The notes under the pieces: generated by a model
The model's database searches: none
Told to the model about the DNA's origin: nothing
The model's input: the letters and a program-made list of their open reading frames with translations, nothing else
Origin: an uncultured Bacilli bacterium
Lineage (GTDB): Bacteria; Bacillota_I; Bacilli_A; RF39; UBA660
Direction: 5' to 3'
NCBI GenBank assembly: GCA_947623925.1
Contig: CANQID010000001.1
Coordinates: forward strand, 130,684-194,683
DNA: 64,000 bases
Shown: positions 1 to 64,000 of the stretch, one piece after another
Layout: each line of letters begins with the position of its first letter
How positions within the stretch are numbered: position 1 is the stretch's first letter
Program-made: the position numbers and the translations under genes

Positions 1-68
1 CATCATTTGTAATATCAATTATATTTGTTAGGCCATAGGCTTTTTTAATTTATTAGAAAGGAGTTTAT

Positions 69-761
69 ATGAAAATATTTAAAATAATAATTATAAGTTT
101 AGTTTTATTTTTAGTAATTTTTTGTTCATATTTTTTAATTAGTGGTTATAATTTATATAAATCCGTTTTAAAAGAAACTCCTTTAGATGTAAAAATAAAT
201 GAAATTAAAAGTAAAAGCGATTATACAAAAATAGAAGATGTTTCACCCTATTTTAAAGATGCAATAGTAGCAGTTGAAGATCATAGATTTTATACACATG
301 ATGGTGTAGATTTAATTTCTACGGTAAAAGCGATATTTACTAATGTCAAAAATCGCTCTTATGTTACGGGCGGAAGTTCAATTACACAACAATTAGCAAA
401 AAACATGTATTTTACTCAAGAAAAGAAGATGGTAAGAAAAATTGCTGAAATGTTTATGGCGTATAATTTAGAAAAAAATTTAAGTAAAAATGAAATATTA
501 GAATTATATATAAATACGATTTATTATGGAAGTGGTTATTATAGTATATCTTCGGCTAGCAAAGGATATTTTAATAAGTTGCCTATTGAACTTAATTTAG
601 ATGAGGCTTCATTATTAGCAGGTATTCCAAATGCTCCATCAGTATATTCTTTAGATGTAAACCCTAATCTTGCTTATGAAAGACAAAAACATGTAATAAG
701 TGCAATGAAAGAATATAATTATATAACAAATGAAGAATATAAAAGTATAATTGAAAAATAA
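69..761 (+). CDS. monofunctional peptidoglycan glycosyltransferase (GT51 transglycosylase domain only)
   Basis: N-terminal TM helix followed by GT51 motifs (AVEDHRFYTHDGVD, GGSSITQQLAKN); AGGAG RBS upstream of ATG. Confidence 0.85.
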   Translation: MKIFKIIIISLVLFLVIFCSYFLISGYNLYKSVLKETPLDVKINEIKSKSDYTKIEDVSPYFKDAIVAVEDHRFYTHDGVDLISTVKAIFTNVKNRSYVTGGSSITQQLAKNMYFTQEKKMVRKIAEMFMAYNLEKNLSKNEILELYINTIYYGSGYYSISSASKGYFNKLPIELNLDEASLLAGIPNAPSVYSLDVNPNLAYERQKHVISAMKEYNYITNEEYKSIIEK

Positions 762-786
762 ATCTACATTTAGTAGATTTTTTGTT
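761..786 (+). terminator. intrinsic terminator after the GT51 gene
   Basis: hairpin aatctac/gtagatt with 5-nt loop followed by T-run. Confidence 0.7.
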
Positions 787-831
787 TTCATAAAATTTTA
801 TAATATTGAAAAGAAAAAAGAGAATAATCTC

Positions 832-1818
832 TTAATTCTCTGCTTCCTCTAACATATTAGTTATAAAAATTCCATACCCATTTGTTGGATTATCTATAAT
901 TACATGTGTTACAGCTCCAATTATATAGTCTCCTTGAACTATTGGTGAACCACTCATTCCTTGAACGATTCCACCTGTTTTTTCTAATAATTCTTCATCA
1001 GTTATTTCAAACTGTATATTTTTAGTATTATTAGATGTCTTATTTATTTTAGTAATATTTATGTCATACTGTCCAATATTTTTATCCTCAAGGACAGTAA
1101 ATATGCTAGCTTTACCTATTTTTACATCATCTACTGATGCAACTTTATATAATTTTTTTTCTGGTAAAGAATCAGTATAGTTACCAAATATACCATGATT
1201 TGTATTTTCAAAAATAGTACCTTTAGTATCATCAAGTTCTAATTTTGCATTTTTTTCTCCAGGATTACCAGATGTGCTTTCTTTTATACTTGTAACGGTT
1301 GAATCAAATATTGTTCCACTATTAGAATCTAGTATTTTATTTGTATTTTTTTCAATTATTTCGTGTCCTAATGCACCAAATAATTTAGTATTAGGATCTA
1401 TATAAGTAAGTGTACCAATACCTGTTATATTATCTTTTATATACATTCCAGTTTTATAATCATTATTAACTTTTACAAGTTTTAAATTAGTATATTTTTC
1501 TATATCATCTCTAATATATCCTATTTTTATTGTTTCATCAATGTAATTAGATATTGCTGATGTCATATCATATATGTTAGATATTTTTTTATCATTAATA
1601 CTTGTTATAGTATCTCCTACTTTTATTCCTGCTTCTTTTGCTGGAGAAATATTATTAATATCATATAATCCTACTACCATAACACCTTTTGAATTTAATT
1701 TGATACCTACATTTTCTCCTCCAACTATTAGATAATCTGAATAACCAGATGCTTTGATTGGAATAATAAATAATGCTAGAAGAATTAGTAAATTTGTAAA
1801 GGATTTTTTTAAAATCAT
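832..1818 (-). CDS. spoIVB: SpoIVB-type sporulation serine peptidase (S55) with PDZ domain
   Basis: signal/TM N-terminus, PDZ-like segment (GIKVGDTITSINDKKI), FGALGHEI and GMSGSPIV catalytic-type motifs typical of SpoIVB. Confidence 0.8.
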   Translation of the reverse strand: MILKKSFTNLLILLALFIIPIKASGYSDYLIVGGENVGIKLNSKGVMVVGLYDINNISPAKEAGIKVGDTITSINDKKISNIYDMTSAISNYIDETIKIGYIRDDIEKYTNLKLVKVNNDYKTGMYIKDNITGIGTLTYIDPNTKLFGALGHEIIEKNTNKILDSNSGTIFDSTVTSIKESTSGNPGEKNAKLELDDTKGTIFENTNHGIFGNYTDSLPEKKLYKVASVDDVKIGKASIFTVLEDKNIGQYDINITKINKTSNNTKNIQFEITDEELLEKTGGIVQGMSGSPIVQGDYIIGAVTHVIIDNPTNGYGIFITNMLEEAEN

Positions 1819-1875
1819 TTTTAAATATCACCTTCTAATCAAAATTATGTGTATGGATTTATTTATGTTGTATTG

Positions 1876-1910
1876 GTAAAATAATAAGCTACATTATTAT
1901 TATGTAGCTT
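1876..1910 (-). terminator. intrinsic terminator downstream of the 344-aa ORF
   Basis: 9-bp hairpin aagctacat/atgtagctt followed on minus strand by ATTATTTT. Confidence 0.55.
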
Positions 1911-1943
1911 AAATTTTAAAATATAAATTATAATAAAATAAAT

Positions 1944-2978
1944 TTAATTTTGTCTTTTTATAAGATATACTTCTTTAATTTTTGATCTATCGTTTTTATT
2001 TTCTTTAAAACAATTAAGTATTATTTGTCTACTTATATTATCATCATCATAATGTTTTTTTAAATAAAATTCTTCTGTAATATATTTATTAAATTCACTA
2101 TTAAGAACAGATAAATATTCTTCATTTATTAGTAAAAATCCAGATTTCATTAAGCACTGTCTTAATATGCAAGCAATTGTTTTATCAACATTAGAATAAT
2201 CTATATTATTCATTTCTATAATTTCTGAAATTTGTTTAGTTGATACTTTTATACCATGAAAAGTTTTAAGTGAATTATAAATTTCTAAATTAGTTTGTGT
2301 TATATCTGCAATAAAACGAGAACTTGTATAAAAATTTTTTGGAATTTTAAATTTATTTTTTTTAATATATTGTTCAATATTTTTATTTATAAAAACTATA
2401 TTATATTTAGATTTAATCAGTTTTTCTTTATATAAATTATAATTTTGTTCATCTATATAATCTTGTAAAAAATTAACAAATCCATTCATAATATCTTTTT
2501 CAAATGCTTTTTTTAATTCTATATTATTATAAACTGAAATATCATTTATATTATTTATATAAAATTCTTCACATAAATTAATTAATTCATAAAGTTCCAT
2601 ATTTTTTATTGTTTTATAATCAGATAACTGTATATCAACTAATATATTAATTATTCTAATTAATACATTGTAATCATAGTTTTGCTCTAAAATATTTTCT
2701 ATATCAGATTTAAACTCATCTGGAAGTTTAAAAGAAATTATATAATTGATAATCATATTAGATTTTGCAAAATCTAAATTTGCTTCTTTATATAATTTAT
2801 CTTCTATTTCAGTAGCAATATCTAAATAATTTATAATTTTTTCATATTCTTCAGTATTATTTTTTTCATTAATTTCTAAAGTAATTAATTTCTTATATAA
2901 GTTTTCTATAGAAGTAGTAATATTAATTATTTTTTTTAGCCACTCATAATCTTTTTTTAATAACATATATTCTTGCAT
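1944..2978 (-). CDS. hypothetical protein (Asn/Ile/Lys-rich, no recognisable motif)
   Basis: long ORF co-oriented and tightly spaced after xseB; no motif recognised. Confidence 0.6.
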   Translation of the reverse strand: MQEYMLLKKDYEWLKKIINITTSIENLYKKLITLEINEKNNTEEYEKIINYLDIATEIEDKLYKEANLDFAKSNMIINYIISFKLPDEFKSDIENILEQNYDYNVLIRIINILVDIQLSDYKTIKNMELYELINLCEEFYINNINDISVYNNIELKKAFEKDIMNGFVNFLQDYIDEQNYNLYKEKLIKSKYNIVFINKNIEQYIKKNKFKIPKNFYTSSRFIADITQTNLEIYNSLKTFHGIKVSTKQISEIIEMNNIDYSNVDKTIACILRQCLMKSGFLLINEEYLSVLNSEFNKYITEEFYLKKHYDDDNISRQIILNCFKENKNDRSKIKEVYLIKRQN

Positions 2979-3006
2979 AAAACACCTTATTATAATTTTT
3001 TAATAA

Positions 3007-3228
3007 TTATTCTTCTATTTCAAAATCTTTTATTTCACCATTTTCAAGTACTATTTTATTAACTTGCTCTTCAATATTTTTTAATTTTTCATCACATTCT
3101 TTTATTAATTTCATTGCTTTAGTATATTTATTAATTGAATCATCTAAATCTATGTTTCCATTTTCAAGTTCATTTACTATAGTTTCTAATTCTTCCATCT
3201 TTTCTTCAAATTTTTTTTCTGTTTTCAT
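3007..3228 (-). CDS. xseB: exodeoxyribonuclease VII small subunit
   Basis: 73-aa coiled-coil protein immediately after xseA (1-nt gap); FEEKMEELETIVNELENG...L..S pattern typical of XseB. Confidence 0.9.
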   Translation of the reverse strand: MKTEKKFEEKMEELETIVNELENGNIDLDDSINKYTKAMKLIKECDEKLKNIEEQVNKIVLENGEIKDFEIEE

Positions 3229-3229
3229 A

Positions 3230-4498
3230 TTACTCCTTATCTATTACTTTTGATGTAATAAATCCATCATGTAATTTTATTTTAATTATTTCATTTTTAC
3301 TAATATCATTAATTGATTTAACTAATTTGTCATTTTTATAAGTTAAAGTATATCCTTTTTTAAGTATACTAAGTGGATTAACAAGTTCTAACTTTTGTAT
3401 TAAATTTAATAATTTTACTTTCTTATTTTCATATAAAATATTTGGATTTTTAATTATATAATTGTTTTTTAAATTATCAATCTCAAGTTTTTTTGTAGAT
3501 AAATTTATAAAAATACTTTTATTCAAATTTTCATATAGTAAATCAATTTTTTGTTTTTTATTTTCATATATTAACATTGGATTTTTAATTATAAATGAAT
3601 TTTTAAGTGTATCTAATTTTAATTTTTCATAATTTAGTTTTGTATTTATACTTTCATTTATTCTTATATTTAAATTATTTATATGTTTCATAATATCAGT
3701 TATATTTGGTACAGCCATTTCAGCAGCACCGGTAGGTGTGGGTGCACGAAGATCTGCAACAAAATCTGCTATTGTAAAGTCAATTTCATGCCCTACAGCG
3801 CTTATTGTTGGTATTTTAGATGCAAAAATAGCACGTGCTACTTTTTCTTCATTAAAAGGCCACAAATCTTCTATAGAGCCTCCACCTCTGCCAATTATTA
3901 ACACATCTAAATCATAATTTTGAGAAATATTAATTTTTTCAACTAAATCATCTGCTGCATTTTCTCCTTGAACTAAACTTGGGAATAAATATGTTTTACA
4001 TATAGGATATCTTCTTTTTATAGTTGAAATTATATCTTTTATTGCCGCACCAGTAGAAGCTGTAATAATTCCTATTTTTTCTGGAATTTTTGGTATTTTT
4101 TTCTTTTTATCTTTATCAAATAATCCTTCAAGTTCAAGTTTCTTTTTTAATTTTTCAAATTCTAAATATAGATTTCCTATACCATCTTCCATCATTTCAT
4201 CAACGTATATTTGATAGTTTCCTGTTGATTCATATACACTAACTCTACCAACTATTAATATTTTCATTCCATCAACTGGATTAAAGTTTAATTTTTTTGC
4301 ATTTGAACTAAACATAATTGCGTTTATTTTGCTTGTTTCATCTTTTATGGAAAAATACAAATGCCCTGTTGTATGCATTTTAAAATTAGAAATTTCGCCT
4401 TTTAAAAATACTAATTTTAAATGTTCATCATTATCCATTTTAAATTTTATATATTTTGTTAATGCAGTAACTGTTAAGTATTTATTTACATCATTCAT
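3230..4498 (-). CDS. xseA: exodeoxyribonuclease VII large subunit
   Basis: OB-fold N-terminus (LKGEISNFKMHTTGHLYFSIKDE), catalytic core GRGGGSIEDLWPFNEE. Confidence 0.95.
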   Translation of the reverse strand: MNDVNKYLTVTALTKYIKFKMDNDEHLKLVFLKGEISNFKMHTTGHLYFSIKDETSKINAIMFSSNAKKLNFNPVDGMKILIVGRVSVYESTGNYQIYVDEMMEDGIGNLYLEFEKLKKKLELEGLFDKDKKKKIPKIPEKIGIITASTGAAIKDIISTIKRRYPICKTYLFPSLVQGENAADDLVEKINISQNYDLDVLIIGRGGGSIEDLWPFNEEKVARAIFASKIPTISAVGHEIDFTIADFVADLRAPTPTGAAEMAVPNITDIMKHINNLNIRINESINTKLNYEKLKLDTLKNSFIIKNPMLIYENKKQKIDLLYENLNKSIFINLSTKKLEIDNLKNNYIIKNPNILYENKKVKLLNLIQKLELVNPLSILKKGYTLTYKNDKLVKSINDISKNEIIKIKLHDGFITSKVIDKE

Positions 4499-4506
4499 AT
4501 TACCAC

Positions 4507-4917
4507 CTACTTATTATGGAGAATATTATCCATAACAGCATTTATCATGTTTTTTACTTTTTCATCACTATATTTTTTAGCAAGTTCAATTGCTTCATTT
4601 ATCGCAACAACATCTGGAGTATCAGTATATAATAATTCAAATATACCAATTCTAAGTATAGCTTGATCTGTATAGCCCAATCTATCTATTGTCCAATCAT
4701 TCATATTTTTGTTTGCAATATCATCTATTTCATTTTTGTATGTAATAACACCATATACTGTTTCTTTTACAAATTCATTATCTATTTCAAGTGTTTCTTT
4801 AAATATATCATCTAGATTATATTCTATTTTATTTTTTTCATATATACTTATTTGATATAAAATTGTCATTATTTTTATTCTTAATTCACTTCTATTTAAT
4901 TGTTTCATTGTACTCAC
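4507..4917 (-). CDS. nusB: transcription antitermination factor NusB
   Basis: 136 aa, NusB-like helices (RIKIMTILYQ..., AILRIGIFELLY, INEAIELAKKY); conserved position upstream of xseA. Confidence 0.9.
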   Translation of the reverse strand: MSTMKQLNRSELRIKIMTILYQISIYEKNKIEYNLDDIFKETLEIDNEFVKETVYGVITYKNEIDDIANKNMNDWTIDRLGYTDQAILRIGIFELLYTDTPDVVAINEAIELAKKYSDEKVKNMINAVMDNILHNK

Positions 4918-4966
4918 CTATTTAATTTTACCAAAAGTGTTGTATAAAATCTATAAAAATTTAAAA

Positions 4967-5509
4967 TTATTTATTTTTTGGATGATAAAAATAAGAAATA
5001 AATTTTGAGAAAATATATAAAATGTTATTTCCATTTTTTATTGCAATATCTTTTCCCATTGCTTTACCACCTATCGTTAATGATGCAATTAATGCAGTAA
5101 CTATTAAACTTATAATAAGTGGATTTACATTTAATTTTGAAGAAATTAGAGTTGCAACTACAACACCAGCAGAACCAGAAATAATACCACATATATCTCC
5201 AACTACATCGTTACAAAAAGATGATACTTTTGCAGCATTTTTTTTAAGTTTTACCGCTACATCAGCACCTTTTATTTTCCTTGAATTCATGGAATGAATA
5301 GGTTTTTCATCACTTACTGTTACTGAAATACCAATCATATCAAATATTACTCCAATTAGTATAAATAAAATTAAAATAATGATACCTATAATAATATTTA
5401 CATTATTTAAAGTAAGTTCTGAAATTAATGAAAAGGTTAATGAAATTACGAAGGCTAAAATTGTTATTTTTATAATCCAAATTGCATTGTTATTTTTCTT
5501 TTTTTTCAT
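4967..5509 (-). CDS. oapA: 4-TM membrane protein, candidate OLE-associated protein A
   Basis: 180 aa (~20 kDa), four predicted TM helices, acidic NDVVGD motif in the central loop; GAGGTG RBS; lies directly downstream of the candidate OLE RNA as described for OapA. Confidence 0.55.
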   Translation of the reverse strand: MKKKKNNNAIWIIKITILAFVISLTFSLISELTLNNVNIIIGIIILILFILIGVIFDMIGISVTVSDEKPIHSMNSRKIKGADVAVKLKKNAAKVSSFCNDVVGDICGIISGSAGVVVATLISSKLNVNPLIISLIVTALIASLTIGGKAMGKDIAIKNGNNILYIFSKFISYFYHPKNK

Positions 5510-5521
5510 ATTTCACCTCTA

Positions 5522-6135
5522 ATGAAAAATAAAAAGGGTATTTATCCCCTTTATTACTCTTGCCTGGCTATTAATGTAATTAACTTTACGTCTTAGGTCG
5601 AGTTGGATTTCCCCTATTCTTACAATATGTTACCATATTTGCGGTTCCCCTTTAAAAGAATAGATATATAGTCACCTATTATATTACTCGATTGCCACTT
5701 AGTACGCACTGCAATCCTACATTAATGTCACTCTAGGAGATTTCCTCCCCAATTGATTTATTAATAATTCTTTTTTGCAGATACAATTTCAAAATGCGAT
5801 TTTTAAATAATTTTAGCTATAAATTACTTAAAATTGCTCATTTATTCCAAATATCCACTCAAGACAAGCTACACTACTCATAACTTTCGCCACAAAGTAG
5901 GTTCAAGCCTAAGTCGTAATAAGTCAGAGTGCTTACCACAAAAATAGGTCTCCATGAGAAATGGGTCGGTAAACATATGCCATTATGTGCGCCCATAACT
6001 CTACCTTTCAGCATCCACCCCAAACTGGGCGTAAGAAGCAAACACCAAAAGTTTCACAGATGTGCTCTTTAACGGATTTTTAGCCCCGTCTTCCTAATAA
6101 ATCATATTGACTAGAATAATGTGCCAATCAATATA
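5522..6135 (-). ncRNA. ole: large structured ncRNA, best explained as OLE (ornate, large, extremophilic) RNA
   Basis: ~610 nt with no ORF in any frame and visibly higher GC than all surroundings; own promoter; followed by a 4-TM protein inside a nusB-xseA-xseB operon (published OLE/oapA synteny); lacks RNase P, tmRNA and group II intron signature motifs. Confidence 0.6.
5524..5552 (-). terminator. weak terminator-like hairpin at the 3' end of the large ncRNA
   Basis: minus strand aaaggg-gataaata-cccttt followed by TTATTTTT, just upstream of the oapA RBS; short stem. Confidence 0.35.
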
Positions 6136-6140
6136 TATAA

Positions 6141-6169
6141 ATTGTATCAGATTTACACTTTTTTGTCAA
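6141..6169 (-). promoter_or_regulatory. sigma-A type promoter for the large ncRNA
   Basis: minus strand TTGACA - 17 nt - TACAAT with TGa extended -10. Confidence 0.7.
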
Positions 6170-6304
6170 ATTTGATGTATTTTTTTAAAAATTTATAAAA
6201 AAATATTTACTTTTACCATATTATATGCATTGGGTAAAAATTCATAATAGATATTTATTAAAATATTTAAATTTATACTATTTTAATATAACAAAAACTT
6301 AAAA

Positions 6305-6694
6305 TTATTTTAATTTTAAGTTTAATATTTTTCTTAATTGCTCAACACTATCAAATTTTCCATCTTTAGATGATGCTTGTAATTTTCTAATAACTAATAT
6401 AAGTTTAGTTATTACTGCTATAAAACTTGCAATTATAAATATTGCGCCATATATTTTAACATTTATACTCATTAAATAAACACCAAGTAATAAAAGTATA
6501 AATCCTATTAATACTGTAATAATTATAATTGTTCTTTCTTTTGAAGTATTTTCTAAATAAGTTATTTTTTGTTTTAAATATTCTATTTGTTCTTGTTTAG
6601 AAATATTCATATCTTCCATTGTACCAATAATATTATTATATATTATTTCATTTTTATTTTTTTCAGTTCCATTAAAATTTACTTTTACATCCAT
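6305..6694 (-). CDS. hypothetical membrane protein (coiled-coil N-terminus, 2 TM)
   Basis: ORF with GGAGGG RBS; hydrophobic segments VLIGFILLLLGVYLM and AIFIIASFIAVI. Confidence 0.6.
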   Translation of the reverse strand: MDVKVNFNGTEKNKNEIIYNNIIGTMEDMNISKQEQIEYLKQKITYLENTSKERTIIIITVLIGFILLLLGVYLMSINVKIYGAIFIIASFIAVITKLILVIRKLQASSKDGKFDSVEQLRKILNLKLK

Positions 6695-6765
6695 AACCTC
6701 TACCCTCCATAATAAGTATATAAAAAATTAAAACTAAAATCAAGTAAAAAGAAAAAAATATATAA

Positions 6766-7152
6766 TTAATTAATATATTTTTCTCCATTTCCTATATATA
6801 AACGATATAGAATATCTATTTGTATATAAATAGACATTATAATAGCAACAATCCAACCAATAATTGGAATAATTACGCATATTATCCATGTATAAGGTGA
6901 TAAGTATATTTCCTTACCTGAAACTTCTAATTTGGCTGCTGTTTTGCACATAATTTCTAAGTAAAATATAAATATCATTATTAAGAGTGGGAATATAAAT
7001 GGTATTCCTAGTACCCAATAATACCATTTTCTATACCATGCATTTTTTCTATAAACATCAAGTAAAGCACCTAATACTAATGTACTACTACCACTTGAAA
7101 ATAAAGTTAATAATAACCAAATCCACCAATTTTCTTTTTTTAATATTTTCAT
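6766..7152 (-). CDS. hypothetical integral membrane protein
   Basis: 4 hydrophobic helices; start overlaps mtaD stop by 4 nt (translational coupling). Confidence 0.6.
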   Translation of the reverse strand: MKILKKENWWIWLLLTLFSSGSSTLVLGALLDVYRKNAWYRKWYYWVLGIPFIFPLLIMIFIFYLEIMCKTAAKLEVSGKEIYLSPYTWIICVIIPIIGWIVAIIMSIYIQIDILYRLYIGNGEKYIN

Positions 7153-8432
7153 ATTTCACCTATCTTTTTAAGTATATTATTAATATTTTCTTTTAAATCA
7201 TCTATATTCACATCTAGTAACAATTTATGATTTTCCATTAATATATTTCCGTTTATAATAGTTGTTTCTATATTATTTATAGATATATTATGTACTATAT
7301 CAAATATTAAATTGTTTGTTGGAAAAATTTCTATATTATTCATATCTAATATAATAATATCTGCTTTTTTACCTACTTCTATACTTCCTACTAAATTATC
7401 AAGTCCAAGTGCTTTAGCGCCATTTATTGTAGCCATTTTAAGTACATCATATGATTCAATTATTTGTGCATCTTTATTAAAACCTTTTTGTAATAAATCA
7501 ACATATCCTATATGATTAAATAAATTTAAGTTATTTCCACTACCCTGTCCATCTGTTCCTATTGAAACATTTATATTGTTTTTAACAAATTTACTAATTG
7601 GAGCAATACCACAACCTAAATTTAAATTACTTATTGGATTATGAGCAATAGAAACGTTTTTATTTTTTAATAGTTTTATATCTTCATCAGTTATATAAGT
7701 ACCATGCGCTAAAAGAAGTTTGCTTTGTAAATATCCAAGTTCATCTAATAATTGTATAGGAGTTTTATTATATTTTTCTTTTATTGTATTTATTTCTTCT
7801 ATATTTTCAGCGCAATGTATATTCAATAATAAATTGTTTTCATCTGCTAATTTTTTAACTTTTTTTAAATATTCATATGAACAAGTATACATTGAATGTA
7901 CTGATGCACTAAAAGTAAGAAGAGGATTTTTATCTTTATAATTATTATATAAATCTAAAAATTCTTTTATTTTTTCATCTCCTAAACCATCATTATCCAT
8001 TAAACATCTTGTATAAACACATCTTATTTTGCTATTAATTATTGCATTTATACCTTCAGTAACACCAAAATACATATCACAACAAGTAGTTGTTCCTGTT
8101 TTTATCATTTCAATACAAGAAAGTAAATTATTATAATATACATCTTTAGGTGTTAATTTGTCTTCAAGAGGCCATATTTTATTATTTAACCAATTCATTA
8201 GTGAAAGACCATCACTAGTTCCTCTAAATATAGACATACCTAAATGTGTATGTGTATTTATTAGACCCGGTAAAATTACTTTATTTGTTGCATCTATTAC
8301 TTTATCAACATTTCCATTATAATTATCACCTAAAAATTTTATTTCATCATCTTCTATTAAAATGTCCATTTTTTTTATTTCATCATTTTTATTTATAGTA
8401 ACTACTAATCCATTTTTTATTAATATTTTCAT
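7149..8432 (-). CDS. mtaD: amidohydrolase, 5-methylthioadenosine/S-adenosylhomocysteine deaminase-like
   Basis: PGLINTHTHLGMSIFRG metal-binding motif, HCAE and GTDG motifs of the ATZ/TRZ-MtaD amidohydrolase family. Confidence 0.8.
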   Translation of the reverse strand: MKILIKNGLVVTINKNDEIKKMDILIEDDEIKFLGDNYNGNVDKVIDATNKVILPGLINTHTHLGMSIFRGTSDGLSLMNWLNNKIWPLEDKLTPKDVYYNNLLSCIEMIKTGTTTCCDMYFGVTEGINAIINSKIRCVYTRCLMDNDGLGDEKIKEFLDLYNNYKDKNPLLTFSASVHSMYTCSYEYLKKVKKLADENNLLLNIHCAENIEEINTIKEKYNKTPIQLLDELGYLQSKLLLAHGTYITDEDIKLLKNKNVSIAHNPISNLNLGCGIAPISKFVKNNINVSIGTDGQGSGNNLNLFNHIGYVDLLQKGFNKDAQIIESYDVLKMATINGAKALGLDNLVGSIEVGKKADIIILDMNNIEIFPTNNLIFDIVHNISINNIETTIINGNILMENHKLLLDVNIDDLKENINNILKKIGEI

Positions 8433-8440
8433 ATTTACCT

Positions 8441-10975
8441 CTATTTCATTTTTTCTTTTAATTTATATAGTATATTTAAAGCCTCAATTGGAGTTATTTC
8501 TAAAGGATTAACTGAATCTAATATATTTTCTATTTCACTTTTTTTAGGAATTAACTCTTCAATAGGAAGTGCTTCTTGTATTTTTATATCTCTTTTTATT
8601 TCTTTATTTTCATATATTTTTAATATTTGATTTGCTCTATTTATTAAACTATCAGGAAGATTTGCAAGTTTAGCAACATGAATACCATAACTTTTATCAA
8701 TACTACCTTCTTTTACTTTGTGTAGAAAAGTTATATTACCATTTTCTTCATGAGCAGAAACATGAACATTTTTAAGATTTTTAAGTGTGTTTTCTAAATC
8801 AGTTAATTCATGATAATGTGTTGAAAATAAAGTTTTTGCTTTAATATTGTCATGTATATATTCTATTATTGATTGCGCTAAAGCCATACCATCAAAAGTA
8901 GCAGTTCCTCTACCCAATTCATCAAATAATATTAAACTTCTTTCTGTTGCATTTTGTATTGCATTATTTGCTTCTAACATTTCTACCATAAATGTCGATT
9001 CTCCACTTACTAAATCATCACTTGCACCTATTCTTGTATATATTGCATCAAATATTGGTAATTTAGCGCTTTTAGCAGGTACAAAGCAACCGATTTGAGC
9101 CATTATAGCAATAATTGCCATTTGTCTCATATAAGTTGATTTACCAGCCATATTAGGGCCTGTAATAAGAAGTACATTTGTTTTTTCATCCATTATTACA
9201 TCGTTTTCTACATATTCGCTGCCTTCTAATACTTTTTCTACAACAGGATGCCTACCTTCTATTATTTCTATTTCGTTTTTTGTAATAGTAGGTCTTACAT
9301 AATTATTTTCTTCTGTAATTGTTGCAAAAGATTGTAATACATCTATTTCACTTATTATTTTTGAAATATTTTGAAGTTTTGGAATATATCCTTTTACTTT
9401 ATCTTTGATTAAATTAAATAATTCATATTCTAAATCTATTATTTTTTCTTCTGCATTTAATATAAGTGATTCCTTTTCTTTTAGTATTGGACTTATATAT
9501 CTTTCGCAGTTTGCAAGTGTTTGTCTTCTTTCATAACCATATTCTTCTTTTATAAGATTTGTATTTCCTTTACTTACTTCTATATAATATCCAAATACTC
9601 TATTGTAGCCTACTTTTAAATTTTTAATTCCTGTTCTTTCTCTTTCTTCTGTTTCAAATTTAGCGATAAAGTCTTTTCCACCTTTTCTTAGTTCTTTTAA
9701 TTCGTCTAAATCTTTATCGTATCCTTCTTTTATTAAATATCCTTCTTTTATTGATACAGGTGGATTTTCATATATACTTTCTTCTAATAAGTTATATAAT
9801 TCTTCTAATGTATCAAATGATTTGTCATAATTAATTTGTTCAAGTAATGATTTAATATTTGGCAATACTTTTATAGAGTTTTTAAGTTGTAATAAATCTC
9901 TAGCATTCGCACTTCCAAACGCAATTCTACCACTTAATCTTTCTAAGTCATATACTTCAATCAAACATTTTTCTAAGTCACTTTTTAATATAAATTGTTC
10001 TAATAATTTTTGAACAAAATCATATCTTCTATTTATTTCATCTACGTTTATTAATGGATTTTCTATATAGTTTTTAAGCATTCTAGATCCCATCGCAGTT
10101 TTTGTTTTATCTAGTAACCAAATTAATGAATAATTTCTTTGTTTAAGTCTTAATGTTTCTGTAAGTTCTAAGTTTCTTTTAGTATGAATATCCATTTTTA
10201 AGTAATTTTTATTTTCTCTTATAATAGCTTTTTGCATATGTTGCATATTTCTTTTTTGAGTTGTTGTTATATATGTTAGTAGATGTCTTATCGTTTCTAT
10301 ATATCTAATATCTTCAATATCTTTATAAATGTATTCATATTCTGTTGATGTTATATCATTAAATACTGTAGTTGATATTTTAAATTGATTTTCAAGCATT
10401 GAAGTAATTGATAAGTCTACTTTATCTGTTACTATTATTTCTTTTATTCCAATACTTACTATTTCACTTACTAATTTAGAGTTATTATGTTCTATTAAAA
10501 ATACATTAACTTCTCCTGTTGATATATCTATGTAACTTACACCATATGCATGTGTGAAATCTATAATATTACCAATATAATTATTTTCATATTCTTTTAA
10601 GGATTCATTATCCATTATTGTACCTTTACTTATTATTTGTATTAAATCTCTTTTAACGATTCCTTTAGCAGTTTTTGGGTCTTCTAATTGTTCACATATA
10701 CCTACTTTATATCCTTTTTCTACCAATTTATCTATATATAATTTAGCAGCATGATAAGGTATGCCACACATTGGTACTTTTTCTTCTAATCCAGCATTTT
10801 TGCCTGTAAGTGTTAATTCTAATTCTCTTGAAATATTTATTGCATCTTCAAAAAACATTTCATAAAAATCACCTAATCTAAAAAAAATTATTACATCTGG
10901 ATTTTGTTTTTTTACATCAATATATTGTCTTATTCCAGGTGAAACTTTTGTTACATCGACTTCGTTTAGTTTCAT
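8441..10975 (-). CDS. mutS: DNA mismatch repair protein MutS
   Basis: N-terminal mismatch-binding motif (FFRLGDFYEMFFEDA), Walker A GPNMAGKSTYMRQ, STFMVEM, DELGRGT. Confidence 0.97.
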   Translation of the reverse strand: MKLNEVDVTKVSPGIRQYIDVKKQNPDVIIFFRLGDFYEMFFEDAINISRELELTLTGKNAGLEEKVPMCGIPYHAAKLYIDKLVEKGYKVGICEQLEDPKTAKGIVKRDLIQIISKGTIMDNESLKEYENNYIGNIIDFTHAYGVSYIDISTGEVNVFLIEHNNSKLVSEIVSIGIKEIIVTDKVDLSITSMLENQFKISTTVFNDITSTEYEYIYKDIEDIRYIETIRHLLTYITTTQKRNMQHMQKAIIRENKNYLKMDIHTKRNLELTETLRLKQRNYSLIWLLDKTKTAMGSRMLKNYIENPLINVDEINRRYDFVQKLLEQFILKSDLEKCLIEVYDLERLSGRIAFGSANARDLLQLKNSIKVLPNIKSLLEQINYDKSFDTLEELYNLLEESIYENPPVSIKEGYLIKEGYDKDLDELKELRKGGKDFIAKFETEERERTGIKNLKVGYNRVFGYYIEVSKGNTNLIKEEYGYERRQTLANCERYISPILKEKESLILNAEEKIIDLEYELFNLIKDKVKGYIPKLQNISKIISEIDVLQSFATITEENNYVRPTITKNEIEIIEGRHPVVEKVLEGSEYVENDVIMDEKTNVLLITGPNMAGKSTYMRQMAIIAIMAQIGCFVPAKSAKLPIFDAIYTRIGASDDLVSGESTFMVEMLEANNAIQNATERSLILFDELGRGTATFDGMALAQSIIEYIHDNIKAKTLFSTHYHELTDLENTLKNLKNVHVSAHEENGNITFLHKVKEGSIDKSYGIHVAKLANLPDSLINRANQILKIYENKEIKRDIKIQEALPIEELIPKKSEIENILDSVNPLEITPIEALNILYKLKEKMK

Positions 10976-11073
10976 TTTACCACCTATTTAATTATACCAA
11001 AACTAATAATTAAAGTAAAATATACTTGATAAAATTTTATAAATTTTATATACTTATTTAGGAGGAAAGTTTT

Positions 11074-11349
11074 ATGAAAAATAATTATAATATTGCTCAA
11101 GATTTAATGAATGGTGGCTTGCTTTCAATGCTAACAGATAAAAAAGTAAAATCAAGTAAAAGATATACTATTTATATTATTTGTATTTTGTTTTATTTGG
11201 TTCTAATTGGTCTTTGTTTCTTTAATGGAATTGGTAATTTTAATAAGAATATGGTTTTATTTATAATACTTAATCTATTAGGTTTATTCCTTGTTATTGA
11301 TTTATTAAGGCTTATGAATGGTGTTGAAAAAGGGTTAGAAAAAAAATAG
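11074..11349 (+). CDS. small hypothetical membrane protein
   Basis: GGAGG RBS, two hydrophobic helices. Confidence 0.55.
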   Translation: MKNNYNIAQDLMNGGLLSMLTDKKVKSSKRYTIYIICILFYLVLIGLCFFNGIGNFNKNMVLFIILNLLGLFLVIDLLRLMNGVEKGLEKK

Positions 11350-11367
11350 TTTAAATAACTATTTTTT
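11341..11367. terminator. bidirectional terminator between convergent genes
   Basis: perfect 11-bp hairpin aaaaaatagtt/aactatttttt, A-run/T-run on both sides, overlaps both stop codons. Confidence 0.6.
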
Positions 11368-12387
11368 TAGTTCATTTACTACTTGATCAAAGTTTAATGC
11401 TTTGATTATTTTTATATTGTAATTATTTTCTTTTACTAAATTCATTACTTCATCATAGTTTTCTCCTGCTGGAACTATAAATATATCTGCCTTATTTTTA
11501 ATTGCTCCTTTTAATTTATATTTAACTCCACCTATTTCTCCTACATTACCATCAAAATCTATTGTACCTGTTCCTACGATTTTTCTGCCACGTGTTAAAT
11601 CTTCATCTGTTAAATAGTCATAAATAGCGAGAGTAAGCATTAATCCACCTGATGGACCTGTTTCTGAACTATCAAATTTATAATTAATGGTTGGAGTAGT
11701 TTCTAAATCATATACTTCAGATATTAATATTCCAATAGCAGCTTTACCATCTATTAGTTTCATTTTAGCAGTTCTCGTATATTCTTTATTGTCGTTTTTA
11801 ACTTTTATATTTATTGTATCATTTTCATTATATTTAGATAAAACTTCATTTAATTGTTCCTTGTTTTTAATTTCAGTATCATCTATTTTTAATATTTGGT
11901 CCCCTATTTTTAAATCGTTTGTATTTCTATCTATAATATATGCAACATAAACTTCACTACTTGTTATATTAATTTCTTTATTTGCTTTTTTATAAGCAAC
12001 ATACGTTGAATAACTTACTGATTCTTTTAATAATATATCACTTCTTTTCATGGCTTCTTCTATTGTTTCATTGTCATATTTCATTTCTTCTTGTGGAATA
12101 ATATCATAATCTTTATTTAAAAGTGCGAATAAATAAGTAGGTATTGTTGCATTTAGTTCTGTTACATATGATAAATTTATACTACCATTAATATCATTTG
12201 AATTTTCTATTTCTACTTTGTCATTAACATTTATAATTCCTCCTGGAGCATCTATAAAAAATGGTAGTTTAAAAACAGCAAGGAAAAATATAACTAATAT
12301 TCCTAATAAAAATTTATAATTTTCTTTTATATATAACTTTATTTTTTCATATAATTTATTAATCATAGATTTATCCTTTCTAATCAA
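11359..12387 (-). CDS. ylbL: PDZ + Lon-protease-C-domain serine protease (YlbL/SepM family)
   Basis: N-terminal TM, PDZ segment (LKIGDQILKIDDTEI), C-terminal Lon_C-like GPSGGLMLTLAIYD...GTGTID..G.VGEIGGV.YK; adjacent divergent ylbJ as in Bacillus. Confidence 0.8.
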   Translation of the reverse strand: MIRKDKSMINKLYEKIKLYIKENYKFLLGILVIFFLAVFKLPFFIDAPGGIINVNDKVEIENSNDINGSINLSYVTELNATIPTYLFALLNKDYDIIPQEEMKYDNETIEEAMKRSDILLKESVSYSTYVAYKKANKEINITSSEVYVAYIIDRNTNDLKIGDQILKIDDTEIKNKEQLNEVLSKYNENDTINIKVKNDNKEYTRTAKMKLIDGKAAIGILISEVYDLETTPTINYKFDSSETGPSGGLMLTLAIYDYLTDEDLTRGRKIVGTGTIDFDGNVGEIGGVKYKLKGAIKNKADIFIVPAGENYDEVMNLVKENNYNIKIIKALNFDQVVNELKK

Positions 12388-12411
12388 TTTTATAAGAATG
12401 TAGGTGTGAAT

Positions 12412-13335
12412 ATGAAGAAATATTTGAATTATTTTATTATAACAATTTTATTTTTTTTTATATTTGAAATATTAACAAACTCTACATCTATTATAAGTAC
12501 TATATCATTTTCTATGGAAATATGGAAAAACAATATATTTCCAACTTTATTTCCTTTTTTTATTTTATCAGATTTATTAATTAATTATGGTTTTATTGAA
12601 ATTGTTTCTAAATATTTTTCTCCTTTAATGAAATTATTTAAAATTAAAAGTGAATGTGCTTTTATATTTGTATTAAGTATTTTTTCAGGTTTTCCAAGTA
12701 ATTCAAAATATACTAAGGAATTATATGATAAAGGGCTTATTAATGAATATGAAGCAACTAAAGTATTATTATTTACTCATTTTTCAAATCCTCTTTTTAT
12801 ACTAGGAACATTAACTTTATTTTTAAATAAAAGACTTGCTTTAATTATACTTATTTGTCATTATTTAGGAAATATAATAGTAGGTATTATTTTTAGGAAT
12901 TATCACCCTAGTATAAATTCAAATAAGATAAATAATAAAGTAGAATTAAATAATAAATCTTTTATTGAAATACTTACTAATTCTATAGTTAAAACAATTG
13001 ATACTTTACTTTTATTACTTGGTATTATTACTACCTTTTTAATAATTACAACAATTATTGATAGTAATTTAAATTTACCTAATATTATTCAATATATTTT
13101 AAATGGTATTATAGAAATGACACAAGGTTTAAAATATGTAAGTATGTTAAATATAAATATTAATTTAAAAGCCGTAATTTCAACCTTTTTCTTATCATTC
13201 GGAGGTATATGCATACATGTACAAGTAAAAAGTATATTAAAAGGAACAAATATTAAATATCTGCCCTATTTATTTGCAAGAATAATACATGGTGTTGTTT
13301 CTAGTTTACTTGTATTAATAATAACTTATTTATAA
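12412..13335 (+). CDS. ylbJ: sporulation integral membrane protein YlbJ (nucleoside-recognition-domain family)
   Basis: polytopic membrane protein, WKNNIFPTLFPFFILSDLL motif; AGGTG RBS 5 nt before ATG at 12412 (the ORF track starts at an upstream GTG, 12406). Confidence 0.75.
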   Translation: MKKYLNYFIITILFFFIFEILTNSTSIISTISFSMEIWKNNIFPTLFPFFILSDLLINYGFIEIVSKYFSPLMKLFKIKSECAFIFVLSIFSGFPSNSKYTKELYDKGLINEYEATKVLLFTHFSNPLFILGTLTLFLNKRLALIILICHYLGNIIVGIIFRNYHPSINSNKINNKVELNNKSFIEILTNSIVKTIDTLLLLLGIITTFLIITTIIDSNLNLPNIIQYILNGIIEMTQGLKYVSMLNININLKAVISTFFLSFGGICIHVQVKSILKGTNIKYLPYLFARIIHGVVSSLLVLIITYL

Positions 13336-13392
13336 ATTATTTTATTTTCAATTGTTAAAACTTTTATTTAAAACTAAATTAGTAATTTCATA

Positions 13393-13776
13393 TTATTCTT
13401 TTTCAGAAAGCATACAAGTTTCTTTATCATCTAGTTTATAAGAATAATTATTATTGTTATATTCTGTTTTTACAGTTTTTTCGTTTATTTTTTCACCATC
13501 ATAACTAATATTTGAAATAAGTAAATTTTCATCTATTAAATCTTGTATATCAATACAGTATGTAACACCATTTTCTATATGAAAATTATTTTCATATTTC
13601 TTAATATAATCATTTACTGCAGTTTTTATAAGTTCCATAGAAGCTTTATTTTCTCTTTCTTTGCTATTTTTTATTACATTAATAACAGAAACTGATGTTA
13701 AAGAAATAATTATAGCTAGCAACAATATTGTACAAACAAGTTCAATTAATGTAAATCCTTTTTTATTTAATATCAT
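13393..13776 (-). CDS. prepilin-type N-terminal cleavage/methylation domain protein (pseudopilin)
   Basis: class III signal KKGFTLIELV followed by a hydrophobic helix; 127 aa. Confidence 0.8.
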   Translation of the reverse strand: MILNKKGFTLIELVCTILLLAIIISLTSVSVINVIKNSKERENKASMELIKTAVNDYIKKYENNFHIENGVTYCIDIQDLIDENLLISNISYDGEKINEKTVKTEYNNNNYSYKLDDKETCMLSEKE

Positions 13777-13780
13777 AAAA

Positions 13781-14317
13781 TCACCCCATCATAATATCTG
13801 CAATAACATTTCTAATATTAGAAACAGTATCAACAGCATAATAAAATTTATCTTTAATTTTATTTGTTTTTGTAGTTTTATTATCTATATATATAATAAA
13901 ATCATCTTTATTAAATTCGATTTTAACATTTTTGCAATATCTTTTATACTTATGAATTATATCATCTGTATCTACATCATTTTTATTTCCATAAATATAA
14001 AGCATATTACTATTTATATATATACTATTACTTAAAAATGATTTCATATGTTTTTCAATTTCTGAAAAATTACAAATAATAAAATCAACTTTCTTTTTCT
14101 TAAAAACTTTTCTTAATTTTTTAACTTTTATAACTTTAGAACTAGAAGTAGTTGTACTATCACAATACATTTTTTTAGATTTAAAATTATTTAGTGAATC
14201 ACAAATTAAAACTTTATCATTAGAATTAATAATATCAAAAATGTTTGAATCTTCTACTCCAATAAGAAGAACTCTACCACTTACACATTTCGCTATATTA
14301 TATAAATCTTGTTTCAT
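13781..14317 (-). CDS. hypothetical protein
   Basis: ORF tightly packed between tcdA and the pseudopilin gene (4-nt gaps); no motif recognised. Confidence 0.55.
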   Translation of the reverse strand: MKQDLYNIAKCVSGRVLLIGVEDSNIFDIINSNDKVLICDSLNNFKSKKMYCDSTTTSSSKVIKVKKLRKVFKKKKVDFIICNFSEIEKHMKSFLSNSIYINSNMLYIYGNKNDVDTDDIIHKYKRYCKNVKIEFNKDDFIIYIDNKTTKTNKIKDKFYYAVDTVSNIRNVIADIMMG

Positions 14318-14321
14318 ACTA

Positions 14322-15002
14322 TCAATCCTTTATAACATCATTTATAACATAACTTGCACATAACAATCCTGCAATTGCAGGTATAAATGAATTTGAACCA
14401 ATCTTTTCTTTTACTTTAATAGGCTTTTCATCACTAAATACAACTGGAATTTTATTATTTATTTTTTCATCTTTTATCATTTTTCTAATTACTTTTGATA
14501 TTGGATCATAACTTGTTTTTCTAATATCTACTATTTTTAATTTAGATGGATCCATTTTATTTCCAACACCCATGCTTGAAATAAATTTAATTTTATTTTT
14601 AACACATTTTCTAATTATTTCTTTTTTAGTATTTACTGTATCACAAGCATCAATTACATAATCAATTTTTCTTTTAAATAATTTATCTATGTTATCTTTT
14701 GAAATAAATTCATTTATACATTCAACTTCGATAAATTTATTAATTGTTTTAATTCTATTTTTTAAAGCTTCAGTTTTATATTCACCAATATTATTATAAT
14801 TAGTCATAAGTTGTCTATTTAAATTAGTGATATCAATTTTATCTGAATCAACTAGTATAATTTTTTTTATACCAGAACGTACTAATGCTTCTACGGCATA
14901 ACTTCCAACTCCACCAAGACCAATAATAAGTACAGTTGAATTAAATATTTTTTTAATATTTTCTTGTCCTAGAAGAAGTTTTAATCTTTCAAATTGATCC
15001 AT
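14322..15002 (-). CDS. tcdA: tRNA threonylcarbamoyladenosine dehydratase (ThiF/E1-like)
   Basis: Rossmann motif IIGLGGVGSYAVEAL, DSD.ID..NLNRQ, typical ~230-aa TcdA/CsdL size. Confidence 0.85.
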   Translation of the reverse strand: MDQFERLKLLLGQENIKKIFNSTVLIIGLGGVGSYAVEALVRSGIKKIILVDSDKIDITNLNRQLMTNYNNIGEYKTEALKNRIKTINKFIEVECINEFISKDNIDKLFKRKIDYVIDACDTVNTKKEIIRKCVKNKIKFISSMGVGNKMDPSKLKIVDIRKTSYDPISKVIRKMIKDEKINNKIPVVFSDEKPIKVKEKIGSNSFIPAIAGLLCASYVINDVIKD

Positions 15003-15050
15003 TTACTGTCACCATAATAAGTATAACATGTTTAAAGATTTTAAGCAATA

Positions 15051-15222
15051 AAAAAAGCCTAAGGATGTAGGTGTTCGAAACGATAAACCCTGTCTACCAG
15101 GTGGGCATCACATTACAAACTTTAGGATTCCTTTATAAAAGGTCTTCAACACCGTCTGTAAATTAGATTCCCAATCGTTTACTTGTAGGTTTTTCTTAAC
15201 AAACACTTTTTTATCCTTAGGT
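15051..15222 (-). ncRNA. ssrS: candidate 6S RNA
   Basis: ~170-nt ORF-free GC-richer block; 5' ACCUAAGGAU..GUGUUUG..AAACGAU pairs with 3' AUCGUUU-CGAACAC..AUCCUUAGG giving a long interrupted rod, then a U-run; extended -10 promoter; sits upstream of tcdA, as I recall for B. subtilis bsrA. Confidence 0.5.
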
Positions 15223-15228
15223 AATTTT

Positions 15229-15257
15229 ATTTTATCATATTACTATATGTAAGTCTA
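15229..15257 (-). promoter_or_regulatory. promoter of the candidate 6S RNA
   Basis: minus strand TAGACT - 17 nt - TAAAAT with TGa extended -10; predicted start falls at the first base of the closing stem. Confidence 0.5.
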
Positions 15258-15297
15258 TATTTTTTTTAAATTTAAGTTAAATCAAATGTAAATATAA

Positions 15298-17262
15298 TTA
15301 TATTTGATCATTATCTAATAAAAATTGATAGTATTTCTTTTCTTGTATTAAATTTGAAATATTAAAATATGTATTTACTGTTTTGTTCATTTTTTCAACA
15401 TAATTTTCATCAATAAGTCCCTTTTGGTTAAATTTATTTTCTACTGTATCATAACTTCCAAACTCATTAATCCAACTTTGATCGGCAAGCATTACAGTAG
15501 ATGAAACTTTAGATAGTGCATCTCTTCCAATAAACAATCTAGAATCATATTCTATACCGAATAAATTTAAAATAGTTGGAAGTATATCTATATTTGAAAT
15601 ATATTTATCTACAGTTATATTAGGATTATTTTTACTCCAAATAATCAAATCTTGATGATGAGTAGAAAATTTAGTTGTTCTATCTTCACTATCTAGTTCA
15701 TTTAATTGCTCTGGTTTTAAATAATATGGATAATGATCAGGTGTTATAACAATTACTGTATCATCAAGTTTACCACTTTCTTCTAGTTTTGCAACTAAAT
15801 ATTCTAATGCTTTATCTAATTCTTTGTTTGCAGCAATTAAACCTTTAATATCATTAGAATAATTTAAATCTTTAACTTCATCATAATTTTTTCTTATAAT
15901 TGAACTTTCATTGTAACTATAACTACCATGACCACTTACAGTTAAATAATATGTGAAAAATTTATCTTGATTTATATATTTATCAATAGTATTTTTCATC
16001 ATTTCAAGGTCACTACCTCTAAATTCTTCACATTCGGATACAGTTCCAGTTTTACAAAAGGCATAATCATCATAATTATCATTTTTAAAATAATCTTCTC
16101 TTTTATAAAAATATCCATAATAATCATGATAAGCATAAGTTTTATATCCTAAATCTTTAAGACTATTATTTAATCTAAAAGGATTTGTATTTCCAATTGT
16201 TTGTGTTAATTGATCGGTTTTAGCAACATTTGATGCAAGTAAAGCCCAATCTGTCATATATTCTCCACTTCCAGTACTACCCGGATATAATGGAACATAA
16301 TAATTATTAAAGTTTATACTTCCTTTTAATAATTTATATAATGTAGGAGTTAAATTTTCTGTAATTACACTTTTATCTAGCGATTCAGCAACTATAACAA
16401 TCAAGTTTTTATCTTTATATAAACCTGTATATTCATTTTGTTCTGTTGGTTGTCTATTTTGAAAAAAATTGTTTAAGACTTTTATATCTTTATCATCAGT
16501 TAAAGCGTTTAAATAATCAAAGTTTATATCAATCATGTTGTAATTTGTATTTTCTTCTATAATTGGTTTTTCACCACTATCATTAACATCTACTTCTTCA
16601 GTAAAATTGGTAATTGACCTATACACTTCTAATCTAAAACTAGTAGTTAAACCTAAATTATTTGCCGTTAATACAGGTTGTTTCATTTTAAAATACAAAT
16701 TATAATTACAATACAAACTTTCTTTATCAATACTTATTGATAATACACTTATTGCATAAAACGCTACAATGTAAAAAATTGTCCAAATTGCATTTCTTTT
16801 TCTATTAAATTCGAAATTTATTATTTTATTAAATATTATTAAAAATACTAATGGTAAAAGCATTAATAAAAGTACATACCAATTTTGTATAATTGTAGTT
16901 ACTACTTCATTAAATACAACTATTACTTGATTCATAAATCCCATAGATTTAAGTCCAAAGATTGCATTAAATAAATTAAAATAAATGAACTGTGCAATAA
17001 AAAGAATAGTAATTAAAATAATAAATATAAAAGTTATAATTTTATTTGCTTTTTTTGTAAATAAACTTGAAAAAAAGTAAAAAAATAAAGCAATTGGTAT
17101 AGTAAATAAACATATATCAATTATATTAAACAAATCGAATCTTCTAAAACAAAAAATATGAAAAATCATTTCTAAAAATATAAAAGAAATTACCATATAA
17201 AATAGCAAACTATTTTTTTTGAAAAAATCTTTTAAAATTTCTAACATTTTCATTTGCAACAC
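15298..17262 (-). CDS. LTA synthase family protein (membrane-anchored sulfatase/phosphoglycerol transferase)
   Basis: 5 N-terminal TM helices and an extracellular sulfatase-type domain (VIVAESLD, TVSGHGSY, TPDHYPY). Confidence 0.8.
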   Translation of the reverse strand: MLQMKMLEILKDFFKKNSLLFYMVISFIFLEMIFHIFCFRRFDLFNIIDICLFTIPIALFFYFFSSLFTKKANKIITFIFIILITILFIAQFIYFNLFNAIFGLKSMGFMNQVIVVFNEVVTTIIQNWYVLLLMLLPLVFLIIFNKIINFEFNRKRNAIWTIFYIVAFYAISVLSISIDKESLYCNYNLYFKMKQPVLTANNLGLTTSFRLEVYRSITNFTEEVDVNDSGEKPIIEENTNYNMIDINFDYLNALTDDKDIKVLNNFFQNRQPTEQNEYTGLYKDKNLIVIVAESLDKSVITENLTPTLYKLLKGSINFNNYYVPLYPGSTGSGEYMTDWALLASNVAKTDQLTQTIGNTNPFRLNNSLKDLGYKTYAYHDYYGYFYKREDYFKNDNYDDYAFCKTGTVSECEEFRGSDLEMMKNTIDKYINQDKFFTYYLTVSGHGSYSYNESSIIRKNYDEVKDLNYSNDIKGLIAANKELDKALEYLVAKLEESGKLDDTVIVITPDHYPYYLKPEQLNELDSEDRTTKFSTHHQDLIIWSKNNPNITVDKYISNIDILPTILNLFGIEYDSRLFIGRDALSKVSSTVMLADQSWINEFGSYDTVENKFNQKGLIDENYVEKMNKTVNTYFNISNLIQEKKYYQFLLDNDQI

Positions 17263-17322
17263 CTACTATAGAGTAATTTTATCAAAATTCGACATTTTTT
17301 GCAATATGAAAAATTATTATTT

Positions 17323-17832
17323 TTAAGTATAGTGTGCAGGTACTCCAACTACTGTAGTATTATCTTTTATATCATTTAAAACAACAGCATTTGCTCCTAT
17401 TTTAACATTTTCTCCAATAGTAATATTTCCAAGTACTTTTGCACCACAACCAATCATTACATTATTTTTAATTGTCGGATGACGTTTTCCCTTTTCTTTT
17501 CCAGTACCACCTAAAGTAACACCATGATATATAGTTACATTATCACCTATTATTGCAGTCTCCCCTATTACTACTCCAAAACCATGATCTATAAATAGTC
17601 TTTTTCCTATTTGAGCTCCTGGATGTATTTCTATTCCTGTTGTTATTTTCGTTGTTTCTGATATAAGTCTTGCTAAAAAGAAATGTTTTCTTTTATATAA
17701 AAAATGTGCAATTTTATATGAAAATTGTGCTCTAAAACTTGGGTATAATAATGTTTCCATTGTACTATTAATAGCAGGATCTTTTTCTTTTATAACTTCT
17801 ATTTGTTCCTTTATAAAATTAATTAATTTCAT
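17323..17832 (-). CDS. cysE: serine O-acetyltransferase
   Basis: hexapeptide-repeat core [41 protein letters not shown]. Confidence 0.88.
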
Positions 17833-18062
17833 ATTACACCTTCTTATTTTATTTTATGAATCAATAAGTTATAAGAAAGTGTTATTAAATTATAAAAAAT
17901 AAAATAATAACTTTTTAATGTTTATTTTGTAAAATTTTTCATACTATAATTTCTTACTTTTCTAAAGTTATAGTATATATTATAATAGTCGATAAATACT
18001 TTTAAATATTCTTAAAAAAATTAAAAATAAAAACCATCGAAAATCAATGGTTAATAACTAAT

Positions 18063-18139
18063 TGGTGACCTGTACGAGATTCGAACTCATGAATGTTGCC
18101 TTGAGAGGGCAATGTGTTAAGCCACTTCACCAACAGGCC
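18063..18139 (-). tRNA. tRNA-Glu (anticodon CUC)
   Basis: cloverleaf read by hand: GGCCTGT acceptor, 3-bp D stem typical of tRNA-Glu, anticodon loop CTCTCAA, TTCGAAT T-loop, encoded CCA. Confidence 0.85.
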
Positions 18140-18147
18140 AATTAAAT

Positions 18148-18229
18148 ACAATAATAATATATCATGTATTTTATCATTTTACAATAATAATATATCATGT
18201 ATTTTATCATTTTACAATAATAATATATA
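18148..18229. repeat. 33-nt tandem repeat, 2.5 copies
   Basis: acaataataatatatcatgtattttatcatttt at 18148-18180 and 18181-18213, then a 16-nt partial copy; the unit carries TTGTAA-17-TATATT with TGa on the minus strand. Confidence 0.9.
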
Positions 18230-18245
18230 AAAAAAGTTTTAAAAA

Positions 18246-19904
18246 CTAAAACTTTTCAATTAATTTATTATATCTATTTTCTACTCTTTCTTTACCAAAC
18301 AAATTCATTATTTCATATAAATCCGGAGTATTTGATTTACTAGTTAATGCAACTCTTAAGACAGTTGCTATATCGGCAACATTACCTTTAAATAATTCTG
18401 GATTGTTTTTATATTCTTTCATGTTACTTGCATACCCTAATTCATCTGCAAGTTTTTTTACCTTATCAAACCAAGATTCTTGACTTTCTACATTATAATA
18501 TTTTGAAATATAAGTTTTTAATATTTTTTTAATTTCTTCTTTGTCTGTTATTTTTTGCCATTCATATTCTAAATCTTTATTAAAATATATATCATCATAC
18601 ATATACCATATTAAATTTTCAATATCATAATATTTAGCTATATCTTTTCTTGGTTTTACTTTTTCTCTTTCGATATTTAAAATTGAAGTATAATATTTTT
18701 TATCTTTTTCAATTATTGAAGTTAATGATTCACTATATTTTTTTGCCCATTCGTATGATTTTTCAAATAGTTCTTTTGCACTCATTTTAGATATTATATC
18801 TTTAGAAATATTATCTAATTTATCTAAATCATATAATGCTCCTGAAGAGGACATTTTTTCAGGATTAAATTTAAAATCTAAAAATGTTTTATCTGGATTT
18901 TCTGTATGCCAAATTTCATAATTAGAATTTATAATAGTCATAAGTGATTCAATAACAGCTAATGTTGGATAACCTAATTCATCATAATAACTCATTGATG
19001 CTTCTGGATCTTTTCTTTTTGATATTTTTCTAATGCTTCCACCATCTTTTTTAACAATTAAAGGTGTATGTATATACTTAGGTGGCTCAAAACCAAAAGC
19101 TTCAAACATTTGTATATGTTTTGTAACTGATGGTAGCCATTCCTCTCCTCTTACAACATGTGTTGTATGCATTAAATAATCATCAACAACATGTGCGAAA
19201 TGATAAGTTGGAAGTAAATTATCACTTTTCATTATTACATCATCTATATCGTTTTCATTTAAGTGAAGTCTACCTTTTACTAAATCATTAAAAATTATTT
19301 TATTTTCAAAATCACCGTTTGATCTAAATCTTATTACATATGGTTCATTATTTTTTATTCTTTTAATAGCCTCATCTACACTCATATTATTACAACGAGC
19401 AAATCTTCCATAATATCCTGGTCTCATTTTTCTTTCTTCTTGAGTACTTCTCATTTCGTTTATTTCATCTTTAGTACAAAAGCAAGGATAAGCTCTGCCA
19501 ATTTCTATTAAATGTTTAATAAATGTATGATATATTTCTTTTCTTTCACTTTGTATATAAGGACCGTATTCTCCAACTATTTCTCCTTTATATTCGTATT
19601 CATCTGGAATAATATCATAATGTTTTAATGTTTCCATAATTAATTCTACTGCTTTATCTACTTCTCTTTTTTGATCAGTATCTTCATTTCTAAGATAAAA
19701 TATTCCATTTGAACTTTTTGCTATATTAAAATCAATTAATGCTTGAAAAAATCCTCCTAAATGCATATAACCTGTTGGAGAAGGTGCGAAACGAGTAACA
19801 CATGCTCCTTCATCTAATTTCCTTTTTGGATACATTTTCTCATAATCTTCAATTGTTTTTGTAATATTTGGAAATATTAAATCAGCTAAATCTTTATTTG
19901 TCAT
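18246..19904 (-). CDS. gltX: glutamate--tRNA ligase (long form, 552 aa)
   Basis: class I motifs PSPTGYMHLGG (HIGH) and KISKRK (KMSKS), LRNEDTDQKRE; start moved to ATG 19904 (AAGGAG RBS) because the longer track ORF runs into tRNA-Gln. Confidence 0.85.
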   Translation of the reverse strand: MTNKDLADLIFPNITKTIEDYEKMYPKRKLDEGACVTRFAPSPTGYMHLGGFFQALIDFNIAKSSNGIFYLRNEDTDQKREVDKAVELIMETLKHYDIIPDEYEYKGEIVGEYGPYIQSERKEIYHTFIKHLIEIGRAYPCFCTKDEINEMRSTQEERKMRPGYYGRFARCNNMSVDEAIKRIKNNEPYVIRFRSNGDFENKIIFNDLVKGRLHLNENDIDDVIMKSDNLLPTYHFAHVVDDYLMHTTHVVRGEEWLPSVTKHIQMFEAFGFEPPKYIHTPLIVKKDGGSIRKISKRKDPEASMSYYDELGYPTLAVIESLMTIINSNYEIWHTENPDKTFLDFKFNPEKMSSSGALYDLDKLDNISKDIISKMSAKELFEKSYEWAKKYSESLTSIIEKDKKYYTSILNIEREKVKPRKDIAKYYDIENLIWYMYDDIYFNKDLEYEWQKITDKEEIKKILKTYISKYYNVESQESWFDKVKKLADELGYASNMKEYKNNPELFKGNVADIATVLRVALTSKSNTPDLYEIMNLFGKERVENRYNKLIEKF

Positions 19905-19942
19905 ACCTTTCTCCTTTATATAAAAATAATTAATTAACAAAT

Positions 19943-20017
19943 TGGCTGCCCTAGTTAGATTCGAACTAACGCATGTCGGAGTCAGAGTCCGATGCCTTAC
20001 CGCTTGGCTATAGGGCA
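19943..20017 (-). tRNA. tRNA-Gln (anticodon CUG)
   Basis: TGCCCTATAGCCAAGCGGTAAGGC... with U1-A72, anticodon loop CTCTGAC, TTCGAAT T-loop, encoded CCA. Confidence 0.85.
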
Positions 20018-20168
20018 ATATAACATATTAATTTTATCATACTTTTATATAAAAATTAACATTTTAGTAAAAAAAAGACAAACTTTTTTTGTTGTTATTT
20101 AAAACTTAAAAATTATTTTATTAATTAATAACTTAACATTTACATTTATTCAGTTACAAAAAAAAGAA

Positions 20169-21503
20169 CTAATGTCTTTTTTTCTTATATACTTTTACTT
20201 TATTCATTGTCTCTATATTATTTTCTTTTTCTGATACTTTTTTATTTGCTTCCATTAATAAATCCATAAAAGACTTGAAGAATTCTGCTTTTTTTGTTTC
20301 TAATTTTTCTTTTGTATCTGCTATAATAGTTGGACCAAACTTAATATTATCATAATACATTTCTAATTTATATTGATCTATAGATAATACATTATTGCCA
20401 TATTTATCTATAAGAAATTTCTTTTGTTTATTTTCTACTTGTGCTAAACCTTCTTGAAAATCTGATGCATCTTCATATAGGCATGGAATTACTTCTTTTC
20501 CCTTTTTATTTATATAACCCCATTTACCTTCACTATTTTTAACTCGTGATAATCCTTCATGAAAATCTGATGCATCTTCATATAGGCATGGAATTACTTC
20601 TTTTCCCTCTTTATTTATGTAACCCCAGTTATTTTCACTATTTTTAACTCGTGCTAAACTTTCATAAAAATCTGATACATCTTCATATTCAAATGGAATT
20701 ATTTTCTTGCCTTTCTTATTTATGTAACCCCATTTCCCTTCACTATTTTGTACTTGTGCTAAGCCATCTTGAAAATCTTTTGCAGATTTATATTTACATG
20801 GAATTACTTTCTTTCCTTCTTTATTTATGTAACCACATTTGTCTTCACTATTTTCTACTAGTACTAAACCTTCATGAAAATCTGATGCATATGCATATTT
20901 ACATGGAATTACTTCTTTTCCTTCTTTGTTTATGTAACCAGATCTATCTTCACTATCTATTACTTGTGCTAATCCTTCATGAAAATCATCTAAATATATA
21001 TATTCAGATATATATTTAGATGGAATTACTTTCTTTCCTTCTTTATCTATGTAATCTATGGAATCCAATTCATTCCCTTTATTTTCTGCTTGTGCTAAGC
21101 CGTCATGAAAATCTGATAAATGTATATAGTTACATGGAATTACTTCTTTTCCTTCTTTGTTTATGTAACCATATAGTTTTCTTTGACTATATAGACTTTT
21201 CCAACAAATTGTTACTTTTGCTAAACCTTCTTGAAAATCTGATGCATCTTCATATAGGCATGGAATTACTTCCTTTCCTTCTTTATTTATGTAACCCCAT
21301 TTACCTTCACTATTTTGTACTCGCGCTAATCCTTCATGAAAATCTGATACATCTTCATATAGGCATGGAATTACTTCCTTTCCTTCTTTATTTATATAAC
21401 CCCATTTGCCTTCACTATTTTGTACTCGTGATAATCCTTCTTGAAAGCCAAAAACCTTATTGTATATTTTAATTTTTGTAATTTTAATTTCACAATTATT
21501 CAT
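20169..21503 (-). CDS. WG-containing (KWG) repeat protein
   Basis: 9-10 copies of ..GKWGYINKEGKEVIPCLYEDASDFHEGLA.V.. ; no signal peptide. Confidence 0.8.
   Translation of the reverse strand: MNNCEIKITKIKIYNKVFGFQEGLSRVQNSEGKWGYINKEGKEVIPCLYEDVSDFHEGLARVQNSEGKWGYINKEGKEVIPCLYEDASDFQEGLAKVTICWKSLYSQRKLYGYINKEGKEVIPCNYIHLSDFHDGLAQAENKGNELDSIDYIDKEGKKVIPSKYISEYIYLDDFHEGLAQVIDSEDRSGYINKEGKEVIPCKYAYASDFHEGLVLVENSEDKCGYINKEGKKVIPCKYKSAKDFQDGLAQVQNSEGKWGYINKKGKKIIPFEYEDVSDFYESLARVKNSENNWGYINKEGKEVIPCLYEDASDFHEGLSRVKNSEGKWGYINKKGKEVIPCLYEDASDFQEGLAQVENKQKKFLIDKYGNNVLSIDQYKLEMYYDNIKFGPTIIADTKEKLETKKAEFFKSFMDLLMEANKKVSEKENNIETMNKVKVYKKKRH
20418..21452 (-). repeat. tandem coding repeats inside the WG-repeat gene
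   Basis: near-identical DNA blocks (e.g. catggaattacttc[ct]tttcc[ct]t[ct]tttatttat[ga]taacccca) recur through the gene. Confidence 0.85.
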
Positions 21504-21550
21504 CCTACATTCTCCTCTTTTAGTACAATTTCCCTAACGAATTAAGACTT

Positions 21551-21579
21551 ATTTTATTATTATTTTTATGATTTGTCAA
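21551..21579 (-). promoter_or_regulatory. promoter of the WG-repeat gene
   Basis: minus strand TTGACA - 17 nt - TAAAAT. Confidence 0.6.
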
Positions 21580-21597
21580 GTTAAAATTTCCGTTTAT

Positions 21598-24159
21598 TTA
21601 TTCAGTTCTAAGTGCTTCAACAGGGTCTTTTTTACTTGCAAGTTTAGCAGGTATAAATCCAGCAATAACAGTAAGTAACACACTTATTATTATCAATATA
21701 ATTGCACCATTTATAGGTAATTTAGATAAATTACTTATATTTACCATATTTTTAATAATTATATTTGCAGGAATATTTATTAAAATTGTAACAACTATAC
21801 CAAAAATTCCTGCTATTAATCCTTCTATTAAAGTTTCTGCATTAAATACTCTTGAAATATCTTTTTTACTTGCTCCTATTGCTCTTAAAATACCAATTTC
21901 TTTAGTTCTCTCAATAACAGATATATACGTAATTATAGCAATCATTATTGATGACACTATTAAACTTATTGCAACAAAAGCAATCAAAACTGTACTAATT
22001 ACATTTACAATTGTTGAAACTGAACCCATCATTATACCAACTAAATCTGTGTAATTTATTTTATCTTCTTCACTTTTATCTTTGTTATATTCATCAATTA
22101 TATTAACTATTTCAGTTTTAGAATCAAAATCTTTAGGATAAATAGATATAGAACTTGGATCTTCAAGATCAGCAACTCCTAATTTTTCTAAATTTTCTTC
22201 ATAAGTAGAAGTCATATTTTCTGTATAAGAATTTATAAATTCTGCTAATTCTTTTTGGGATAAACTTTGTAAATAAAGAAGTTGTTCATTAGATAAAGTA
22301 CTCATATCAAATGTTGTATTAGATGTAAATTCTCCACCTGTAAATACATTTATTTTTTCGTTTTTTAATTGTTCTTTTACTATATCTGTTTCATTTGTTT
22401 TATTAATTATATACTCAACTAAATCATGTCTATATCCAATCATACCAGCGCCAGATGATGATACAACTGCTTCTTCATCTGGTTTAATAATTCCAACAAT
22501 TTCTATTTCTTCAGCATCTTTTAATTTTTCTTTTAAATAATTTTCATCTTTTGACATATTAACCCAAAGACCATTTTGTTTTTGATAAAAATCAGTATTT
22601 AATAAAAGTTTAAATTTTAAACCAATTAAGTCACTTGTATTATAAGAAGTTTCATCAAATTTAACTTCTTTACCATTTACCATATTTGTGAATTGTTCTT
22701 TTAAATAATCTTGGTCTAATATTCCTAAACTATATAAAGTATAGTCAGATATTTGATTATTCTTATCTACCTGCAATACAACTTCATTATATTTTTCAGG
22801 CCATCTACCATCTACTAAATTATATTGTTGTTTATTTAATTCTTCATTTCCAAGCATTTCATAAAACACATCGTAATTATTCATCATACTACTATAAGCA
22901 CTTGACATGCCTGTTGTATTCATCCCAAGAGCATTAAATATAGTAGTAGGATTTACTTGTGTTATTTTATCTTTATCTTCTTTATAAAGATTTAATGTTA
23001 TATCATAAGAATATTGTATATTTGATGTATAATTCCCTATATCTGTGTTATCTTCTAAATACTTTTTAAATGTTTTTAAATCATTTGTTTGTATTTGTTG
23101 TGTCATTGTAGTAAACATATCACCCATTATATTTACTGCATGTATTTTGTTATCATTAAATTCTTTTTTTTCTTTAGTTCCCGTAAGTGAAGTTATTAAA
23201 GAACTCATATCAATGCTTTCTTTTTCTATAGTTAAAGGATATGAACTTAGCGTTTCTTCTTCTGTTTTATCAATATATTTTTGTATACCATTAGAAAGCG
23301 ATAATATAAGTGCGATACCTATAATACCTATAGAACCTGCAAAAGCAGTTAAAATTGTTCTTCCTTTTTTAGTAAGTAAATTATTTAAACTTAAAGAAAG
23401 TGCAGTTATATAATTCATAGAAGTTTTTTTTGTTTTTTTCTTCTTTTTATTATCTGTTTCTATTTCTTTTTCTTTTTCATCAATATATGGATTTGAATCA
23501 TCTGTTATTTTACCATCTAATAATTTTATAATTCTTGTAGAATATTCATTTGCAAGGTCTGGATTATGTGTAACCATTATTACTAATTTATCTTTTGAAA
23601 TTTCTTTTAATAATTCCATTATTTGAATACTTGTTTCTGAATCAAGAGCACCTGTTGGTTCGTCTGCTAATAATATATCTGGATCATTTATAAGTGCACG
23701 TGCAATTGCAATTCTTTGCATTTGACCGCCAGACATTTGATTTGGTCTTTTATTCATTTGTTTTTCAAGCCCAACTTTTTTTAATACTTCTATGCTTCTT
23801 TTTCTTCTTTCTTCTTTACCTATTCCAGATAAAGTAAGAGCAAGTTCTACATTTTGTAAAGCTGTTTGATGTGGTATTAAATTATAACTTTGAAATACAA
23901 AACCTACTCTATGATTTCTATAAGTATCCCATGCACGATCATTATATTTCTTTGTTGAAATACCATTTATTATTAAGTCACCTTTTGTATATTTATCTAA
24001 ACCACCTATTATATTAAGTAAAGTTGTTTTACCACTTCCACTTTGTCCTAGTATTGAAACAAATTCACTTTTTCTAAAATTAATACTTATACCGTCAAGT
24101 GCTTTTTGTTTATTACCAGCAACTTCATATATTTTAGTTATTTTATCTAGTTTTAACAT
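21598..24159 (-). CDS. fused ABC transporter ATP-binding/permease protein (MacB/FtsX-type)
   Basis: N-terminal ATPase (GQSGSGKTT, LSGGQMQR, LLADEPTGALD), TM helix, large extracytoplasmic domain, C-terminal FtsX-like 3-TM bundle. Confidence 0.9.
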   Translation of the reverse strand: MLKLDKITKIYEVAGNKQKALDGISINFRKSEFVSILGQSGSGKTTLLNIIGGLDKYTKGDLIINGISTKKYNDRAWDTYRNHRVGFVFQSYNLIPHQTALQNVELALTLSGIGKEERRKRSIEVLKKVGLEKQMNKRPNQMSGGQMQRIAIARALINDPDILLADEPTGALDSETSIQIMELLKEISKDKLVIMVTHNPDLANEYSTRIIKLLDGKITDDSNPYIDEKEKEIETDNKKKKKTKKTSMNYITALSLSLNNLLTKKGRTILTAFAGSIGIIGIALILSLSNGIQKYIDKTEEETLSSYPLTIEKESIDMSSLITSLTGTKEKKEFNDNKIHAVNIMGDMFTTMTQQIQTNDLKTFKKYLEDNTDIGNYTSNIQYSYDITLNLYKEDKDKITQVNPTTIFNALGMNTTGMSSAYSSMMNNYDVFYEMLGNEELNKQQYNLVDGRWPEKYNEVVLQVDKNNQISDYTLYSLGILDQDYLKEQFTNMVNGKEVKFDETSYNTSDLIGLKFKLLLNTDFYQKQNGLWVNMSKDENYLKEKLKDAEEIEIVGIIKPDEEAVVSSSGAGMIGYRHDLVEYIINKTNETDIVKEQLKNEKINVFTGGEFTSNTTFDMSTLSNEQLLYLQSLSQKELAEFINSYTENMTSTYEENLEKLGVADLEDPSSISIYPKDFDSKTEIVNIIDEYNKDKSEEDKINYTDLVGIMMGSVSTIVNVISTVLIAFVAISLIVSSIMIAIITYISVIERTKEIGILRAIGASKKDISRVFNAETLIEGLIAGIFGIVVTILINIPANIIIKNMVNISNLSKLPINGAIILIIISVLLTVIAGFIPAKLASKKDPVEALRTE

Positions 24160-24252
24160 ACTTTCCTCCTTTATAAATATATTTATATTATAGACTTATT
24201 ATTAATAATAATCAACAAAATATATATGAAAATTTTGTGATATTGTAAACAA

Positions 24253-24290
24253 AAAAAATACTACTACAACTTAAGTAATAGTATTTTTTA
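24253..24290 (-). terminator. terminator downstream of the ABC gene
   Basis: imperfect hairpin flanked by A-run/T-run. Confidence 0.45.
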
Positions 24291-24293
24291 ATT

Positions 24294-25280
24294 TTATTTA
24301 ATAATTAATACTTGACCTACTTTTATTAAATTTGGATTACTTCCTATTATAGATTTATTATCATTATATATTTTTTGCCATGTTGTATTATATTTTTTTG
24401 CAATCGAAGTTAAAGTATCTCCTTTTTTAACTGTATATTTTATATTCTCATTTCTACTGTTCATTATTTCATTTACTCTATTTTGAACATCATCATAGTT
24501 ATACCCAGATTGTGTTAATTTTTCTACTCTATCTTTTCCATTTCCCCATAAACCATCAATTACTTCTAAAGCAAGTTGTTCTATTGTTTTTTTAGCAGTA
24601 CTAGGAATATTTGGCTCTTCTTTTGATATTGAATATCCATTTAGACCTTTATTTTTAATTAATGAAGGATAATCTTTATATGCATAATCTTGATCACAAA
24701 CTATACCTGCAACTTTATTAGTTCTTACTTTATTAGTACTTCCACCGAATTGCCAAATTCCTGCTGATATGTTGGTAGGTTTTTGTGTTCCCCAATATGC
24801 TACCCATTTATCATAAGCATTTAAATTATTTAAATTCATTTTATTTTTAAACCAATCAGTATTTGCATATATTACTACATAATATCCTTTGTTTTCTAAG
24901 TATTCACAAAATCCTATAATGGCTTGTGTAACTGCTTCTTTAGATGCTTTTGATTGATAATACGAATCCTCTACATCTATTGCAACAGGATACTCAAATT
25001 GTTTTCCTTTAAGACAATTATCATAAAAATATTTTGCTTCTGCTTCTCCTTCTTCTTTACTTACTGCTCTTGAAAACCAATAACATCCAACTGGAATTCC
25101 TAACTTTTTACATGTATTATAATGTTTTAAAAACGCACTATCTATTGCTTTACCTTTAGATTTACCATACCCTGTAAATCCACCTCTTAGTATAGCGTAT
25201 TTAATTCCTTCTTCTTTTGCTTTAGTTAAGTTTATATTTGTTTGAAATTCACTTATATCTATTCCAAATATTTTTTCCAT
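24294..25280 (-). CDS. GH25 muramidase with C-terminal LysM domain (endolysin/autolysin-like)
   Basis: GH25 start FGIDISEFQ and DVE motif; central G.WGNG.DR...L...GY.Y..VQ..VN motif (CW_7-like, from memory); C-terminal LysM YTVKKGDTLTSIAKKY...VGQVLII; no signal peptide. Confidence 0.85.
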   Translation of the reverse strand: MEKIFGIDISEFQTNINLTKAKEEGIKYAILRGGFTGYGKSKGKAIDSAFLKHYNTCKKLGIPVGCYWFSRAVSKEEGEAEAKYFYDNCLKGKQFEYPVAIDVEDSYYQSKASKEAVTQAIIGFCEYLENKGYYVVIYANTDWFKNKMNLNNLNAYDKWVAYWGTQKPTNISAGIWQFGGSTNKVRTNKVAGIVCDQDYAYKDYPSLIKNKGLNGYSISKEEPNIPSTAKKTIEQLALEVIDGLWGNGKDRVEKLTQSGYNYDDVQNRVNEIMNSRNENIKYTVKKGDTLTSIAKKYNTTWQKIYNDNKSIIGSNPNLIKVGQVLIIK

Positions 25281-25343
25281 TTTACTCCTCCTACATTATT
25301 ATAGTCAGAGTTAAAAATTGGAAGTAATTATAATATTTATCTT

Positions 25344-25988
25344 TTAAAATTTTACGAAATTAAATCCTAATTTCTCGTAAACGTCACGTGCTCTTGGAGT
25401 ATGAAATAATCTTGAAAAAATTAAATTGTATAATTCATCAATTATAAAAATAACACATAAAGTTATTGATATAGTTAAAAATACTTTTTTATTCATTTTT
25501 CTTGCTATTTCAAATAGAAGTGGAATAATTACGTATATTAATAATAATCCTGCAAGTCCAAAAAAACTTACACTTCTAAAGCATACAAAGCCACCAATAT
25601 TACCAAAATTTAATATTTCTTTATTGTAATCCCAACATCTCCATCCATCAAAAAATGTATACATTACATATCCTGAAGCAAACTCTAAAATACCACATAT
25701 AAGCATACTTATTAAAAATACTTTTAATGGATTTTTACGATATTTAAAAGTCAAAAAATAAATAAATAATGCACCATATGCATATATATTTATCCAAGGT
25801 AAAAAGTTACCACCTCTCCAATAAAGATGCTGCATACCTCCATTAAAATAATAAAATATAAATTCAAACCAAAAACCAAATATTCCTGAAATAACAATAA
25901 TTGAACATATAATACCAATAGTAGTAGCTTTATCAAAGTTAGGATTTTCATTTATATACTTGTTATATTTTTCTTTCATAAAACACAC
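25344..25988 (-). CDS. polytopic membrane protein of unknown function
   Basis: ~6 hydrophobic helices; possibly the DUF1113/'ABC-transporter type IV' family (weak recollection). Confidence 0.6.
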   Translation of the reverse strand: MCFMKEKYNKYINENPNFDKATTIGIICSIIVISGIFGFWFEFIFYYFNGGMQHLYWRGGNFLPWINIYAYGALFIYFLTFKYRKNPLKVFLISMLICGILEFASGYVMYTFFDGWRCWDYNKEILNFGNIGGFVCFRSVSFFGLAGLLLIYVIIPLLFEIARKMNKKVFLTISITLCVIFIIDELYNLIFSRLFHTPRARDVYEKLGFNFVKF

Positions 25989-26021
25989 CTCTTAAAAACT
26001 TTTAATAATATTTAATTAAAT

Positions 26022-26534
26022 TTATTTATTATTTTCATTTTCTAATTTTTTTAAACGTCTTAAAATTTCTGTTTGATTTTGCATTATTTTATCTAAATCA
26101 TCATGCAGTGATTCAAGTATAAGTTCACTTTTCAAATCAGTACGATAATCATTTTTATTTCTAATAGTATCTTTCTTTGCCTGTCTATTTTGACTCATCA
26201 TAATAATAGGAGCTTGTAATGATGCAAGACAAGATAGTAATAAATTTAATAATATAAATGGATATGGGTCAATAGAATTTGTAAGCAAAACACCATTAAT
26301 AATAATCCAAATAACTAAAAATATACAAAATGAGATTATAAATGTCCAGCTACCTGCGATTGCAGAAAATTTATCTGCTATTTTATCCCCTATACTCATT
26401 TTTTCATCATTTTCTTTATCGACATCTATTGATATTGGATTATTAATTAATAAATCTAATATCTCTTCTTCATCTTTTTCATCTAAATTTTGATTTAATA
26501 ACATTTTAACAATTTCTTTTTTCTTTTTTTCCAT
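26022..26534 (-). CDS. DUF1003 family membrane protein
   Basis: GSWTFIISF..., DPYPFILLNLLLS.LA.LQAPIIMMSQNRQ motif typical of DUF1003. Confidence 0.75.
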   Translation of the reverse strand: MEKKKKEIVKMLLNQNLDEKDEEEILDLLINNPISIDVDKENDEKMSIGDKIADKFSAIAGSWTFIISFCIFLVIWIIINGVLLTNSIDPYPFILLNLLLSCLASLQAPIIMMSQNRQAKKDTIRNKNDYRTDLKSELILESLHDDLDKIMQNQTEILRRLKKLENENNK

Positions 26535-26665
26535 AATTTATCTCCTATAAAACACATTATAATTATACCACTTATAATTTTAAACTTAAAGATTTTAATT
26601 AATGTTTTATAAATTTTTTTATTAAAATTAATAAAAAAATAACAATATATCATATTGTTATCACA

Positions 26666-27034
26666 CTAAATTTCTAATGCTTTACCATCCTTATAATCAA
26701 AAGTTCCATCAAAACCTTCTACTTTGCAATGTTTAAGTTGGATTTTTTCATCATCTGCAATTATTTTTTCTTTGCAACTAACATTAGCGCCAGTATAATC
26801 TGGTTCTAAATTATTAATATCAATATCAATATCATCTTCTTCTAAAACTAACTGTAAATAATATTCAGACTCTAATGCTTTAGCATATCCTTCTACTGTA
26901 CGTTTTGCTGATTCTTTTTTTGCATTATTGACAGTTTTCTCTACCTCATAAGTTGCAACCAATGAAGCACTTCCACAAGAAGTTAAAACAAATAATAACA
27001 AAATAGTTAAAAAAATATATGTTATTTTTTTCAT
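26666..27034 (-). CDS. small lipoprotein
   Basis: signal peptide with lipobox LTSCGS. Confidence 0.7.
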   Translation of the reverse strand: MKKITYIFLTILLLFVLTSCGSASLVATYEVEKTVNNAKKESAKRTVEGYAKALESEYYLQLVLEEDDIDIDINNLEPDYTGANVSCKEKIIADDEKIQLKHCKVEGFDGTFDYKDGKALEI

Positions 27035-27104
27035 ATTAAATCACTCCTTAAATTGTTTCTTAATATAATTTTTAAATTTACTATATTTATTACGTACAAA
27101 TATA

Positions 27105-27135
27105 ACATAAAAACGACCTTTTTACAAGTCGTTTT
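27105..27135 (-). terminator. terminator after tRNA-Met
   Basis: hairpin aaaacgac/gtcgtttt with 10-nt loop, T-rich tail on minus strand. Confidence 0.55.
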
Positions 27136-27172
27136 CTATTTTTACTCGAATTTTACGAGTTTGATATCAATC

Positions 27173-27249
27173 TGGTAGCGACGGGGAGATTCGAACTCTC
27201 GACCTATCGGGTATGAACCGAGTGCTCTAGCCAACTGAGCTACGTCGCC
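27173..27249 (-). tRNA. tRNA-Met (anticodon CAU, elongator type)
   Basis: GGCGACGTAGCTCAGTTGGCTAGAGC..., anticodon loop TTCATAC, TTCGAAT T-loop, encoded CCA; 1-72 is paired (G-U), so it is not an initiator. Confidence 0.75.
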
Positions 27250-27317
27250 ATAACAACAAAATAATGATAACATATTTAATTTTTTTTTACAATACTAAAT
27301 TTAAAATTATTAATCTT

Positions 27318-27349
27318 TTTTAACTAAAAAGGCATATAAAAATATGCCT
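27318..27349 (-). terminator. terminator downstream of comEC
   Basis: hairpin aggcatat/atatgcct followed on minus strand by TTTTAG. Confidence 0.7.
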
Positions 27350-27568
27350 ATCTATATATAAACGCTAATTTGCGATTAGCGTGCACTAAAAAGCAATTAT
27401 AAACTATTTTTAGTATATACATTTTATAAAATAATATTCATTAAAAAAATTATTACTTCATTAATAATATATTCTTAATATTTAGTTTAGTGTAAACTAT
27501 AAAACTAAATTATAATTTATTAATATTAAATATTTATTTCGTCATATTAACTCATTATGCCCTATTAC

Positions 27569-29650
27569 CTATAAACAAGTTTCTATTTTTAATTTACCAT
27601 TTTTAATTTTAAATAATATACTTCCATTTAAATCTGTTCTATATATTTTTGAACTTTCTAAGTTATTTAAAGTTTCTTTATTAGGATGAGAATACCTATT
27701 GTTTTTACCAACAGATATTAATGAATACTTAGGATTAATTTTATTTATAAACAGTTTACTACTACTTGTTTTACTTCCATGATGACCTACTTTTAATACA
27801 TCTATATTATTTAAGTTATATTTTTGTAATAAATTTTTTTCTACATTCGATCCAGCATCACCCATAAAAAGAAATGAATAATTGTTTAATTTTGTATAAA
27901 TTATGTTTGAATTATCATTTTCATTATCATATTGTTCTGTATTCAAAAAATATAGTTCATTATTGCTTATATTTATTTTATTAATACAACTATAATATGG
28001 GATATTTTTATTATTTAATACTTTAATAAGTTGTTTTTCCAAATCATTAAACTCACCACAATTAAATATTACTTTATTTACTTTAAAATTATTAACTATA
28101 TTTATTGCTTCTCCCATATGATCGAAATCTCCATGAGATAATATTAAATAATCTAATTTTTTAATTCCCATTGATTTTATATATGGAATTGTTGTCTTAT
28201 TTGCTATTGAATAGTTTATACTATTATAATTTACTATACCTCCTGTATCTAATAAAATATTTCCTTTATTATAAGGTAATTGAATTAATATTGAATCTCC
28301 TTGTCCTACATCAATCATAGTTATAGTAGTATTACTATTTAAATAATTAATATTTGAATATAAAAATATAAAAATTAAAATGAATAATATGTATACATAT
28401 TTTTTTAATAAAAATTTATTTAATGTTAAATACATAATTAAATAATATAAAAATATTGTAAATACATCCATTTTTTTTAAAATAATTGTTAGATTAAAAA
28501 AATTATTTATTAATATAGAAATATTTTCCATAATATTTAATACATTATAAAATATATTATCTAATATTGGTATAAATAATGTTATTAATGAAAAAGGAAA
28601 TATTATAATAGAAATTATAGGTACAAATATTAAGTTTATAAATGGTGTTAATAAATTAATTTCAAAAAAATTATTTATAAGGATTGGTATACTAAGTAAA
28701 AAAGCAATAAGTGAAGTTATAAATAATTTTGTAAAATAATTTTTAAAATTGTTTATTTTTTTTGAAAATAATATTAATCCAATTGAAATTAAAAATGTAA
28801 AAATAAAACCTATGTTATATATATAAAATGGATTATATAATAATAAAATACACAATATAAATATAATTATTTCAATGGTTTTAAATTTTAAATTATATTT
28901 ATTATTAATATATATAAATAAAAATAATAAAAATGCTCTTAAAATCGATGGAGAAAAATTAGTTATAAATGAATAAAACAATAAAAATATTATAGTTAAT
29001 AAGTAACAAAAATTTTTGTTTTTTATAAAACTATTTAGTATAAATATTAATATAGAAGAAATAAGCGCAATATGCATACCCGATACTGCAAATAAATGAC
29101 TTATTCCATTATTTCTAAATGTTTCTTTTATATCATCATCTAATAAATTATTATCTCCTAGTATAAAAGTATTTAAATAATCTTTACTTTTAAATTTATT
29201 AATATATGAAGTTAAAAATCCTTTAATTTTAATTAATATATTATTTGTATTTCTAATAAATGTTATTTTTGAAGCGTTACATATGAAATATATTTTTTCA
29301 CTTAATAAATAATTTTTATAATTAAATAGATTAAAGTTAGTATTTTGTTTTGGATATTCTATTCTACCTTCTACTTTAATTATATCTCCTACTTTTAAAT
29401 AGGAATAATCATTATTATAAGTATAATAATTAACTAATATTTTTTCTTTTGATTTTAATTTAATTGTCAATTTATTATTACTAACTTTAATATTTAAAAT
29501 TTCACCAATAAAAATATTTTCAGAAGGAATATTTTTTTCTTTACTAAATATAAATGAAAATATACATCTTATTAATACTAATATTATAAGTAATATTTTA
29601 AATAATAATATAATCTTTGATTTTTTCAAATAGTGAATCTCCAATACCAC
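27569..29650 (-). CDS. comEC: DNA internalization competence protein ComEC/Rec2
   Basis: polytopic competence domain and C-terminal metallo-beta-lactamase domain (MIDVGQGDS, LSHGDFDHMG, VGHHGS); the track start overlaps comEA by ~50 nt, so the true start may be internal. Confidence 0.9.
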   Translation of the reverse strand: MVLEIHYLKKSKIILLFKILLIILVLIRCIFSFIFSKEKNIPSENIFIGEILNIKVSNNKLTIKLKSKEKILVNYYTYNNDYSYLKVGDIIKVEGRIEYPKQNTNFNLFNYKNYLLSEKIYFICNASKITFIRNTNNILIKIKGFLTSYINKFKSKDYLNTFILGDNNLLDDDIKETFRNNGISHLFAVSGMHIALISSILIFILNSFIKNKNFCYLLTIIFLLFYSFITNFSPSILRAFLLFLFIYINNKYNLKFKTIEIIIFILCILLLYNPFYIYNIGFIFTFLISIGLILFSKKINNFKNYFTKLFITSLIAFLLSIPILINNFFEINLLTPFINLIFVPIISIIIFPFSLITLFIPILDNIFYNVLNIMENISILINNFFNLTIILKKMDVFTIFLYYLIMYLTLNKFLLKKYVYILFILIFIFLYSNINYLNSNTTITMIDVGQGDSILIQLPYNKGNILLDTGGIVNYNSINYSIANKTTIPYIKSMGIKKLDYLILSHGDFDHMGEAINIVNNFKVNKVIFNCGEFNDLEKQLIKVLNNKNIPYYSCINKINISNNELYFLNTEQYDNENDNSNIIYTKLNNYSFLFMGDAGSNVEKNLLQKYNLNNIDVLKVGHHGSKTSSSKLFINKINPKYSLISVGKNNRYSHPNKETLNNLESSKIYRTDLNGSILFKIKNGKLKIETCL

Positions 29651-30335
29651 TTACATTTTTTATATCTTCAATAGTTTTAAAATTACCATTTTTATTTCTA
29701 TAGTTAATTATTGCTTCTGCTTTAGAATCTCCTATTCCAGATATAGAAGTTAATTGTTCTTTAGTTGCAGTATTTATTGATATTTTAGTTGTAGAATTAG
29801 TTGTAGAATTACTATTAGTTTTATCTATATTTTCAGGTTGTTCAGTATTGTTGTTTTGTGTAGAATTACTAATACAAGCATCATTTGTAATATCTGGGCA
29901 ATTACATTCTGTTTCTATATATTTTATTATTGTTTGTGTATTATTTTTAGATAATGCTTTAATTTCTTCTTTTGTATATATTTTAATAACCATTTCATCA
30001 GTTACTTTTTTACTTAAATTTATAAGTGAAACATCAGAATTTTTTGTAAGACCACCTGCTTTTTTTATAACATCATCTACTCTATCTCCTTCATTCATTT
30101 CGTATACTCCGGGGTTAGTAATACTACCTTTAATATCAACTTTTATTTTTTCATTTTTTGTTTCTGTTTGAATATTTTCTTCATGTTCTTGAATAGAATT
30201 GTTTTCTTCTGTTTTTATTTCTTCTTCTATAGTCATACTTTTATTATTGTTTAGAAATATAAAAATACATACACCACATATTAATAAAAGAACAATTAGA
30301 ATATAAATTTTATATTTATCAATATATTGTTTCAT
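29598..30335 (-). CDS. comEA: competence protein ComEA (SLBB + tandem helix-hairpin-helix DNA-binding domain)
   Basis: TM anchor, SLBB-like VDIKGSITNPGVYEM, C-terminal INTATKEQLTSISGIGDSKAEAIINYR..NG.F..IEDIKNVSGIG. Confidence 0.9.
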   Translation of the reverse strand: MKQYIDKYKIYILIVLLLICGVCIFIFLNNNKSMTIEEEIKTEENNSIQEHEENIQTETKNEKIKVDIKGSITNPGVYEMNEGDRVDDVIKKAGGLTKNSDVSLINLSKKVTDEMVIKIYTKEEIKALSKNNTQTIIKYIETECNCPDITNDACISNSTQNNNTEQPENIDKTNSNSTTNSTTKISINTATKEQLTSISGIGDSKAEAIINYRNKNGNFKTIEDIKNVSGIGDSLFEKIKDYIII

Positions 30336-30387
30336 TTTTCACCTCCTCAATTATTAAATACTATATTTATTTTGAGATTCCTTTTTA

Positions 30388-30424
30388 ATAAATAAAAAAA
30401 ACATCTAGTAATAACTAGATGTTT
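30388..30424 (-). terminator. terminator after the zinc-ribbon protein gene
   Basis: 11-bp hairpin aaacatctagt/actagatgttt followed on minus strand by TTTTTTATT. Confidence 0.75.
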
Positions 30425-31811
30425 AATTTTGATAACTTAATTGATGCCACTGATCACTTAAACTGTTATTTTTATATACCATAAATCCAAATATAACATT
30501 ACCATCTTTATCATACAATTTTATTCCGGGTTGATATTCAAATGAATTTAATATTTCATCACTTTTAAACGTGCAATCAACATCAATAGGCTCTCCTACA
30601 TTAGATTTTCTAGTATAATGACAAGTTCCATCTACATTAAGTGTTAAAACTTCATCATCTTCTTTAAATCCTAAGTCTTCTAATTCACTAACATCAAATT
30701 TATATGTTCCATAAGCAAGTGTTGCATTTCCAACTTGATATCCTTTTTTTAATTCTTCTTCTTTTTTCTTTTCTACTTCCTCTTCTGCTTTTTTCATTTC
30801 TTCTATTTTAGAAGTAATTGTTTTCTTTCCTTCTTCAACTTTGTTTTTAATGTCATCATCTATAAGTTTATCTTGTGGTTGATATTGTTTAATTGTATCA
30901 ATAATTAAATTTTTTAATTCTTTTATTTTTAAATCATTAGTATAATCTGATGTATTATTTTGAATATTTAATTTTATGAATGTTTTATCAAATTTTAAAA
31001 TATATAATTCATTTCCATCCACATCGATTACACTATCTTTTTCATCTTTTTTAAATATATAATTTTTATCATTATTATTTATTTTATCTATTATTTTTTT
31101 ATATGTTTCACTATCATTGTTTGATGTATATATATAATAATCATAATTATTTTCTTCTATGTTGTATAAAAATTGTATATTTGTTGGTTCATCAAATGAA
31201 ATTTCATTTACATCGTCATCTGTTATATAGTAAATATTTGCATAATCGTTATTTTCTTTTTTATATGTAATTATCATAATAGGATTTTCTATATTTTTTA
31301 TTTCATAAAAACCTATTTTAGAATCATTTAAATTTTCTGGTAAATTTGTGTCTTTTCCTTCTTGTATTTCTTTTAAATATGTATAATATTTTTGACCCCA
31401 TTCTTCTTTAATAGGTGAAGATAAATCAATAAATTGATATAAAAAGTATCCTAAAACAATTAATATGCAAGCACCTATTATAGATATTAAAGTAATTATA
31501 AGTGGTTTCTTACTTTTCTTTTCCTTTTTTAAATCAATTTTTTTAGAATTTATTTTTTTTTCTTGTTTAATTTTTTTAGTCTCTTCACTTTCTTTATTTT
31601 TTGCTTCAGATGTTTTTTCATATGTATTTTCTACTGAATCAAGTTTTTCTGAAGATTGTTCTTCTTCAATATTTTTTTCTTCATAAGATGGTTTAGTTTC
31701 ATCTTCATTTGAAATATCTTTTTCTTCAGGTTCATTATTTACTTTTTTACCACAATTTGTACAAAAAATTGCATCCTTTTCTAATTTTTCTCCACAATTT
31801 TCACAATACAT
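30423..31811 (-). CDS. zinc-ribbon domain membrane protein
   Basis: N-terminal CxxC...CxxC (MYCENCGEKL..FCTNCGKK), Glu/Lys-rich linker, single TM, extracytoplasmic domain. Confidence 0.7.
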   Translation of the reverse strand: MYCENCGEKLEKDAIFCTNCGKKVNNEPEEKDISNEDETKPSYEEKNIEEEQSSEKLDSVENTYEKTSEAKNKESEETKKIKQEKKINSKKIDLKKEKKSKKPLIITLISIIGACILIVLGYFLYQFIDLSSPIKEEWGQKYYTYLKEIQEGKDTNLPENLNDSKIGFYEIKNIENPIMIITYKKENNDYANIYYITDDDVNEISFDEPTNIQFLYNIEENNYDYYIYTSNNDSETYKKIIDKINNNDKNYIFKKDEKDSVIDVDGNELYILKFDKTFIKLNIQNNTSDYTNDLKIKELKNLIIDTIKQYQPQDKLIDDDIKNKVEEGKKTITSKIEEMKKAEEEVEKKKEEELKKGYQVGNATLAYGTYKFDVSELEDLGFKEDDEVLTLNVDGTCHYTRKSNVGEPIDVDCTFKSDEILNSFEYQPGIKLYDKDGNVIFGFMVYKNNSLSDQWHQLSYQN

Positions 31812-31904
31812 AAAAATCCTCCTTCTGTATTTATTTAATTATATCATATTTTATACATAGAAATACATTTTTAAAACTTTTTTTATAAGTTAATGGAAAA
31901 ATTA

Positions 31905-31938
31905 ATATAAAAACTATTGATTTTTAAATCAATAGTTT
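31905..31938 (-). terminator. terminator-like hairpin at the end of the pilin-like gene
   Basis: inverted repeat aaactattgattt/aaatcaatagttt overlapping the stop codon, T-rich tail. Confidence 0.5.
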
Positions 31939-32807
31939 GTTCTATTATCAACATCTGTTATTTCTATCTCACCATATTTCCCTGTTACAAATGTACAATT
32001 TGCATCAGTATCATCAACTCCATCTATCACACTACACCAATTAAATGCTCTACCTGTTTTATTTACTATAATTCTTGAATTGCTAATATTATATCTACTA
32101 ACAATACCTACAAAAGCGCTTTCTCCAATGGAAACAACAGTTTTAGGGATAACAATATAACCTATATCATAACTTTCACCACTATAGTCAGGATAACAAT
32201 CATCTGGACAAATAGTTTGATAAAGTTTTATATAAGGGAAAGCATTATCTGCTATAGCAATTACATCTATTCCATCTATCTTTGATGGTATAATTAAACT
32301 TGATCCAGATCCATCTATACATGAAGCTCCAGTTATAGTTCCTGTTGCTGAATCAAAATCAAAATTTAAACAAGGAGCAAGTACTTCCTCTTCTTCCGAT
32401 TCTGTACTTGTTCCATCACAACTACCTTTTTCTACATTTGTTACTTCATCATTTTCTATACTTACTTTATATTCGTTTATTGTTAGACATCCTTCACTTA
32501 CTTTTCCATTATTATATGTTAAATGTCCTCCTTTTGCCATTGTTCCTTCTACTTCTATTTTATTATCTTCTAAATATCCATTTTCATCTACATTAAGTGT
32601 ACCATTTAATGTAAAATTGCTTCCTTTTAATAATTCTTTTGAATAAAATATATTTACTCCTTCCATATATCCATATGCTGATGATCTTGCTGCTCCTTTT
32701 CTTGATGATTCCACTATATTTATTATTAATGGTACTGTTATTAACGCTATTATTGCAAGTATTACTATTACTGCTAATAATTCTACTAGTGTAAATCCTT
32801 TTCTCAT
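31929..32807 (-). CDS. prepilin-type N-terminal domain protein with a large C-terminal domain containing BspA-like LRR motifs
   Basis: class III signal MRKGFTLVELLAVIVILAIIA; C-terminal IIPSKIDGIDVIAIADNAFP and IVIPKTVVSIGESAFVG segments resemble LRR_5 repeats. Confidence 0.75.
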   Translation of the reverse strand: MRKGFTLVELLAVIVILAIIALITVPLIINIVESSRKGAARSSAYGYMEGVNIFYSKELLKGSNFTLNGTLNVDENGYLEDNKIEVEGTMAKGGHLTYNNGKVSEGCLTINEYKVSIENDEVTNVEKGSCDGTSTESEEEEVLAPCLNFDFDSATGTITGASCIDGSGSSLIIPSKIDGIDVIAIADNAFPYIKLYQTICPDDCYPDYSGESYDIGYIVIPKTVVSIGESAFVGIVSRYNISNSRIIVNKTGRAFNWCSVIDGVDDTDANCTFVTGKYGEIEITDVDNRTNY

Positions 32808-32933
32808 TTACAACTCTCCTATCTTAAATATATAATATATAAACTTTATAACTTTTGTCAAGTATTGTATAAAAATAATATTTAAAAAATAATTATTTTA
32901 CTATCTACTTTACAGATTTATATAAAATATTAA

Positions 32934-34100
32934 TTACAATTTTATTTTTTCTCTTCTTGTTTCAATATTAACTCTTTGAACAATTGCAAGAGATACAATC
33001 AACGATAAAGTAAATGACCCACCATAACTTAAAAATGGAAGTGGTACACCTGTAAGTGGCATAATAGCAAGAAGTCCACCTAAATTTACTAACATGTGCA
33101 TAAATATATAAGATGCAACTCCAAGACAAATATATCTACCTCTTATTGTTGATGCATTTGCAGAAATTTTAAGTATTCTATATACAACATAAAACATAAA
33201 AATTAAAATAATTGAGCCTTTTATAAAACCTTGCTCCTCTGCAATTATAGAAAATACCATATCAGTGTGTGGTTCTGGTATATAAGAATATTTTTGCTTA
33301 CTATTACCAATACCACTACCTAGAAGTCCACCATTATTTATTGCAATAAAACCATTACATATTTGATATCCTCCTGTTTCATAATTACTACATGGACTAA
33401 AAAAATTAAAACGAGAAAGTTGCGCACTACTAAGTACATGACCTGTAACAACTTGCATAATAAGTATTGCAATTACACCAAGAACAGTAAGTAACCCTAC
33501 AGTTTTTGCTTTTTCAATTTTTAGTATTGGACTTGCAAAAAACATTATAAAAAATATACATACCATTATAAACATAGTACCTAAATCTTTTTGTAAGAAT
33601 ATAATTGCTGGTAACATAAGTCCTACAAAAAGTACTAATCCAATTAAATTATAATGTTTCTTATTTCTATTTCTAAAAGTTTTATAAAAACTATCAAATA
33701 TTAATGATAAACATACAATTATAATCGGTTTTGCAAATTCACTTGGTTGAAATGAAAAACCCAAAACACTTATCCAGTTTTTTGCTCCTCTACTAAAAGA
33801 ACCATATAAAAGTAAATAAACAAGTATAGAACCGATTATTAAAAATGCTAATGTAAATATTGGTTTATAACTTTTTGTATTCATTTTAAAAAGTATCAAA
33901 CTTGCTATTAAACCTACAACTAAAATAGATAGTTGTTTTATAAAATAATAATATATAGAAACGCCATATCTTTCAACAGCCTCATTACTAGAAGCAGTAA
34001 CTATATTAAATAAACCAAATATAAATAATCCAATTGTAATAAAAAGTAATGGTTTATCTAAATCACGATATGTATTTTTTACACCTTTCATATAATTCAC
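32934..34100 (-). CDS. FtsW/RodA/SpoVE family peptidoglycan glycosyltransferase
   Basis: 10-TM SEDS protein, motifs SEFAKP, PEPHTDMVFS, GVPLPFLSYGGS. Confidence 0.9.
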   Translation of the reverse strand: MNYMKGVKNTYRDLDKPLLFITIGLFIFGLFNIVTASSNEAVERYGVSIYYYFIKQLSILVVGLIASLILFKMNTKSYKPIFTLAFLIIGSILVYLLLYGSFSRGAKNWISVLGFSFQPSEFAKPIIIVCLSLIFDSFYKTFRNRNKKHYNLIGLVLFVGLMLPAIIFLQKDLGTMFIMVCIFFIMFFASPILKIEKAKTVGLLTVLGVIAILIMQVVTGHVLSSAQLSRFNFFSPCSNYETGGYQICNGFIAINNGGLLGSGIGNSKQKYSYIPEPHTDMVFSIIAEEQGFIKGSIILIFMFYVVYRILKISANASTIRGRYICLGVASYIFMHMLVNLGGLLAIMPLTGVPLPFLSYGGSFTLSLIVSLAIVQRVNIETRREKIKL

Positions 34101-34232
34101 CTACTATTATATAATAACACATATTTTAATTTAATAAAATATTTGATTTAGAAAAACAAAAAAATATAGACATTTTATATAACATAATTTAAATATATTT
34201 AATAAACTATATTAGGAAATGGAGGTATTAAT

Positions 34233-34409
34233 ATGTATTACTATGGTGGATACCAAGGATATGGTTGCGGTCAGCCTTGTGGTGGCGGATACTCTAATGG
34301 TGGAGGCTACGGATATGGTGCTGGATACGGTGCTGCTATCATATTAGTATTATTCATATTATTAGTTATTGTAATAGGTGCTCGTGCTTTCGGACCAGGT
34401 CAAAACTAA
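34233..34409 (+). CDS. YjcZ-like Gly/Tyr-rich sporulation miniprotein (58 aa, absent from the ORF track)
   Basis: hand translation MYYYGGYQGYGCGQPCGGGYSNGGGYGYGAGYGAAIILVLFILLVIVIGARAFGPGQN; GGAGG RBS 8 nt upstream; strong terminator directly downstream; local GC rise from GGN/TAY codons. Confidence 0.75.
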   Translation: MYYYGGYQGYGCGQPCGGGYSNGGGYGYGAGYGAAIILVLFILLVIVIGARAFGPGQN

Positions 34410-34415
34410 TATTTA

Positions 34416-34450
34416 AAACTTCGAAATTTCGAAGTTTCTTTTATTTTTTA
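34416..34450 (+). terminator. intrinsic terminator after the miniprotein gene
   Basis: palindrome aaacttcgaa-at-ttcgaagttt followed by CTTTTATTTTTT. Confidence 0.75.
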
Positions 34451-34488
34451 TAATTTTGTGTTAAAATAATATTCATGGAGTTGGTATT

Positions 34489-35037
34489 ATGTTTAAGAAA
34501 CTTAATATTTTAGACGAAAAAGAAAAAAGTTTAAGAAAAAAATCAATTGATGTTGTTTTTCCTTTAACAAAAGAAGACAAAAAACTAATAAAACAAGCAA
34601 TTCAAGAACTAACATATAGTCAAATAGAAGAATATGAAAAAAAATATAACTTAAGACCTGGAATGGGGCTTGCATTTCCACAACTTGGACTAAATAAAAG
34701 GATAATAATAATCGTACATGAATATGAAGAAGGTAAATTTGATAATTATGTAGTTATTAACCCAAAGATTATAAGTAACTCCGAAGAAATGATTGCAGCA
34801 GAAGCTGGTGAAGGATGCTTAAGTGTAAATAGAGATGTCGAAGGACATGTTGCTAGATATGCAAGAGTTACTGTTGAAGGGTTTGATGAAAACGGAAATA
34901 AAATAAGAATTAGAGCAAGAGAAGATTTATCTATAGCATTTCAACATGAAATAGATCATTTAAATGGAATATTATTTTTTGATAGAATAAATAAAAATAA
35001 ACCTTTCTTTAATGAAAATGAAATAAGACTAATATAA
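34489..35037 (+). CDS. def: peptide deformylase
   Basis: three PDF motifs GMGLAFPQ, EGCLS, HEIDHLNG. Confidence 0.95.
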   Translation: MFKKLNILDEKEKSLRKKSIDVVFPLTKEDKKLIKQAIQELTYSQIEEYEKKYNLRPGMGLAFPQLGLNKRIIIIVHEYEEGKFDNYVVINPKIISNSEEMIAAEAGEGCLSVNRDVEGHVARYARVTVEGFDENGNKIRIRAREDLSIAFQHEIDHLNGILFFDRINKNKPFFNENEIRLI

Positions 35038-35061
35038 AAACGGAATTAATCCGTTTTTTTT
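35037..35061. terminator. bidirectional terminator between def and queH
   Basis: hairpin aaaacgga/tccgtttt with A-run and T-run flanks. Confidence 0.8.
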
Positions 35062-35660
35062 GAATAAATACACCCACAATAATTTTGTCTATATAAATTA
35101 TATATTTTAGATAGTTCTATACTTCTTTTATACCCTTCCTTTTTTTTAAAATCAGAATATAAATATTTAATATTATATTTTTTTTCTAAATCAGAACCAA
35201 TTTTATTTATAATTTGTGAATTTTTATAAGGACTCACAGTTAATGTAGTAGAAAAATAATCAAAATCATTTTCTTTTGCAAGTTGAGCAGTTTTTTCTAA
35301 TCTAAGTTTATAGCATTTATGACATCTACTTCCGCCCTCTTTTTCATTCTCCAAGCCTTTTACTATATTTTCATATTCATTATTATCATAATTACATTCT
35401 AATATATTTATTTTATTTTGTACATTTAATTCATTTATCAATCTTATTTGTTCATCAAGTCTTTTTTTATATTCATTATAAGGATATATATTAGGGTTAT
35501 AATATAATATCGTAATTTTAAAATATTTATTTAAATATTCTAATACATAACTACTACAAGGACCACAACAACTATGTAAAAGTAATGTTGGTAGTTTATT
35601 TTCATTTTCTTTAATTATTTCTTCAAGTTTTAATTGATAATTTATGTTCATGTATTTCAC
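35046..35660 (-). CDS. queH: epoxyqueuosine reductase QueH (DUF208)
   Basis: LLHSCCGPCS motif and C-terminal CGC; ~200 aa. Confidence 0.85.
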   Translation of the reverse strand: MKYMNINYQLKLEEIIKENENKLPTLLLHSCCGPCSSYVLEYLNKYFKITILYYNPNIYPYNEYKKRLDEQIRLINELNVQNKINILECNYDNNEYENIVKGLENEKEGGSRCHKCYKLRLEKTAQLAKENDFDYFSTTLTVSPYKNSQIINKIGSDLEKKYNIKYLYSDFKKKEGYKRSIELSKIYNLYRQNYCGCIYSKKTD

Positions 35661-35663
35661 CTA

Positions 35664-37115
35664 CTATTTAGTTTTTTTTAAAGTATATTGTCCATCAATA
35701 TTTTCAAATGTCAATGTCATTTTATCATTGAAACCATTTGAAAGAACATCAAAAGTAGCATTATTAAATAATTCGTCTACTATTTTATTTAATGATCTAG
35801 CACCTGTATTTTGAATATATGCTTTTTTTACTATTTCATCAATTATTTCATCAGAAATTATAACATTAATATTAAGTTTACTAAATGTTTCTATATTTGC
35901 TTTTAAAGAACTTATTTTTGATTGAAGTAATATATTTTTTAAATCTTCTTTCGTTAAATCATTTAACTTAATTATTAAACTAAACCTACCAATAAACTCT
36001 TTAGGTAACCCATAACTAACAAAATCATCTGTTTTATATTCATTTGTATCTTCAATGCAATTATTAAAACCTATTTTTTTATTTTTTTCTAATTTTTCAT
36101 TTTTTAATTGTTGAAATGCACCACTAGCAATTATTGTTAAGTATGAAGTATCAAATTTTATTAATTCATTACCAAGTCTAAATTCAAAAATACCACCTTC
36201 TATTATTTTTAATAATGAATTTAATACTGCAGTATTTGAAATTCCAATATCATTTGAAAATGAAGAATTAGGAACTTTCTTATCAATTTCATCTAAACAT
36301 AATATTCCTCTTTCAGCTAAATCCAAATTATAGTCTGATTCTATATATAGATTTTTAAGCAATTCTTCAACATTATGCCCTGTATAACCTGCTTGGGTAT
36401 AATTATTCATATCTTCAATTACTATAGGTAATTTAATAATATCTCTTATTTGTCTTAATATTTCAGTTTTACCCATACCAGAATTTCCATATAAAATTAT
36501 GTTTGTTTTAAACCTTGAATCATTTATTAAAAAATTTTTATAAATTGCAGTTAATATTTTTTTAATAGCATCATCTTGAGAAATAACATTTTCTTTAATT
36601 GATAAATATACAGAATTTATATTTGGAAAATTAATTTCTTTTTTTTCTTCTAAACTATCATTGTTATTTTCTTCATTATTAATATTCATTAATTCATTTA
36701 ATATATCTTCTTGTGAAATTGAATTTTCACAAAAATCATATTTTTTTGAAAACAATTTTTTAGGCATACTTTTTACTTGCATAGAATCATCAATATAATA
36801 AACATTGTTACTAAGTAAATCAGTTTTTTTATTAATAATTCCTTTTATTGTATTAACATTATACTTTTTAAGTAATTTATCAATAGAATGTGCATCATAA
36901 TAAGCATACATCTCATCTTTATCTAAAATAGCTTCATTTACGTTTTTATATACTTCGCCATCACCTAAATCTAAAAAATATTTAGAATTATCCATTGTAT
37001 TCCCAATAATTATTCTTTCTGGTTGTAATACAATCAAACTATCATTAATTAAATTAATATTAAATAAAGTGGCTAATTTAGTTTTTTTTAATATTTTTTT
37101 ATAATTTTTTTCCAT
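35664..37115 (-). CDS. ClpX-like AAA+ ATPase with a non-canonical N-terminal domain
   Basis: Walker A YGNSGMGKTE, AGYTG pore-loop equivalent, Walker B LCLDEIDK, LLKIIEGG, KIGF; the ~190 N-terminal residues have only one Cys (no C4 zinc-binding domain). Confidence 0.7.
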   Translation of the reverse strand: MEKNYKKILKKTKLATLFNINLINDSLIVLQPERIIIGNTMDNSKYFLDLGDGEVYKNVNEAILDKDEMYAYYDAHSIDKLLKKYNVNTIKGIINKKTDLLSNNVYYIDDSMQVKSMPKKLFSKKYDFCENSISQEDILNELMNINNEENNNDSLEEKKEINFPNINSVYLSIKENVISQDDAIKKILTAIYKNFLINDSRFKTNIILYGNSGMGKTEILRQIRDIIKLPIVIEDMNNYTQAGYTGHNVEELLKNLYIESDYNLDLAERGILCLDEIDKKVPNSSFSNDIGISNTAVLNSLLKIIEGGIFEFRLGNELIKFDTSYLTIIASGAFQQLKNEKLEKNKKIGFNNCIEDTNEYKTDDFVSYGLPKEFIGRFSLIIKLNDLTKEDLKNILLQSKISSLKANIETFSKLNINVIISDEIIDEIVKKAYIQNTGARSLNKIVDELFNNATFDVLSNGFNDKMTLTFENIDGQYTLKKTK

Positions 37116-37135
37116 AAAATCCCCCTTGTTAATTA

Positions 37136-38443
37136 CTATGGATTTAACCTAGTTGGTCCTCTATATATTAAAGTGGCCTCTCTAATATTATCTATTTCAA
37201 ATATTTGCATAAGTATTCTTCCCATACCTACACCAAAACCACCATGTGGAGGACAACCATATTTAAAGAAATCTAAATAAAATTGTAATAAATTTGCATC
37301 GATTCCTTTTTCAATTATTTGTTTTTTAAGTATATCATATCTATGTTCTCTTTGCGCTCCACTTGTTATTTCTATACCTTTAAATAGTAAGTCATAAGTT
37401 TGTGTTACACCATTATCATCTTTCATTACATAAAATGACCTTGCACTATAAGGAAAATTAGTTATAAACACAAAATCACTATTATATTTTTCTTTAGCAT
37501 ATTTGCATATTAATTCTTCTTCTTTTCTTTCAAAGTCGTCTTCTCTTTCTGATGTAAAATTATATTTTTCTTTTATTATCTTTTTAGCATCTTCAAATTT
37601 TATTCTTGGAAAATCTGTATCTACATTTGATACTTCAACATTAAATATTTTTTTAATTTCTTCTCCATATTTTTCTTTTAATTTAGACATAAAATATTTA
37701 ATCCATTTTTCTTCTTCATTCATTACATCATCTACTGAATTAATCCATGATATTTCAACATCAATCATTTCTATTTCAGTTGCATGATAACTAGTATGAG
37801 AATTTTCTGCTCTAAAAACAGGTCCTATTTCAAACACTTTATCAAATCCAGAAGACATAGTCATTTGTTTATAAAATTGTGGTGATTGAGATAAACAAGC
37901 AGTTTGTCCAAAATAATCTAGTTTAAACATTTCAGCACCGCTTTCAGCACTACTTGCGCTTATTTTTGGAGTATGTATTTCTGTATAATCATTATTATAA
38001 AAATATTCTCTCATCATTTGTTCAATATATGATTGACACTTAAATAATAATTGATTTTCTACTCTTCTTAAATCCAAATATCTATAATCTAATCTTGTCT
38101 CTCTTAATGTATTATCTTTATTTTTAATATCTATTGGAAGTTCACCTAAAGATGTACTTGTTACTTCTATTTTAGAAGGTATTATTTCAATTCCATTTAG
38201 TTTGACTTTTTCATTTTTCATAACTTTTCCACTAACTTTTAAAGTACTTTCAAGTGGTAAATTTTCTATAATTTGTATTAAAGATTTATTTTCTTCTATT
38301 TCTTTTTCAATAGTTATTTGTACTTTATCAAATTTATCTCTTAAAATAACAAATGCAACATATTGTAAATTTCTTATATTATCTACAAATCCTTGTACTA
38401 CTACTTCCGTATTGTCATAATTAACTAAATCTTTTATTTTCAT
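37136..38443 (-). CDS. aspS: aspartate--tRNA ligase, archaeal/type-2 (possibly non-discriminating)
   Basis: class IIb motifs FEIGPVFRAE, PPHGGFGVGMGRILM, ~435 aa; follows hisS as in the Bacillus hisS-aspS operon; AsnRS not fully excluded. Confidence 0.7.
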   Translation of the reverse strand: MKIKDLVNYDNTEVVVQGFVDNIRNLQYVAFVILRDKFDKVQITIEKEIEENKSLIQIIENLPLESTLKVSGKVMKNEKVKLNGIEIIPSKIEVTSTSLGELPIDIKNKDNTLRETRLDYRYLDLRRVENQLLFKCQSYIEQMMREYFYNNDYTEIHTPKISASSAESGAEMFKLDYFGQTACLSQSPQFYKQMTMSSGFDKVFEIGPVFRAENSHTSYHATEIEMIDVEISWINSVDDVMNEEEKWIKYFMSKLKEKYGEEIKKIFNVEVSNVDTDFPRIKFEDAKKIIKEKYNFTSEREDDFERKEEELICKYAKEKYNSDFVFITNFPYSARSFYVMKDDNGVTQTYDLLFKGIEITSGAQREHRYDILKKQIIEKGIDANLLQFYLDFFKYGCPPHGGFGVGMGRILMQIFEIDNIREATLIYRGPTRLNP

Positions 38444-39711
38444 TCCTTAAACTCCTTATCTAAGTAATCTATTATATCATCAAAATTTAATTTTTTTTCA
38501 GTTTTTGTTTCATTATTTTTTATTGTAATAGTATTTGTTTTAAGTTCATCTTCTCCAATTATTATTATGTATTTAGCATTTAATCTATCTGCTTGTTTAA
38601 AATTAGATTTAATGTTTCTACTTAAATAATCGATATCTGCGCTGAAACCATTCATTCTAATATTATTAAGTAATTTCATTGAGATTTCTTTTTCATTATT
38701 ACCCATAGGTATAATATATACATCAACTGATTTTTTATCTATTAAATTTATATTTTCAAATTCAAGAGCAGTAAGTAGTCTTTCGAGTCCAAGTGCGAAA
38801 CCTACTCCCTCTACTTTAGGACCACCTATAGTTTCTACAAGATTATTATATCTACCACCTGCACACAAAACATTTTGGCTACCAAATCCTTCTACGGATG
38901 CTTCAACTTCAAATACAGTATTAGTATAATAATCAAGACCTCTTACTATTTTTGGATTTACAACATATTCAATGTCTAATTGTTTTAAATATTTTTGAAC
39001 ACTTTCAAAATGTGTTTTACTTTCCTCATTTAAGTAATCTAAAATATTTGGAACATTTTTTAAAATCTCACTATCTTTATCTACTTTACAATCTAAAATT
39101 CTAAGTGGATTTTTTAAAAATCTATTTTGGCAATCTTCACAAAGATCAGATATATGTGGTTTTAAATATTTAATTAATGCTTCTTTATATTTTAATCTTG
39201 ATTCAGTATCACCTAAACTATTAATATTAACTTTTATTCCTTTTAAACCTAATAATTTATAAAAATTAACTGGAATACTAATTATTTCTGCATCTAATGC
39301 AGGATCATTACTTCCAAATGCTTCTACACCAAATTGATAAAATTCTCTATATCTACCTGATTGTGGTCTTTCATATCTATACATTGGACCATAATACCAA
39401 GTTTTTACAGGTAGATCGTTTCTAGCATACATTTTATTTTCAATAAAACTTCTAACAATTCCTGCAGTTCCTTCTGGTCTTAATGTTATATTTCTATTTC
39501 CTCTATCTATAAAGTCATATGTTTCTTTAGAAACTATATCAGAAGTTTCCCCAACTCCTCTATGAAATAATTCACTTGCTTCAAATAAAGGTGTTCTTAA
39601 ATATTCATAATTATATTTTTCCATTAATACTTTAAGTAAATCTTCAATATATAATATTTTTCTTCCCATTTCATCATATACATCATATGTTCCTTTTTGT
39701 TTTTGTATCAT
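38440..39711 (-). CDS. hisS: histidine--tRNA ligase
   Basis: class IIa motifs LRPEGTAGIVR, YYGPMYRYERPQ.GRYREF.Q.G.E, GGRYNNL. Confidence 0.95.
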   Translation of the reverse strand: MIQKQKGTYDVYDEMGRKILYIEDLLKVLMEKYNYEYLRTPLFEASELFHRGVGETSDIVSKETYDFIDRGNRNITLRPEGTAGIVRSFIENKMYARNDLPVKTWYYGPMYRYERPQSGRYREFYQFGVEAFGSNDPALDAEIISIPVNFYKLLGLKGIKVNINSLGDTESRLKYKEALIKYLKPHISDLCEDCQNRFLKNPLRILDCKVDKDSEILKNVPNILDYLNEESKTHFESVQKYLKQLDIEYVVNPKIVRGLDYYTNTVFEVEASVEGFGSQNVLCAGGRYNNLVETIGGPKVEGVGFALGLERLLTALEFENINLIDKKSVDVYIIPMGNNEKEISMKLLNNIRMNGFSADIDYLSRNIKSNFKQADRLNAKYIIIIGEDELKTNTITIKNNETKTEKKLNFDDIIDYLDKEFKE

Positions 39712-39721
39712 GTTATCCCTC

Positions 39722-39905
39722 CTAACAAAAAAAGTCCTTAAAAATAAGGACGGAAAAACCGCGGTGCCACCTTAATTCATATTATATATAACATATATAA
39801 CATGCGCTTAAATTCTTAACGCGAATGAACGATTTATCTATAATTTTTAATGTCTCTTATTATACTTGTATAAATGTTTACACCAAATACATTCTCTCTT
39901 TAATA
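39722..39905 (-). promoter_or_regulatory. T-box riboswitch leader of hisS-aspS
   Basis: minus strand AAGGTGGCACCGCGG (T-box core) overlapping terminator GTCCTTATTTTTAAGGAC+TTTTTTT; upstream AAGAGAGA (GA/AG-box-like) and stem I-like hairpins. Confidence 0.85.
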
Positions 39906-39981
39906 CTACATATAATAACTTGTTAAAAAGATAATTCATAAATAAATTATATATTTTTTTTATCTTTTAGTCAATAATTTA

Positions 39982-40818
39982 CTATTTATTAGTCATATTT
40001 TTATATGAAATATTAACATTATTTAAAAGCATGGCAACTGTCATTGGTCCAACTCCTCCCGGAACTGGTGTAATTAAAGAGGCTTTCTTTTTTACATTTT
40101 CGTAATCAACATCTCCATATATTTTTCCATCTACTCTATTTATTCCAACATCGATTACTACACTTCCATCTTTAACCATATCTTCTGTTATTAGATGTTT
40201 ACACCCAGCAGCAACAACTAATATATCTGCATTTTTAGTAAATTCCTTTAAATTTTTTGTTTTTGAATGACATATTGTAACAGTTGCATCATTATTTAAA
40301 AATAAACTCATAAGTGGTTTTCCTACTAATTTACTTCTTCCAACTATTACAACATTTTTACCACTTATTTCAACATTTGATTCTTGTAATAATTTAATTA
40401 TTCCTTGTGGTGTACATGATACAAAGCATTTTTTATTATTAATAAGTTTACCAACATTTATATCAGTTAAACCATCTACATCTTTATTTCTAGCAATATA
40501 ATTTATTAATTTTTCTTCATTAAATTTATCTGGTATTGGTAATTGTAATAATATACCATGAACATACTCATCATTATTAAGTTCAATTATTTTATTTATT
40601 ATTTCTATTTCTCTTGTTGTTTCATCAAATTTAATATGTTTTAAATATATACCAACTTCATTACATGCTTTTTCTTTTGAATTAACATATATATTGCTTG
40701 CTTCATCATCACCAATTTGTATTACAGCTAAACATGGTTTTATCATATAATTTTTAACATCTGCTTTAATTTCTTCTCTTATTTTTGAACTTATTAATTT
40801 ACCGTCTATATTACTCAT
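39982..40818 (-). CDS. folD: bifunctional methylenetetrahydrofolate dehydrogenase/cyclohydrolase
   Basis: YV.SK.KAC, QLPLP-like [25 protein letters not shown]. Confidence 0.95.
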
Positions 40819-42046
40819 TATATCCCTCTATTTCTAATGGAAATTTTTTAACTAAATTTGATACTTGTTCTTTTAGTTCATTTAATTTTTTTTCATCGTC
40901 TTTGTTTTTTAAAGCTTCGACTATTATATATCCAATTTCTTTAAATTCTTCTTCTTTCATACCTCTTGTTGTCATAGCTGGGCTTCCTATTCTAATACCA
41001 CTTGTTGTAGATGGTGGTAAAGTGTCATATGGAATTGTATTTTTATTTACTGTTATATTGATGCTATCTAATATTTGTTCTGCTTCTAATCCTGTTAATC
41101 CAATAGATTTTACATCAGCAAGTATTAAATGATTATCTGTACCATTTGATATTATTCTTATTCCGTTTTTTATTAAAACATCACATAATGCTTTGATATT
41201 TTTCAAAACTTGTTCTTGATATTTTATAAATGAAGGTTGTAGTGCTTCATAGAAACATTGTGCTTTAGCAGCAATCACATGCATAAGTGGTCCACCTTGT
41301 ATACCCGGAAAAACCGTTTTATTTATTTTTTTAATTATTTCTTCATTATTAGTAAGAATTATTCCACCTCTTGGGCCTCTTAATGTTTTATGAGTCGTAG
41401 AAGTTACAACATCTGCATAATATATTGGATTTTCATGTAAATCAGCAGCAACTAATCCAGCAATATGAGCCATATCAACCATTAAAATAGCGCCACATTT
41501 ATCACATATTTCCCTAAATCTTTTAAAATCAATTTTTCTTGAATAAGCACTTGCTCCTGCTATTATCATTTTGGGCTTTTCTTCTAATGCTTTTTTTTCT
41601 AAATTATCATAATCTATTAGTTCCGTACTTTTATCAACTTCATATGATATTATTTCATAATCAAGTCCACTAAAATTAATACTATGACCATGAGTTAAGT
41701 GTCCACCATGACTTAAATTCATGCCCATTACTTTATCTCCATGTTTTAATAATGCTCTATAAACCGCCATATTGGCAGAACTTCCACTATGTGGTTGTAC
41801 ATTTGCATATTTACAATTGAATAATAAACACGCATATTTTATAGCTAAATTTTCAATATCGTCTATGTATTTACAACCGCCATAGTATCTTTTTTTTGGA
41901 TATCCTTCTGCGTATTTGTTTGTTAAAATGCTTCCTTGAAGTTTTAATATATCATTTGATACGAAATTTTCAGATGCAATTAATTCAATATTATTATTTT
42001 GTCTATTATACTCATTCATAAGAGCCTCTTTAATGCTTTTATCCAT
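40811..42046 (-). CDS. glyA: serine hydroxymethyltransferase
   Basis: [33 protein letters not shown] (PLP lysine motif). Confidence 0.97.
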
Positions 42047-42084
42047 AGTATATCACCAATATAATTATACTATAAAAAGTAAAG

Positions 42085-42111
42085 AAAAAAACACAATAAT
42101 CGTGTTTTTTT
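42085..42111 (-). terminator. terminator after the LCP gene
   Basis: aaaaaacac-loop-gtgtttttt hairpin; short GC core. Confidence 0.45.
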
Positions 42112-42142
42112 ACAATACTATACACTAATTTGTTCATTTTTA

Positions 42143-43972
42143 TCATGATCTTCCCATACATTCACCATCTACCATAGTGCAAGAACTAGTATCTGTACTG
42201 TTAGAAGAGTCAATCTCTTCATTACTATCTTTTTTCTCTTCTACTTCATCTACTTTTTCTTCTTTATTATCATCAGATAATGTTGTACTTGAACTATTGG
42301 TAGAATCAGTATTAGAATTAGCGCTAGTGCCTGAATCTTTAGTTGCTGTATTTAAACTATCAGAAGTTTTTTCAGTTGTTGTACTAGAACTACTACTTGA
42401 AGTAGTAGATTTACTAGTTGAAGTACTTGTACTAGAGTTAGTTGAAGTACTAGTTTTCTTTGTTACACTATTAGTTGTATTAGATTCAGTATATGATGAA
42501 TCTAATTTTTCACCATTAAATACAGATGATATCTTTTCTTGTGCATTTTTAATTGTAGACTCAGTTGGTATCATTACATATAATTTTTGATTTCTATATG
42601 AATATGTATACTCACTTCCATTTGTACCATCAAGCGCAATACTAGTAACATTCCATTTTGCCATATCATCTAATTGCATCTTGATTAAACCTGTAATTTT
42701 ATCTTGTTCCATATTTGTAACAAATGTATTTTCTAATGAATCTAATATGCTTATGTAATTAGTTATTATTGCTTTTGAACAAACTTTATCTATAAGAGCG
42801 GCAATTACTGCTTCTTGATTTTTTCCTCTTGCTCTATCTCCTCCTGCTAAAGTTTTTCTTGTTCTTGCAAATTCTAATGCTTGTTCTCCATTTACTTTAT
42901 TGTATCCTTTTTTAAATGAATAATTTTCACCAGAGAAAGCATACTCTGAATATACATTTATTCCTCCAACTGCATCAACTATTTTTATAAGAGAAGTAAA
43001 ATTAACTTTAACATAATAATTTATTTTTATATCTAATAAATCTTCAATCGTTTTTAAAGATTTATCAACTCCATATATTCCTGCATGAGTTAATTTATCT
43101 TTATATCCTGTAGTTCCATTTAATTGTACATAATAATCTCTTGGTATCGTAGTTAATAAAACTTGTTTTGTTTTAGGATTAACTGTCGCAACTATATTAA
43201 CATCACTTCTTGAAATTGAAGAAATTTTGCCATATGTATCAATACCTGAAATATATATGTTAAATGGTTGTTCTAAAACATTTACTTCCTCACCAATCTC
43301 CTCTTCTTCAACTTCCAATTTAATTTCAAAAGTATATATTATTTTAGTTTTATCATTAAATGTTTTATATATACTTTCACTGCCTTCTTCGTTTGAAGAT
43401 TCTATAAGTAAATCTTTATATGAAGATTCGATTATAATCGCATCTGTTTTATTATCATATAAATTGTTAAGCATTACTTCATAATCATCTTCAACTTTAG
43501 TTTTAAATTGTATTTTTTCTTCTAGTTTTTTTAAAGCTTCATCTGTATTATACATATCTGTTTTTACATATGAAATATTTTTATCTTTTATATCTTCAAT
43601 CTTTTCATAGTTAGAATCTTTATTTACAACAACTATATAATTTTCAGTTTTATAATTTTTAGAAGTTATAGTATTTAAAAATCCAGAAGTTTTATTAAGA
43701 TATATAAACATTACTAAAAATATTACAGAAAATATTGTCGAAAAAACACATAATGTTATTCTTGCTTTTTTTCTTTTCTTTTTTAATTTAAAATTAAAAA
43801 ATATAATTACTCCTGATATTAAAAACAAAATAAAGAATAAAATCAAAAATTTCATTGGAAAAACATTTATTTTTATAACTGAATAAATATTTAATATTGT
43901 TAAAATTGCAAGTACTACTGATATAATTATTGAATAAGTATTTAATTTACTTAATTTTCTCTTTTTTTTCAT
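42143..43972 (-). CDS. LytR-CpsA-Psr (LCP) family protein with Ser/Thr-rich C-terminal tail
   Basis: N-terminal TMs, LCP core (FNIYISGIDT, SRSDVNIVATVNP, IPRD.YV, ALEFARTRK), then ~100 aa of S/T low-complexity ending in a Cys-containing tip. Confidence 0.85.
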   Translation of the reverse strand: MKKKRKLSKLNTYSIIISVVLAILTILNIYSVIKINVFPMKFLILFFILFLISGVIIFFNFKLKKKRKKARITLCVFSTIFSVIFLVMFIYLNKTSGFLNTITSKNYKTENYIVVVNKDSNYEKIEDIKDKNISYVKTDMYNTDEALKKLEEKIQFKTKVEDDYEVMLNNLYDNKTDAIIIESSYKDLLIESSNEEGSESIYKTFNDKTKIIYTFEIKLEVEEEEIGEEVNVLEQPFNIYISGIDTYGKISSISRSDVNIVATVNPKTKQVLLTTIPRDYYVQLNGTTGYKDKLTHAGIYGVDKSLKTIEDLLDIKINYYVKVNFTSLIKIVDAVGGINVYSEYAFSGENYSFKKGYNKVNGEQALEFARTRKTLAGGDRARGKNQEAVIAALIDKVCSKAIITNYISILDSLENTFVTNMEQDKITGLIKMQLDDMAKWNVTSIALDGTNGSEYTYSYRNQKLYVMIPTESTIKNAQEKISSVFNGEKLDSSYTESNTTNSVTKKTSTSTNSSTSTSTSKSTTSSSSSSTTTEKTSDSLNTATKDSGTSANSNTDSTNSSSTTLSDDNKEEKVDEVEEKKDSNEEIDSSNSTDTSSCTMVDGECMGRS

Positions 43973-44081
43973 TTTACCACCTCATTCATTATACTACGTA
44001 TTAAAAAAATATTAAATATTTTTTAATAAATTATAAGTACACTATACACAATTTATGTACACTAACAATCCATATTAACCG

Positions 44082-44110
44082 TTGATATTTAAAAACATAT
44101 AATGTATAAT
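44082..44110 (+). promoter_or_regulatory. promoter of the glmS leader
   Basis: TTGATA - 17 nt - TATAAT. Confidence 0.7.
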
Positions 44111-44144
44111 GAAATTAAAGATTATGATATTTTAAGGAGGATAG

Positions 44145-44295
44145 TTTTAAATTCATGATTTAGCGCCAGGTCTAAATAGATGACGAGGATAACAGTTATC
44201 GAAAATTCGGCGGATACTGTTACGGTTGAATATGATCGTTAGATATATAACAAAAAGTAAAATCAAAATTACTACAAAATATATATCACATATTA
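44145..44295 (+). promoter_or_regulatory. glmS ribozyme (GlcN6P-dependent self-cleaving riboswitch)
   Basis: core AGCGCCAGG...GACGAGGAT...GTTATCGAAAATTCGGCGGATAC matches the conserved glmS ribozyme core; directly upstream of glmS. Confidence 0.9.
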
Positions 44296-44310
44296 TAAAG
44301 GAGAAATTTT

Positions 44311-46119
44311 ATGTGTGGTATTGTTGGTTATATTGGAAAAAAATATAACGCTTTAAATGTCCTTATTGAAGGACTTGAACGCCTTGAATATAGAGGATAT
44401 GATTCGGCTGGTATAGCCTATATTGATAATAATAAATTAAATATAATTAAAGAAAAAGGAAAAATAAAAAATTTAAAGTCAAAAATAAATTTTGATATAA
44501 AATCAAATTTAGGAATTGGGCATACAAGATGGGCAACTCATGGTATTGCGAACAAAGAAAATAGTCATCCACATAAAGTAGGAAAAATAACTATTGTACA
44601 TAATGGTATAATAGAAAATTATGAGCAATTAAAAGAAAATCTAAAAAACAGTGTAAATTTTAAATCTGAAACAGATACAGAAGTTGCGTGTGCATTATTA
44701 AATAAATTATATGAAGAAACGAATAATATGAATGAAACTCTAATAATGTTTCAAAAACAAGTAAAAGGTGCATATGCAATGGGTATAATATGTGATGATG
44801 ATTATAATACAATGTATGCAATTAAAAACAAAAGCCCACTTATTATAGGAACAGGTAAAGATGAAAATTACATTGCATCTGATGTCCCTGCTATACTTAA
44901 ATTCACAAATAAATATATAATATTAGATGATGGTGAATTTGCAAAAATAAATAGTGATGAAATCACTTGTTATAAAGGAAATAATATTATTAAAAAAGAA
45001 GAAAAAATATTTGAAGGAACTGCTGAAGATATAGAAAAAAATGGATATGAACATTTCATGTTAAAAGAAATAAATGAACAACCAGAAGTTTTTAAAAAAA
45101 CTGTTTCTGAATATATTTCAAATGGTATTGATAGTCTAATTGAAAAAATGCCTGATTTTTCAAAATATAAAAATATAAAAATAGTTGCATGTGGAAGTGC
45201 AATGCACGCTGGATGTATTGGTAAAAATTTAATAGAAGAATTTGCAAATATTCCTGTAGATGTTGAAATTGCAAGTGAATTTAGGTATAAAAAACTTTTT
45301 ATTGATAAAGAAACTTTAGTAATTTTAATTTCACAGTCAGGTGAAACTGCAGATACATTAGCAGCACTTGAAATAGCAAAAGAAAAAGGTTGTGACACTT
45401 TAGGTATTATAAATGTATATGGAAGTAGTATTGCTAGAAATTCTGATGTAGTATTATATACAAAAGCAGGAAGTGAAATAGCAGTTGCAACTACTAAAGC
45501 ATATTTTGCTCAAGTAGCATTACTCTCTTTAATAGCTTTAAAAATTGCTAATTCTAATAATTTAGTAAAATCAGATGAATTAAAAGAAATATTGTCAGAA
45601 ATGAGAAATCTACCTATCAAAATTCAAAATTTATTGGATAGAAAAAATGAATTTAAAAATATTGCAGAAAAGATTTATAAAAACAATGACATTTTCTTCA
45701 TAGGAAGAGATGTAGATTATTCACTTTCTATGGAAGGTTCTCTTAAACTTAAAGAAATTTCTTATATTAATAGTCAAGCATATGCAGCAGGAGAATTAAA
45801 ACATGGTACTATTTCACTAATAGAAGATGGGACTCCTGTTATATCAATTGTAACAAAAGAAAGCATTGCAGAAAAAACTATAAGTAATATTAAAGAAGTT
45901 AAATCTAGAGGAGCAAATGTAATTTTAGTTACAACTGAAAAACTAGATAAACAATCTGATTTTTATGATTATAAAATAGTTGTTCCTAATACTCATAAAT
46001 TATTACAACCTTTACTTGCTATTGTGCCTTTACAATTATTATCATACGAAATAGCCAAATTGAGAGATTGTAATATAGATAAACCTAAAAATTTAGCTAA
46101 ATCAGTTACAGTAGAATAA
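44311..46119 (+). CDS. glmS: glutamine--fructose-6-phosphate aminotransferase
   Basis: MCGIVGY N-terminal nucleophile, two SIS domains, C-terminal KSVTVE. Confidence 0.97.
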   Translation: MCGIVGYIGKKYNALNVLIEGLERLEYRGYDSAGIAYIDNNKLNIIKEKGKIKNLKSKINFDIKSNLGIGHTRWATHGIANKENSHPHKVGKITIVHNGIIENYEQLKENLKNSVNFKSETDTEVACALLNKLYEETNNMNETLIMFQKQVKGAYAMGIICDDDYNTMYAIKNKSPLIIGTGKDENYIASDVPAILKFTNKYIILDDGEFAKINSDEITCYKGNNIIKKEEKIFEGTAEDIEKNGYEHFMLKEINEQPEVFKKTVSEYISNGIDSLIEKMPDFSKYKNIKIVACGSAMHAGCIGKNLIEEFANIPVDVEIASEFRYKKLFIDKETLVILISQSGETADTLAALEIAKEKGCDTLGIINVYGSSIARNSDVVLYTKAGSEIAVATTKAYFAQVALLSLIALKIANSNNLVKSDELKEILSEMRNLPIKIQNLLDRKNEFKNIAEKIYKNNDIFFIGRDVDYSLSMEGSLKLKEISYINSQAYAAGELKHGTISLIEDGTPVISIVTKESIAEKTISNIKEVKSRGANVILVTTEKLDKQSDFYDYKIVVPNTHKLLQPLLAIVPLQLLSYEIAKLRDCNIDKPKNLAKSVTVE

Positions 46120-46142
46120 AAAAACAGTGATTACTGTTTTTT
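46118..46142. terminator. bidirectional terminator between glmS and cysS
   Basis: aaaaaaacagt-gatt-actgttttttt. Confidence 0.8.
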
Positions 46143-47541
46143 ATTTTATTTCAAATATTGTACCTTCTTTTGTATCTTTAATTATTATACCTTTTTCTAA
46201 TAATTCATCTCTTATTTTATCAGATAATTCATAATCTTTATTTTCTTTAGCTTTTTTTCTTATTTCTATTTTTTCATTTATATATTTTAATAATTCATCA
46301 TCAATATTAACAATATCTTCTTTTAATAAATCAAGTGATAAAACTTTATCAAAATCTTCTATTAAATATAGTTTAGTAGCGTTATTTATATCAGACTTTA
46401 AAACATCATAAAGTGTTGTTAATGCAAGGGATGTATTTAAATCATTTTCAAGTGAATTCACAAATTTATCTTTATATATTTTTACTTTTTCATAATCTAT
46501 ACTTCCACTTTTGTTTTCCTTTATTGTTTTTATTTTTGATTTTAATTTTTTATATGTATTTACAGAACTATCTAATATATCATATGAAAATAGTAGTTGT
46601 TTTCTATAATGTGACTGTAAACAAAAGAATCTATAAAATATTGGATTATACCCTTTTTCTTCAAGTAGAGAAAGGGTTAAAAATTCTCCTTTACTTTTAC
46701 TCATTTTTCCTGACTCATCATTTAAATGTTCTATATGAAACCAATAGTTACACCATTTATGTCCAAGATAACTTTCAGATTGAGCAATTTCATTTGTATG
46801 ATGTGGAAATATATTATCTACACCTCCACAGTGAATGTCTAAATATTCTCCCAATATAGATATAGAAATTCCACTACATTCTATATGCCATCCAGGGTAC
46901 CCAAGCCCCCAAGGGCTTTCCCATTTTAATTCTTGATCTTCAAATTTAGATTTAGTAAACCATAAAACAAAATCTGATTGATTTTTTTTACCTAAATCCT
47001 CTTCTACTCCTTCTCTAACACCTACTACCATTTCATCTTCTTTATGATTTGTTAATGAATAATAATCTTTTAATTTAGTAACATCAAAATATACATTACC
47101 ATTTGAAATATATGCATAATTTTTTTCTAACAATGTTTTAATTATATTTATATACTTATCAATAAAATCAGTTGCTTTTATAACATATTGTGGCTTTTTA
47201 ATATTTAGTTTTTTACAATCATCAAAAAATGCTTTAGTATACATATCAGCAATTTCCATTACTGTTTTATGTTCTCTTTTAGCGCCTTTAAGCATTTTAT
47301 CTTCACCTGTATCTGAATCACTACTTAAATGACCGACATCAGTTATATTCATACATCTAATAACATCATAACCAATATAATTTAATGCTTTTTCTAAAAC
47401 ATCTTCCATTATATAACTTCTTAAATTGCCTATATGAGCATAATGATATACAGTAGGACCACATGTATACATTTTAACTTCTTTATCATTATTAGGAATA
47501 AATTTTTCTATCTTTCTAGTTAATGTATTGTATAAATTCAT
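46141..47541 (-). CDS. cysS: cysteine--tRNA ligase
   Basis: HIGN (YAHIGNLRSY), zinc ligands CGPTVY/HIEC, KMSKS (GKMSKSKG). Confidence 0.95.
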   Translation of the reverse strand: MNLYNTLTRKIEKFIPNNDKEVKMYTCGPTVYHYAHIGNLRSYIMEDVLEKALNYIGYDVIRCMNITDVGHLSSDSDTGEDKMLKGAKREHKTVMEIADMYTKAFFDDCKKLNIKKPQYVIKATDFIDKYINIIKTLLEKNYAYISNGNVYFDVTKLKDYYSLTNHKEDEMVVGVREGVEEDLGKKNQSDFVLWFTKSKFEDQELKWESPWGLGYPGWHIECSGISISILGEYLDIHCGGVDNIFPHHTNEIAQSESYLGHKWCNYWFHIEHLNDESGKMSKSKGEFLTLSLLEEKGYNPIFYRFFCLQSHYRKQLLFSYDILDSSVNTYKKLKSKIKTIKENKSGSIDYEKVKIYKDKFVNSLENDLNTSLALTTLYDVLKSDINNATKLYLIEDFDKVLSLDLLKEDIVNIDDELLKYINEKIEIRKKAKENKDYELSDKIRDELLEKGIIIKDTKEGTIFEIK

Positions 47542-47575
47542 AATATCAACCTCTAATTAATTATATCATATTATA

Positions 47576-47602
47576 AAGAAAAAAACGCATAATTTGCGTT
47601 TT
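47576..47602 (-). terminator. terminator after the 411-aa gene
   Basis: aaacgca-taatt-tgcgttt followed on minus strand by TTTTTTC. Confidence 0.8.
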
Positions 47603-48836
47603 ATCTAGTTAATGTTTTTGGACAAACTGGATCCATTTCATTATCAAATACACCATTTAATTCTGTTACTAAAAATCCATATTTTGATGCAGTTATTTCA
47701 TCATATGCATCTTTATATAAATCTTTATATATTTCTTCTTCCATATTATTTGGCATATTTTCTCCATTTTCACTATTTACAAGTTCAAGTACTGGTTCAA
47801 ATGCATTTATTGCTTCATATGAAGTAGTTGAATCACCTATTTCTTCATATGCTTTATCTAATAATACATATGTTTCGTATTCATCTGAATTTTCAGAAAC
47901 AAAATTTGAAATATTTATATCAATAGCATTATTTTTTAATTCTTCAATTAAAGCATCATATTCTGGAATACCAACTAATTCTGGATCAATTTCTATAGTT
48001 TTTGCATTAATCATAGAATTTCTTATTTTATCTATTGCATTTAAATAATTTTGTCTATTTAAGTTTTCATCTTCGTGTATAGCGCCACTAGTAACTAATA
48101 CTTCATTTAACTCAGAATTAATTACTGTTTTATTAATTTCAGTTACAAACGCTACAAGTTCTTCTGTAGTAACTTGAGTGCCTTTTAGATTTTCTTCTGC
48201 TGTTTTATATAACTCAACTAATTCATCTTTAGTTATATAATCAATTGATGAAAAATGTTCTAATTCATCTTTAGATTGAGAAGATAAATTTGAATTAATA
48301 CTATTTTCTATCTCACTTTCTAATTCAGTAGAATTAGCGCTAATATCTTCTAATAAGGAAGAATCACCTGATACTGAAGTAGTATTATCATCAACTGAAT
48401 TATTTTTATCATTAGAAGTAGAACATCCTTTTGCACCTAAAGCTACTGCAATTGTTCCAACAAGGAGTAAAGCAACCCCTACTATAGATTTTTTAACTAA
48501 ACGTTTATCTTTATCGTCTTCATTACCAAATTCAGAACTATGTACTTCTAGATTTTTAATAGAAGATTCATTTTCATTATCGCTAAATATAGGTTCTTCT
48601 TCAGTTTGGCTTACTTTTTCAATTTCTTCCTCAATTTGATTTGCTTTTTCAGCTTCTTCTAAAATTCTATCCTGATTTTCTTTATCTCTAATACTATTAA
48701 CTATTTGTTCTGCAACTTCTTCTGTTTTTTCTGAAACTTCATTATTTGTAGTTTCAAGAATTTCGTTATTCTTTTCAGACTCTAATAAATTAGATTGAAC
48801 TTTTAAATTATACTTTCTTTTATTTTTCTTACTCAT
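47601..48836 (-). CDS. hypothetical single-pass membrane protein (acidic N-terminus, Ser-rich linker, C-terminal globular domain)
   Basis: TM IVGVALLLVGTIAVALGA at ~aa 117-135; no enzymatic motif recognised. Confidence 0.65.
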   Translation of the reverse strand: MSKKNKRKYNLKVQSNLLESEKNNEILETTNNEVSEKTEEVAEQIVNSIRDKENQDRILEEAEKANQIEEEIEKVSQTEEEPIFSDNENESSIKNLEVHSSEFGNEDDKDKRLVKKSIVGVALLLVGTIAVALGAKGCSTSNDKNNSVDDNTTSVSGDSSLLEDISANSTELESEIENSINSNLSSQSKDELEHFSSIDYITKDELVELYKTAEENLKGTQVTTEELVAFVTEINKTVINSELNEVLVTSGAIHEDENLNRQNYLNAIDKIRNSMINAKTIEIDPELVGIPEYDALIEELKNNAIDINISNFVSENSDEYETYVLLDKAYEEIGDSTTSYEAINAFEPVLELVNSENGENMPNNMEEEIYKDLYKDAYDEITASKYGFLVTELNGVFDNEMDPVCPKTLTR

Positions 48837-48866
48837 AATTTTTCCCCCTTTAAAATTATGCCTTGT

Positions 48867-48895
48867 ATAATATCATAATAACTATATTTTGTCAA
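48867..48895 (-). promoter_or_regulatory. strong promoter of the 411-aa gene
   Basis: minus strand TTGACA - 17 nt - TATTAT with TGa extended -10; short leader with AAAGGGGGA RBS; near-duplicate of the module at 54053-54081. Confidence 0.65.
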
Positions 48896-49015
48896 GTTTT
48901 TTATTATTATTTTTGATTTTTAGTAAAAATAATAAATCATTTAAAAAAAAATTTAATAAAGTTTATTAAATTTTATAGTTAAATTAATATTTTTTTGTTT
49001 TTTTAATAAAAAATC

Positions 49016-49044
49016 TTGCATAAAATTTAGTAGTATGATATTAT
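49016..49044 (+). promoter_or_regulatory. promoter of the tRNA-Ile2/tRNA-Leu pair
   Basis: TTGCAT - 17 nt - TATTAT with TGa extended -10, ~20 nt before the tRNA 5' end. Confidence 0.65.
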
Positions 49045-49064
49045 ATAGAAGCAGTGTTGAAAAT

Positions 49065-49141
49065 GGACCCTTAGCTCAGTTGGTTAGAGCATCCGGCTCA
49101 TAACCGGGCGGTCATAGGTTCGAGTCCTATAGGGTCCACCA
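49065..49141 (+). tRNA. tRNA with CAU anticodon, most likely tRNA-Ile2 (lysidine-modified)
   Basis: GGACCCTTAGCTCAGTTGGTTAGAGC..CTCATAA..GGTTCGAGTCC..GGGTCCACCA closely resembles Bacillus tRNA-Ile2(CAU) as I recall it; the anticodon alone cannot separate Met from Ile2. Confidence 0.8.
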
Positions 49142-49147
49142 CTGTAT

Positions 49148-49232
49148 GCAGGTGTGGCGAAATTGGTAGACGCACTAGCCTTAGGAGCTAGCGCCGCAAG
49201 GCATGGGGGTTCAAGTCCCTTCACCTGCACCA
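49148..49232 (+). tRNA. tRNA-Leu (anticodon UAG)
   Basis: class II tRNA with long variable arm, anticodon loop CTTAGGA, GGTTCAAGTCC T-arm, encoded CCA. Confidence 0.9.
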
Positions 49233-49274
49233 CTAAAAAATCTGTTCGAACTATTCGAACTTAATATATATAAA

Positions 49275-49303
49275 TACCAGTCAATGATACTGGTAATTTT
49301 TAT
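49275..49303 (+). terminator. terminator after the tRNA pair
   Basis: taccagt-caatgat-actggta followed by ATTTTTAT. Confidence 0.7.
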
Positions 49304-49405
49304 ATCTACAATTATTTTAATAATAATTAAAATTCCTAGATAATTAAGTATTTTACTATAAACAAATTGTATAATAAAACTTTATAAAGAAAGGAGTACT
49401 TCTTT

Positions 49406-49858
49406 ATGAAAAGCAATGAATACTATAAATTAGAAAGTGCTACGAAGGATGATATAGAATTATTAATATCATATAAATTGGCAAGTATTTTAGATTATGC
49501 TAAGGATTTACCTAAAAAAGAAATTGAAAAAATAACTAATTATGTTAAAACTACTATTCCTACGCAAATTAGAAATTATAAGATTATTACTATTAACAGC
49601 AAAAAAGTTGGATGTTTATTATTAGAAAAATATGAAGATGGTATTTTACTAAATGAATTATATTTAGATAATAATTATAGAAGAAAAGGAATAGGTACAA
49701 ATATACTAACTAATATATTGAATAATAATTATAAAGTTTATTTATGGGTTTATAAAGAAAATGATATAGCTTTAAATTTATACAAAAAATTAGGGTTTAA
49801 AATAAAAGAAACTACTGAAACTAGATATTTTATGAAATATGATAAAAATTGTAAATAA
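49406..49858 (+). CDS. GNAT family N-acetyltransferase
   Basis: motif A YRRKGIGTNIL, C-terminal NLYKKLGF. Confidence 0.85.
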   Translation: MKSNEYYKLESATKDDIELLISYKLASILDYAKDLPKKEIEKITNYVKTTIPTQIRNYKIITINSKKVGCLLLEKYEDGILLNELYLDNNYRRKGIGTNILTNILNNNYKVYLWVYKENDIALNLYKKLGFKIKETTETRYFMKYDKNCK

Positions 49859-49883
49859 CATTTGCACATGCTACATAAAAATA

Positions 49884-49908
49884 ATAAAAAAACTTTTAAA
49901 GTTTTTTT
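49884..49908. terminator. bidirectional terminator between GNAT and the convergent operon
   Basis: aaaaaaactttt-aaagttttttt palindrome (AT-only stem). Confidence 0.5.
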
Positions 49909-49958
49909 ATTATTAAATAATTTATTATTAAATAATTAAATTATATCAATCATTTTTA

Positions 49959-50243
49959 TTACTTTTTTATATATATTTTATGTTTTTTAGTATCATCATT
50001 TTGATCTAAATTTTTTAAACGTTTAAGACTATCATGCAACATTGAAATTTTTTTAAATTCCTCATCTTCAAGTAATTTTTCTAATTCTACTCTATCATTT
50101 TCAGAATATTTTGATACATTAATTATTTGAACAAGATTTAAACCAAAATCAAGGCAATCAAAATATAATTCTTCAAACTCCTTTAGTATATTATCTTTCT
50201 GTTTTAATAATTCATTTTTTTTATCATTAAAATTTATATTCAT
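49959..50243 (-). CDS. hypothetical coiled-coil protein (94 aa)
   Basis: last gene of a three-gene minus-strand operon; GGAGG RBS; no motif recognised. Confidence 0.55.
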   Translation of the reverse strand: MNINFNDKKNELLKQKDNILKEFEELYFDCLDFGLNLVQIINVSKYSENDRVELEKLLEDEEFKKISMLHDSLKRLKNLDQNDDTKKHKIYIKK

Positions 50244-50280
50244 AATTATTCCTCCATATTAAATTTATTAAGTAAATATA

Positions 50281-51111
50281 TTATTGTATTCTTTTTAAAT
50301 AAGTTTTAAAATCACACTTAGTTTCTTGTTCATATACACTATTACATAAATCTTTATCATTCAATAAATCATTAACAGATAAATTATTTGAATTTAATAA
50401 AATTTTTATAATTTGTGAAAATGGTTTTTTAGAATACTCTTCAAAATCTTTTGCAATAAAATTATTTTTATTTACTACATCATTCGATCCTAATTTTTTT
50501 TCTATTATTTGACCAACTATATATCCATTTTTTCTATAAGAATATATAGTTTTATTAATATTTTTATCTGATTGCTCTATTCTAACTTTCTTATTCTTTA
50601 ATTTATAAAATTCTTCCTCTTGCATATTTTCAAGTTCAAATAATAAGTAACCATCTATATTTAGTAACTGCTTTTCACTACTAAAATATTCATAATAAGT
50701 TGATTTTGAATGATTATGGCGTTCTATAGAACTTTCTGATTCAGAATATGAAACCAAAATATTATTATTTTTTTTATAATAAGAACCACATATAATTAAA
50801 TTTTTTCTCCATAATGCATAACTATAACTATTCTTATCAATTATAACTTCTACTTTGTATTCATTATCATCTGAATTATATATTCCATATATTTTATGAT
50901 CTTCTTTTTTAAAATGACCAAAATTTAATACTATTAAACTTTTTCTTATAAATAGGTCTTTAAAATTATCATCAATAATTTCATTATTTATTTTTCTTAT
51001 CATATTACTATATTTTAAATAGTTATAAATATTTTTTGTTTCCTCTTTTTTAGGAATTAAAAAAATTTCATCTTCAAAATATTTCTGAATGCTGTTAGAA
51101 TACTTTAACAT
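50281..51111 (-). CDS. hypothetical protein (276 aa)
   Basis: ORF in operon; no TM, signal peptide or catalytic motif recognised. Confidence 0.6.
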   Translation of the reverse strand: MLKYSNSIQKYFEDEIFLIPKKEETKNIYNYLKYSNMIRKINNEIIDDNFKDLFIRKSLIVLNFGHFKKEDHKIYGIYNSDDNEYKVEVIIDKNSYSYALWRKNLIICGSYYKKNNNILVSYSESESSIERHNHSKSTYYEYFSSEKQLLNIDGYLLFELENMQEEEFYKLKNKKVRIEQSDKNINKTIYSYRKNGYIVGQIIEKKLGSNDVVNKNNFIAKDFEEYSKKPFSQIIKILLNSNNLSVNDLLNDKDLCNSVYEQETKCDFKTYLKRIQ

Positions 51112-51176
51112 TATATCTTATATCTTCCTTTCTATAACATAAGATATATTATAACTAAAAATAGTAGAAAAATCTA

Positions 51177-51596
51177 CTATTTTTGAATCATATTAAGTAA
51201 ATTAATTTTAAATAAATCTTTTTCTGAATGTTGTTTTGAAACCATAACCCCTTTATATGTTACTAATTCAGATTGATGACCTTCTGTTAATATATCTTCT
51301 GGTATAAGTGTATCTAAAACTATTATTTTTTGTGTTTCATAAACATGGTATCTTAATTTTATATCTCCATGAACTTTAGAAAATAATACATCTGTTGGCA
51401 ATTTTAACTCATATGTTATACAACCTTTAGATTGATTAGTAGATACTACCTCACCGAGAAATTCTCCTTCTTTTAGAGAAGGATAATATTCAAAATATAA
51501 CTTTTTATATGCCAACATATTGTATTTTTTTAAAGATCTTTCTAACTTATGAAATTCGTTTTCGTTTAAATATTCAAATACATATACTTCTTTCAT
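51177..51596 (-). CDS. hypothetical protein (139 aa)
   Basis: GGGGAGGA RBS; first gene behind a consensus promoter; no family recognised. Confidence 0.6.
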   Translation of the reverse strand: MKEVYVFEYLNENEFHKLERSLKKYNMLAYKKLYFEYYPSLKEGEFLGEVVSTNQSKGCITYELKLPTDVLFSKVHGDIKLRYHVYETQKIIVLDTLIPEDILTEGHQSELVTYKGVMVSKQHSEKDLFKINLLNMIQK

Positions 51597-51622
51597 AACA
51601 TCCTCCCCTATTCTATATTTTG

Positions 51623-51651
51623 ATTATAGCATTGCATAAAATCTTTGTCAA
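51623..51651 (-). promoter_or_regulatory. consensus sigma-A promoter of the 139/276/94-aa operon
   Basis: minus strand TTGACA - 17 nt - TATAAT with TGc extended -10. Confidence 0.75.
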
Positions 51652-51653
51652 TG

Positions 51654-51677
51654 AAAAAAGAAATGAAAAAGCATTTC
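51654..51677 (-). terminator. terminator after the 770-aa gene
   Basis: gaaatg-cttttt-catttc followed by TTTTTT on minus strand. Confidence 0.65.
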
Positions 51678-51706
51678 AACTGTAAAGTGAAATACTTATT
51701 TCAAAC

Positions 51707-54019
51707 TTACTTGTATATAACACCTGTAGTATTATTACTTTTAGTGTTAGTACTTGTAGTAGTTATTTCTCTTTTTCTTCCTGTTAATCCATATCCTTGT
51801 TGTAATAATGAACTATCCTTATTACTTTTACTCCATTTAATATCTTTATTTCCAGATATAAATTCTCTTGTTTGATATCTATAATAAGTTACATATTCAT
51901 AAACTGGGAATTCTTCATAAATTGGAGTTTTCGTAGTTTCAACTTTCTTACAAATTGAATTTGCTGTTATTGTCTTATCATCTGATTTAAATCCTGCTGG
52001 ACATACATAGTTTTTAACTATTGATTTCTTCCCAGTAGAAGATGATACTAATTTATAACATACTGAATTTGCTGTTATTGTCTTGTCATCTGATTTAAAT
52101 CCTGCTGGACATGTATATGTTCCAATTATTGAATTTTTTGATTCCTTACTTGTAATTGTCTTATAACATGCTGTATTTGCATTTATTGTTTTTGATGTTG
52201 TTGTATATCCACTTGGACATGCATACGTTCCTACTACGGCTTTTGCTGTTGTTTTTGTTGTTGTTGATTTTGTACATATAGTACTTGCATTTATTGTTTT
52301 ATCTGTTGTTGTATATCCACTTGGACATTTATATGTTCCTACTACTGTTTTAGCTGTAGTTACTGTTGGATTTTTATATTTACATATTGTACTTGCATTT
52401 ATTGTTTTATCTGTTGTTGTATATCCACTTGGACATGCATACGTTCCTACTACTGCTTTCTTTGATAATGTAGATGGTATTGATTTTGTACATGTAGTAT
52501 TCGCATTTATTGTTTTATCTGTTGTTGTATATCCACTTGGACATTTATATACATTAACTAAACTTCTAGTATAAACTTGATAAGTATAAGTGTTTTCCGT
52601 ACAATTAGTAGTACAATTAGTATTAATTGAAGAAGATACTCTTACTACTTTTCTTGTATCTGTTGTATACTGTATTGAACTATAAGTATATTTACCTTGA
52701 TAAACCCAATCAGTATAATTTGATGAACTTAAAACTGCTTTCTTTGATAATGTAGATGTTGTTGATTTTGTACATGTAGTATTTGCATTTATTGTTTTAT
52801 CTGTTGTTGTATATCCACTTGGACACTTATATGTTCCTACTACGGCTTTTGCTGTTTTATAAGTTGAATTATAACATGTAGAATCTTTTGTTAAAGTCCC
52901 AGAAGATTGATAATATCCACTTGGACATTTATATGTTCCTACTACTGCTTTTGCTGTTGTTTTTGTTATTGCTGATTTTGTACATGTAGTACTTGCACTG
53001 ATTGTCTTATCTGTTGTTGTATATCCGCTTGGACATTTATATGTTCCTACTACTGCTTTTTTTGATTCATTAGTAGTAGTTGTTTTATAACATAATGTGT
53101 CTTTTGTTATTTTACTAGAAGTTGATGTATATCCACTTGGACATGTATATGAACCAATTACTGATTTTGTTGTTTCTTTTTTAGAAGTAGATTTATAACA
53201 AATTGAATCTTTTGTAACTACTTTGTCATTTGATTCATATCCACTTGGACATGTATACTCACCTATAACTGCATTTTTAGTGGTTTCATTAACTTCAGTT
53301 TTATATCCAGTTAAAACTTTATTTTTACCTGTTTGTACTTTTTCTGTTTTTGTTTCTACATTTCTATAGTCTGTTTTAGTAACTACATCAGTAGACCATT
53401 TTGACCATGAACTCCATGGACCCCACTTACCATCAGTTACCTTCTCATACTCATACTCATAAGATTTTGATGTAGAAGGTGTAACTGGTGTTGTATTTGC
53501 ATTTTCTTTCTTTTCACAAACACCTGTTGATTGACAATAATTATAACATCCTAAATGAACTTCAATATAGTCAGATGTATCTGAACAGCTTAAATTAACT
53601 GTCATTAGATATTCTTTATCTTGTTTAACGATTTTTACATATGACTCATTTACATCACATTTTTTATTGTTACTATCAATTAAATCTAAAACAAGTTTTT
53701 TATCTTGCATTTCTTTTAAAGTTATAGTAACACTGTCTCCTATTTTTGAAGGTAATCTATCAGTTGTAAAATAACTAATAGCAGCCTCTTTCATAGTAGT
53801 TAAATTTTGGTTATAGACTTGTTTATATAAAGGTAATAATTTAGAATCTAAATTTTCCTCAACCCCAGAGAAAGCCTCCTTAAATGCTTTATCTGCATAA
53901 TCCTTTACATAACTCTTTGTTGGAAATAACCATAATAGTAAAAATACAATTAATACAACAAATAATATTTGTATAATTATACTCCTAATTGAAAAGCTAT
54001 CTTTTCTTTCTTCATACAT
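51707..54019 (-). CDS. membrane-anchored surface protein with eleven 36-aa two-cysteine repeats
   Basis: N-terminal TM IIIQILFVVLIVFLLLWLF; WGPWSSWSKWS motif; 11 copies of [VI][VI]G.Y.CP[SA]G[YF]....K.I......C.K. Confidence 0.8.
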   Translation of the reverse strand: MYEERKDSFSIRSIIIQILFVVLIVFLLLWLFPTKSYVKDYADKAFKEAFSGVEENLDSKLLPLYKQVYNQNLTTMKEAAISYFTTDRLPSKIGDSVTITLKEMQDKKLVLDLIDSNNKKCDVNESYVKIVKQDKEYLMTVNLSCSDTSDYIEVHLGCYNYCQSTGVCEKKENANTTPVTPSTSKSYEYEYEKVTDGKWGPWSSWSKWSTDVVTKTDYRNVETKTEKVQTGKNKVLTGYKTEVNETTKNAVIGEYTCPSGYESNDKVVTKDSICYKSTSKKETTKSVIGSYTCPSGYTSTSSKITKDTLCYKTTTTNESKKAVVGTYKCPSGYTTTDKTISASTTCTKSAITKTTAKAVVGTYKCPSGYYQSSGTLTKDSTCYNSTYKTAKAVVGTYKCPSGYTTTDKTINANTTCTKSTTSTLSKKAVLSSSNYTDWVYQGKYTYSSIQYTTDTRKVVRVSSSINTNCTTNCTENTYTYQVYTRSLVNVYKCPSGYTTTDKTINANTTCTKSIPSTLSKKAVVGTYACPSGYTTTDKTINASTICKYKNPTVTTAKTVVGTYKCPSGYTTTDKTINASTICTKSTTTKTTAKAVVGTYACPSGYTTTSKTINANTACYKTITSKESKNSIIGTYTCPAGFKSDDKTITANSVCYKLVSSSTGKKSIVKNYVCPAGFKSDDKTITANSICKKVETTKTPIYEEFPVYEYVTYYRYQTREFISGNKDIKWSKSNKDSSLLQQGYGLTGRKREITTTSTNTKSNNTTGVIYK
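51947..53275 (-). repeat. 108-nt coding tandem repeats (11 copies, one ~60-aa interruption)
   Basis: first Cys of each unit at aa 257, 293, 329, 365, 399, 493, 529, 565, 601, 637, 673; second Cys always +17. Confidence 0.9.
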
Positions 54020-54052
54020 AAAATTCTCCCCCTTTAAAATTTTATGGCTTGT

Positions 54053-54081
54053 ATAATAGCACTATTTAATTTAAATGTCAA
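54053..54081 (-). promoter_or_regulatory. strong promoter of the 770-aa gene
   Basis: minus strand TTGACA - 17 nt - TATTAT with TGc extended -10; leader and AAAGGGGGA RBS nearly identical to 48837-48895. Confidence 0.65.
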
Positions 54082-54164
54082 GTTTTTTTATAATTATTTT
54101 ATAATTAAAAAAAATACTATCCCTCAGTTGATGGGGAGTATTCTAACATATATATATTCGATTG

Positions 54165-54431
54165 TCAAATTTTTATTCTTACAACTGTACAACCAGTATT
54201 ATTATAAAAAGTTTTAAATTCTATAACATTTTTATTTTTGTTTAGTACATTAGAAGTTGTTTCTCTTAAAATTCCACTTCCATTTCCATGAATAATTACA
54301 ATAAACTCATTTTTCATTTTTTTATTATCATTTATAAAATCATTTATATATACTCTAGCAGTATCTCTATCTAATGAATGAAGATCGATTTTTGGAAGAT
54401 TATCTATAAATATTAAATTATCTATACTCAC
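54165..54431 (-). CDS. Smr (small MutS-related) domain protein
   Basis: IDLHSL...., IIHGNGSGILR motif; 88 aa; overlaps the upstream kinase gene by 14 nt. Confidence 0.8.
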   Translation of the reverse strand: MSIDNLIFIDNLPKIDLHSLDRDTARVYINDFINDNKKMKNEFIVIIHGNGSGILRETTSNVLNKNKNVIEFKTFYNNTGCTVVRIKI

Positions 54432-55317
54432 TTAATTTTTCCTTTACTTCTTCTTTTGTAGGAATTGATAATCTACCAGAATATTTTTTAGTGGATAACG
54501 CTGCCGTAATATTTGATAACTTTATTACACTTTCTAAATTCATTTTATTAGCAACTGCATATATAAAAGCACCATGAAAAATATCTCCTGCACCTGTTGT
54601 ATCAATGGAATCAACAGATATAGATTTCATTATTTTTATTTTTTTATCTTTTTCATATAATGTTCCATTCTCTCCTAGGGTAATTATTATTTTATTATTA
54701 AAGATTGCTTTTAATTTTGTATATATACTACTTATAGTTTGAATATTATTTAAATCAAATTTTATATTTGTAGTTTTTTCTGCAAAATCAAGCGAACATA
54801 TTAAAAAATCTGTTAAAGAAGCAAGTTCAATTGTTTTTTCATTATATATTCCTGCATCGATCACACTTATAGCATTAGAATATTTTTTTAATAATTTTTT
54901 AGAAATATCATATTCCTGACCATCTATTAATATTATATCTGGTTCAAATTCTAAATCAAAATCTTTCATTTTCATAGTTGATGGTTTATATGATAATATA
55001 GTTCTACTGGCATTTTCTTTATTTACTATTATATTACTTATTTTTGTATTAAACTCATTACTCATTTGAAGATATTTTGTATTAACACCATATTTATTAA
55101 ATTCATCTTTTATTTTTTTTCCATAGTAATCATTACCAATGATACCTGCAAAATAAACACTCATTCCCCAACTACCAAGTAAAGCAGCAGCATTTGCAGT
55201 ACTACCTCCGCCACACTCTATTTTCGTAAAAGCATTGTTTTTTGTATTTTCTTTTATAAACGATTCTACAGGAAAAGTAATATCATATGTGCAATTACCT
55301 ATACATAATATCTTCAT
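54418..55317 (-). CDS. PfkB family carbohydrate kinase
   Basis: N-terminal GG motif (ECGGGSTANAA), C-terminal DTTGAGDIFHGAF. Confidence 0.85.
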   Translation of the reverse strand: MKILCIGNCTYDITFPVESFIKENTKNNAFTKIECGGGSTANAAALLGSWGMSVYFAGIIGNDYYGKKIKDEFNKYGVNTKYLQMSNEFNTKISNIIVNKENASRTILSYKPSTMKMKDFDLEFEPDIILIDGQEYDISKKLLKKYSNAISVIDAGIYNEKTIELASLTDFLICSLDFAEKTTNIKFDLNNIQTISSIYTKLKAIFNNKIIITLGENGTLYEKDKKIKIMKSISVDSIDTTGAGDIFHGAFIYAVANKMNLESVIKLSNITAALSTKKYSGRLSIPTKEEVKEKLSEYR

Positions 55318-55530
55318 ACAATCACCTAAAATTATTATATATTAAAAAGAAATTATAATCAATCTCTTTAAAATAAGTTATTTATAATTATTTAATTTCA
55401 CATAACTTTTTTTCTTTTATCTTATTTACTTTTGTTAATCTTTCTTACTCATTAAATAAGGATTATTTATTTTTTATTTCAATAATGCTATAATGTATGT
55501 GTATTTTGCAGATATTAAGAAGGTATAAAT

Positions 55531-57009
55531 ATGTTGAAAAAATTAAGTAATAAAGTAAAAGTGCTAATATTATGTGTTCTATTATTAATAACTTCTATTA
55601 CTATTATAGTTATAACTGGTAAAACTTATATTGTAAAATTTGATAATATAGATAATTCTTATAATCTAAATAATCTAATTATTGAAACTTATGAAAATGA
55701 ACAAATTATTAAATGGACTGATAAAAAATTACAAAACGGAATTCTTTCATTAAAAATTGAAGCTCTTACAGAAGGTAAAACATATATAACTATCAAAAGT
55801 GATGATGAAAGTTTTTATAATATAATTCCTATTTATGTTCATAAATTAGGATTTATAACTACAGATAGTTATTTTGGTAATTGTAATGGTAGTATAACTA
55901 TACCTATATCAATTATAATTATCCTTACATATTTATTATATTTAATAATTAAAACTTATAAAAAAAATATGAAAAAAACTATTTATGAATATAAAAATAT
56001 AGCTTATTTAGGTATTATTATATTTTTAAGTTTTGTTTTAATAAATCAATTTTTTACAGTTTTAAATTACGAAGGTCTTATTCATACAATAAAATCAACC
56101 ATTGAATCAAGTTATATTTTTTCAACGACTATACTACCTATTGCTTTTATAACTTCTATTTTAATTACTATAAGTAATATTGTTTTAATAAAAAAAGAAG
56201 GATTTAAAATTACAAATATTTTAGGATTAATATTAAACATAGGATTTTATCTTATAACTTTTTTCCCTCTTATATTAAATAATATATTACAATCAGCAAT
56301 TTGGATAGATGTTCATAATGAACAAGGAATAGCATTATATATTCAAGAATTTGTTAATCTTTCTGTTTATGTAGTAATATCATATATTGAATGTATTTTA
56401 CTTAGTACTATTATATTACAAATTATAGCCATAAAACGTAAGCCTGATTTAAATAAAGATTTTATTTTGATACTTGGTTGTATGATAAAAAAAGATGGGA
56501 CATTAACTAATTTGTTAAAAGGTAGAGTTGATAAAGCTATAGAATTTAGAGATATTCAAAAGAAAGAGACAGGAAAAGACTTAATATTTATTCCATCTGG
56601 TGGTCAAGGATCAAATGAAGTAATTTCTGAAGCGCAAGCCATAAAAAATTATTTATTAAAACAAGGAATCAAAGAAAAAAATATTATAATAGAAGATAAA
56701 TCTAAAAATACTTTTGAAAATATTAAATTTTCATATAATATAATTAAAAATAAAACAGATAAAGCTAATATTATTTTATCTACAACTAATTATCATATTT
56801 TTAGAGCTGGCATAATAGCCACAAAACAACACATTCCAATTGAATGCATTGGATCAAAAACCAAAACTTATTTTTGGATAAATGCTTTTATTAGAGAATT
56901 TATTGCTACTATTTATTCTGAAAAAAAGAAACACATTATGATAATATGTTTAATAATTATTGCAGTTTTAATCATGATTATTACATTATATTTATCAAAT
57001 ATAATGTAA
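55531..57009 (+). CDS. polytopic membrane protein with C-terminal DUF218 (YdcF/ElyC/SanA-like) domain
   Basis: signal anchor, extracytoplasmic segment, ~6 TMs, then FILILGC....GG.G..E, NT.EN, TTNYH motifs typical of DUF218. Confidence 0.75.
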   Translation: MLKKLSNKVKVLILCVLLLITSITIIVITGKTYIVKFDNIDNSYNLNNLIIETYENEQIIKWTDKKLQNGILSLKIEALTEGKTYITIKSDDESFYNIIPIYVHKLGFITTDSYFGNCNGSITIPISIIIILTYLLYLIIKTYKKNMKKTIYEYKNIAYLGIIIFLSFVLINQFFTVLNYEGLIHTIKSTIESSYIFSTTILPIAFITSILITISNIVLIKKEGFKITNILGLILNIGFYLITFFPLILNNILQSAIWIDVHNEQGIALYIQEFVNLSVYVVISYIECILLSTIILQIIAIKRKPDLNKDFILILGCMIKKDGTLTNLLKGRVDKAIEFRDIQKKETGKDLIFIPSGGQGSNEVISEAQAIKNYLLKQGIKEKNIIIEDKSKNTFENIKFSYNIIKNKTDKANIILSTTNYHIFRAGIIATKQHIPIECIGSKTKTYFWINAFIREFIATIYSEKKKHIMIICLIIIAVLIMIITLYLSNIM

Positions 57010-57050
57010 TAATTCTTAATTATTATGCGTCACAAATATAAAACAACAAT

Positions 57051-57098
57051 AAAAGAGACTATCTCAAAATTAAATAATTAATTTTAAGATGTCTCTTA
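57051..57098 (+). terminator. long hairpin terminator after the DUF218 gene
   Basis: aaagagactatctcaaaattaa-ataa-ttaattttaagatgtctctt (about 20 bp with mismatches) followed by ATTTTAT. Confidence 0.55.
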
Positions 57099-57337
57099 TT
57101 TTATATTTTTAACTAGATTTATCTATAATTACGACGTTGCAATAATAACTTAATATATTTTATTTATTATTTTTTGCAATTTTTTTGATATTCAGTACTG
57201 TTATTTTTATCATTTATAATTGAATCATAATATAACAAGTTAAGGCTTTATTATTAATTCTAAGCCATTAGTCATATAAAAAATAATTTTATTATAATAA
57301 TAACCATCAGTAGAAATATTAATCATAGAACACCAAC

Positions 57338-57565
57338 CTATTTTTCGTATTCTTTGGTAAAAGAACTAACTAAAAAATCTATAATATTATCATAAATTCC
57401 TTTGATATCATAAATTTTCTTAACTCTAAAACTTTCCCCTATTCTACTACTATTAGGATTAAAATCTAAACTATAAATTTCATGATGTCAATTAATTATA
57501 TCTATCTCATCATTTGAAATAGTACTAATATTTCTTCTATTTTCATTATCATCAACACCATAAAG
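57338..57565 (-). pseudogene. decayed ORF fragment behind a copy of the toxin-locus terminator
   Basis: hand translation LYGVDDNENRRNISTISNDEIDIIN*HHEIYSLDFNPNSSRIGESFRVKKIYDIKGIYDNIIDFLVSSFTKEYEK* has an in-frame TGA (57488-57490) and no ATG. Confidence 0.3.
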
Positions 57566-57698
57566 AAAACTCCATCTATGATGAAGTTTTTTCTATGTTT
57601 TTAACATGTATTTTTGAATTATTTATGTTTATTATTTATTACAGAAAAATAGGGTTCTATTCTAAAATAAACGGCTTACAAAATAATAATCATAATAA

Positions 57699-57727
57699 TT
57701 GACAATAAAAAATTTATTATCTATAAT
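57699..57727 (+). promoter_or_regulatory. consensus promoter upstream of the ABC exporter
   Basis: TTGACA - 17 nt - TATAAT, perfect match to both hexamers. Confidence 0.75.
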
Positions 57728-57896
57728 ATAATAAATTTAAAAAGTGAAGCAGAATAATAGTTTTATTAAACCTACAAAAATAATCTTATTTTGTTAATTA
57801 AATTAGAAATTAGAATATTATTATCTCACATTATATTATATTCTTTTTTCTAGACTGTTATTTTTAGCAATTTTTTACTTATTAGGAGAAATTATT

Positions 57897-59633
57897 ATGA
57901 AAAAGTCAAAGAAAAAAAATGAATTCATTCCTTTACTTACTTTTTTAAAAGAAGATAAGTTAAAGTTAATTATTGCTGTTATAGCCTATATTATTGTAGC
58001 AGTTTCGGAAACTCTTACTGGTTACTTAAATGGTGCTACAGTTGAGGCAATTACTAACTTAAATTTAAAATTAGCAATTAATTATTTACTTATTTATTTT
58101 TTTATAAATATTATTGCTAATGCCATTTTAAATAATTGTGCTTCTACAATGTTACTAAAAATTGAATCACGTATAACGAGGAAATTAAGCTATAACACAT
58201 ATACCAAAGCTCTTAATTTACCAGCAGTAGCTTATGAAGAAAAATCAAGTGGTGAAATAATCAATCGCATTGTGAGTGATGCCGATAGTTTATCGTTTAT
58301 AATAGGAAGATTACTAAATATGTTTACTTATTTATTAGGAACAATAGTTATATTTATATATATCATCTTCAATTCATGGTTAATTGCCATAGAAATAATC
58401 GTGTTTATTATTATTTTCACTTTTTTTGTTAAAAAATTTAATATTCAACTTAAAAATTCTCACAAAAATCGAAAAAAAGAACAAGATCGATTCATAACAA
58501 TTGTGAATGAATCAATTAGAGGTATAAGAGAATTAAATACATTAGGTATTAAAAAGCATTTAATTAAAGATGTTAAAAGTATTAATAAGGATATATATAA
58601 AGCGTCTTTACAAGAAATCGAAGTTCAAAAAAAATTCAATGTTATCTCTCATATTTTAAGAATTACTTTAGAAGTTGGATGTTTTTTAACCTGTGTAATT
58701 TTACTTTATCAAGGGAAAACTAATTTAACATTCTTTATTGCGATGACTTACTATATTTATCGATTCACATGGATTATCGATAGTATAAATGAAATTTCTG
58801 AAACATATCAAAAGGTTGTTGTCTCTTTAGAAAGAGTTAATGAATTATTGGAAAATAGATTATATTCTGATGTTACCTTTGGCGATAAAACTATAGATAA
58901 TATTGTTGGTAAAATTGAATTTAAAAATGTTACCTTTAATTATCCAAATGAAGATCCAACCTTAAATAATTTTAGTATAACTTTAGAGCCTGGAAAAAAG
59001 ATTGCAATTGTTGGGGCATCAGGTCAAGGAAAAACAACGTTATTTAATTTACTTACACGTATTTTTGATCCCAATGAAGGAGAAATTTTACTTGATGGTG
59101 TAAATATCAAAAACTTAACCGAAGAAGAATTAAGACGCCATATTTCGATTATTAGACAAGAACCTTTTATCTTTAATAGGTCGATAATGGATAATTTTCG
59201 CCTAATCGACGAAAAAATCAAATTATCTGATGTTCGCAAATATACTAAAATGGCATATTTAGACGATTACATTGAATCACTGCCTAAAAAATATGATACC
59301 ATTTTAGGTGAAGGTGGTGTTAATCTATCAGGAGGTCAAAAGCAAAGATTAGCAATTGCTAGAACTTTATCCAAAGATTCTAAAGTAATTTTATTAGATG
59401 AAGCAACATCTTCACTTGATAATAAGTCACAAAAATATATAAAAAAAACTATTGATAATTTAGTACATAATCACACAATTATCATTATTGCTCACCGTCT
59501 TTCGACAATTCAAGATGCTGATATTATATATGTTGTTGATAAAGGATGCATATTTGAATCAGGTACTCACGATGAACTTATGAAAAAATCTAAGGTATAT
59601 CAAAATCTTTATAAAAGTGAATCTCTAGATTAA
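57897..59633 (+). CDS. ABC exporter, fused permease/ATPase (type 1, MsbA/LmrA-like half transporter)
   Basis: 6-TM N-terminal domain, Walker A GASGQGKTT, signature LSGGQKQR, Walker B ILLDEATSSLD, H-loop AHRLST; AGGAG RBS. Confidence 0.92.
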   Translation: MKKSKKKNEFIPLLTFLKEDKLKLIIAVIAYIIVAVSETLTGYLNGATVEAITNLNLKLAINYLLIYFFINIIANAILNNCASTMLLKIESRITRKLSYNTYTKALNLPAVAYEEKSSGEIINRIVSDADSLSFIIGRLLNMFTYLLGTIVIFIYIIFNSWLIAIEIIVFIIIFTFFVKKFNIQLKNSHKNRKKEQDRFITIVNESIRGIRELNTLGIKKHLIKDVKSINKDIYKASLQEIEVQKKFNVISHILRITLEVGCFLTCVILLYQGKTNLTFFIAMTYYIYRFTWIIDSINEISETYQKVVVSLERVNELLENRLYSDVTFGDKTIDNIVGKIEFKNVTFNYPNEDPTLNNFSITLEPGKKIAIVGASGQGKTTLFNLLTRIFDPNEGEILLDGVNIKNLTEEELRRHISIIRQEPFIFNRSIMDNFRLIDEKIKLSDVRKYTKMAYLDDYIESLPKKYDTILGEGGVNLSGGQKQRLAIARTLSKDSKVILLDEATSSLDNKSQKYIKKTIDNLVHNHTIIIIAHRLSTIQDADIIYVVDKGCIFESGTHDELMKKSKVYQNLYKSESLD

Positions 59634-59663
59634 AAATCTACCATAAAATAGGTAGATTTTTTC
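59633..59663 (+). terminator. intrinsic terminator after the ABC exporter
   Basis: aaaatctacc-ataaaata-ggtagatttt + TT. Confidence 0.85.
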
Positions 59664-59784
59664 AATGTACTTATAAGTTTTTTAATGTCTACCAAATTAT
59701 ATTATATACCTTGAGATAAATTTTATAATTCTGGCTTAGTGTATAATAATCATATTTTTTATATCTCCTAAATCTTGTCGTACA

Positions 59785-59828
59785 AACAAAAAAAGACTAA
59801 GATATACAATATTAAGTAATCTTAGTCT
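59785..59828 (-). terminator. minus-strand intrinsic terminator, probable end of the toxin transcription unit
   Basis: perfect 10-bp hairpin agactaagat/atcttagtct followed on minus strand by TTTTTTTTG. Confidence 0.65.
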
Positions 59829-60053
59829 TAAATATTTTATATAAATTTCACTTTTTTGGGGTTTGATAATTGTAATTATCTAAGAAGTATTTTTTATAAA
59901 TTACTTTTTCCCAATAATTACTGGAATAAATACAGATATTGTATTTTATTCCTTATCCATTCCTTCTTTGATACTGGCTTGTACCACTATCCCATTTGGG
60001 ATGAATAAGATTAAACTTATAAAATATTATTTTTAAAATGACTTATTTGCAAT

Positions 60054-60190
60054 TTATTTTATTTCTTCTAACATTTTTTCTTTTAGTTTGTCTATATCCG
60101 TGAAAAATAAATTTGTACCTCTCTTTTTTAATCCTATCGTATTTTTAAATAAACTTTTAATTTCGTTTTGCAAATCTGTTGGAACTTTTA
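60054..60190 (-). other. open frame that may be the frameshifted C-terminal part of the toxin
   Basis: shifted frame reads WSTLKVPTDLQNEIKSLFKNTIGLKKRGTNLFFTDIDKLKEKMLEEIK* starting at the toxin stop codon; the join lies at CAC-TAA-AAG. Confidence 0.35.
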
Positions 60191-60520
60191 GTGTACTCCA
60201 TCAACAGTATGAACATGGTCTATATATTTTTCTAGTGTTAGAAAAGCATTTTGTAGTAATATAGCAGCATCTTCATCGGCAATTTTTCTAATAATTATAG
60301 TATTACAAAACCCATACTTCTCGACTTTTTTATCAATAATCTTTTGATATTTATCAACTTTAGAACTAATAGGAATAAACCATAAAATATTTTTATCTTT
60401 AATTGTAAAATAAGTAGGCCTCTTCTTTCCTTTTTCGTGATTTTGCATTAAATTTTCATCATTAACGACATCAAAATATTCATCTTTGATGTGATATAAA
60501 TAGCCTGTTCTTATTTCCAT
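60188..60520 (-). CDS. type III toxin-antitoxin toxin, ToxN/AbiQ-like endoribonuclease (possibly truncated)
   Basis: MEIRTGYLYHIKDEYFDVV...KKRPTYFTIKDKNILWFIPISSKVDKY fits the ToxN/AbiQ N-terminal pattern (FY.I...Y..YL ... RP ... [FY].[AI]P[LI][ST]S.K) as I recall it; GGAG RBS 9 nt before ATG 60520; preceded by terminator and tandem repeats. Confidence 0.65.
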   Translation of the reverse strand: MEIRTGYLYHIKDEYFDVVNDENLMQNHEKGKKRPTYFTIKDKNILWFIPISSKVDKYQKIIDKKVEKYGFCNTIIIRKIADEDAAILLQNAFLTLEKYIDHVHTVDGVH

Positions 60521-60548
60521 TGTCATCAACTCCATAAAAAGTATACCA

Positions 60549-60587
60549 TAAAGCAAAAGAAAACTCCATCTTACGATGAAGTTTTTC
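60549..60587 (-). terminator. terminator between the repeat array and the toxin gene
   Basis: minus strand AAAACTTCATC-GTAA-GATGGAGTTTT (11 bp, one G-U) followed by CTTTTGCTTT. Confidence 0.8.
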
Positions 60588-60697
60588 TACATTTTCAACC
60601 AGGATCATTTATTAGTCGCACCACCTGGAAGCGAAAAACATTGTCGCCTGGAATCATTTATTATTCGCACCATCCAGAAGCGAAAAACATTTTCACA
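60588..60697 (-). ncRNA. candidate type III antitoxin RNA: 2 full tandem repeats (48 and 49 nt) plus a ~10-nt partial copy
   Basis: 60599-60646 ccaggatcatttattagtcgcaccacctggaagcgaaaaacattgtcg and 60647-60695 cctggaatcatttattattcgcaccatccagaagcgaaaaacattttca; each copy holds a 5-bp inverted repeat; no ORF. Confidence 0.7.
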
Positions 60698-60716
60698 CTT
60701 TCTAAAGTGTAATATA

Positions 60717-60745
60717 CATATACTATATTTTTATGAAAATGTCAA
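60717..60745 (-). promoter_or_regulatory. candidate promoter of the repeat-toxin unit
   Basis: minus strand TTGACA - 17 nt - TATATG (imperfect -10); followed by the palindrome ACACTTT-AG-AAAGTGT at the predicted 5' end. Confidence 0.5.
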
Positions 60746-60782
60746 ATAGTATACATTAATATTATATTCATTTTTAATAATA

Positions 60783-63413
60783 TCATTTATCTTGTTTTTC
60801 TTTGATTGCAGCTTGTGCAGCAGCAAGTCTAGCAAGTGGTACTCTAAATGGAGAGCAAGATACATAGTTAAGTCCTACTCTATGGCAGAATTCAATACTT
60901 GAAGCTTCTCCACCATGCTCACCACATATACCTAATGATATATCAGGTCTAACAGTTTTAGCTTTTTGTGCTGCAATTTTAATTAATTCTCCAACACCAT
61001 TTTGATCTAATTTAGCAAATGGATCTGATTCAAAAATCTTTTTATCATAATAATCAGATAAAAATTTTGATGCATCATCTCTTGAGAATCCATATGTCAT
61101 TTGTGTTAAGTCATTTGTACCAAAACTGAAGAATTCAGCAACTTCTGCAATTTTATCAGCAGTAATTGCAGCTCTTGGAATTTCTATCATAGTACCAACT
61201 TTATATTTCATATTAACATTTGCTTCTTTTATGATACTATCAGCAGTTGTACAAACAATTTTTTTAACATATTCTAATTCTTTAACATCACCAACAAGTG
61301 GAATCATAATTTCAGGTGTTACATTCATACCTTCCTTATTTACATTAATTGCTGCTTCAATAACTGCTCTAGTTTGCATTTTAGCAATTTCAGGATAAGT
61401 TATAGCTAAACGGCAACCTCTATGTCCCATCATTGGATTAAATTCTTTTAAAGATGAAACTCTATCTTTTAAACTTTCAAAGCTCATATTTAATGATTCA
61501 GCAAGTTCTTTTATTTCTTCATCTGTATGAGGTAAGAATTCATGTAGTGGTGGATCAAGATATCTAATGACTACAGGATCTCCTTCCATAACTTTGAATA
61601 ATTGTTCAAAATCTTCTCTTTGATATGGAAGTATTTTTTCAAGTGCAGCTTCTCTTGATTCTACACTATCAGCACATATCATTTTTCTAAAGTTAAATAT
61701 TCTTTCACTTTCAAAGAACATATGCTCTGTTCTACAAAGTCCAATACCTTCAGCACCAAATTTACGAGCTTGTTTAGCATCTCTTGGTGTATCAGCATTA
61801 GTTCTTATTTTTAATTTTCTAGTATTATCAGCCCAAGACATAAATGTACTGAAATCTCCACTTATTTCTGGTTCTACAGTTTTTATTTCTTCACCATATA
61901 CATTACCTGTTGAGCCATCTACTGAAATATAATCTCCTTCTTTAAATACTTGACCATCTTTTGTTTTAATTGTTTTAGCATCTTCATCAATAACAAGTTC
62001 ACCACAACCACAAACACAGCATCTACCCATTCCACGAGCAACTACTGCAGCATGGCTTGTCATTCCTCCTCTTATTGTAAGTATTCCATTAGCATCATTC
62101 ATACCTTGAATATCTTCTGGAGATGTTTCAAGTCTTACAAGTATAGTTTCTTCTCCTCTTGCTTTTGCAGCAGACACATCTTCAGCACTGAAATATATTC
62201 TACCTGTTCCTGCTCCTGGAGATGCAGCAAGTCCTTTAGCAACTACTTTTGCTTTTTTTAAAGCTTCATTATCAAAATTTGGATGTAATAATTGATCTAA
62301 TTGTTTTGGTTCTACTTTAAGTAAAGCTTCTTCTTTAGTAATCATTCCTTCATTTACTAAATCTACTGCTATTTTAATTGCAGCTGGAGCTGTTCTTTTA
62401 CCATTTCTTGTTTGCAACATAAATAACTTACCTTTTTCAATAGTAAATTCCATATCTTGCATATCTTTATAGTGATTTTCAAGTGTTTTAGCAATATTTT
62501 TAAATTGCTCATAAACTTCAGGCATAACATCTTTTAAAGTTGATATTGGTTGAGGTGTTCTAATACCAGCAACAACATCTTCTCCTTGTGCATTAATTAA
62601 ATATTCACCATATAGTTTATTTTCTCCTGTTGATGGGTTACGAGTAAATGCAACTCCTGTACCACTATCATCACCCATATTACCATAAACCATCTCTTGA
62701 ACATTTACAGCAGTACCCCAACTATTTGGAATATCATTCATTCTTCTATAAATATTTGCTCTTTCATTATTCCAAGATCTAAATACTGCAGTTACTGCTT
62801 CAATTAATTGAGTTTTTGGTTCTTGTGGGAAATCTTCCCCTGCAATACTTTTATATACCTCTTTAAATTTCATTGCAACTTCATACATATCATCTGCATT
62901 TAAATCAGTGTCGTATTTAGCTCCTTTTTCTTCTTTAATTTGATCTAATAATCTTTCAAATGAAGATTTTGGATAACCTTTTACAACATCTGCAAACATT
63001 TGAATGAATCTTCTATATGAATCATATGCAAATCTTTTATTATTTGTTGCAGTTGCTAAACCTTCTGTTACTTTATCATTAAGTCCAAGGTTTAAAATTG
63101 TATCCATCATACCTGGCATTGATGCTCTTGCACCACTTCTAACTGAAACTAATAATGGATTTGAATAATCTCCAAATACTTTACCAGTTGTTTTTTCAAG
63201 ACTACTTAAGTGTTCGAAAATTTCTTTTTCAACTTCTTCACTTATTGTTTCATTATCATCATAGTATTTATTACATGCTTCTGTTGATACTGTAAATCCT
63301 TTTGGAACTGGAAGACCTATACCAACCATTTCAGCAAGGTTTGCTCCCTTTCCACCAAGGATATTTCTCATATCTTTATTTCCTTCTTTAAAATCATATA
63401 CAAATTTAGTCAT
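60783..63413 (-). CDS. ppdK: pyruvate, phosphate dikinase
   Basis: 876 aa, ATP-grasp N-terminus (GGKGANLAEM), phosphohistidine motif GGMTSHAAVVARG, PEP-utilising C-terminal domain GICGEHGG. Confidence 0.97.
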   Translation of the reverse strand: MTKFVYDFKEGNKDMRNILGGKGANLAEMVGIGLPVPKGFTVSTEACNKYYDDNETISEEVEKEIFEHLSSLEKTTGKVFGDYSNPLLVSVRSGARASMPGMMDTILNLGLNDKVTEGLATATNNKRFAYDSYRRFIQMFADVVKGYPKSSFERLLDQIKEEKGAKYDTDLNADDMYEVAMKFKEVYKSIAGEDFPQEPKTQLIEAVTAVFRSWNNERANIYRRMNDIPNSWGTAVNVQEMVYGNMGDDSGTGVAFTRNPSTGENKLYGEYLINAQGEDVVAGIRTPQPISTLKDVMPEVYEQFKNIAKTLENHYKDMQDMEFTIEKGKLFMLQTRNGKRTAPAAIKIAVDLVNEGMITKEEALLKVEPKQLDQLLHPNFDNEALKKAKVVAKGLAASPGAGTGRIYFSAEDVSAAKARGEETILVRLETSPEDIQGMNDANGILTIRGGMTSHAAVVARGMGRCCVCGCGELVIDEDAKTIKTKDGQVFKEGDYISVDGSTGNVYGEEIKTVEPEISGDFSTFMSWADNTRKLKIRTNADTPRDAKQARKFGAEGIGLCRTEHMFFESERIFNFRKMICADSVESREAALEKILPYQREDFEQLFKVMEGDPVVIRYLDPPLHEFLPHTDEEIKELAESLNMSFESLKDRVSSLKEFNPMMGHRGCRLAITYPEIAKMQTRAVIEAAINVNKEGMNVTPEIMIPLVGDVKELEYVKKIVCTTADSIIKEANVNMKYKVGTMIEIPRAAITADKIAEVAEFFSFGTNDLTQMTYGFSRDDASKFLSDYYDKKIFESDPFAKLDQNGVGELIKIAAQKAKTVRPDISLGICGEHGGEASSIEFCHRVGLNYVSCSPFRVPLARLAAAQAAIKEKQDK

Positions 63414-63476
63414 GTGACACTCTCCTCCTACCTCTCAATTATAACAAAAACATTTAATTAAAACAATATTTCTTTA

Positions 63477-64000
63477 TCATTTTTTTGCTCTTGGATGTGA
63501 ATTTAGATATACTTGTCTTAACTTTTCATTTGAAATATGTGTATATATTGATGTTGTTGATAAACTATCATGTCCTAACAATTCCTTTACACTCATCAAA
63601 TCAGCTCCTGCATCTAGTAAGTGTGTTGCGAATGTATGTCTTAGTGTATGGGGTGAAATATTATATTTTATTGAACTTTCTTTTAATGTTTTTTCTACAA
63701 TCATTTGTATTCCTCTTACACTTAATTTATTACCATTTTTATTTAATAATAAATATTCATTGTTATTTATAGATAATTTACTCCTTGAATTATTTATATA
63801 ATTATTTAATAAATCTTTACATTGCTTTCCAAATAAAACGATTCTTTCTTTAGATCCTTTTCCAAGTATTTTAATTTCTCTTTCATTAAAATTTATATCG
63901 TTTATTTTTATATTTGAAAGTTCACTTACTCTTATACCAGTTGAATATAAAAGTTCTAAAATAAGTGCATTTCTAAGACCTAATACTTCTTCTTTATTTG
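63477..64000 (-). CDS. tyrosine recombinase XerC/XerD family (N-terminus beyond the window edge)
   Basis: frame stays open to the window end: ...ELLYSTGIRVSEL...ILGKGSKERIV...HTLRHTFATHLL..GADL..V.ELLGH..L.TT.IYTH; the track ORF shows only the part after an internal Met. Confidence 0.85.
   Translation of the reverse strand, partial: NKEEVLGLRNALILELLYSTGIRVSELSNIKINDINFNEREIKILGKGSKERIVLFGKQCKDLLNNYINNSRSKLSINNNEYLLLNKNGNKLSVRGIQMIVEKTLKESSIKYNISPHTLRHTFATHLLDAGADLMSVKELLGHDSLSTTSIYTHISNEKLRQVYLNSHPRAKK

Follow-up and report, generated by a model that had tools for sequence, protein, structure and literature searches.

An OLE ribonucleoprotein locus on the minus strand

We found that the window (the whole 64,000-nucleotide stretch of DNA analysed here) almost certainly carries an OLE ribonucleoprotein locus at 6169..4967 on the minus strand. 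This had been the reading of the first-pass annotation, and the tests of the RNA and of the protein were both positive; a known system had been correctly identified, and the case is an ordinary one. The features of the locus and of the genes that follow it are these:

6141..6169, minus strand: ole sigma-70-type promoter, TTGACA (6169-6164), 17-nt spacer, TACAAT (6146-6141)
5548..6143, minus strand: OLE RNA gene (RF01071), from the covariance-model match and covariation
5525..5552, minus strand: terminator-like hairpin (AAAGGGG-loop-CCCUUUU) and U-run, from its fold and its recurrence in relatives
4967..5509, minus strand: oapA, 180 aa, with the RBS AGAGGUG at 5520-5514 and the ATG at 5509
4507..4917, minus strand: nusB, start probably at ATG 4908, which gives 133 aa
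3230..4498, minus strand: xseA (exonuclease VII large subunit)
3007..3228, minus strand: xseB (exonuclease VII small subunit)

OLE RNAs are among the largest conserved non-coding RNAs of bacteria, with some 25% of their nucleotides more than 97% conserved, and their hosts are Bacillota that are typically anaerobic or extremophilic.

The first-pass annotation had named a covariance-model search as the way to check its reading, and the Rfam OLE model RF01071 matched 6143..5548 on the minus strand with 388.9 bits (E = 9.5e-111; gathering score 50 bits), end to end (model positions 1-616) and without truncation. The Rfam search returned no match to any other RNA family in the OLE interval. The element is also richer in G and C than its flanks, as had been noted (200-nt windows have 30-43% GC over 5500-6100 and 15-25% in both flanks; 35% in the Rfam match and 23.8% in the whole window). 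The claim that 5522-6135 is the longest ORF-free stretch was wrong: the stretch 57010-57896 (887 nt) exceeds it, two mechanical ORFs fall within the OLE interval (55 aa at 5874-6041, minus; 47 aa at 5929-6072, plus), and at a threshold of at least 60 aa the gap 5510-6304 (795 nt) ranks second longest. This error is harmless to the conclusion, because the OLE signal lies so far beyond chance. The longer stretch, 57010-57896, gave no Rfam match even at E ≤ 1.

The gene downstream of the RNA encodes OapA

Judged by its sequence and its predicted structure, the product of the 180-aa ORF is OapA. Similarity to OapA was the second check that had been proposed, and the two proteins are homologous over 171 residues (BLASTP against the reference OapA sequence from the supplement of PMC12286853, 37% identity, E = 9e-33); the window protein differs from the reference in a short lysine-rich N-terminus, and it is 54% identical to the protein encoded beside OLE in Clostridium subterminale. 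The early description of a 180-aa protein with four transmembrane (TM) segments and an NDVVGD motif proved accurate, in that the ORF at 4967-5509 has four hydrophobic and helical segments (predicted helices at residues 8-34, 39-65, 92-126 and 130-158; pLDDT 81.7). The DxxxD motif, which defines OapA and is absent from CNNM domains (PMC11332333), is DVVGD at residues 101-105, with D101 and D105 invariant in 50 homologues. The loop between TM2 and TM3 (residues 66-95, 30 residues) is basic, with 8 K/R and 3 D/E, and we assume that it faces the cytoplasm.

NCBIfam gave no match to the 180-aa protein, and a sequence search of the PDB gave none even at E ≤ 1, and we therefore compared folds. The top four PDB matches of the OapA model in Foldseek were TM domains of CNNM/CorB/CorC proteins (7M1T, 7M1U, 7CFF), with a probability of 1.00 and TM-scores of 0.48-0.58, and CNNM is also a structural neighbour of the H. 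halodurans OapA (PMC11332333). The protein thus resembles the CNNM/MpfA/CorB/CorC Mg2+ transporters in its four TM helices and clearly in its fold, with weak likeness in sequence (18.4 bits against Pfam CNNM, DUF21, PF01595, below the gathering cut-off of 28.4); unlike MpfA, CorB and CorC, it is only 180 aa long and has no CBS or CorC_HlyC domains. According to Block et al. (2011), as cited in PMC12265935, OapA anchors OLE RNA at the membrane, binding it at a ratio of 2:1 or more.

Gene neighbourhood and possible recombination of the locus

Downstream on the same strand lie nusB, xseA and xseB, as the first-pass annotation had said, and they follow in tight succession; the locus does adjoin this operon, but it stands at the operon head and not inside it. 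The cluster is indeed compact, with folD, ispA and dxs not nearby. The classical order in Clostridium is nusB-folD-xseA-xseB-ispA-ole-oapA-dxs-tlyA-nadK-recN, and the order in the window, ole-oapA-nusB-xseA-xseB, is a contracted form of it. Among related GTDB species, about 75 of 80 loci have OLE upstream of a co-directional oapA homologue, and the genes downstream vary while the ole-oapA pair stays together; in one locus (L002) the pair sits among cell-envelope genes, and in three others (L004, L026 and L035) OLE is present though oapA has its own promoter or sits 3-4 kb off.

A tblastn search of the 64-kb window found no homologues of OapC (ybxF) or bS21 (rpsU), which is uninformative rather than negative because the genes for OapB (ybzG), OapC and bS21 normally lie elsewhere in the genome. 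The window also encodes SpoIVB, cell-wall and competence genes, with ComEC and an FtsW/RodA-family protein, and a sub-threshold YlbJ-like protein. Taken as predicted, SpoIVB, the YlbJ-like protein, ComEC and FtsW/RodA fit a walled Firmicute, and the SpoIVB, cell-wall and competence genes show that the host genome is not an extreme minimal one.

Compared with its nearest relative (L001), the window OLE is 94-95% identical in nucleotides and oapA 79-81%, and this better conservation of the RNA than of the coding DNA indicates selection on the RNA. Identity to an otherwise ~97-98% identical genome drops sharply exactly from the ole promoter, which suggests a recombination tract that imported a divergent ole-oapA-nusB-xseAB-spoIVB allele. 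The same break could come from an assembly chimera joined through conserved OLE sequence; this is less likely, as a one-gene indel upstream of OLE marks the onset of divergence, and three independent samples yield the window haplotype again, 100% identical.

A bolder proposal, which we regard as possible though doubtful, is that ole and oapA form a two-gene module that can relocate, and that its RNA is a distinct, undescribed, P11-less OLE subtype of a low-GC gut lineage. It would fit because the pair occurs in unrelated neighbourhoods (envelope genes in L002, the nusB-xseAB head in the window) and because the sharp drop in identity starts at the ole promoter. If it were true, the ole promoter would also drive NusB and exonuclease VII, and both would be coupled to OLE transcription.

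A dedicated promoter and a probable leaky terminator

The minus-strand promoter that had been proposed for the RNA was upheld. It matches at 11 of 12 positions, carries TG at 6149-6148 (-15/-14) and thus an extended -10, and has an A/T-rich tract upstream; no other promoter-like site in 4400-6800 is as good. As the promoter scan as a whole did no better than shuffles (20 sites vs. 22.2, i.e. no excess), support for this site comes from its conserved position in relatives: in most low-GC relatives, TTGACA-17-TGnTAnAAT keeps a constant spacing to the conserved motif at the 5' end of OLE, and Clostridium OLE loci also carry a TG-extended -10. We infer a transcription start near 6134, and the primary transcript probably runs from ~6134 to ~5525 (~610 nt).

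At the other end, the weak hairpin and U-run that had been reported just before the RBS were found again. The hairpin (5552..5532), followed by UUUUUAUUUUU (5535-5525), has a minimum free energy of -10.5 kcal/mol (z = -2.35); the equivalent hairpin in L001 has no advantage over shuffled sequence (z = -0.21), and hairpins after OLE recur at the same position in relatives with differing stem sequences. The hairpin is probably both the OLE 3' end and a leaky terminator. Only about 5 nt separate the U-run from the oapA RBS, too few for oapA to have a promoter of its own there.

We propose that the strong extended -10 promoter would drive the ~610-nt OLE RNA, that the hairpin would stop most transcripts and so yield abundant free OLE RNA, and that read-through would supply oapA and probably nusB-xseAB too; RNA would thus exceed protein, with both arising from a single promoter. 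By homology with the H. halodurans and Clostridium OLE, the L4 A-tract, L5-L7 and the palindromic L9.3 may join two copies of the RNA in a homodimer, the RNA may dock on membrane dimers of the four-TM, CNNM-like OapA beside helix P3, and the particle may aid adaptation to stresses that include alcohols, cold, excess Mg2+ and poor carbon sources (PMC11332333, PMC12286853, PMC12265935).

The same arrangement raises the question of whether the element is mainly a cis-acting leader or attenuator of oapA-nusB-xseAB, with the terminator tuning expression and no stable trans-acting RNA being made. The terminator-like hairpin directly 5' of oapA, the lack of space for an oapA promoter and the transcription of the H. 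halodurans cluster as one polycistronic RNA (PMC12265935) all speak for it. We nevertheless consider it improbable, since some 600 nt of covarying, family-wide structure are far more than an attenuator needs, OLE also occurs in the three loci named above, whose oapA is separately promoted or 3-4 kb distant, and the downstream genes change between relatives while ole-oapA is constant. Attenuation is in any case compatible with the ribonucleoprotein reading and does not replace it.

The RNA keeps the OLE architecture

The window OLE is predicted to keep the secondary structure of the family, P3-P10 and P12-P15, together with the conserved loops; the elements that could be placed are listed here:

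6095..6110, minus strand: 5' strand of P3, UCAAUAUGAUUUAUUA, pairing with 5763-5749
5749..5763, minus strand: 3' strand of P3, UAAUAAAUCAAUUGG, pairing with 6095..6110
6071..6090, minus strand: P4a hairpin with the L4 loop CUAAAAAU (6083-6076), from the Rfam alignment
6052..6070, minus strand: J4a/5, putative k-turn strand (AAAGAGCACAUC-UGU-GAAA), with the canonical-helix C, 3-nt bulge and GA
5947..5955, minus strand: J6/7 (AUGGAGACC), putative k-turn partner strand according to the cryo-EM model
5908..5948, minus strand: P7, 41 nt, from alignment with relatives
5769..5864, minus strand: P9 domain, 96 nt, with the L9.3 palindrome UAGCUA at 5819-5814, from the alignment
5716..5735, minus strand: J10/12, site of the missing P11, a 12-nt deletion relative to Rfam model positions 424-435
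5664..5685, minus strand: P13, 8 bp, with a single bulged A and a GUGA tetraloop (5675-5672), from the Rfam alignment

Canonical pairs are kept at 140 of the 159 paired positions of RF01071 (88%), the other 19 being non-canonical or deleted, and 207 of 249 strongly conserved (upper-case consensus) nucleotides are identical. We assessed covariation in a 68-sequence alignment, with slid partners and 500 shuffles as controls. Paired cells made up 91.5% (vs. 38-46% with partners slid), 115 of 140 pairs change on both sides in a compensatory manner, and the observed values were reached by none of the 500 shuffles. The alignment has more than 100 invariant columns, all of which the window sequence shares.

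The long-range helix P3, which closes domain 1, has 10 + 5 bp (15 bp) in the window with a single bulge, and has been proposed to be a membrane-spanning helix (PMC12265935). Across the 68 sequences it is paired in 70.8% (vs. 36-60% when slid), a moderate family-wide support, as gaps in the MAFFT alignment blur this variable region. The Rfam annotation of OLE does not include P3.

In L4, U62 and A63-A66 are invariant in the 68 sequences; an OapA docking site has been placed in the L4 region, with the A-tract as the A-A dimer bridge B1 (PMC12286853, PMC12265935). L9.3 is the homodimer kissing loop, bridge B3, where switching from GGCC to GAUC or AGCU supports intermolecular pairing (PMC12286853), and a palindromic L9.3 tetranucleotide (GGCC, AGCU or GUAC) is present in nearly all 68 sequences. 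The window OLE therefore carries the predicted homodimer contacts, the L4 A-tract and a self-complementary L9.3. We considered the AGCU form of L9.3 as a novelty and rejected it, since it is already described in the cryo-EM paper (PMC12286853).

J4a/5 and J6/7 would form a putative k-turn, the OapC site, with the C, the 3-nt bulge, GA and GGAG all present (motif as defined in PMC9723947 and PMC12286853); the consensus mismatches at model positions 86-87 sit in the 3-nt bulge. In H. halodurans, the P13 GNRA tetraloop and the single-nucleotide bulge beside P12.2 are the OapB binding determinant (PMC7936274). The window has a putative OapB site of this kind, its bulged base being A at the consensus position where H. 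halodurans has U, and P14.1 likewise keeps a GNRA loop (GUAA, within 5638-5625).

Two helices are altered. P11 is missing from every member of the low-GC clade, though Clostridium and Oscillospiraceae loci have it, and as the loss is clade-wide, it is an old and tolerated change. P7 does not have the ~15-18-nt distal segment of the closest relatives (55-59 nt) and is about the size of the Clostridium P7 (44 nt); P8 has 27 nt. These changes, an Rfam score under that of canonical OLEs and the report of apparently defective ole genes in some organisms (PMC11332333) might point to a decaying, non-functional relic in a reduced genome. We hold this to be very unlikely: the defective copies occur where OapA is absent, and the oapA of the window is intact and retains every invariant residue; most model pairs are kept, with compensatory substitutions throughout the clade; OLE is conserved above the neighbouring coding DNA; the ole promoter is conserved; and the absence of P11 is common to the whole clade. 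That the element is some other large structured RNA, or a GC-rich non-coding spacer merely resembling OLE, has next to no probability, being refuted by the end-to-end match to OLE as the sole Rfam family (E = 9.5e-111) and by nhmmer, which with the window OLE as query recovers Clostridium and Oscillospiraceae regions that Rfam likewise calls OLE.

Comparison with known OLE types

Full-length OLE (H. halodurans, C. acetobutylicum, C. botulinum) and the window copy are alike in their length of ~600 nt, in P3-P10 and P12-P15, in the loops L4 (CUAAAAAU), L5 (GCCCA) and L6 (AAUGGCAU), in a palindromic L9.3, in the sequence elements of the putative k-turn, in the GUGA loop and bulge of P13 and in having oapA immediately downstream. 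The window copy differs in the lack of P11, in AT-rich helices (35% GC) and in an L9.3 of AGCU, not GGCC. The closest genomes belong to gut MAGs that bear the labels Bacilli, Tenericutes, Mollicutes or Bacillota. We calibrated scores on the Rfam scale with comparator loci, since the published cut-offs for full-length and variant OLE belong to their authors' own model; on that Rfam scale, and not the authors', the low-GC clade scores 360-422 bits vs. 500-539 for canonical OLEs of cultured Clostridium and Papillibacter, and the window OLE falls in the lower-scoring cluster.

The OLE RNAs of reduced-genome gut lineages (TANB77, RF39) have been surveyed and divided into variant 1 (TANB77 type), with shortened P7-P9, an OapB site that is often missing and 310-390 bits in the authors' model, and variant 2 (RF39 type), in which P7 and P8 are entirely absent (Fernando and Breaker, 2024; PMC11332333). 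Like both, the window OLE comes from an uncultured, very low-GC gut lineage and has a reduced covariance-model score, and in some members of its clade P7 (15-33 nt) or P9 (54-56 nt) is truncated. Unlike variant 2, it has P7 (41 nt) and P8 (27 nt); as for variant 1, its P7, P8 and P9 (41, 27 and 96 nt) are about the size of the Rfam consensus, even with P7 shorter than in sister species, and the OapB site is present. Of the two verbal definitions, as distinct from the authors' model, the window OLE fits neither.

The first-pass annotation had expected special comparative value from this instance, an expectation that is weakened by the dozens of GTDB species in the low-GC gut-MAG clade with a very similar OLE; the window copy leaves knowledge of the family unchanged. 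Natural variants of OLE are useful as comparative data all the same, because this is a large conserved RNA whose biochemical function is not known. This very AT-rich OLE (35% GC), which lacks P11 and has a short P7, is predicted to keep all the elements now linked with dimerisation and with the binding of OapA, OapB and OapC, and this would mark P11 and the distal P7 as dispensable. A dedicated promoter and a weak terminator ahead of oapA are conserved features of the clade, and the ole-oapA pair is retained even where nusB-xseAB is all that is left of the classical isoprenoid/DNA-repair neighbourhood, or where nothing of it is left. We recommend annotating the interval simply as ole and the 180-aa ORF as oapA.

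An OLE RNA and its OapA partner

The locus is the known OLE–OapA RNA–protein system, correctly identified by the first-pass annotation as an OLE candidate. An Rfam covariance search matched the minus strand to the full length of the OLE family RF01071 (6143..5548, model positions 1-616; 388.9 bits against a gathering score of 50, E = 9.5e-111), and no other Rfam family matched the interval. Read off the Rfam alignment, 140 of 159 model pairs are canonical, and the window agrees with the consensus at 207 of 249 strongly conserved nucleotides; a 12-nt hairpin (model 424-435), which corresponds to P11, makes up the single substantial gap. Stem names from the literature were mapped onto the Rfam model via the OapB (PMC7936274), OapC (PMC9723947) and cryo-EM (PMC12286853, PMC12265935) papers.

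Stems of the window OLE RNA
6110-6095 with 5763-5749 (-): P3, long-range helix, 15 bp, one bulge; without Rfam annotation
6090-6071 (-): P4a
6051-6005 (-): P5
6001-5956 (-): P6
5948-5908 (-): P7
5900-5874 (-): P8
5864-5769 (-): P9
5747-5737 (-): P10
absent (the 12-nt gap): P11
5726-5570 (-): P12-P15

The interval is GC-enriched, as had been claimed (30–43% in 200-nt windows over 5500-6100 vs. 15–25% in the flanks; whole window, 23.8%). The claim that no ORF-free stretch is longer does not hold: 57010-57896 extends over 887 nt, and the OLE interval itself contains two mechanical ORFs (55 and 47 aa). That very AT-rich 887-nt stretch, the longest in the window without an ORF of ≥50 aa in any frame, gave no Rfam hit at a threshold as loose as E ≤ 1; it may represent the remains of a gene, or long intergenic DNA preceding an ABC transporter gene.

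Directly after the RNA we found the 180-aa ORF that had been described there (ATG 5509 (-), behind the RBS AGAGGUG at 5520-5514). Aligned with the reference OapA from the supplement of the cryo-EM paper (PMC12286853), the protein is 37% identical over 171 residues (E 9e-33) and shares FCNDV(V/I)GD; to the OLE-adjacent protein of Clostridium subterminale it is 54% identical; D101 and D105 are invariant across 50 homologues. Its Pfam CNNM (DUF21) match scores 18.4 bits, below the 28.4 cut-off, and NCBIfam and PDB sequence searches returned nothing; published OapA is weakly CNNM-like, with four TM helices and a DxxxD motif missing from CNNM domains (PMC11332333). The AlphaFold2 model (pLDDT 81.7) has four long helices, and its best four PDB fold matches (two chains of 7M1T, 7M1U and 7CFF; probability 1.00 each) are all CNNM/CorB/CorC transmembrane domains; 7M1U is also the published structural neighbour of H. 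halodurans OapA (PMC11332333). The TM2-TM3 loop is basic (8 K/R among 30 residues).

Promoter and terminator

The proposed minus-strand promoter is present (TTGACA 6169-6164, a 17-nt spacer ending in TG, TACAAT 6146-6141; 11/12 matches) and is the best promoter-like site within 4400-6800. Because a consensus promoter scan by itself gave no enrichment over shuffles, the call rests on conservation in relatives: TTGACA-17-TGnTAnAAT stands at a fixed distance from the conserved OLE 5' motif in most low-GC relatives, and the TG-extended -10 is kept in Clostridium loci too.

The weak hairpin and U-run were likewise recovered, as a 7-bp stem (5552..5532 (-)) followed by UUUUUAUUUUU (-10.5 kcal/mol, z = -2.35). 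Many relatives carry a hairpin and U-run 3' of OLE with unrelated stem sequences; others have the U-run alone, a few of these then with a separate oapA promoter. Since only ~5 nt separate the U-run from the oapA RBS in the window, oapA, and probably nusB-xseAB also, would be expressed by read-through of a leaky terminator, and such leaky termination would leave the RNA in excess of the protein.

Conservation and partner sites

With the 180-aa protein as query, a scan of GTDB (a single genome for each species) yielded 80 comparator loci, and in ~75 of these an OLE homologue lies on the same strand as the oapA homologue and upstream of it (nhmmer, window RNA as query). The exceptions are contig-end cut-offs and three loci, L034, L052 and L066, where neither nhmmer nor Rfam detected OLE in any part of the locus, the 6 kb upstream included; in these three either ole lies elsewhere in the genome or they are rare OapA-only cases. 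Their oapA homologues are 58–61% identical. In A2, our 68-sequence OLE alignment, 91.5% of cells are paired under the Rfam-derived structure vs. 38–46% with the partners slid (P3, 70.8% vs. 36–60%), and 115/140 pairs changed on both sides; no shuffle reached the observed values. Between the window and L001, its nearest relative (MAG Lapin-023__bin93), nucleotide identity is 94–95% for OLE and 79–81% for oapA, which argues that the RNA is under the stronger constraint.

The L4 A-tract is invariant in A2; published work assigns it the A-A dimer bridge B1 and puts it next to the proposed OapA site (PMC12286853, PMC12265935). Loops L5 (GCCCA) and L6 (AAUGGCAU) are conserved too. L9.3 reads UAGCUA in the window, and the palindromes GGCC, AGCU and GUAC alternate along A2; the GGCC to AGCU switch is already published as evidence for a symmetric kissing loop (PMC12286853). 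The k-turn sequence elements are present (J4a/5 with ...AUC-UGU-GAA..., J6/7 with GGAGA), deviating from consensus only in the 3-nt bulge. P13 keeps its GUGA tetraloop and single bulged nucleotide and P14.1 its GNRA loop, matching the OapB determinants (P13 GNRA tetraloop and single-nucleotide bulge, P14.1 GNRA loop; PMC7936274). With the L4, L9.3, k-turn and P13/P14.1 elements kept, the RNA looks, judging by sequence, equipped to engage all of its known partners. The 64-kb window holds no oapC and no rpsU.

Two variations of L9.3 were seen elsewhere. GUAC (L016, L027, L029) is a palindrome additional to the GGCC, GAUC and AGCU of the cryo-EM paper (PMC12286853), and is consistent with the intermolecular pairing. 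Two low-GC loci, L024 and L069, lack the distal ~40 nt of P9 (P9 = 54–56 nt), L9.3 included, which suggests that one dimer bridge is dispensable in some lineages.

Placement within the OLE family

On the Rfam scale, OLEs of cultured Clostridium and Papillibacter score 500–539 bits and those of the low-GC gut-MAG clade 360–422, the window (388.9) falling mid-clade. P11 is absent from every low-GC clade OLE (L001-L037, L050, L062, L069; A2 columns ~538-556) and present in the loci of Clostridium and Oscillospiraceae. Its loss goes unmentioned in the text of the cited OLE papers. The lack of P11, the AT-rich helices and the rearranged neighbourhood are typical of the clade.

P7 measures 41 nt in the window, 55–59 nt in sister species and 44 nt in Clostridium, and P8 and P9 are of full size (27 and 96 nt, respectively). 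Published variant 2 of the reduced-genome gut lineages lacks P7 and P8, whereas the window OLE has both; in variant 1, P7-P9 are shortened and the OapB site is often missing, whereas here P8 and P9 are full size and the P13 determinants are kept (PMC11332333). The window OLE therefore matches neither variant by their verbal definitions, the published bit-score cut-offs being those of another model. In high-GC Oscillospiraceae OLEs (L035, L043, L045, L046, L048 and others) we observed, in A2 columns 149-183 and 335-360, an extra hairpin between P5 and P6 and a P8 of 47–50 nt vs. 27–30 nt.

The window OLE is clean comparative material; public genomes already hold many near relatives, though, and OLE distribution in such lineages is published (PMC11332333).

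Gene neighbourhood and host

As annotated, nusB, xseA and xseB follow on the same strand, and ispA and dxs are missing not only beside ole-oapA but from the whole window, as are tlyA, nadK and recN; folD lies 34 kb away. The order ole-oapA-nusB-xseA-xseB-(unknown 344 aa)-spoIVB differs from the classical one (C. subterminale: nusB-folD-xseA-xseB-ispA-ole-oapA-dxs-tlyA-nadK-(argR)-recN), and looks like a contracted, rearranged remnant of it. Among relatives only L001 shares this order; in another, L002, ole-oapA sits among cell-envelope genes. The 344-aa protein (1944-2978 (-)), without Pfam or NCBIfam match, occupies the position of ispA...recN in classical clusters, and is 44% identical to its L001 counterpart vs. 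86–92% for the flanking genes, indicating a fast-evolving gene. In Clostridium argentinense (L044), a RAGATH-18 RNA (1048-1113, 75.7 bits) lies ~1.3 kb upstream of OLE.

The closest genomes are MAGs of uncultured gut bacteria (rabbit, mouse, other hosts) that carry the labels Bacilli, Tenericutes, Mollicutes or Bacillota. Window genes for SpoIVB, an FtsW/RodA-family protein, ComEC, an LCP transferase, an LtaS-like enzyme and a YlbJ-like protein (215 bits, below the NCBIfam cut-off of 304.65) point to a walled, probably spore-forming Firmicute.

Other RNAs in the window
44151-44297 (+): glmS ribozyme, directly upstream of glmS (44311-46119)
15052-15226 (-): 6S RNA
18066, 19946, 27176, 49065, 49148: five tRNAs

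The N-terminal part of mechanical ORF 18246-20018 overlaps the tRNA at 19946-20017 and is spurious.

Identity break and strain variation

Window 6243-6305 and L001 4600-5262 meet at a sharp identity break: nucleotide identity is 96–100% from 10908 to ~6300 and 79–94% from the ole promoter to position 1, with a protein another 15 kb upstream retaining 97% identity. L001 has an additional 200-aa ORF (4639-5241) at the junction, missing from the window. The break is either a recombination tract starting at ole or a chimeric assembly. Three independent metagenome contigs (L081, L083, L084) match the window at 100% identity from position 6049 down, and every one of them stops at that position, inside OLE P5; a fourth (L082; 98.4% identical) ends at 6038. 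Such end points suggest branching of the assembly graphs inside the conserved OLE sequence when related strains are present together.

Follow-up and report, generated by a model that had tools for sequence, protein, structure and literature searches.

Introduction

The closest described relative of the locus reported here is the CptIN system of Eubacterium rectale (PDB 4RMO; PMC4627078), a type III toxin-antitoxin (TA) module in which a promoter, about two repeats, a terminator and a toxin gene follow one another. Its solved antitoxin RNA, CptI, has 45 nt of the form AAGUUU..ACCAC..GUGGU..AUAUAAAUG..GGUUGA and is cut after the final A. In its toxin, CptN, residues Val129, Met132 and Phe139 belong to RNA interface 1 and help to form the pocket that binds the 5' tail of the RNA (PMC4627078). 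Across 33 loci surveyed in 2012, cptI repeats were 40-48 nt long and present in 1.9-3.4 copies (Table 2 of Blower et al. 2012, PMC3401426).

Two other type III groups invite comparison. ToxIN/AbiQ systems (Pectobacterium atrosepticum, Bacillus thuringiensis, Lactococcus) work on the same principle: repeats and a terminator accompany an endoribonuclease, and this enzyme processes the pseudoknotted RNA by which it is inhibited. ToxI units, however, are 34-36 nt long, occur in up to 5.5 copies and form 3:3 triangular complexes, whereas the units described below are 49 nt long and number ~2.2. TenpIN of Photorhabdus luminescens also has about two longer repeats, which are non-identical in many tenpIN loci (PMC12283969), but its toxin belongs to a different family.

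We analyzed a 64,000-nt stretch of a contig from an uncultured Bacilli bacterium (hereafter the window), in which an initial annotation had proposed a CptIN/ToxIN-like type III module that serves phage defence or addiction. We conclude that this minus-strand locus is very likely a CptIN-family TA module with a broken toxin gene and a whole antitoxin array, inserted at the end of ppdK. It shares with the E. rectale system the order of its elements and a chromosomal location, and differs from it in having a conserved 5' hairpin before the array, an insertion site at the ppdK 3' end, a host among uncultured gut Bacilli and a toxin pseudogene.

Results

The toxin gene points to the CptIN family

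The proposed layout was borne out on the minus strand, where the promoter, a 5' hairpin, the tandem repeats, the terminator, a ribosome-binding site (RBS) and the open reading frame (ORF) are all present (Table 1). The GGAG RBS was correctly called, and the ORF behind it begins MEIRTGYLYH; most relatives also have GGAG at this position.

Table 1. Features of the cptIN locus and of its junctions with ppdK in the window
Feature	Coordinates	Strand	Description
Left copy of duplicated ppdK 3'-end sequence, GCACAAGCTGCAATCAAAGAA	60798..60818	-	Inside present ppdK frame; left junction
Sigma-70-type promoter	60717..60745	-	TTGACA 60745-60740, 17-nt spacer, TATATG 60722-60717; -10 damaged
5' hairpin ACACTTT-AG-AAAGTGT	60695..60710	-	Predicted transcript start; fold -5.9 kcal/mol, z = -3.2
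cptI unit 1, 49 nt, AAAUGUUUUUCGCUUCUGGAUGGUGCGAAUAAUAAAUGAUUCCAGGCGA	60644..60692	-	S1 UUCGC/GCGAA, S2 CUGGA/UCCAG
cptI unit 2, 49 nt, CAAUGUUUUUCGCUUCCAGGUGGUGCGACUAAUAAAUGAUCCUGGUUGA	60595..60643	-	S1 U(U)CGC/GCGA(C), S2 CCAGG/CCUGG
Partial third copy, 8 nt, AAAUGUAG	60587..60594	-	Third GA/AAAUG junction
Intrinsic terminator	60551..60585	-	11-bp stem (60585-60560), GUAA loop, U-rich tail; between array and cptN
GGAG RBS	60530..60533	-	9 nt upstream of ATG at 60520
cptN pseudogene	60054..60520	-	Frame 60520-60191 (110 codons), then 45 codons in other frame
Ancestral ppdK 3'-end relic, VQASIKEGMDKE followed by a stop codon	59946..59984	-	Right copy 59984-59964; right junction
Hairpin over relic stop codon	59923..59952	-	z = -3.25 for 76-nt stretch containing it

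We compared the ORF, with and without its 3' extension, to the NCBIfam model NF047359 (CptIN family toxin, equivalog; cut-off 90 bits). Both versions scored above the cut-off: the 110-aa ORF reached 127.4 bits over profile positions 1-106 and a frame-repaired protein 155.3 bits over positions 1-150, while the downstream 45-aa frame matched positions 112-150. The repaired protein also aligned over its full length to CptN of E. rectale (PDB 4RMO; 3-149 with 2-152, E=5.6e-22). Searches for cptN returned 2449 homologs, and the best 120 of these 2449 are 152-174 aa long, mostly 155, and up to 95% identical. A query with the 110-aa product itself retrieved no identical record.

Neither Pfam nor PADLOC gave any match, to ToxN/AbiQ or otherwise, for the ORF or the intact relatives; as neither collection holds a model that detects CptN, this is not evidence against a CptIN assignment. 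The toxin matches the CptIN model and not TenpN. As judged from these comparisons, the toxin gene can be narrowed to a single family, CptIN, and the ToxIN/AbiQ half of the original designation falls away. The CptIN-like type III reading itself is upheld by the NF047359 score, from the homology to 4RMO and from repeats that follow the plan of the CptI pseudoknot.

At the aligned active-site positions, the locus encodes Ser52-Ser53-Lys54, which is invariant in 82 relatives and takes the place of the Ser-Ser-Arg triad of E. rectale CptN, together with Asp82 at the place of its Asp81 (50/82 relatives), Ala85 and His104 (81/82 relatives). Because Lys stands for Arg, His for Tyr104 and Ala for Ser85 relative to the E. 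rectale enzyme, the chemistry of this toxin is presumptive.

A frameshift interrupts cptN

The start codon and RBS of the toxin gene were correctly identified at the outset, but the ORF is not continuous. CptN is intact at 155 aa in the relatives, whereas only 110 of the 155 residues remain in frame here; this first frame stops at 60190-60188 and the continuation frame at 60056-60054. The cause is the loss of one nucleotide at 60193/60192, where CCA has become CA; it shifts the frame at the Pro110 codon, and the window has GTA-CACTA in place of the GTACCACTA of its relatives. Programmed frameshifting was ruled out because no relative shares the break, all 82 copies reading the Pro110 codon in frame. 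A second lesion lies at codon 94 (60241-60239), which is CTA (Leu) in the window and Pro in all 82 relatives as well as in CptN of E. rectale.

Three observations would fit a functional, intact module whose frameshift arose in sequencing or assembly: the lesion in cptN is a single base, all sequences compared here are metagenome assemblies, and no damage is seen in the antitoxin array, the terminator or the RBS. However, a non-identical contig, L085 (99.875% identity to the window, 9 differences), carries the same deletion, and its cptN has a further 2-nt deletion. The deletion site is a CC dinucleotide rather than a long homopolymer, and Pro94Leu (0/82 relatives) and a T-to-G change in the -10 box (1/72 loci) are also private to this locus at otherwise invariant positions. 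We regard an error as very unlikely. The frameshift common to both contigs, the Pro94Leu substitution and the damaged -10 box also contradict the intact module assumed initially. The 9 differences between L085 and the window form a cluster at 60451-60581, within this locus, and assembly of mixed strains might account for them.

A genuine truncation might still leave a TA pair if the 110-aa product were an active, perhaps attenuated, ribonuclease. This ORF passes the NCBIfam cut-off alone (127 bits) and keeps Ser52-Ser53-Lys54, Asp82 and His104, and short CptN genes beside full arrays were listed in 2012 (PMC3401426). On the other side, about 45 residues are lost, including two C-terminal helices predicted at low confidence, and in CptN of E. 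rectale this region holds Val129, Met132 and Phe139 of RNA interface 1. Pro94Leu, too, falls at a residue invariant in the 82 relatives and E. rectale CptN, and the second frameshift of L085, near codon 8, argues against selection on the 110-aa ORF. An active 110-aa toxin is, in our judgment, the least credible of the explanations considered and highly improbable. An AlphaFold2 model (15-sequence alignment, relatives 83-94% identical to the first sequence) had a pLDDT of 49 and was not used for fold search. We infer that the toxin half is dead. The locus is a CptIN member by descent that is pseudogenised because the 1-nt deletion stops cptN after 110 codons. Truncated toxin genes beside full arrays are already on record for the CptIN family (PMC3401426), and this locus is another, decayed member.

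Promoter, leader hairpin and terminator

The TTGACA-17-TATATG promoter reported initially was recovered on the minus strand. Of 72 related loci, 68 have TTGACA as the -35 box and 65 have TATATT as the -10 box; among them TATATG, with the final T lost, occurs in the window alone, and contig L085 has TATATG as well. A consensus promoter scan did not list this site because its -10 box lacks the final T.

The palindrome noticed at the predicted transcript start folds as a hairpin and directly precedes the first GA/AAAUG, the predicted processing site. This hairpin formed in 19/19 leader variants tested while its stem sequence varied (GCAC/GUGU, GCUAC/GUGGU, GCCAU/AUGGU, GUCAC/GUGAU and CAGAUGAG/CUCAUC). 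The initial call of an 11-bp-stem terminator with a T-rich tail proved equally sound: a terminator scan found one site where 0.2 were expected, the fold has -14.9 kcal/mol (z = -5.3), and among relatives the stem sequences vary with pairing kept.

Two repeat units share a predicted pseudoknot

A direct-repeat search found tandem copies with a period of 49 and 39/49 matching positions (80% identity), and in a pattern search the 24-base unit core had two occurrences in the window, where 0 were expected. These results uphold the two tandem repeats of ~80% identity in the initial annotation but not their lengths of 49 and 48 nt, as both units have 49 nt; the partial third copy (AAATGTAG) is likewise present, with 8 nt instead of the ~10 nt claimed. 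The start of this third copy is kept as GAAAATG in nearly all relatives, and by analogy its junction would be needed for the release of unit 2. The ~2.2 copies lie inside the published cptI range and the 49-nt unit just above it; the unit has 51-52 nt in a sister group and 45 nt in E. rectale. Tandem Repeats Finder at a minimum score of 30 reported no array, because there are only ~2.2 copies at 80% identity. A scan of Rfam gave only sub-threshold chance matches, mostly to the terminator hairpin, and none at the gathering threshold over the array. As no Rfam family matches the array, the antitoxin RNA is indeed invisible to annotation, as had been anticipated.

Unit boundaries were set by analogy with solved CptI, cut after ...GA. 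Each repeat maps part by part onto the H-type pseudoknot of that RNA. The shared unit plan opens with a single-stranded 5' tail AA(N)GUUU, continues with S1, a short L1, S2 and an A-rich L2 that includes AUAAAUG, and closes with ...GGUUGA at the 3' end. The 5-bp helix that the initial annotation saw in each unit and read as a sign of selection on RNA structure is S2; the second helix, S1, is also present, and the two together make a pseudoknot. The S2 pairs are C-G, U-A, G-C, G-C and A-U in unit 1 and C-G, C-G, A-U, G-C and G-C in unit 2, so that three pairs differ by double changes. The register shift by one described for this helix did not hold, as the common alignment columns pair without a shift.

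The covariation analysis covered about 80 species, whose arrays supplied 55 distinct units. Pseudoknot pairing was found in 96.2% of cells versus 30-53% in slid controls, S2 was paired in 99.6%, 6/10 pseudoknot pairs showed double changes, and the observed covariation score was reached by 0/500 shuffles. This pattern, which is evolutionary support as distinct from a solved structure, supports a predicted pseudoknot fold of the antitoxin unit. Plain MFE folding placed the complete leader in nested helices that combine both units; this fold was set aside for the per-unit pseudoknot because covariation and the solved homolog support the latter.

Two-unit arrays were present in 75/82 loci, and in 49 of these 75 species-level loci the two unit types are conserved separately: across the 49 loci the types are 95% and 99% identical, versus 79% within a locus. 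They differ by the three compensatory S2 pair changes and by their 3' tails. Although cptI repeats have been described as nearly identical, the units here are 80% identical and belong to two types conserved across 49 species. Unit 1 of the window is identical to the commonest unit-1 variant (14 loci) and unit 2 to the commonest unit-2 variant (45 loci).

The module is inserted at the 3' end of ppdK

Two observations back the proposed insertion between ppdK and an ABC exporter, namely an empty site in a relative, L072, and a remnant of the old ppdK tail behind the module. In L072, PpdK ends in AQAAIKEGMNKE at its stop codon, and the same downstream DNA follows with no module between. The module is a ~0.8-kb insertion into the last ppdK codons, flanked by left and right copies of duplicated ppdK 3'-end sequence that match at 16/21 positions. 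Nucleotide identity to L076, a near-conspecific, is 96-99% up to the left copy and falls to 62-92% just downstream of it. The hairpin over the relic stop codon also follows the intact ppdK of L072 and is probably the original ppdK terminator, which would now lie downstream of the cptN pseudogene; because the hairpin has no T-run, this function is presumed.

CptN homologs were found in 367 species-representative genomes, nearly all from uncultured gut Bacilli, and different cptIN alleles have been exchanged at the ppdK site among close relatives with near-identical genomes. The ppdK 3' end is a recurrent cptIN site in a large clade of these bacteria. A search of 50,697 phage records for a phage origin gave no match, and a plasmid origin was rejected because the homologs on 15 plasmids are all distant, below 60% identity throughout and about 30-35% for the 12 plasmids listed. 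A relative that is 73% identical lies on one IMG/VR contig.

This setting bears on whether the array persists as an orphan antitoxin that is expressed, maybe by read-through from ppdK, and neutralises incoming CptN in an anti-addiction role. The ppdK gene is co-directional with the module, and the ~38 nt from its stop to the -35 box hold no terminator-like site. Both units are the commonest variants of the clade and would therefore match the commonest circulating toxin alleles, and cptIN alleles are swapped at this site among close relatives. Moreover, three further loci (L010, L034 and L037) keep a two-unit array beside a disrupted toxin gene. However, the module's own -10 box is damaged, and array processing requires active CptN. 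Private changes are few and point to a recent inactivation, in which case the repeats would be expected to be intact by default, with no selection. We therefore consider an orphan antitoxin unlikely and favor a module that has simply lost its toxin.

Discussion

By homology, an intact module would produce a short non-coding transcript from a single promoter, in which the 5' hairpin is followed by a pair of 49-nt CptI units that each fold as an H-type pseudoknot with S1, S2 and an A-rich loop. Only transcripts that read through the intrinsic terminator would reach cptN, and therefore the antitoxin RNA is proposed to be made in excess over the toxin. Wherever GA is followed by (A/C)AAUG, the CptN endoribonuclease would cleave the array just behind the GA, and it would remain attached to the freed pseudoknots in an inactive ring of protein and RNA; were the RNA supply to stop, free CptN would degrade cellular RNA. 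A broken toxin gene beside antitoxin units that still match the commonest wild-type sequences, as in the window, agrees with the order of decay expected for addiction modules, in which the toxin has to go before the antitoxin drifts.

The phage-defence role assumed in the initial annotation does not follow from family membership. Abortive infection has been shown for ToxIN and not for CptIN, and tested CptIN loci stabilised plasmids but aborted no tested coliphage in E. coli (PMC3401426, PMC4627078).

The two conserved unit types might be non-redundant, specialised antitoxin RNAs, either as one of each with two CptN in an asymmetric 2:2 ring or as RNAs that do not bind equally well or are not equally stable. 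In that case, an array beside a dead toxin might persist as an anti-addiction element against cptIN alleles arriving at the ppdK hot spot. We offer this combined idea as a speculation to which we give little weight.

Annotation of this locus would yield a frameshifted hypothetical protein or a CptIN-family pseudogene beside unannotated DNA. As the RNA half has no Rfam model, the two-unit array, the hairpin and the terminator go unseen. The known type III mechanism is left unchanged by our findings, and their main value lies in the relatives more than in this decayed copy. The CptI RNAs could not be aligned in the 2012 survey (PMC3401426), and the relatives now allow a CptI pseudoknot to be aligned for the first time at covariation grade. 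Two further features emerge from them: each of two non-identical unit types is conserved, and insertion favors the final ppdK codons, a site at which alleles replace each other. The window itself offers an example of the death of such a module, in which the toxin goes first and the antitoxin is still intact.

The cptIN locus carries a broken CptN toxin gene

The initial annotation had proposed a type III toxin-antitoxin locus resembling CptIN or ToxIN, and this placement was borne out, in the right neighbourhood and with CptIN as the family. All features of the locus lie on the minus strand. The cptN frame from 60520 stops after 110 codons, and a second frame carries cptN on from the break to 60054. 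The 155-aa product joined across the break aligns at full length with CptN of Eubacterium rectale (4RMO; E = 5.6e-22) and scores 155.3 bits over positions 1-150 of NCBIfam NF047359, "type III toxin-antitoxin system CptIN family toxin" (cut-off 90 bits). By itself, the 110-aa piece reaches 127.4 bits (positions 1-106), and the 45-aa piece matches positions 112-150. No Pfam or PADLOC model detected the cptN protein. A database search returned 2449 CptN homologs, the best 120 of which are 152-174 aa long, mostly 155, with identities up to 95%. Aligned at the DNA level, four related loci read GTA CCA CTA (Val-Pro-Leu) where the window reads GTA-CA CTA, placing the loss of a single C at 60193/60192. 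From these comparisons, we identify the open reading frame as a CptN toxin gene that is broken.

Features of the cptIN locus and of its repeat units
Feature	Position	Strand	Remark
-35 box, TTGACA	60745-60740	-	17-nt spacer to -10 box
-10 box, TATATG	60722-60717	-	by sequence
7-bp palindrome	60710-60695	-	folds as hairpin
cptI unit 1, 49 nt	60692-60644	-	tandem with unit 2
cptI unit 2, 49 nt	60643-60595	-	tandem with unit 1
Start of third repeat, 8 nt, AAATGTAG	60594-60587	-	
Terminator, 11-bp stem and U-rich tail	60585-60551	-	by scan and fold
GGAG (RBS)	60533-60530	-	
ATG of cptN	60520	-	
Relic of ppdK tail, VQASIKEGMDKE*	59984-59946	-	after module
Other copy of duplicated sequence	60798-60818		at ppdK side of module
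Unit 5' tail			(A/C)AAUGUUU
Unit S1			UUCGC/GCGAA, then short linker
Unit S2			CUGGA/UCCAG (unit 1); CCAGG/CCUGG (unit 2)
Unit L2 loop			contains AUAAAUG
Unit 3' end			GGCGA or GGUUGA

The same 1-nt deletion and the same TATATG are present in L085, a contig of another assembly record (ERZ27249187, 55.5 kb) that shares 99.875% identity with the window across a 7.2-kb stretch; as the two differ at 9 positions, L085 is not the same sequence. The window residues Arg4, Leu94 and Thr128 each occur in <5% of 82 relative copies, and position 94 is Pro in 82/82 relatives and in E. rectale CptN. Furthermore, 65 of 72 related loci have TATATT as their -10 hexamer, TATATG being found in the window alone among the loci compared. 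We conclude that the cptN deletion is real and accompanied by other lesions.

Truncation removes ~45 residues, including the part corresponding to the region of E. rectale CptN in which Val129, Met132 and Phe139 help form the pocket binding the RNA 5' tail (PMC4627078). As this pocket region is removed, we infer that the window CptN has lost function. Toxin decay is recurrent in this CptIN subfamily, with in-frame stops in four related loci (L010, L034, L037 and L064) and a frameshifted toxin gene in the second cptIN copy of another (L014).

All 9 window-L085 differences (7 transitions, plus the loss of 2 nt from L085 at 60497-60498) fall in 60451-60581, a 130-bp part of cptIN from the terminator to toxin codon ~23, with 0 in the other ~7.1 kb. 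This clustering rules out neutral drift as their source; the likely sources are a patch recombined in from another cptIN allele or strain mixing during assembly.

The repeats are CptI units with a covariation-supported pseudoknot

The two repeats had been read as 49 and 48 nt; the tandem pair stands, but both units are 49 nt long, with 39/49 identical positions. Their 24-base core occurs twice in the window (0 expected by chance), and the terminator is the 1 such site in a scan where 0.2 were expected (fold z = -5.3). Tandem Repeats Finder, suggested as a check by the initial annotation, reported no array at the cptI locus because the copies are too few and too divergent. An independent 5.2-kb contig (L086) that matches the window at 100% identity stops at the equivalent of 60590, in the partial third copy just beyond the 3' end of the array, consistent with assemblers breaking at the cptI repeat.

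The 45-nt CptI unit of E. rectale, AAGUUUACCACUGACCGAUAUGUGGUAUAUAAAUGGUCGGGUUGA, folds as an H-type pseudoknot whose L2 loop is A-rich, and is cut after its final A, the next unit starting AAG (PMC4627078). The window units share this plan at a length of 49 rather than 45 nt, and the position of the S2 5' arm inside the S1 loop makes the fold a pseudoknot. Across 55 distinct units from ~80 related loci, 96.2% of cells hold standard pairs, compared with 30-53% when partners are slid; within S2 the paired share is 99.6%, both-sided changes occur at 6/10 pairs, and 0/500 shuffles attain the observed covariation score. The one-position shift in pairing register previously suggested is not needed between the two units. 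Window units 1 and 2 are the commonest variants of their relatives (14 and 45 loci, respectively). Based on these alignments, we assign the window repeats as CptI antitoxin units, with cut sites predicted, by analogy, after GA and before (A/C)AAUG.

Published cptI repeats are described as nearly identical (PMC12283969). In contrast, this subfamily has two distinct conserved unit types: S2 is CUGGA in unit 1 and CCAGG in unit 2 in 49/75 loci, and unit 1 is 95% and unit 2 99% identical across loci, whereas the two units inside one locus are only 79% identical. The two unit types are a variant feature of this subfamily.

When one genome per species was scanned, CptN relatives turned up in 367 genomes, nearly all of them uncultured gut MAGs under the labels Bacilli, Tenericutes, Mycoplasma or Erysipelotrichaceae, from sources including rabbit, Hadza human, mouse and ruminant. 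Exactly two units are present in 75/82 loci; the -35 box, -10 box, 5' hairpin, terminator and RBS are all kept, the hairpin pairing being preserved with differing stem sequences. In nine loci (L038, L050-L053, L057, L062, L067 and L069), the terminator-to-ATG spacer is ~65-70 nt longer and holds a second promoter-like site, TTGACG...TATAAT, which would give cptN its own promoter. Three others (L011, L014 and L028) have two cptIN modules in tandem, the second ~840-960 nt downstream of the first.

Elsewhere in the window, which apparently derives from an uncultured gut Bacilli genome, are a full-length OLE (ornate large extremophilic) RNA (5548-6143, minus strand; 388.9 bits, model positions 1-616), a 6S RNA (15052-15226, minus strand) and a glmS ribozyme (44151-44297, plus strand) directly upstream of a 602-aa ORF (44311-46119).

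The module is inserted at the ppdK 3' end, where alleles are exchanged

ppdK ends at 60783, 38 nt ahead of the -35 box. In the related locus L072, there is no module at the ppdK end (L072:1270-1440); its PpdK ends AQAAIKEGMNKE*, directly joining DNA that follows the relic in the window, and its cptIN copy sits beyond the ABC exporter. Given this empty site and the relic, we conclude that a ~0.8 kb module was inserted into the final codons of ppdK. The module is flanked by the two copies of an imperfect 21-nt duplication (16/21 matches), and the hairpin of the old ppdK tail is also present after it. In 39 of the related loci examined, cptIN is preceded by ppdK, making the ppdK end a hot spot, and in ~20 a recognisable relic lies downstream of the toxin gene.

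In L076, from a near-conspecific genome, this site is occupied by another cptIN allele (51-nt units, S2 CCGGG): its PpdK is 98.5% identical to that of the window but its CptN only 76%, and identity falls from 96-99% across most of ppdK to 62-92% at the module's left edge. Conversely, three loci (L005-L007) combine 96-97% CptN identity with 66-77% PpdK identity (L007: 97% and 68%). These discordant divergences and the drop at the module edge indicate that cptIN alleles have been exchanged at the ppdK end.

The module encodes no recombinase. A gene for a 313-aa XerC/XerD-type tyrosine recombinase, probably a housekeeping gene, lies immediately upstream of ppdK (window 63477-64000, minus strand; L085:2996-3937). 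Upstream of ppdK in another locus (L001:1-2921), genes for TraC-like and TraG-like ATPases and for a CI-type repressor suggest a conjugative or integrative element adjoining the same hot spot.

Function and standing of the locus

By homology, the intact module would be an RNA-inhibited endoribonuclease system. Published work on CptIN in E. coli has demonstrated toxicity, plasmid stabilisation and cognate-only rescue, with no abortive infection against the coliphages tested (PMC3401426, PMC4627078); phage defence by this locus is plausible. Phage records held no match to this CptN subfamily, 15 plasmids carried only distant CptN homologs (all <60% identity; ~30-35% in the 12 listed), and one IMG/VR contig carried a 73% identical relative.

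By descent, the locus belongs to the known CptIN family; in this genome it is a decaying copy. The mechanism is known already, the toxin is named by an NCBI model, and the window copy is presumably dead. Three observations go beyond the initial annotation as stated and are useful leads at the level of the subfamily: the CptI fold with its covariation support, the conservation of two unit types, and the hot spot at the ppdK end.
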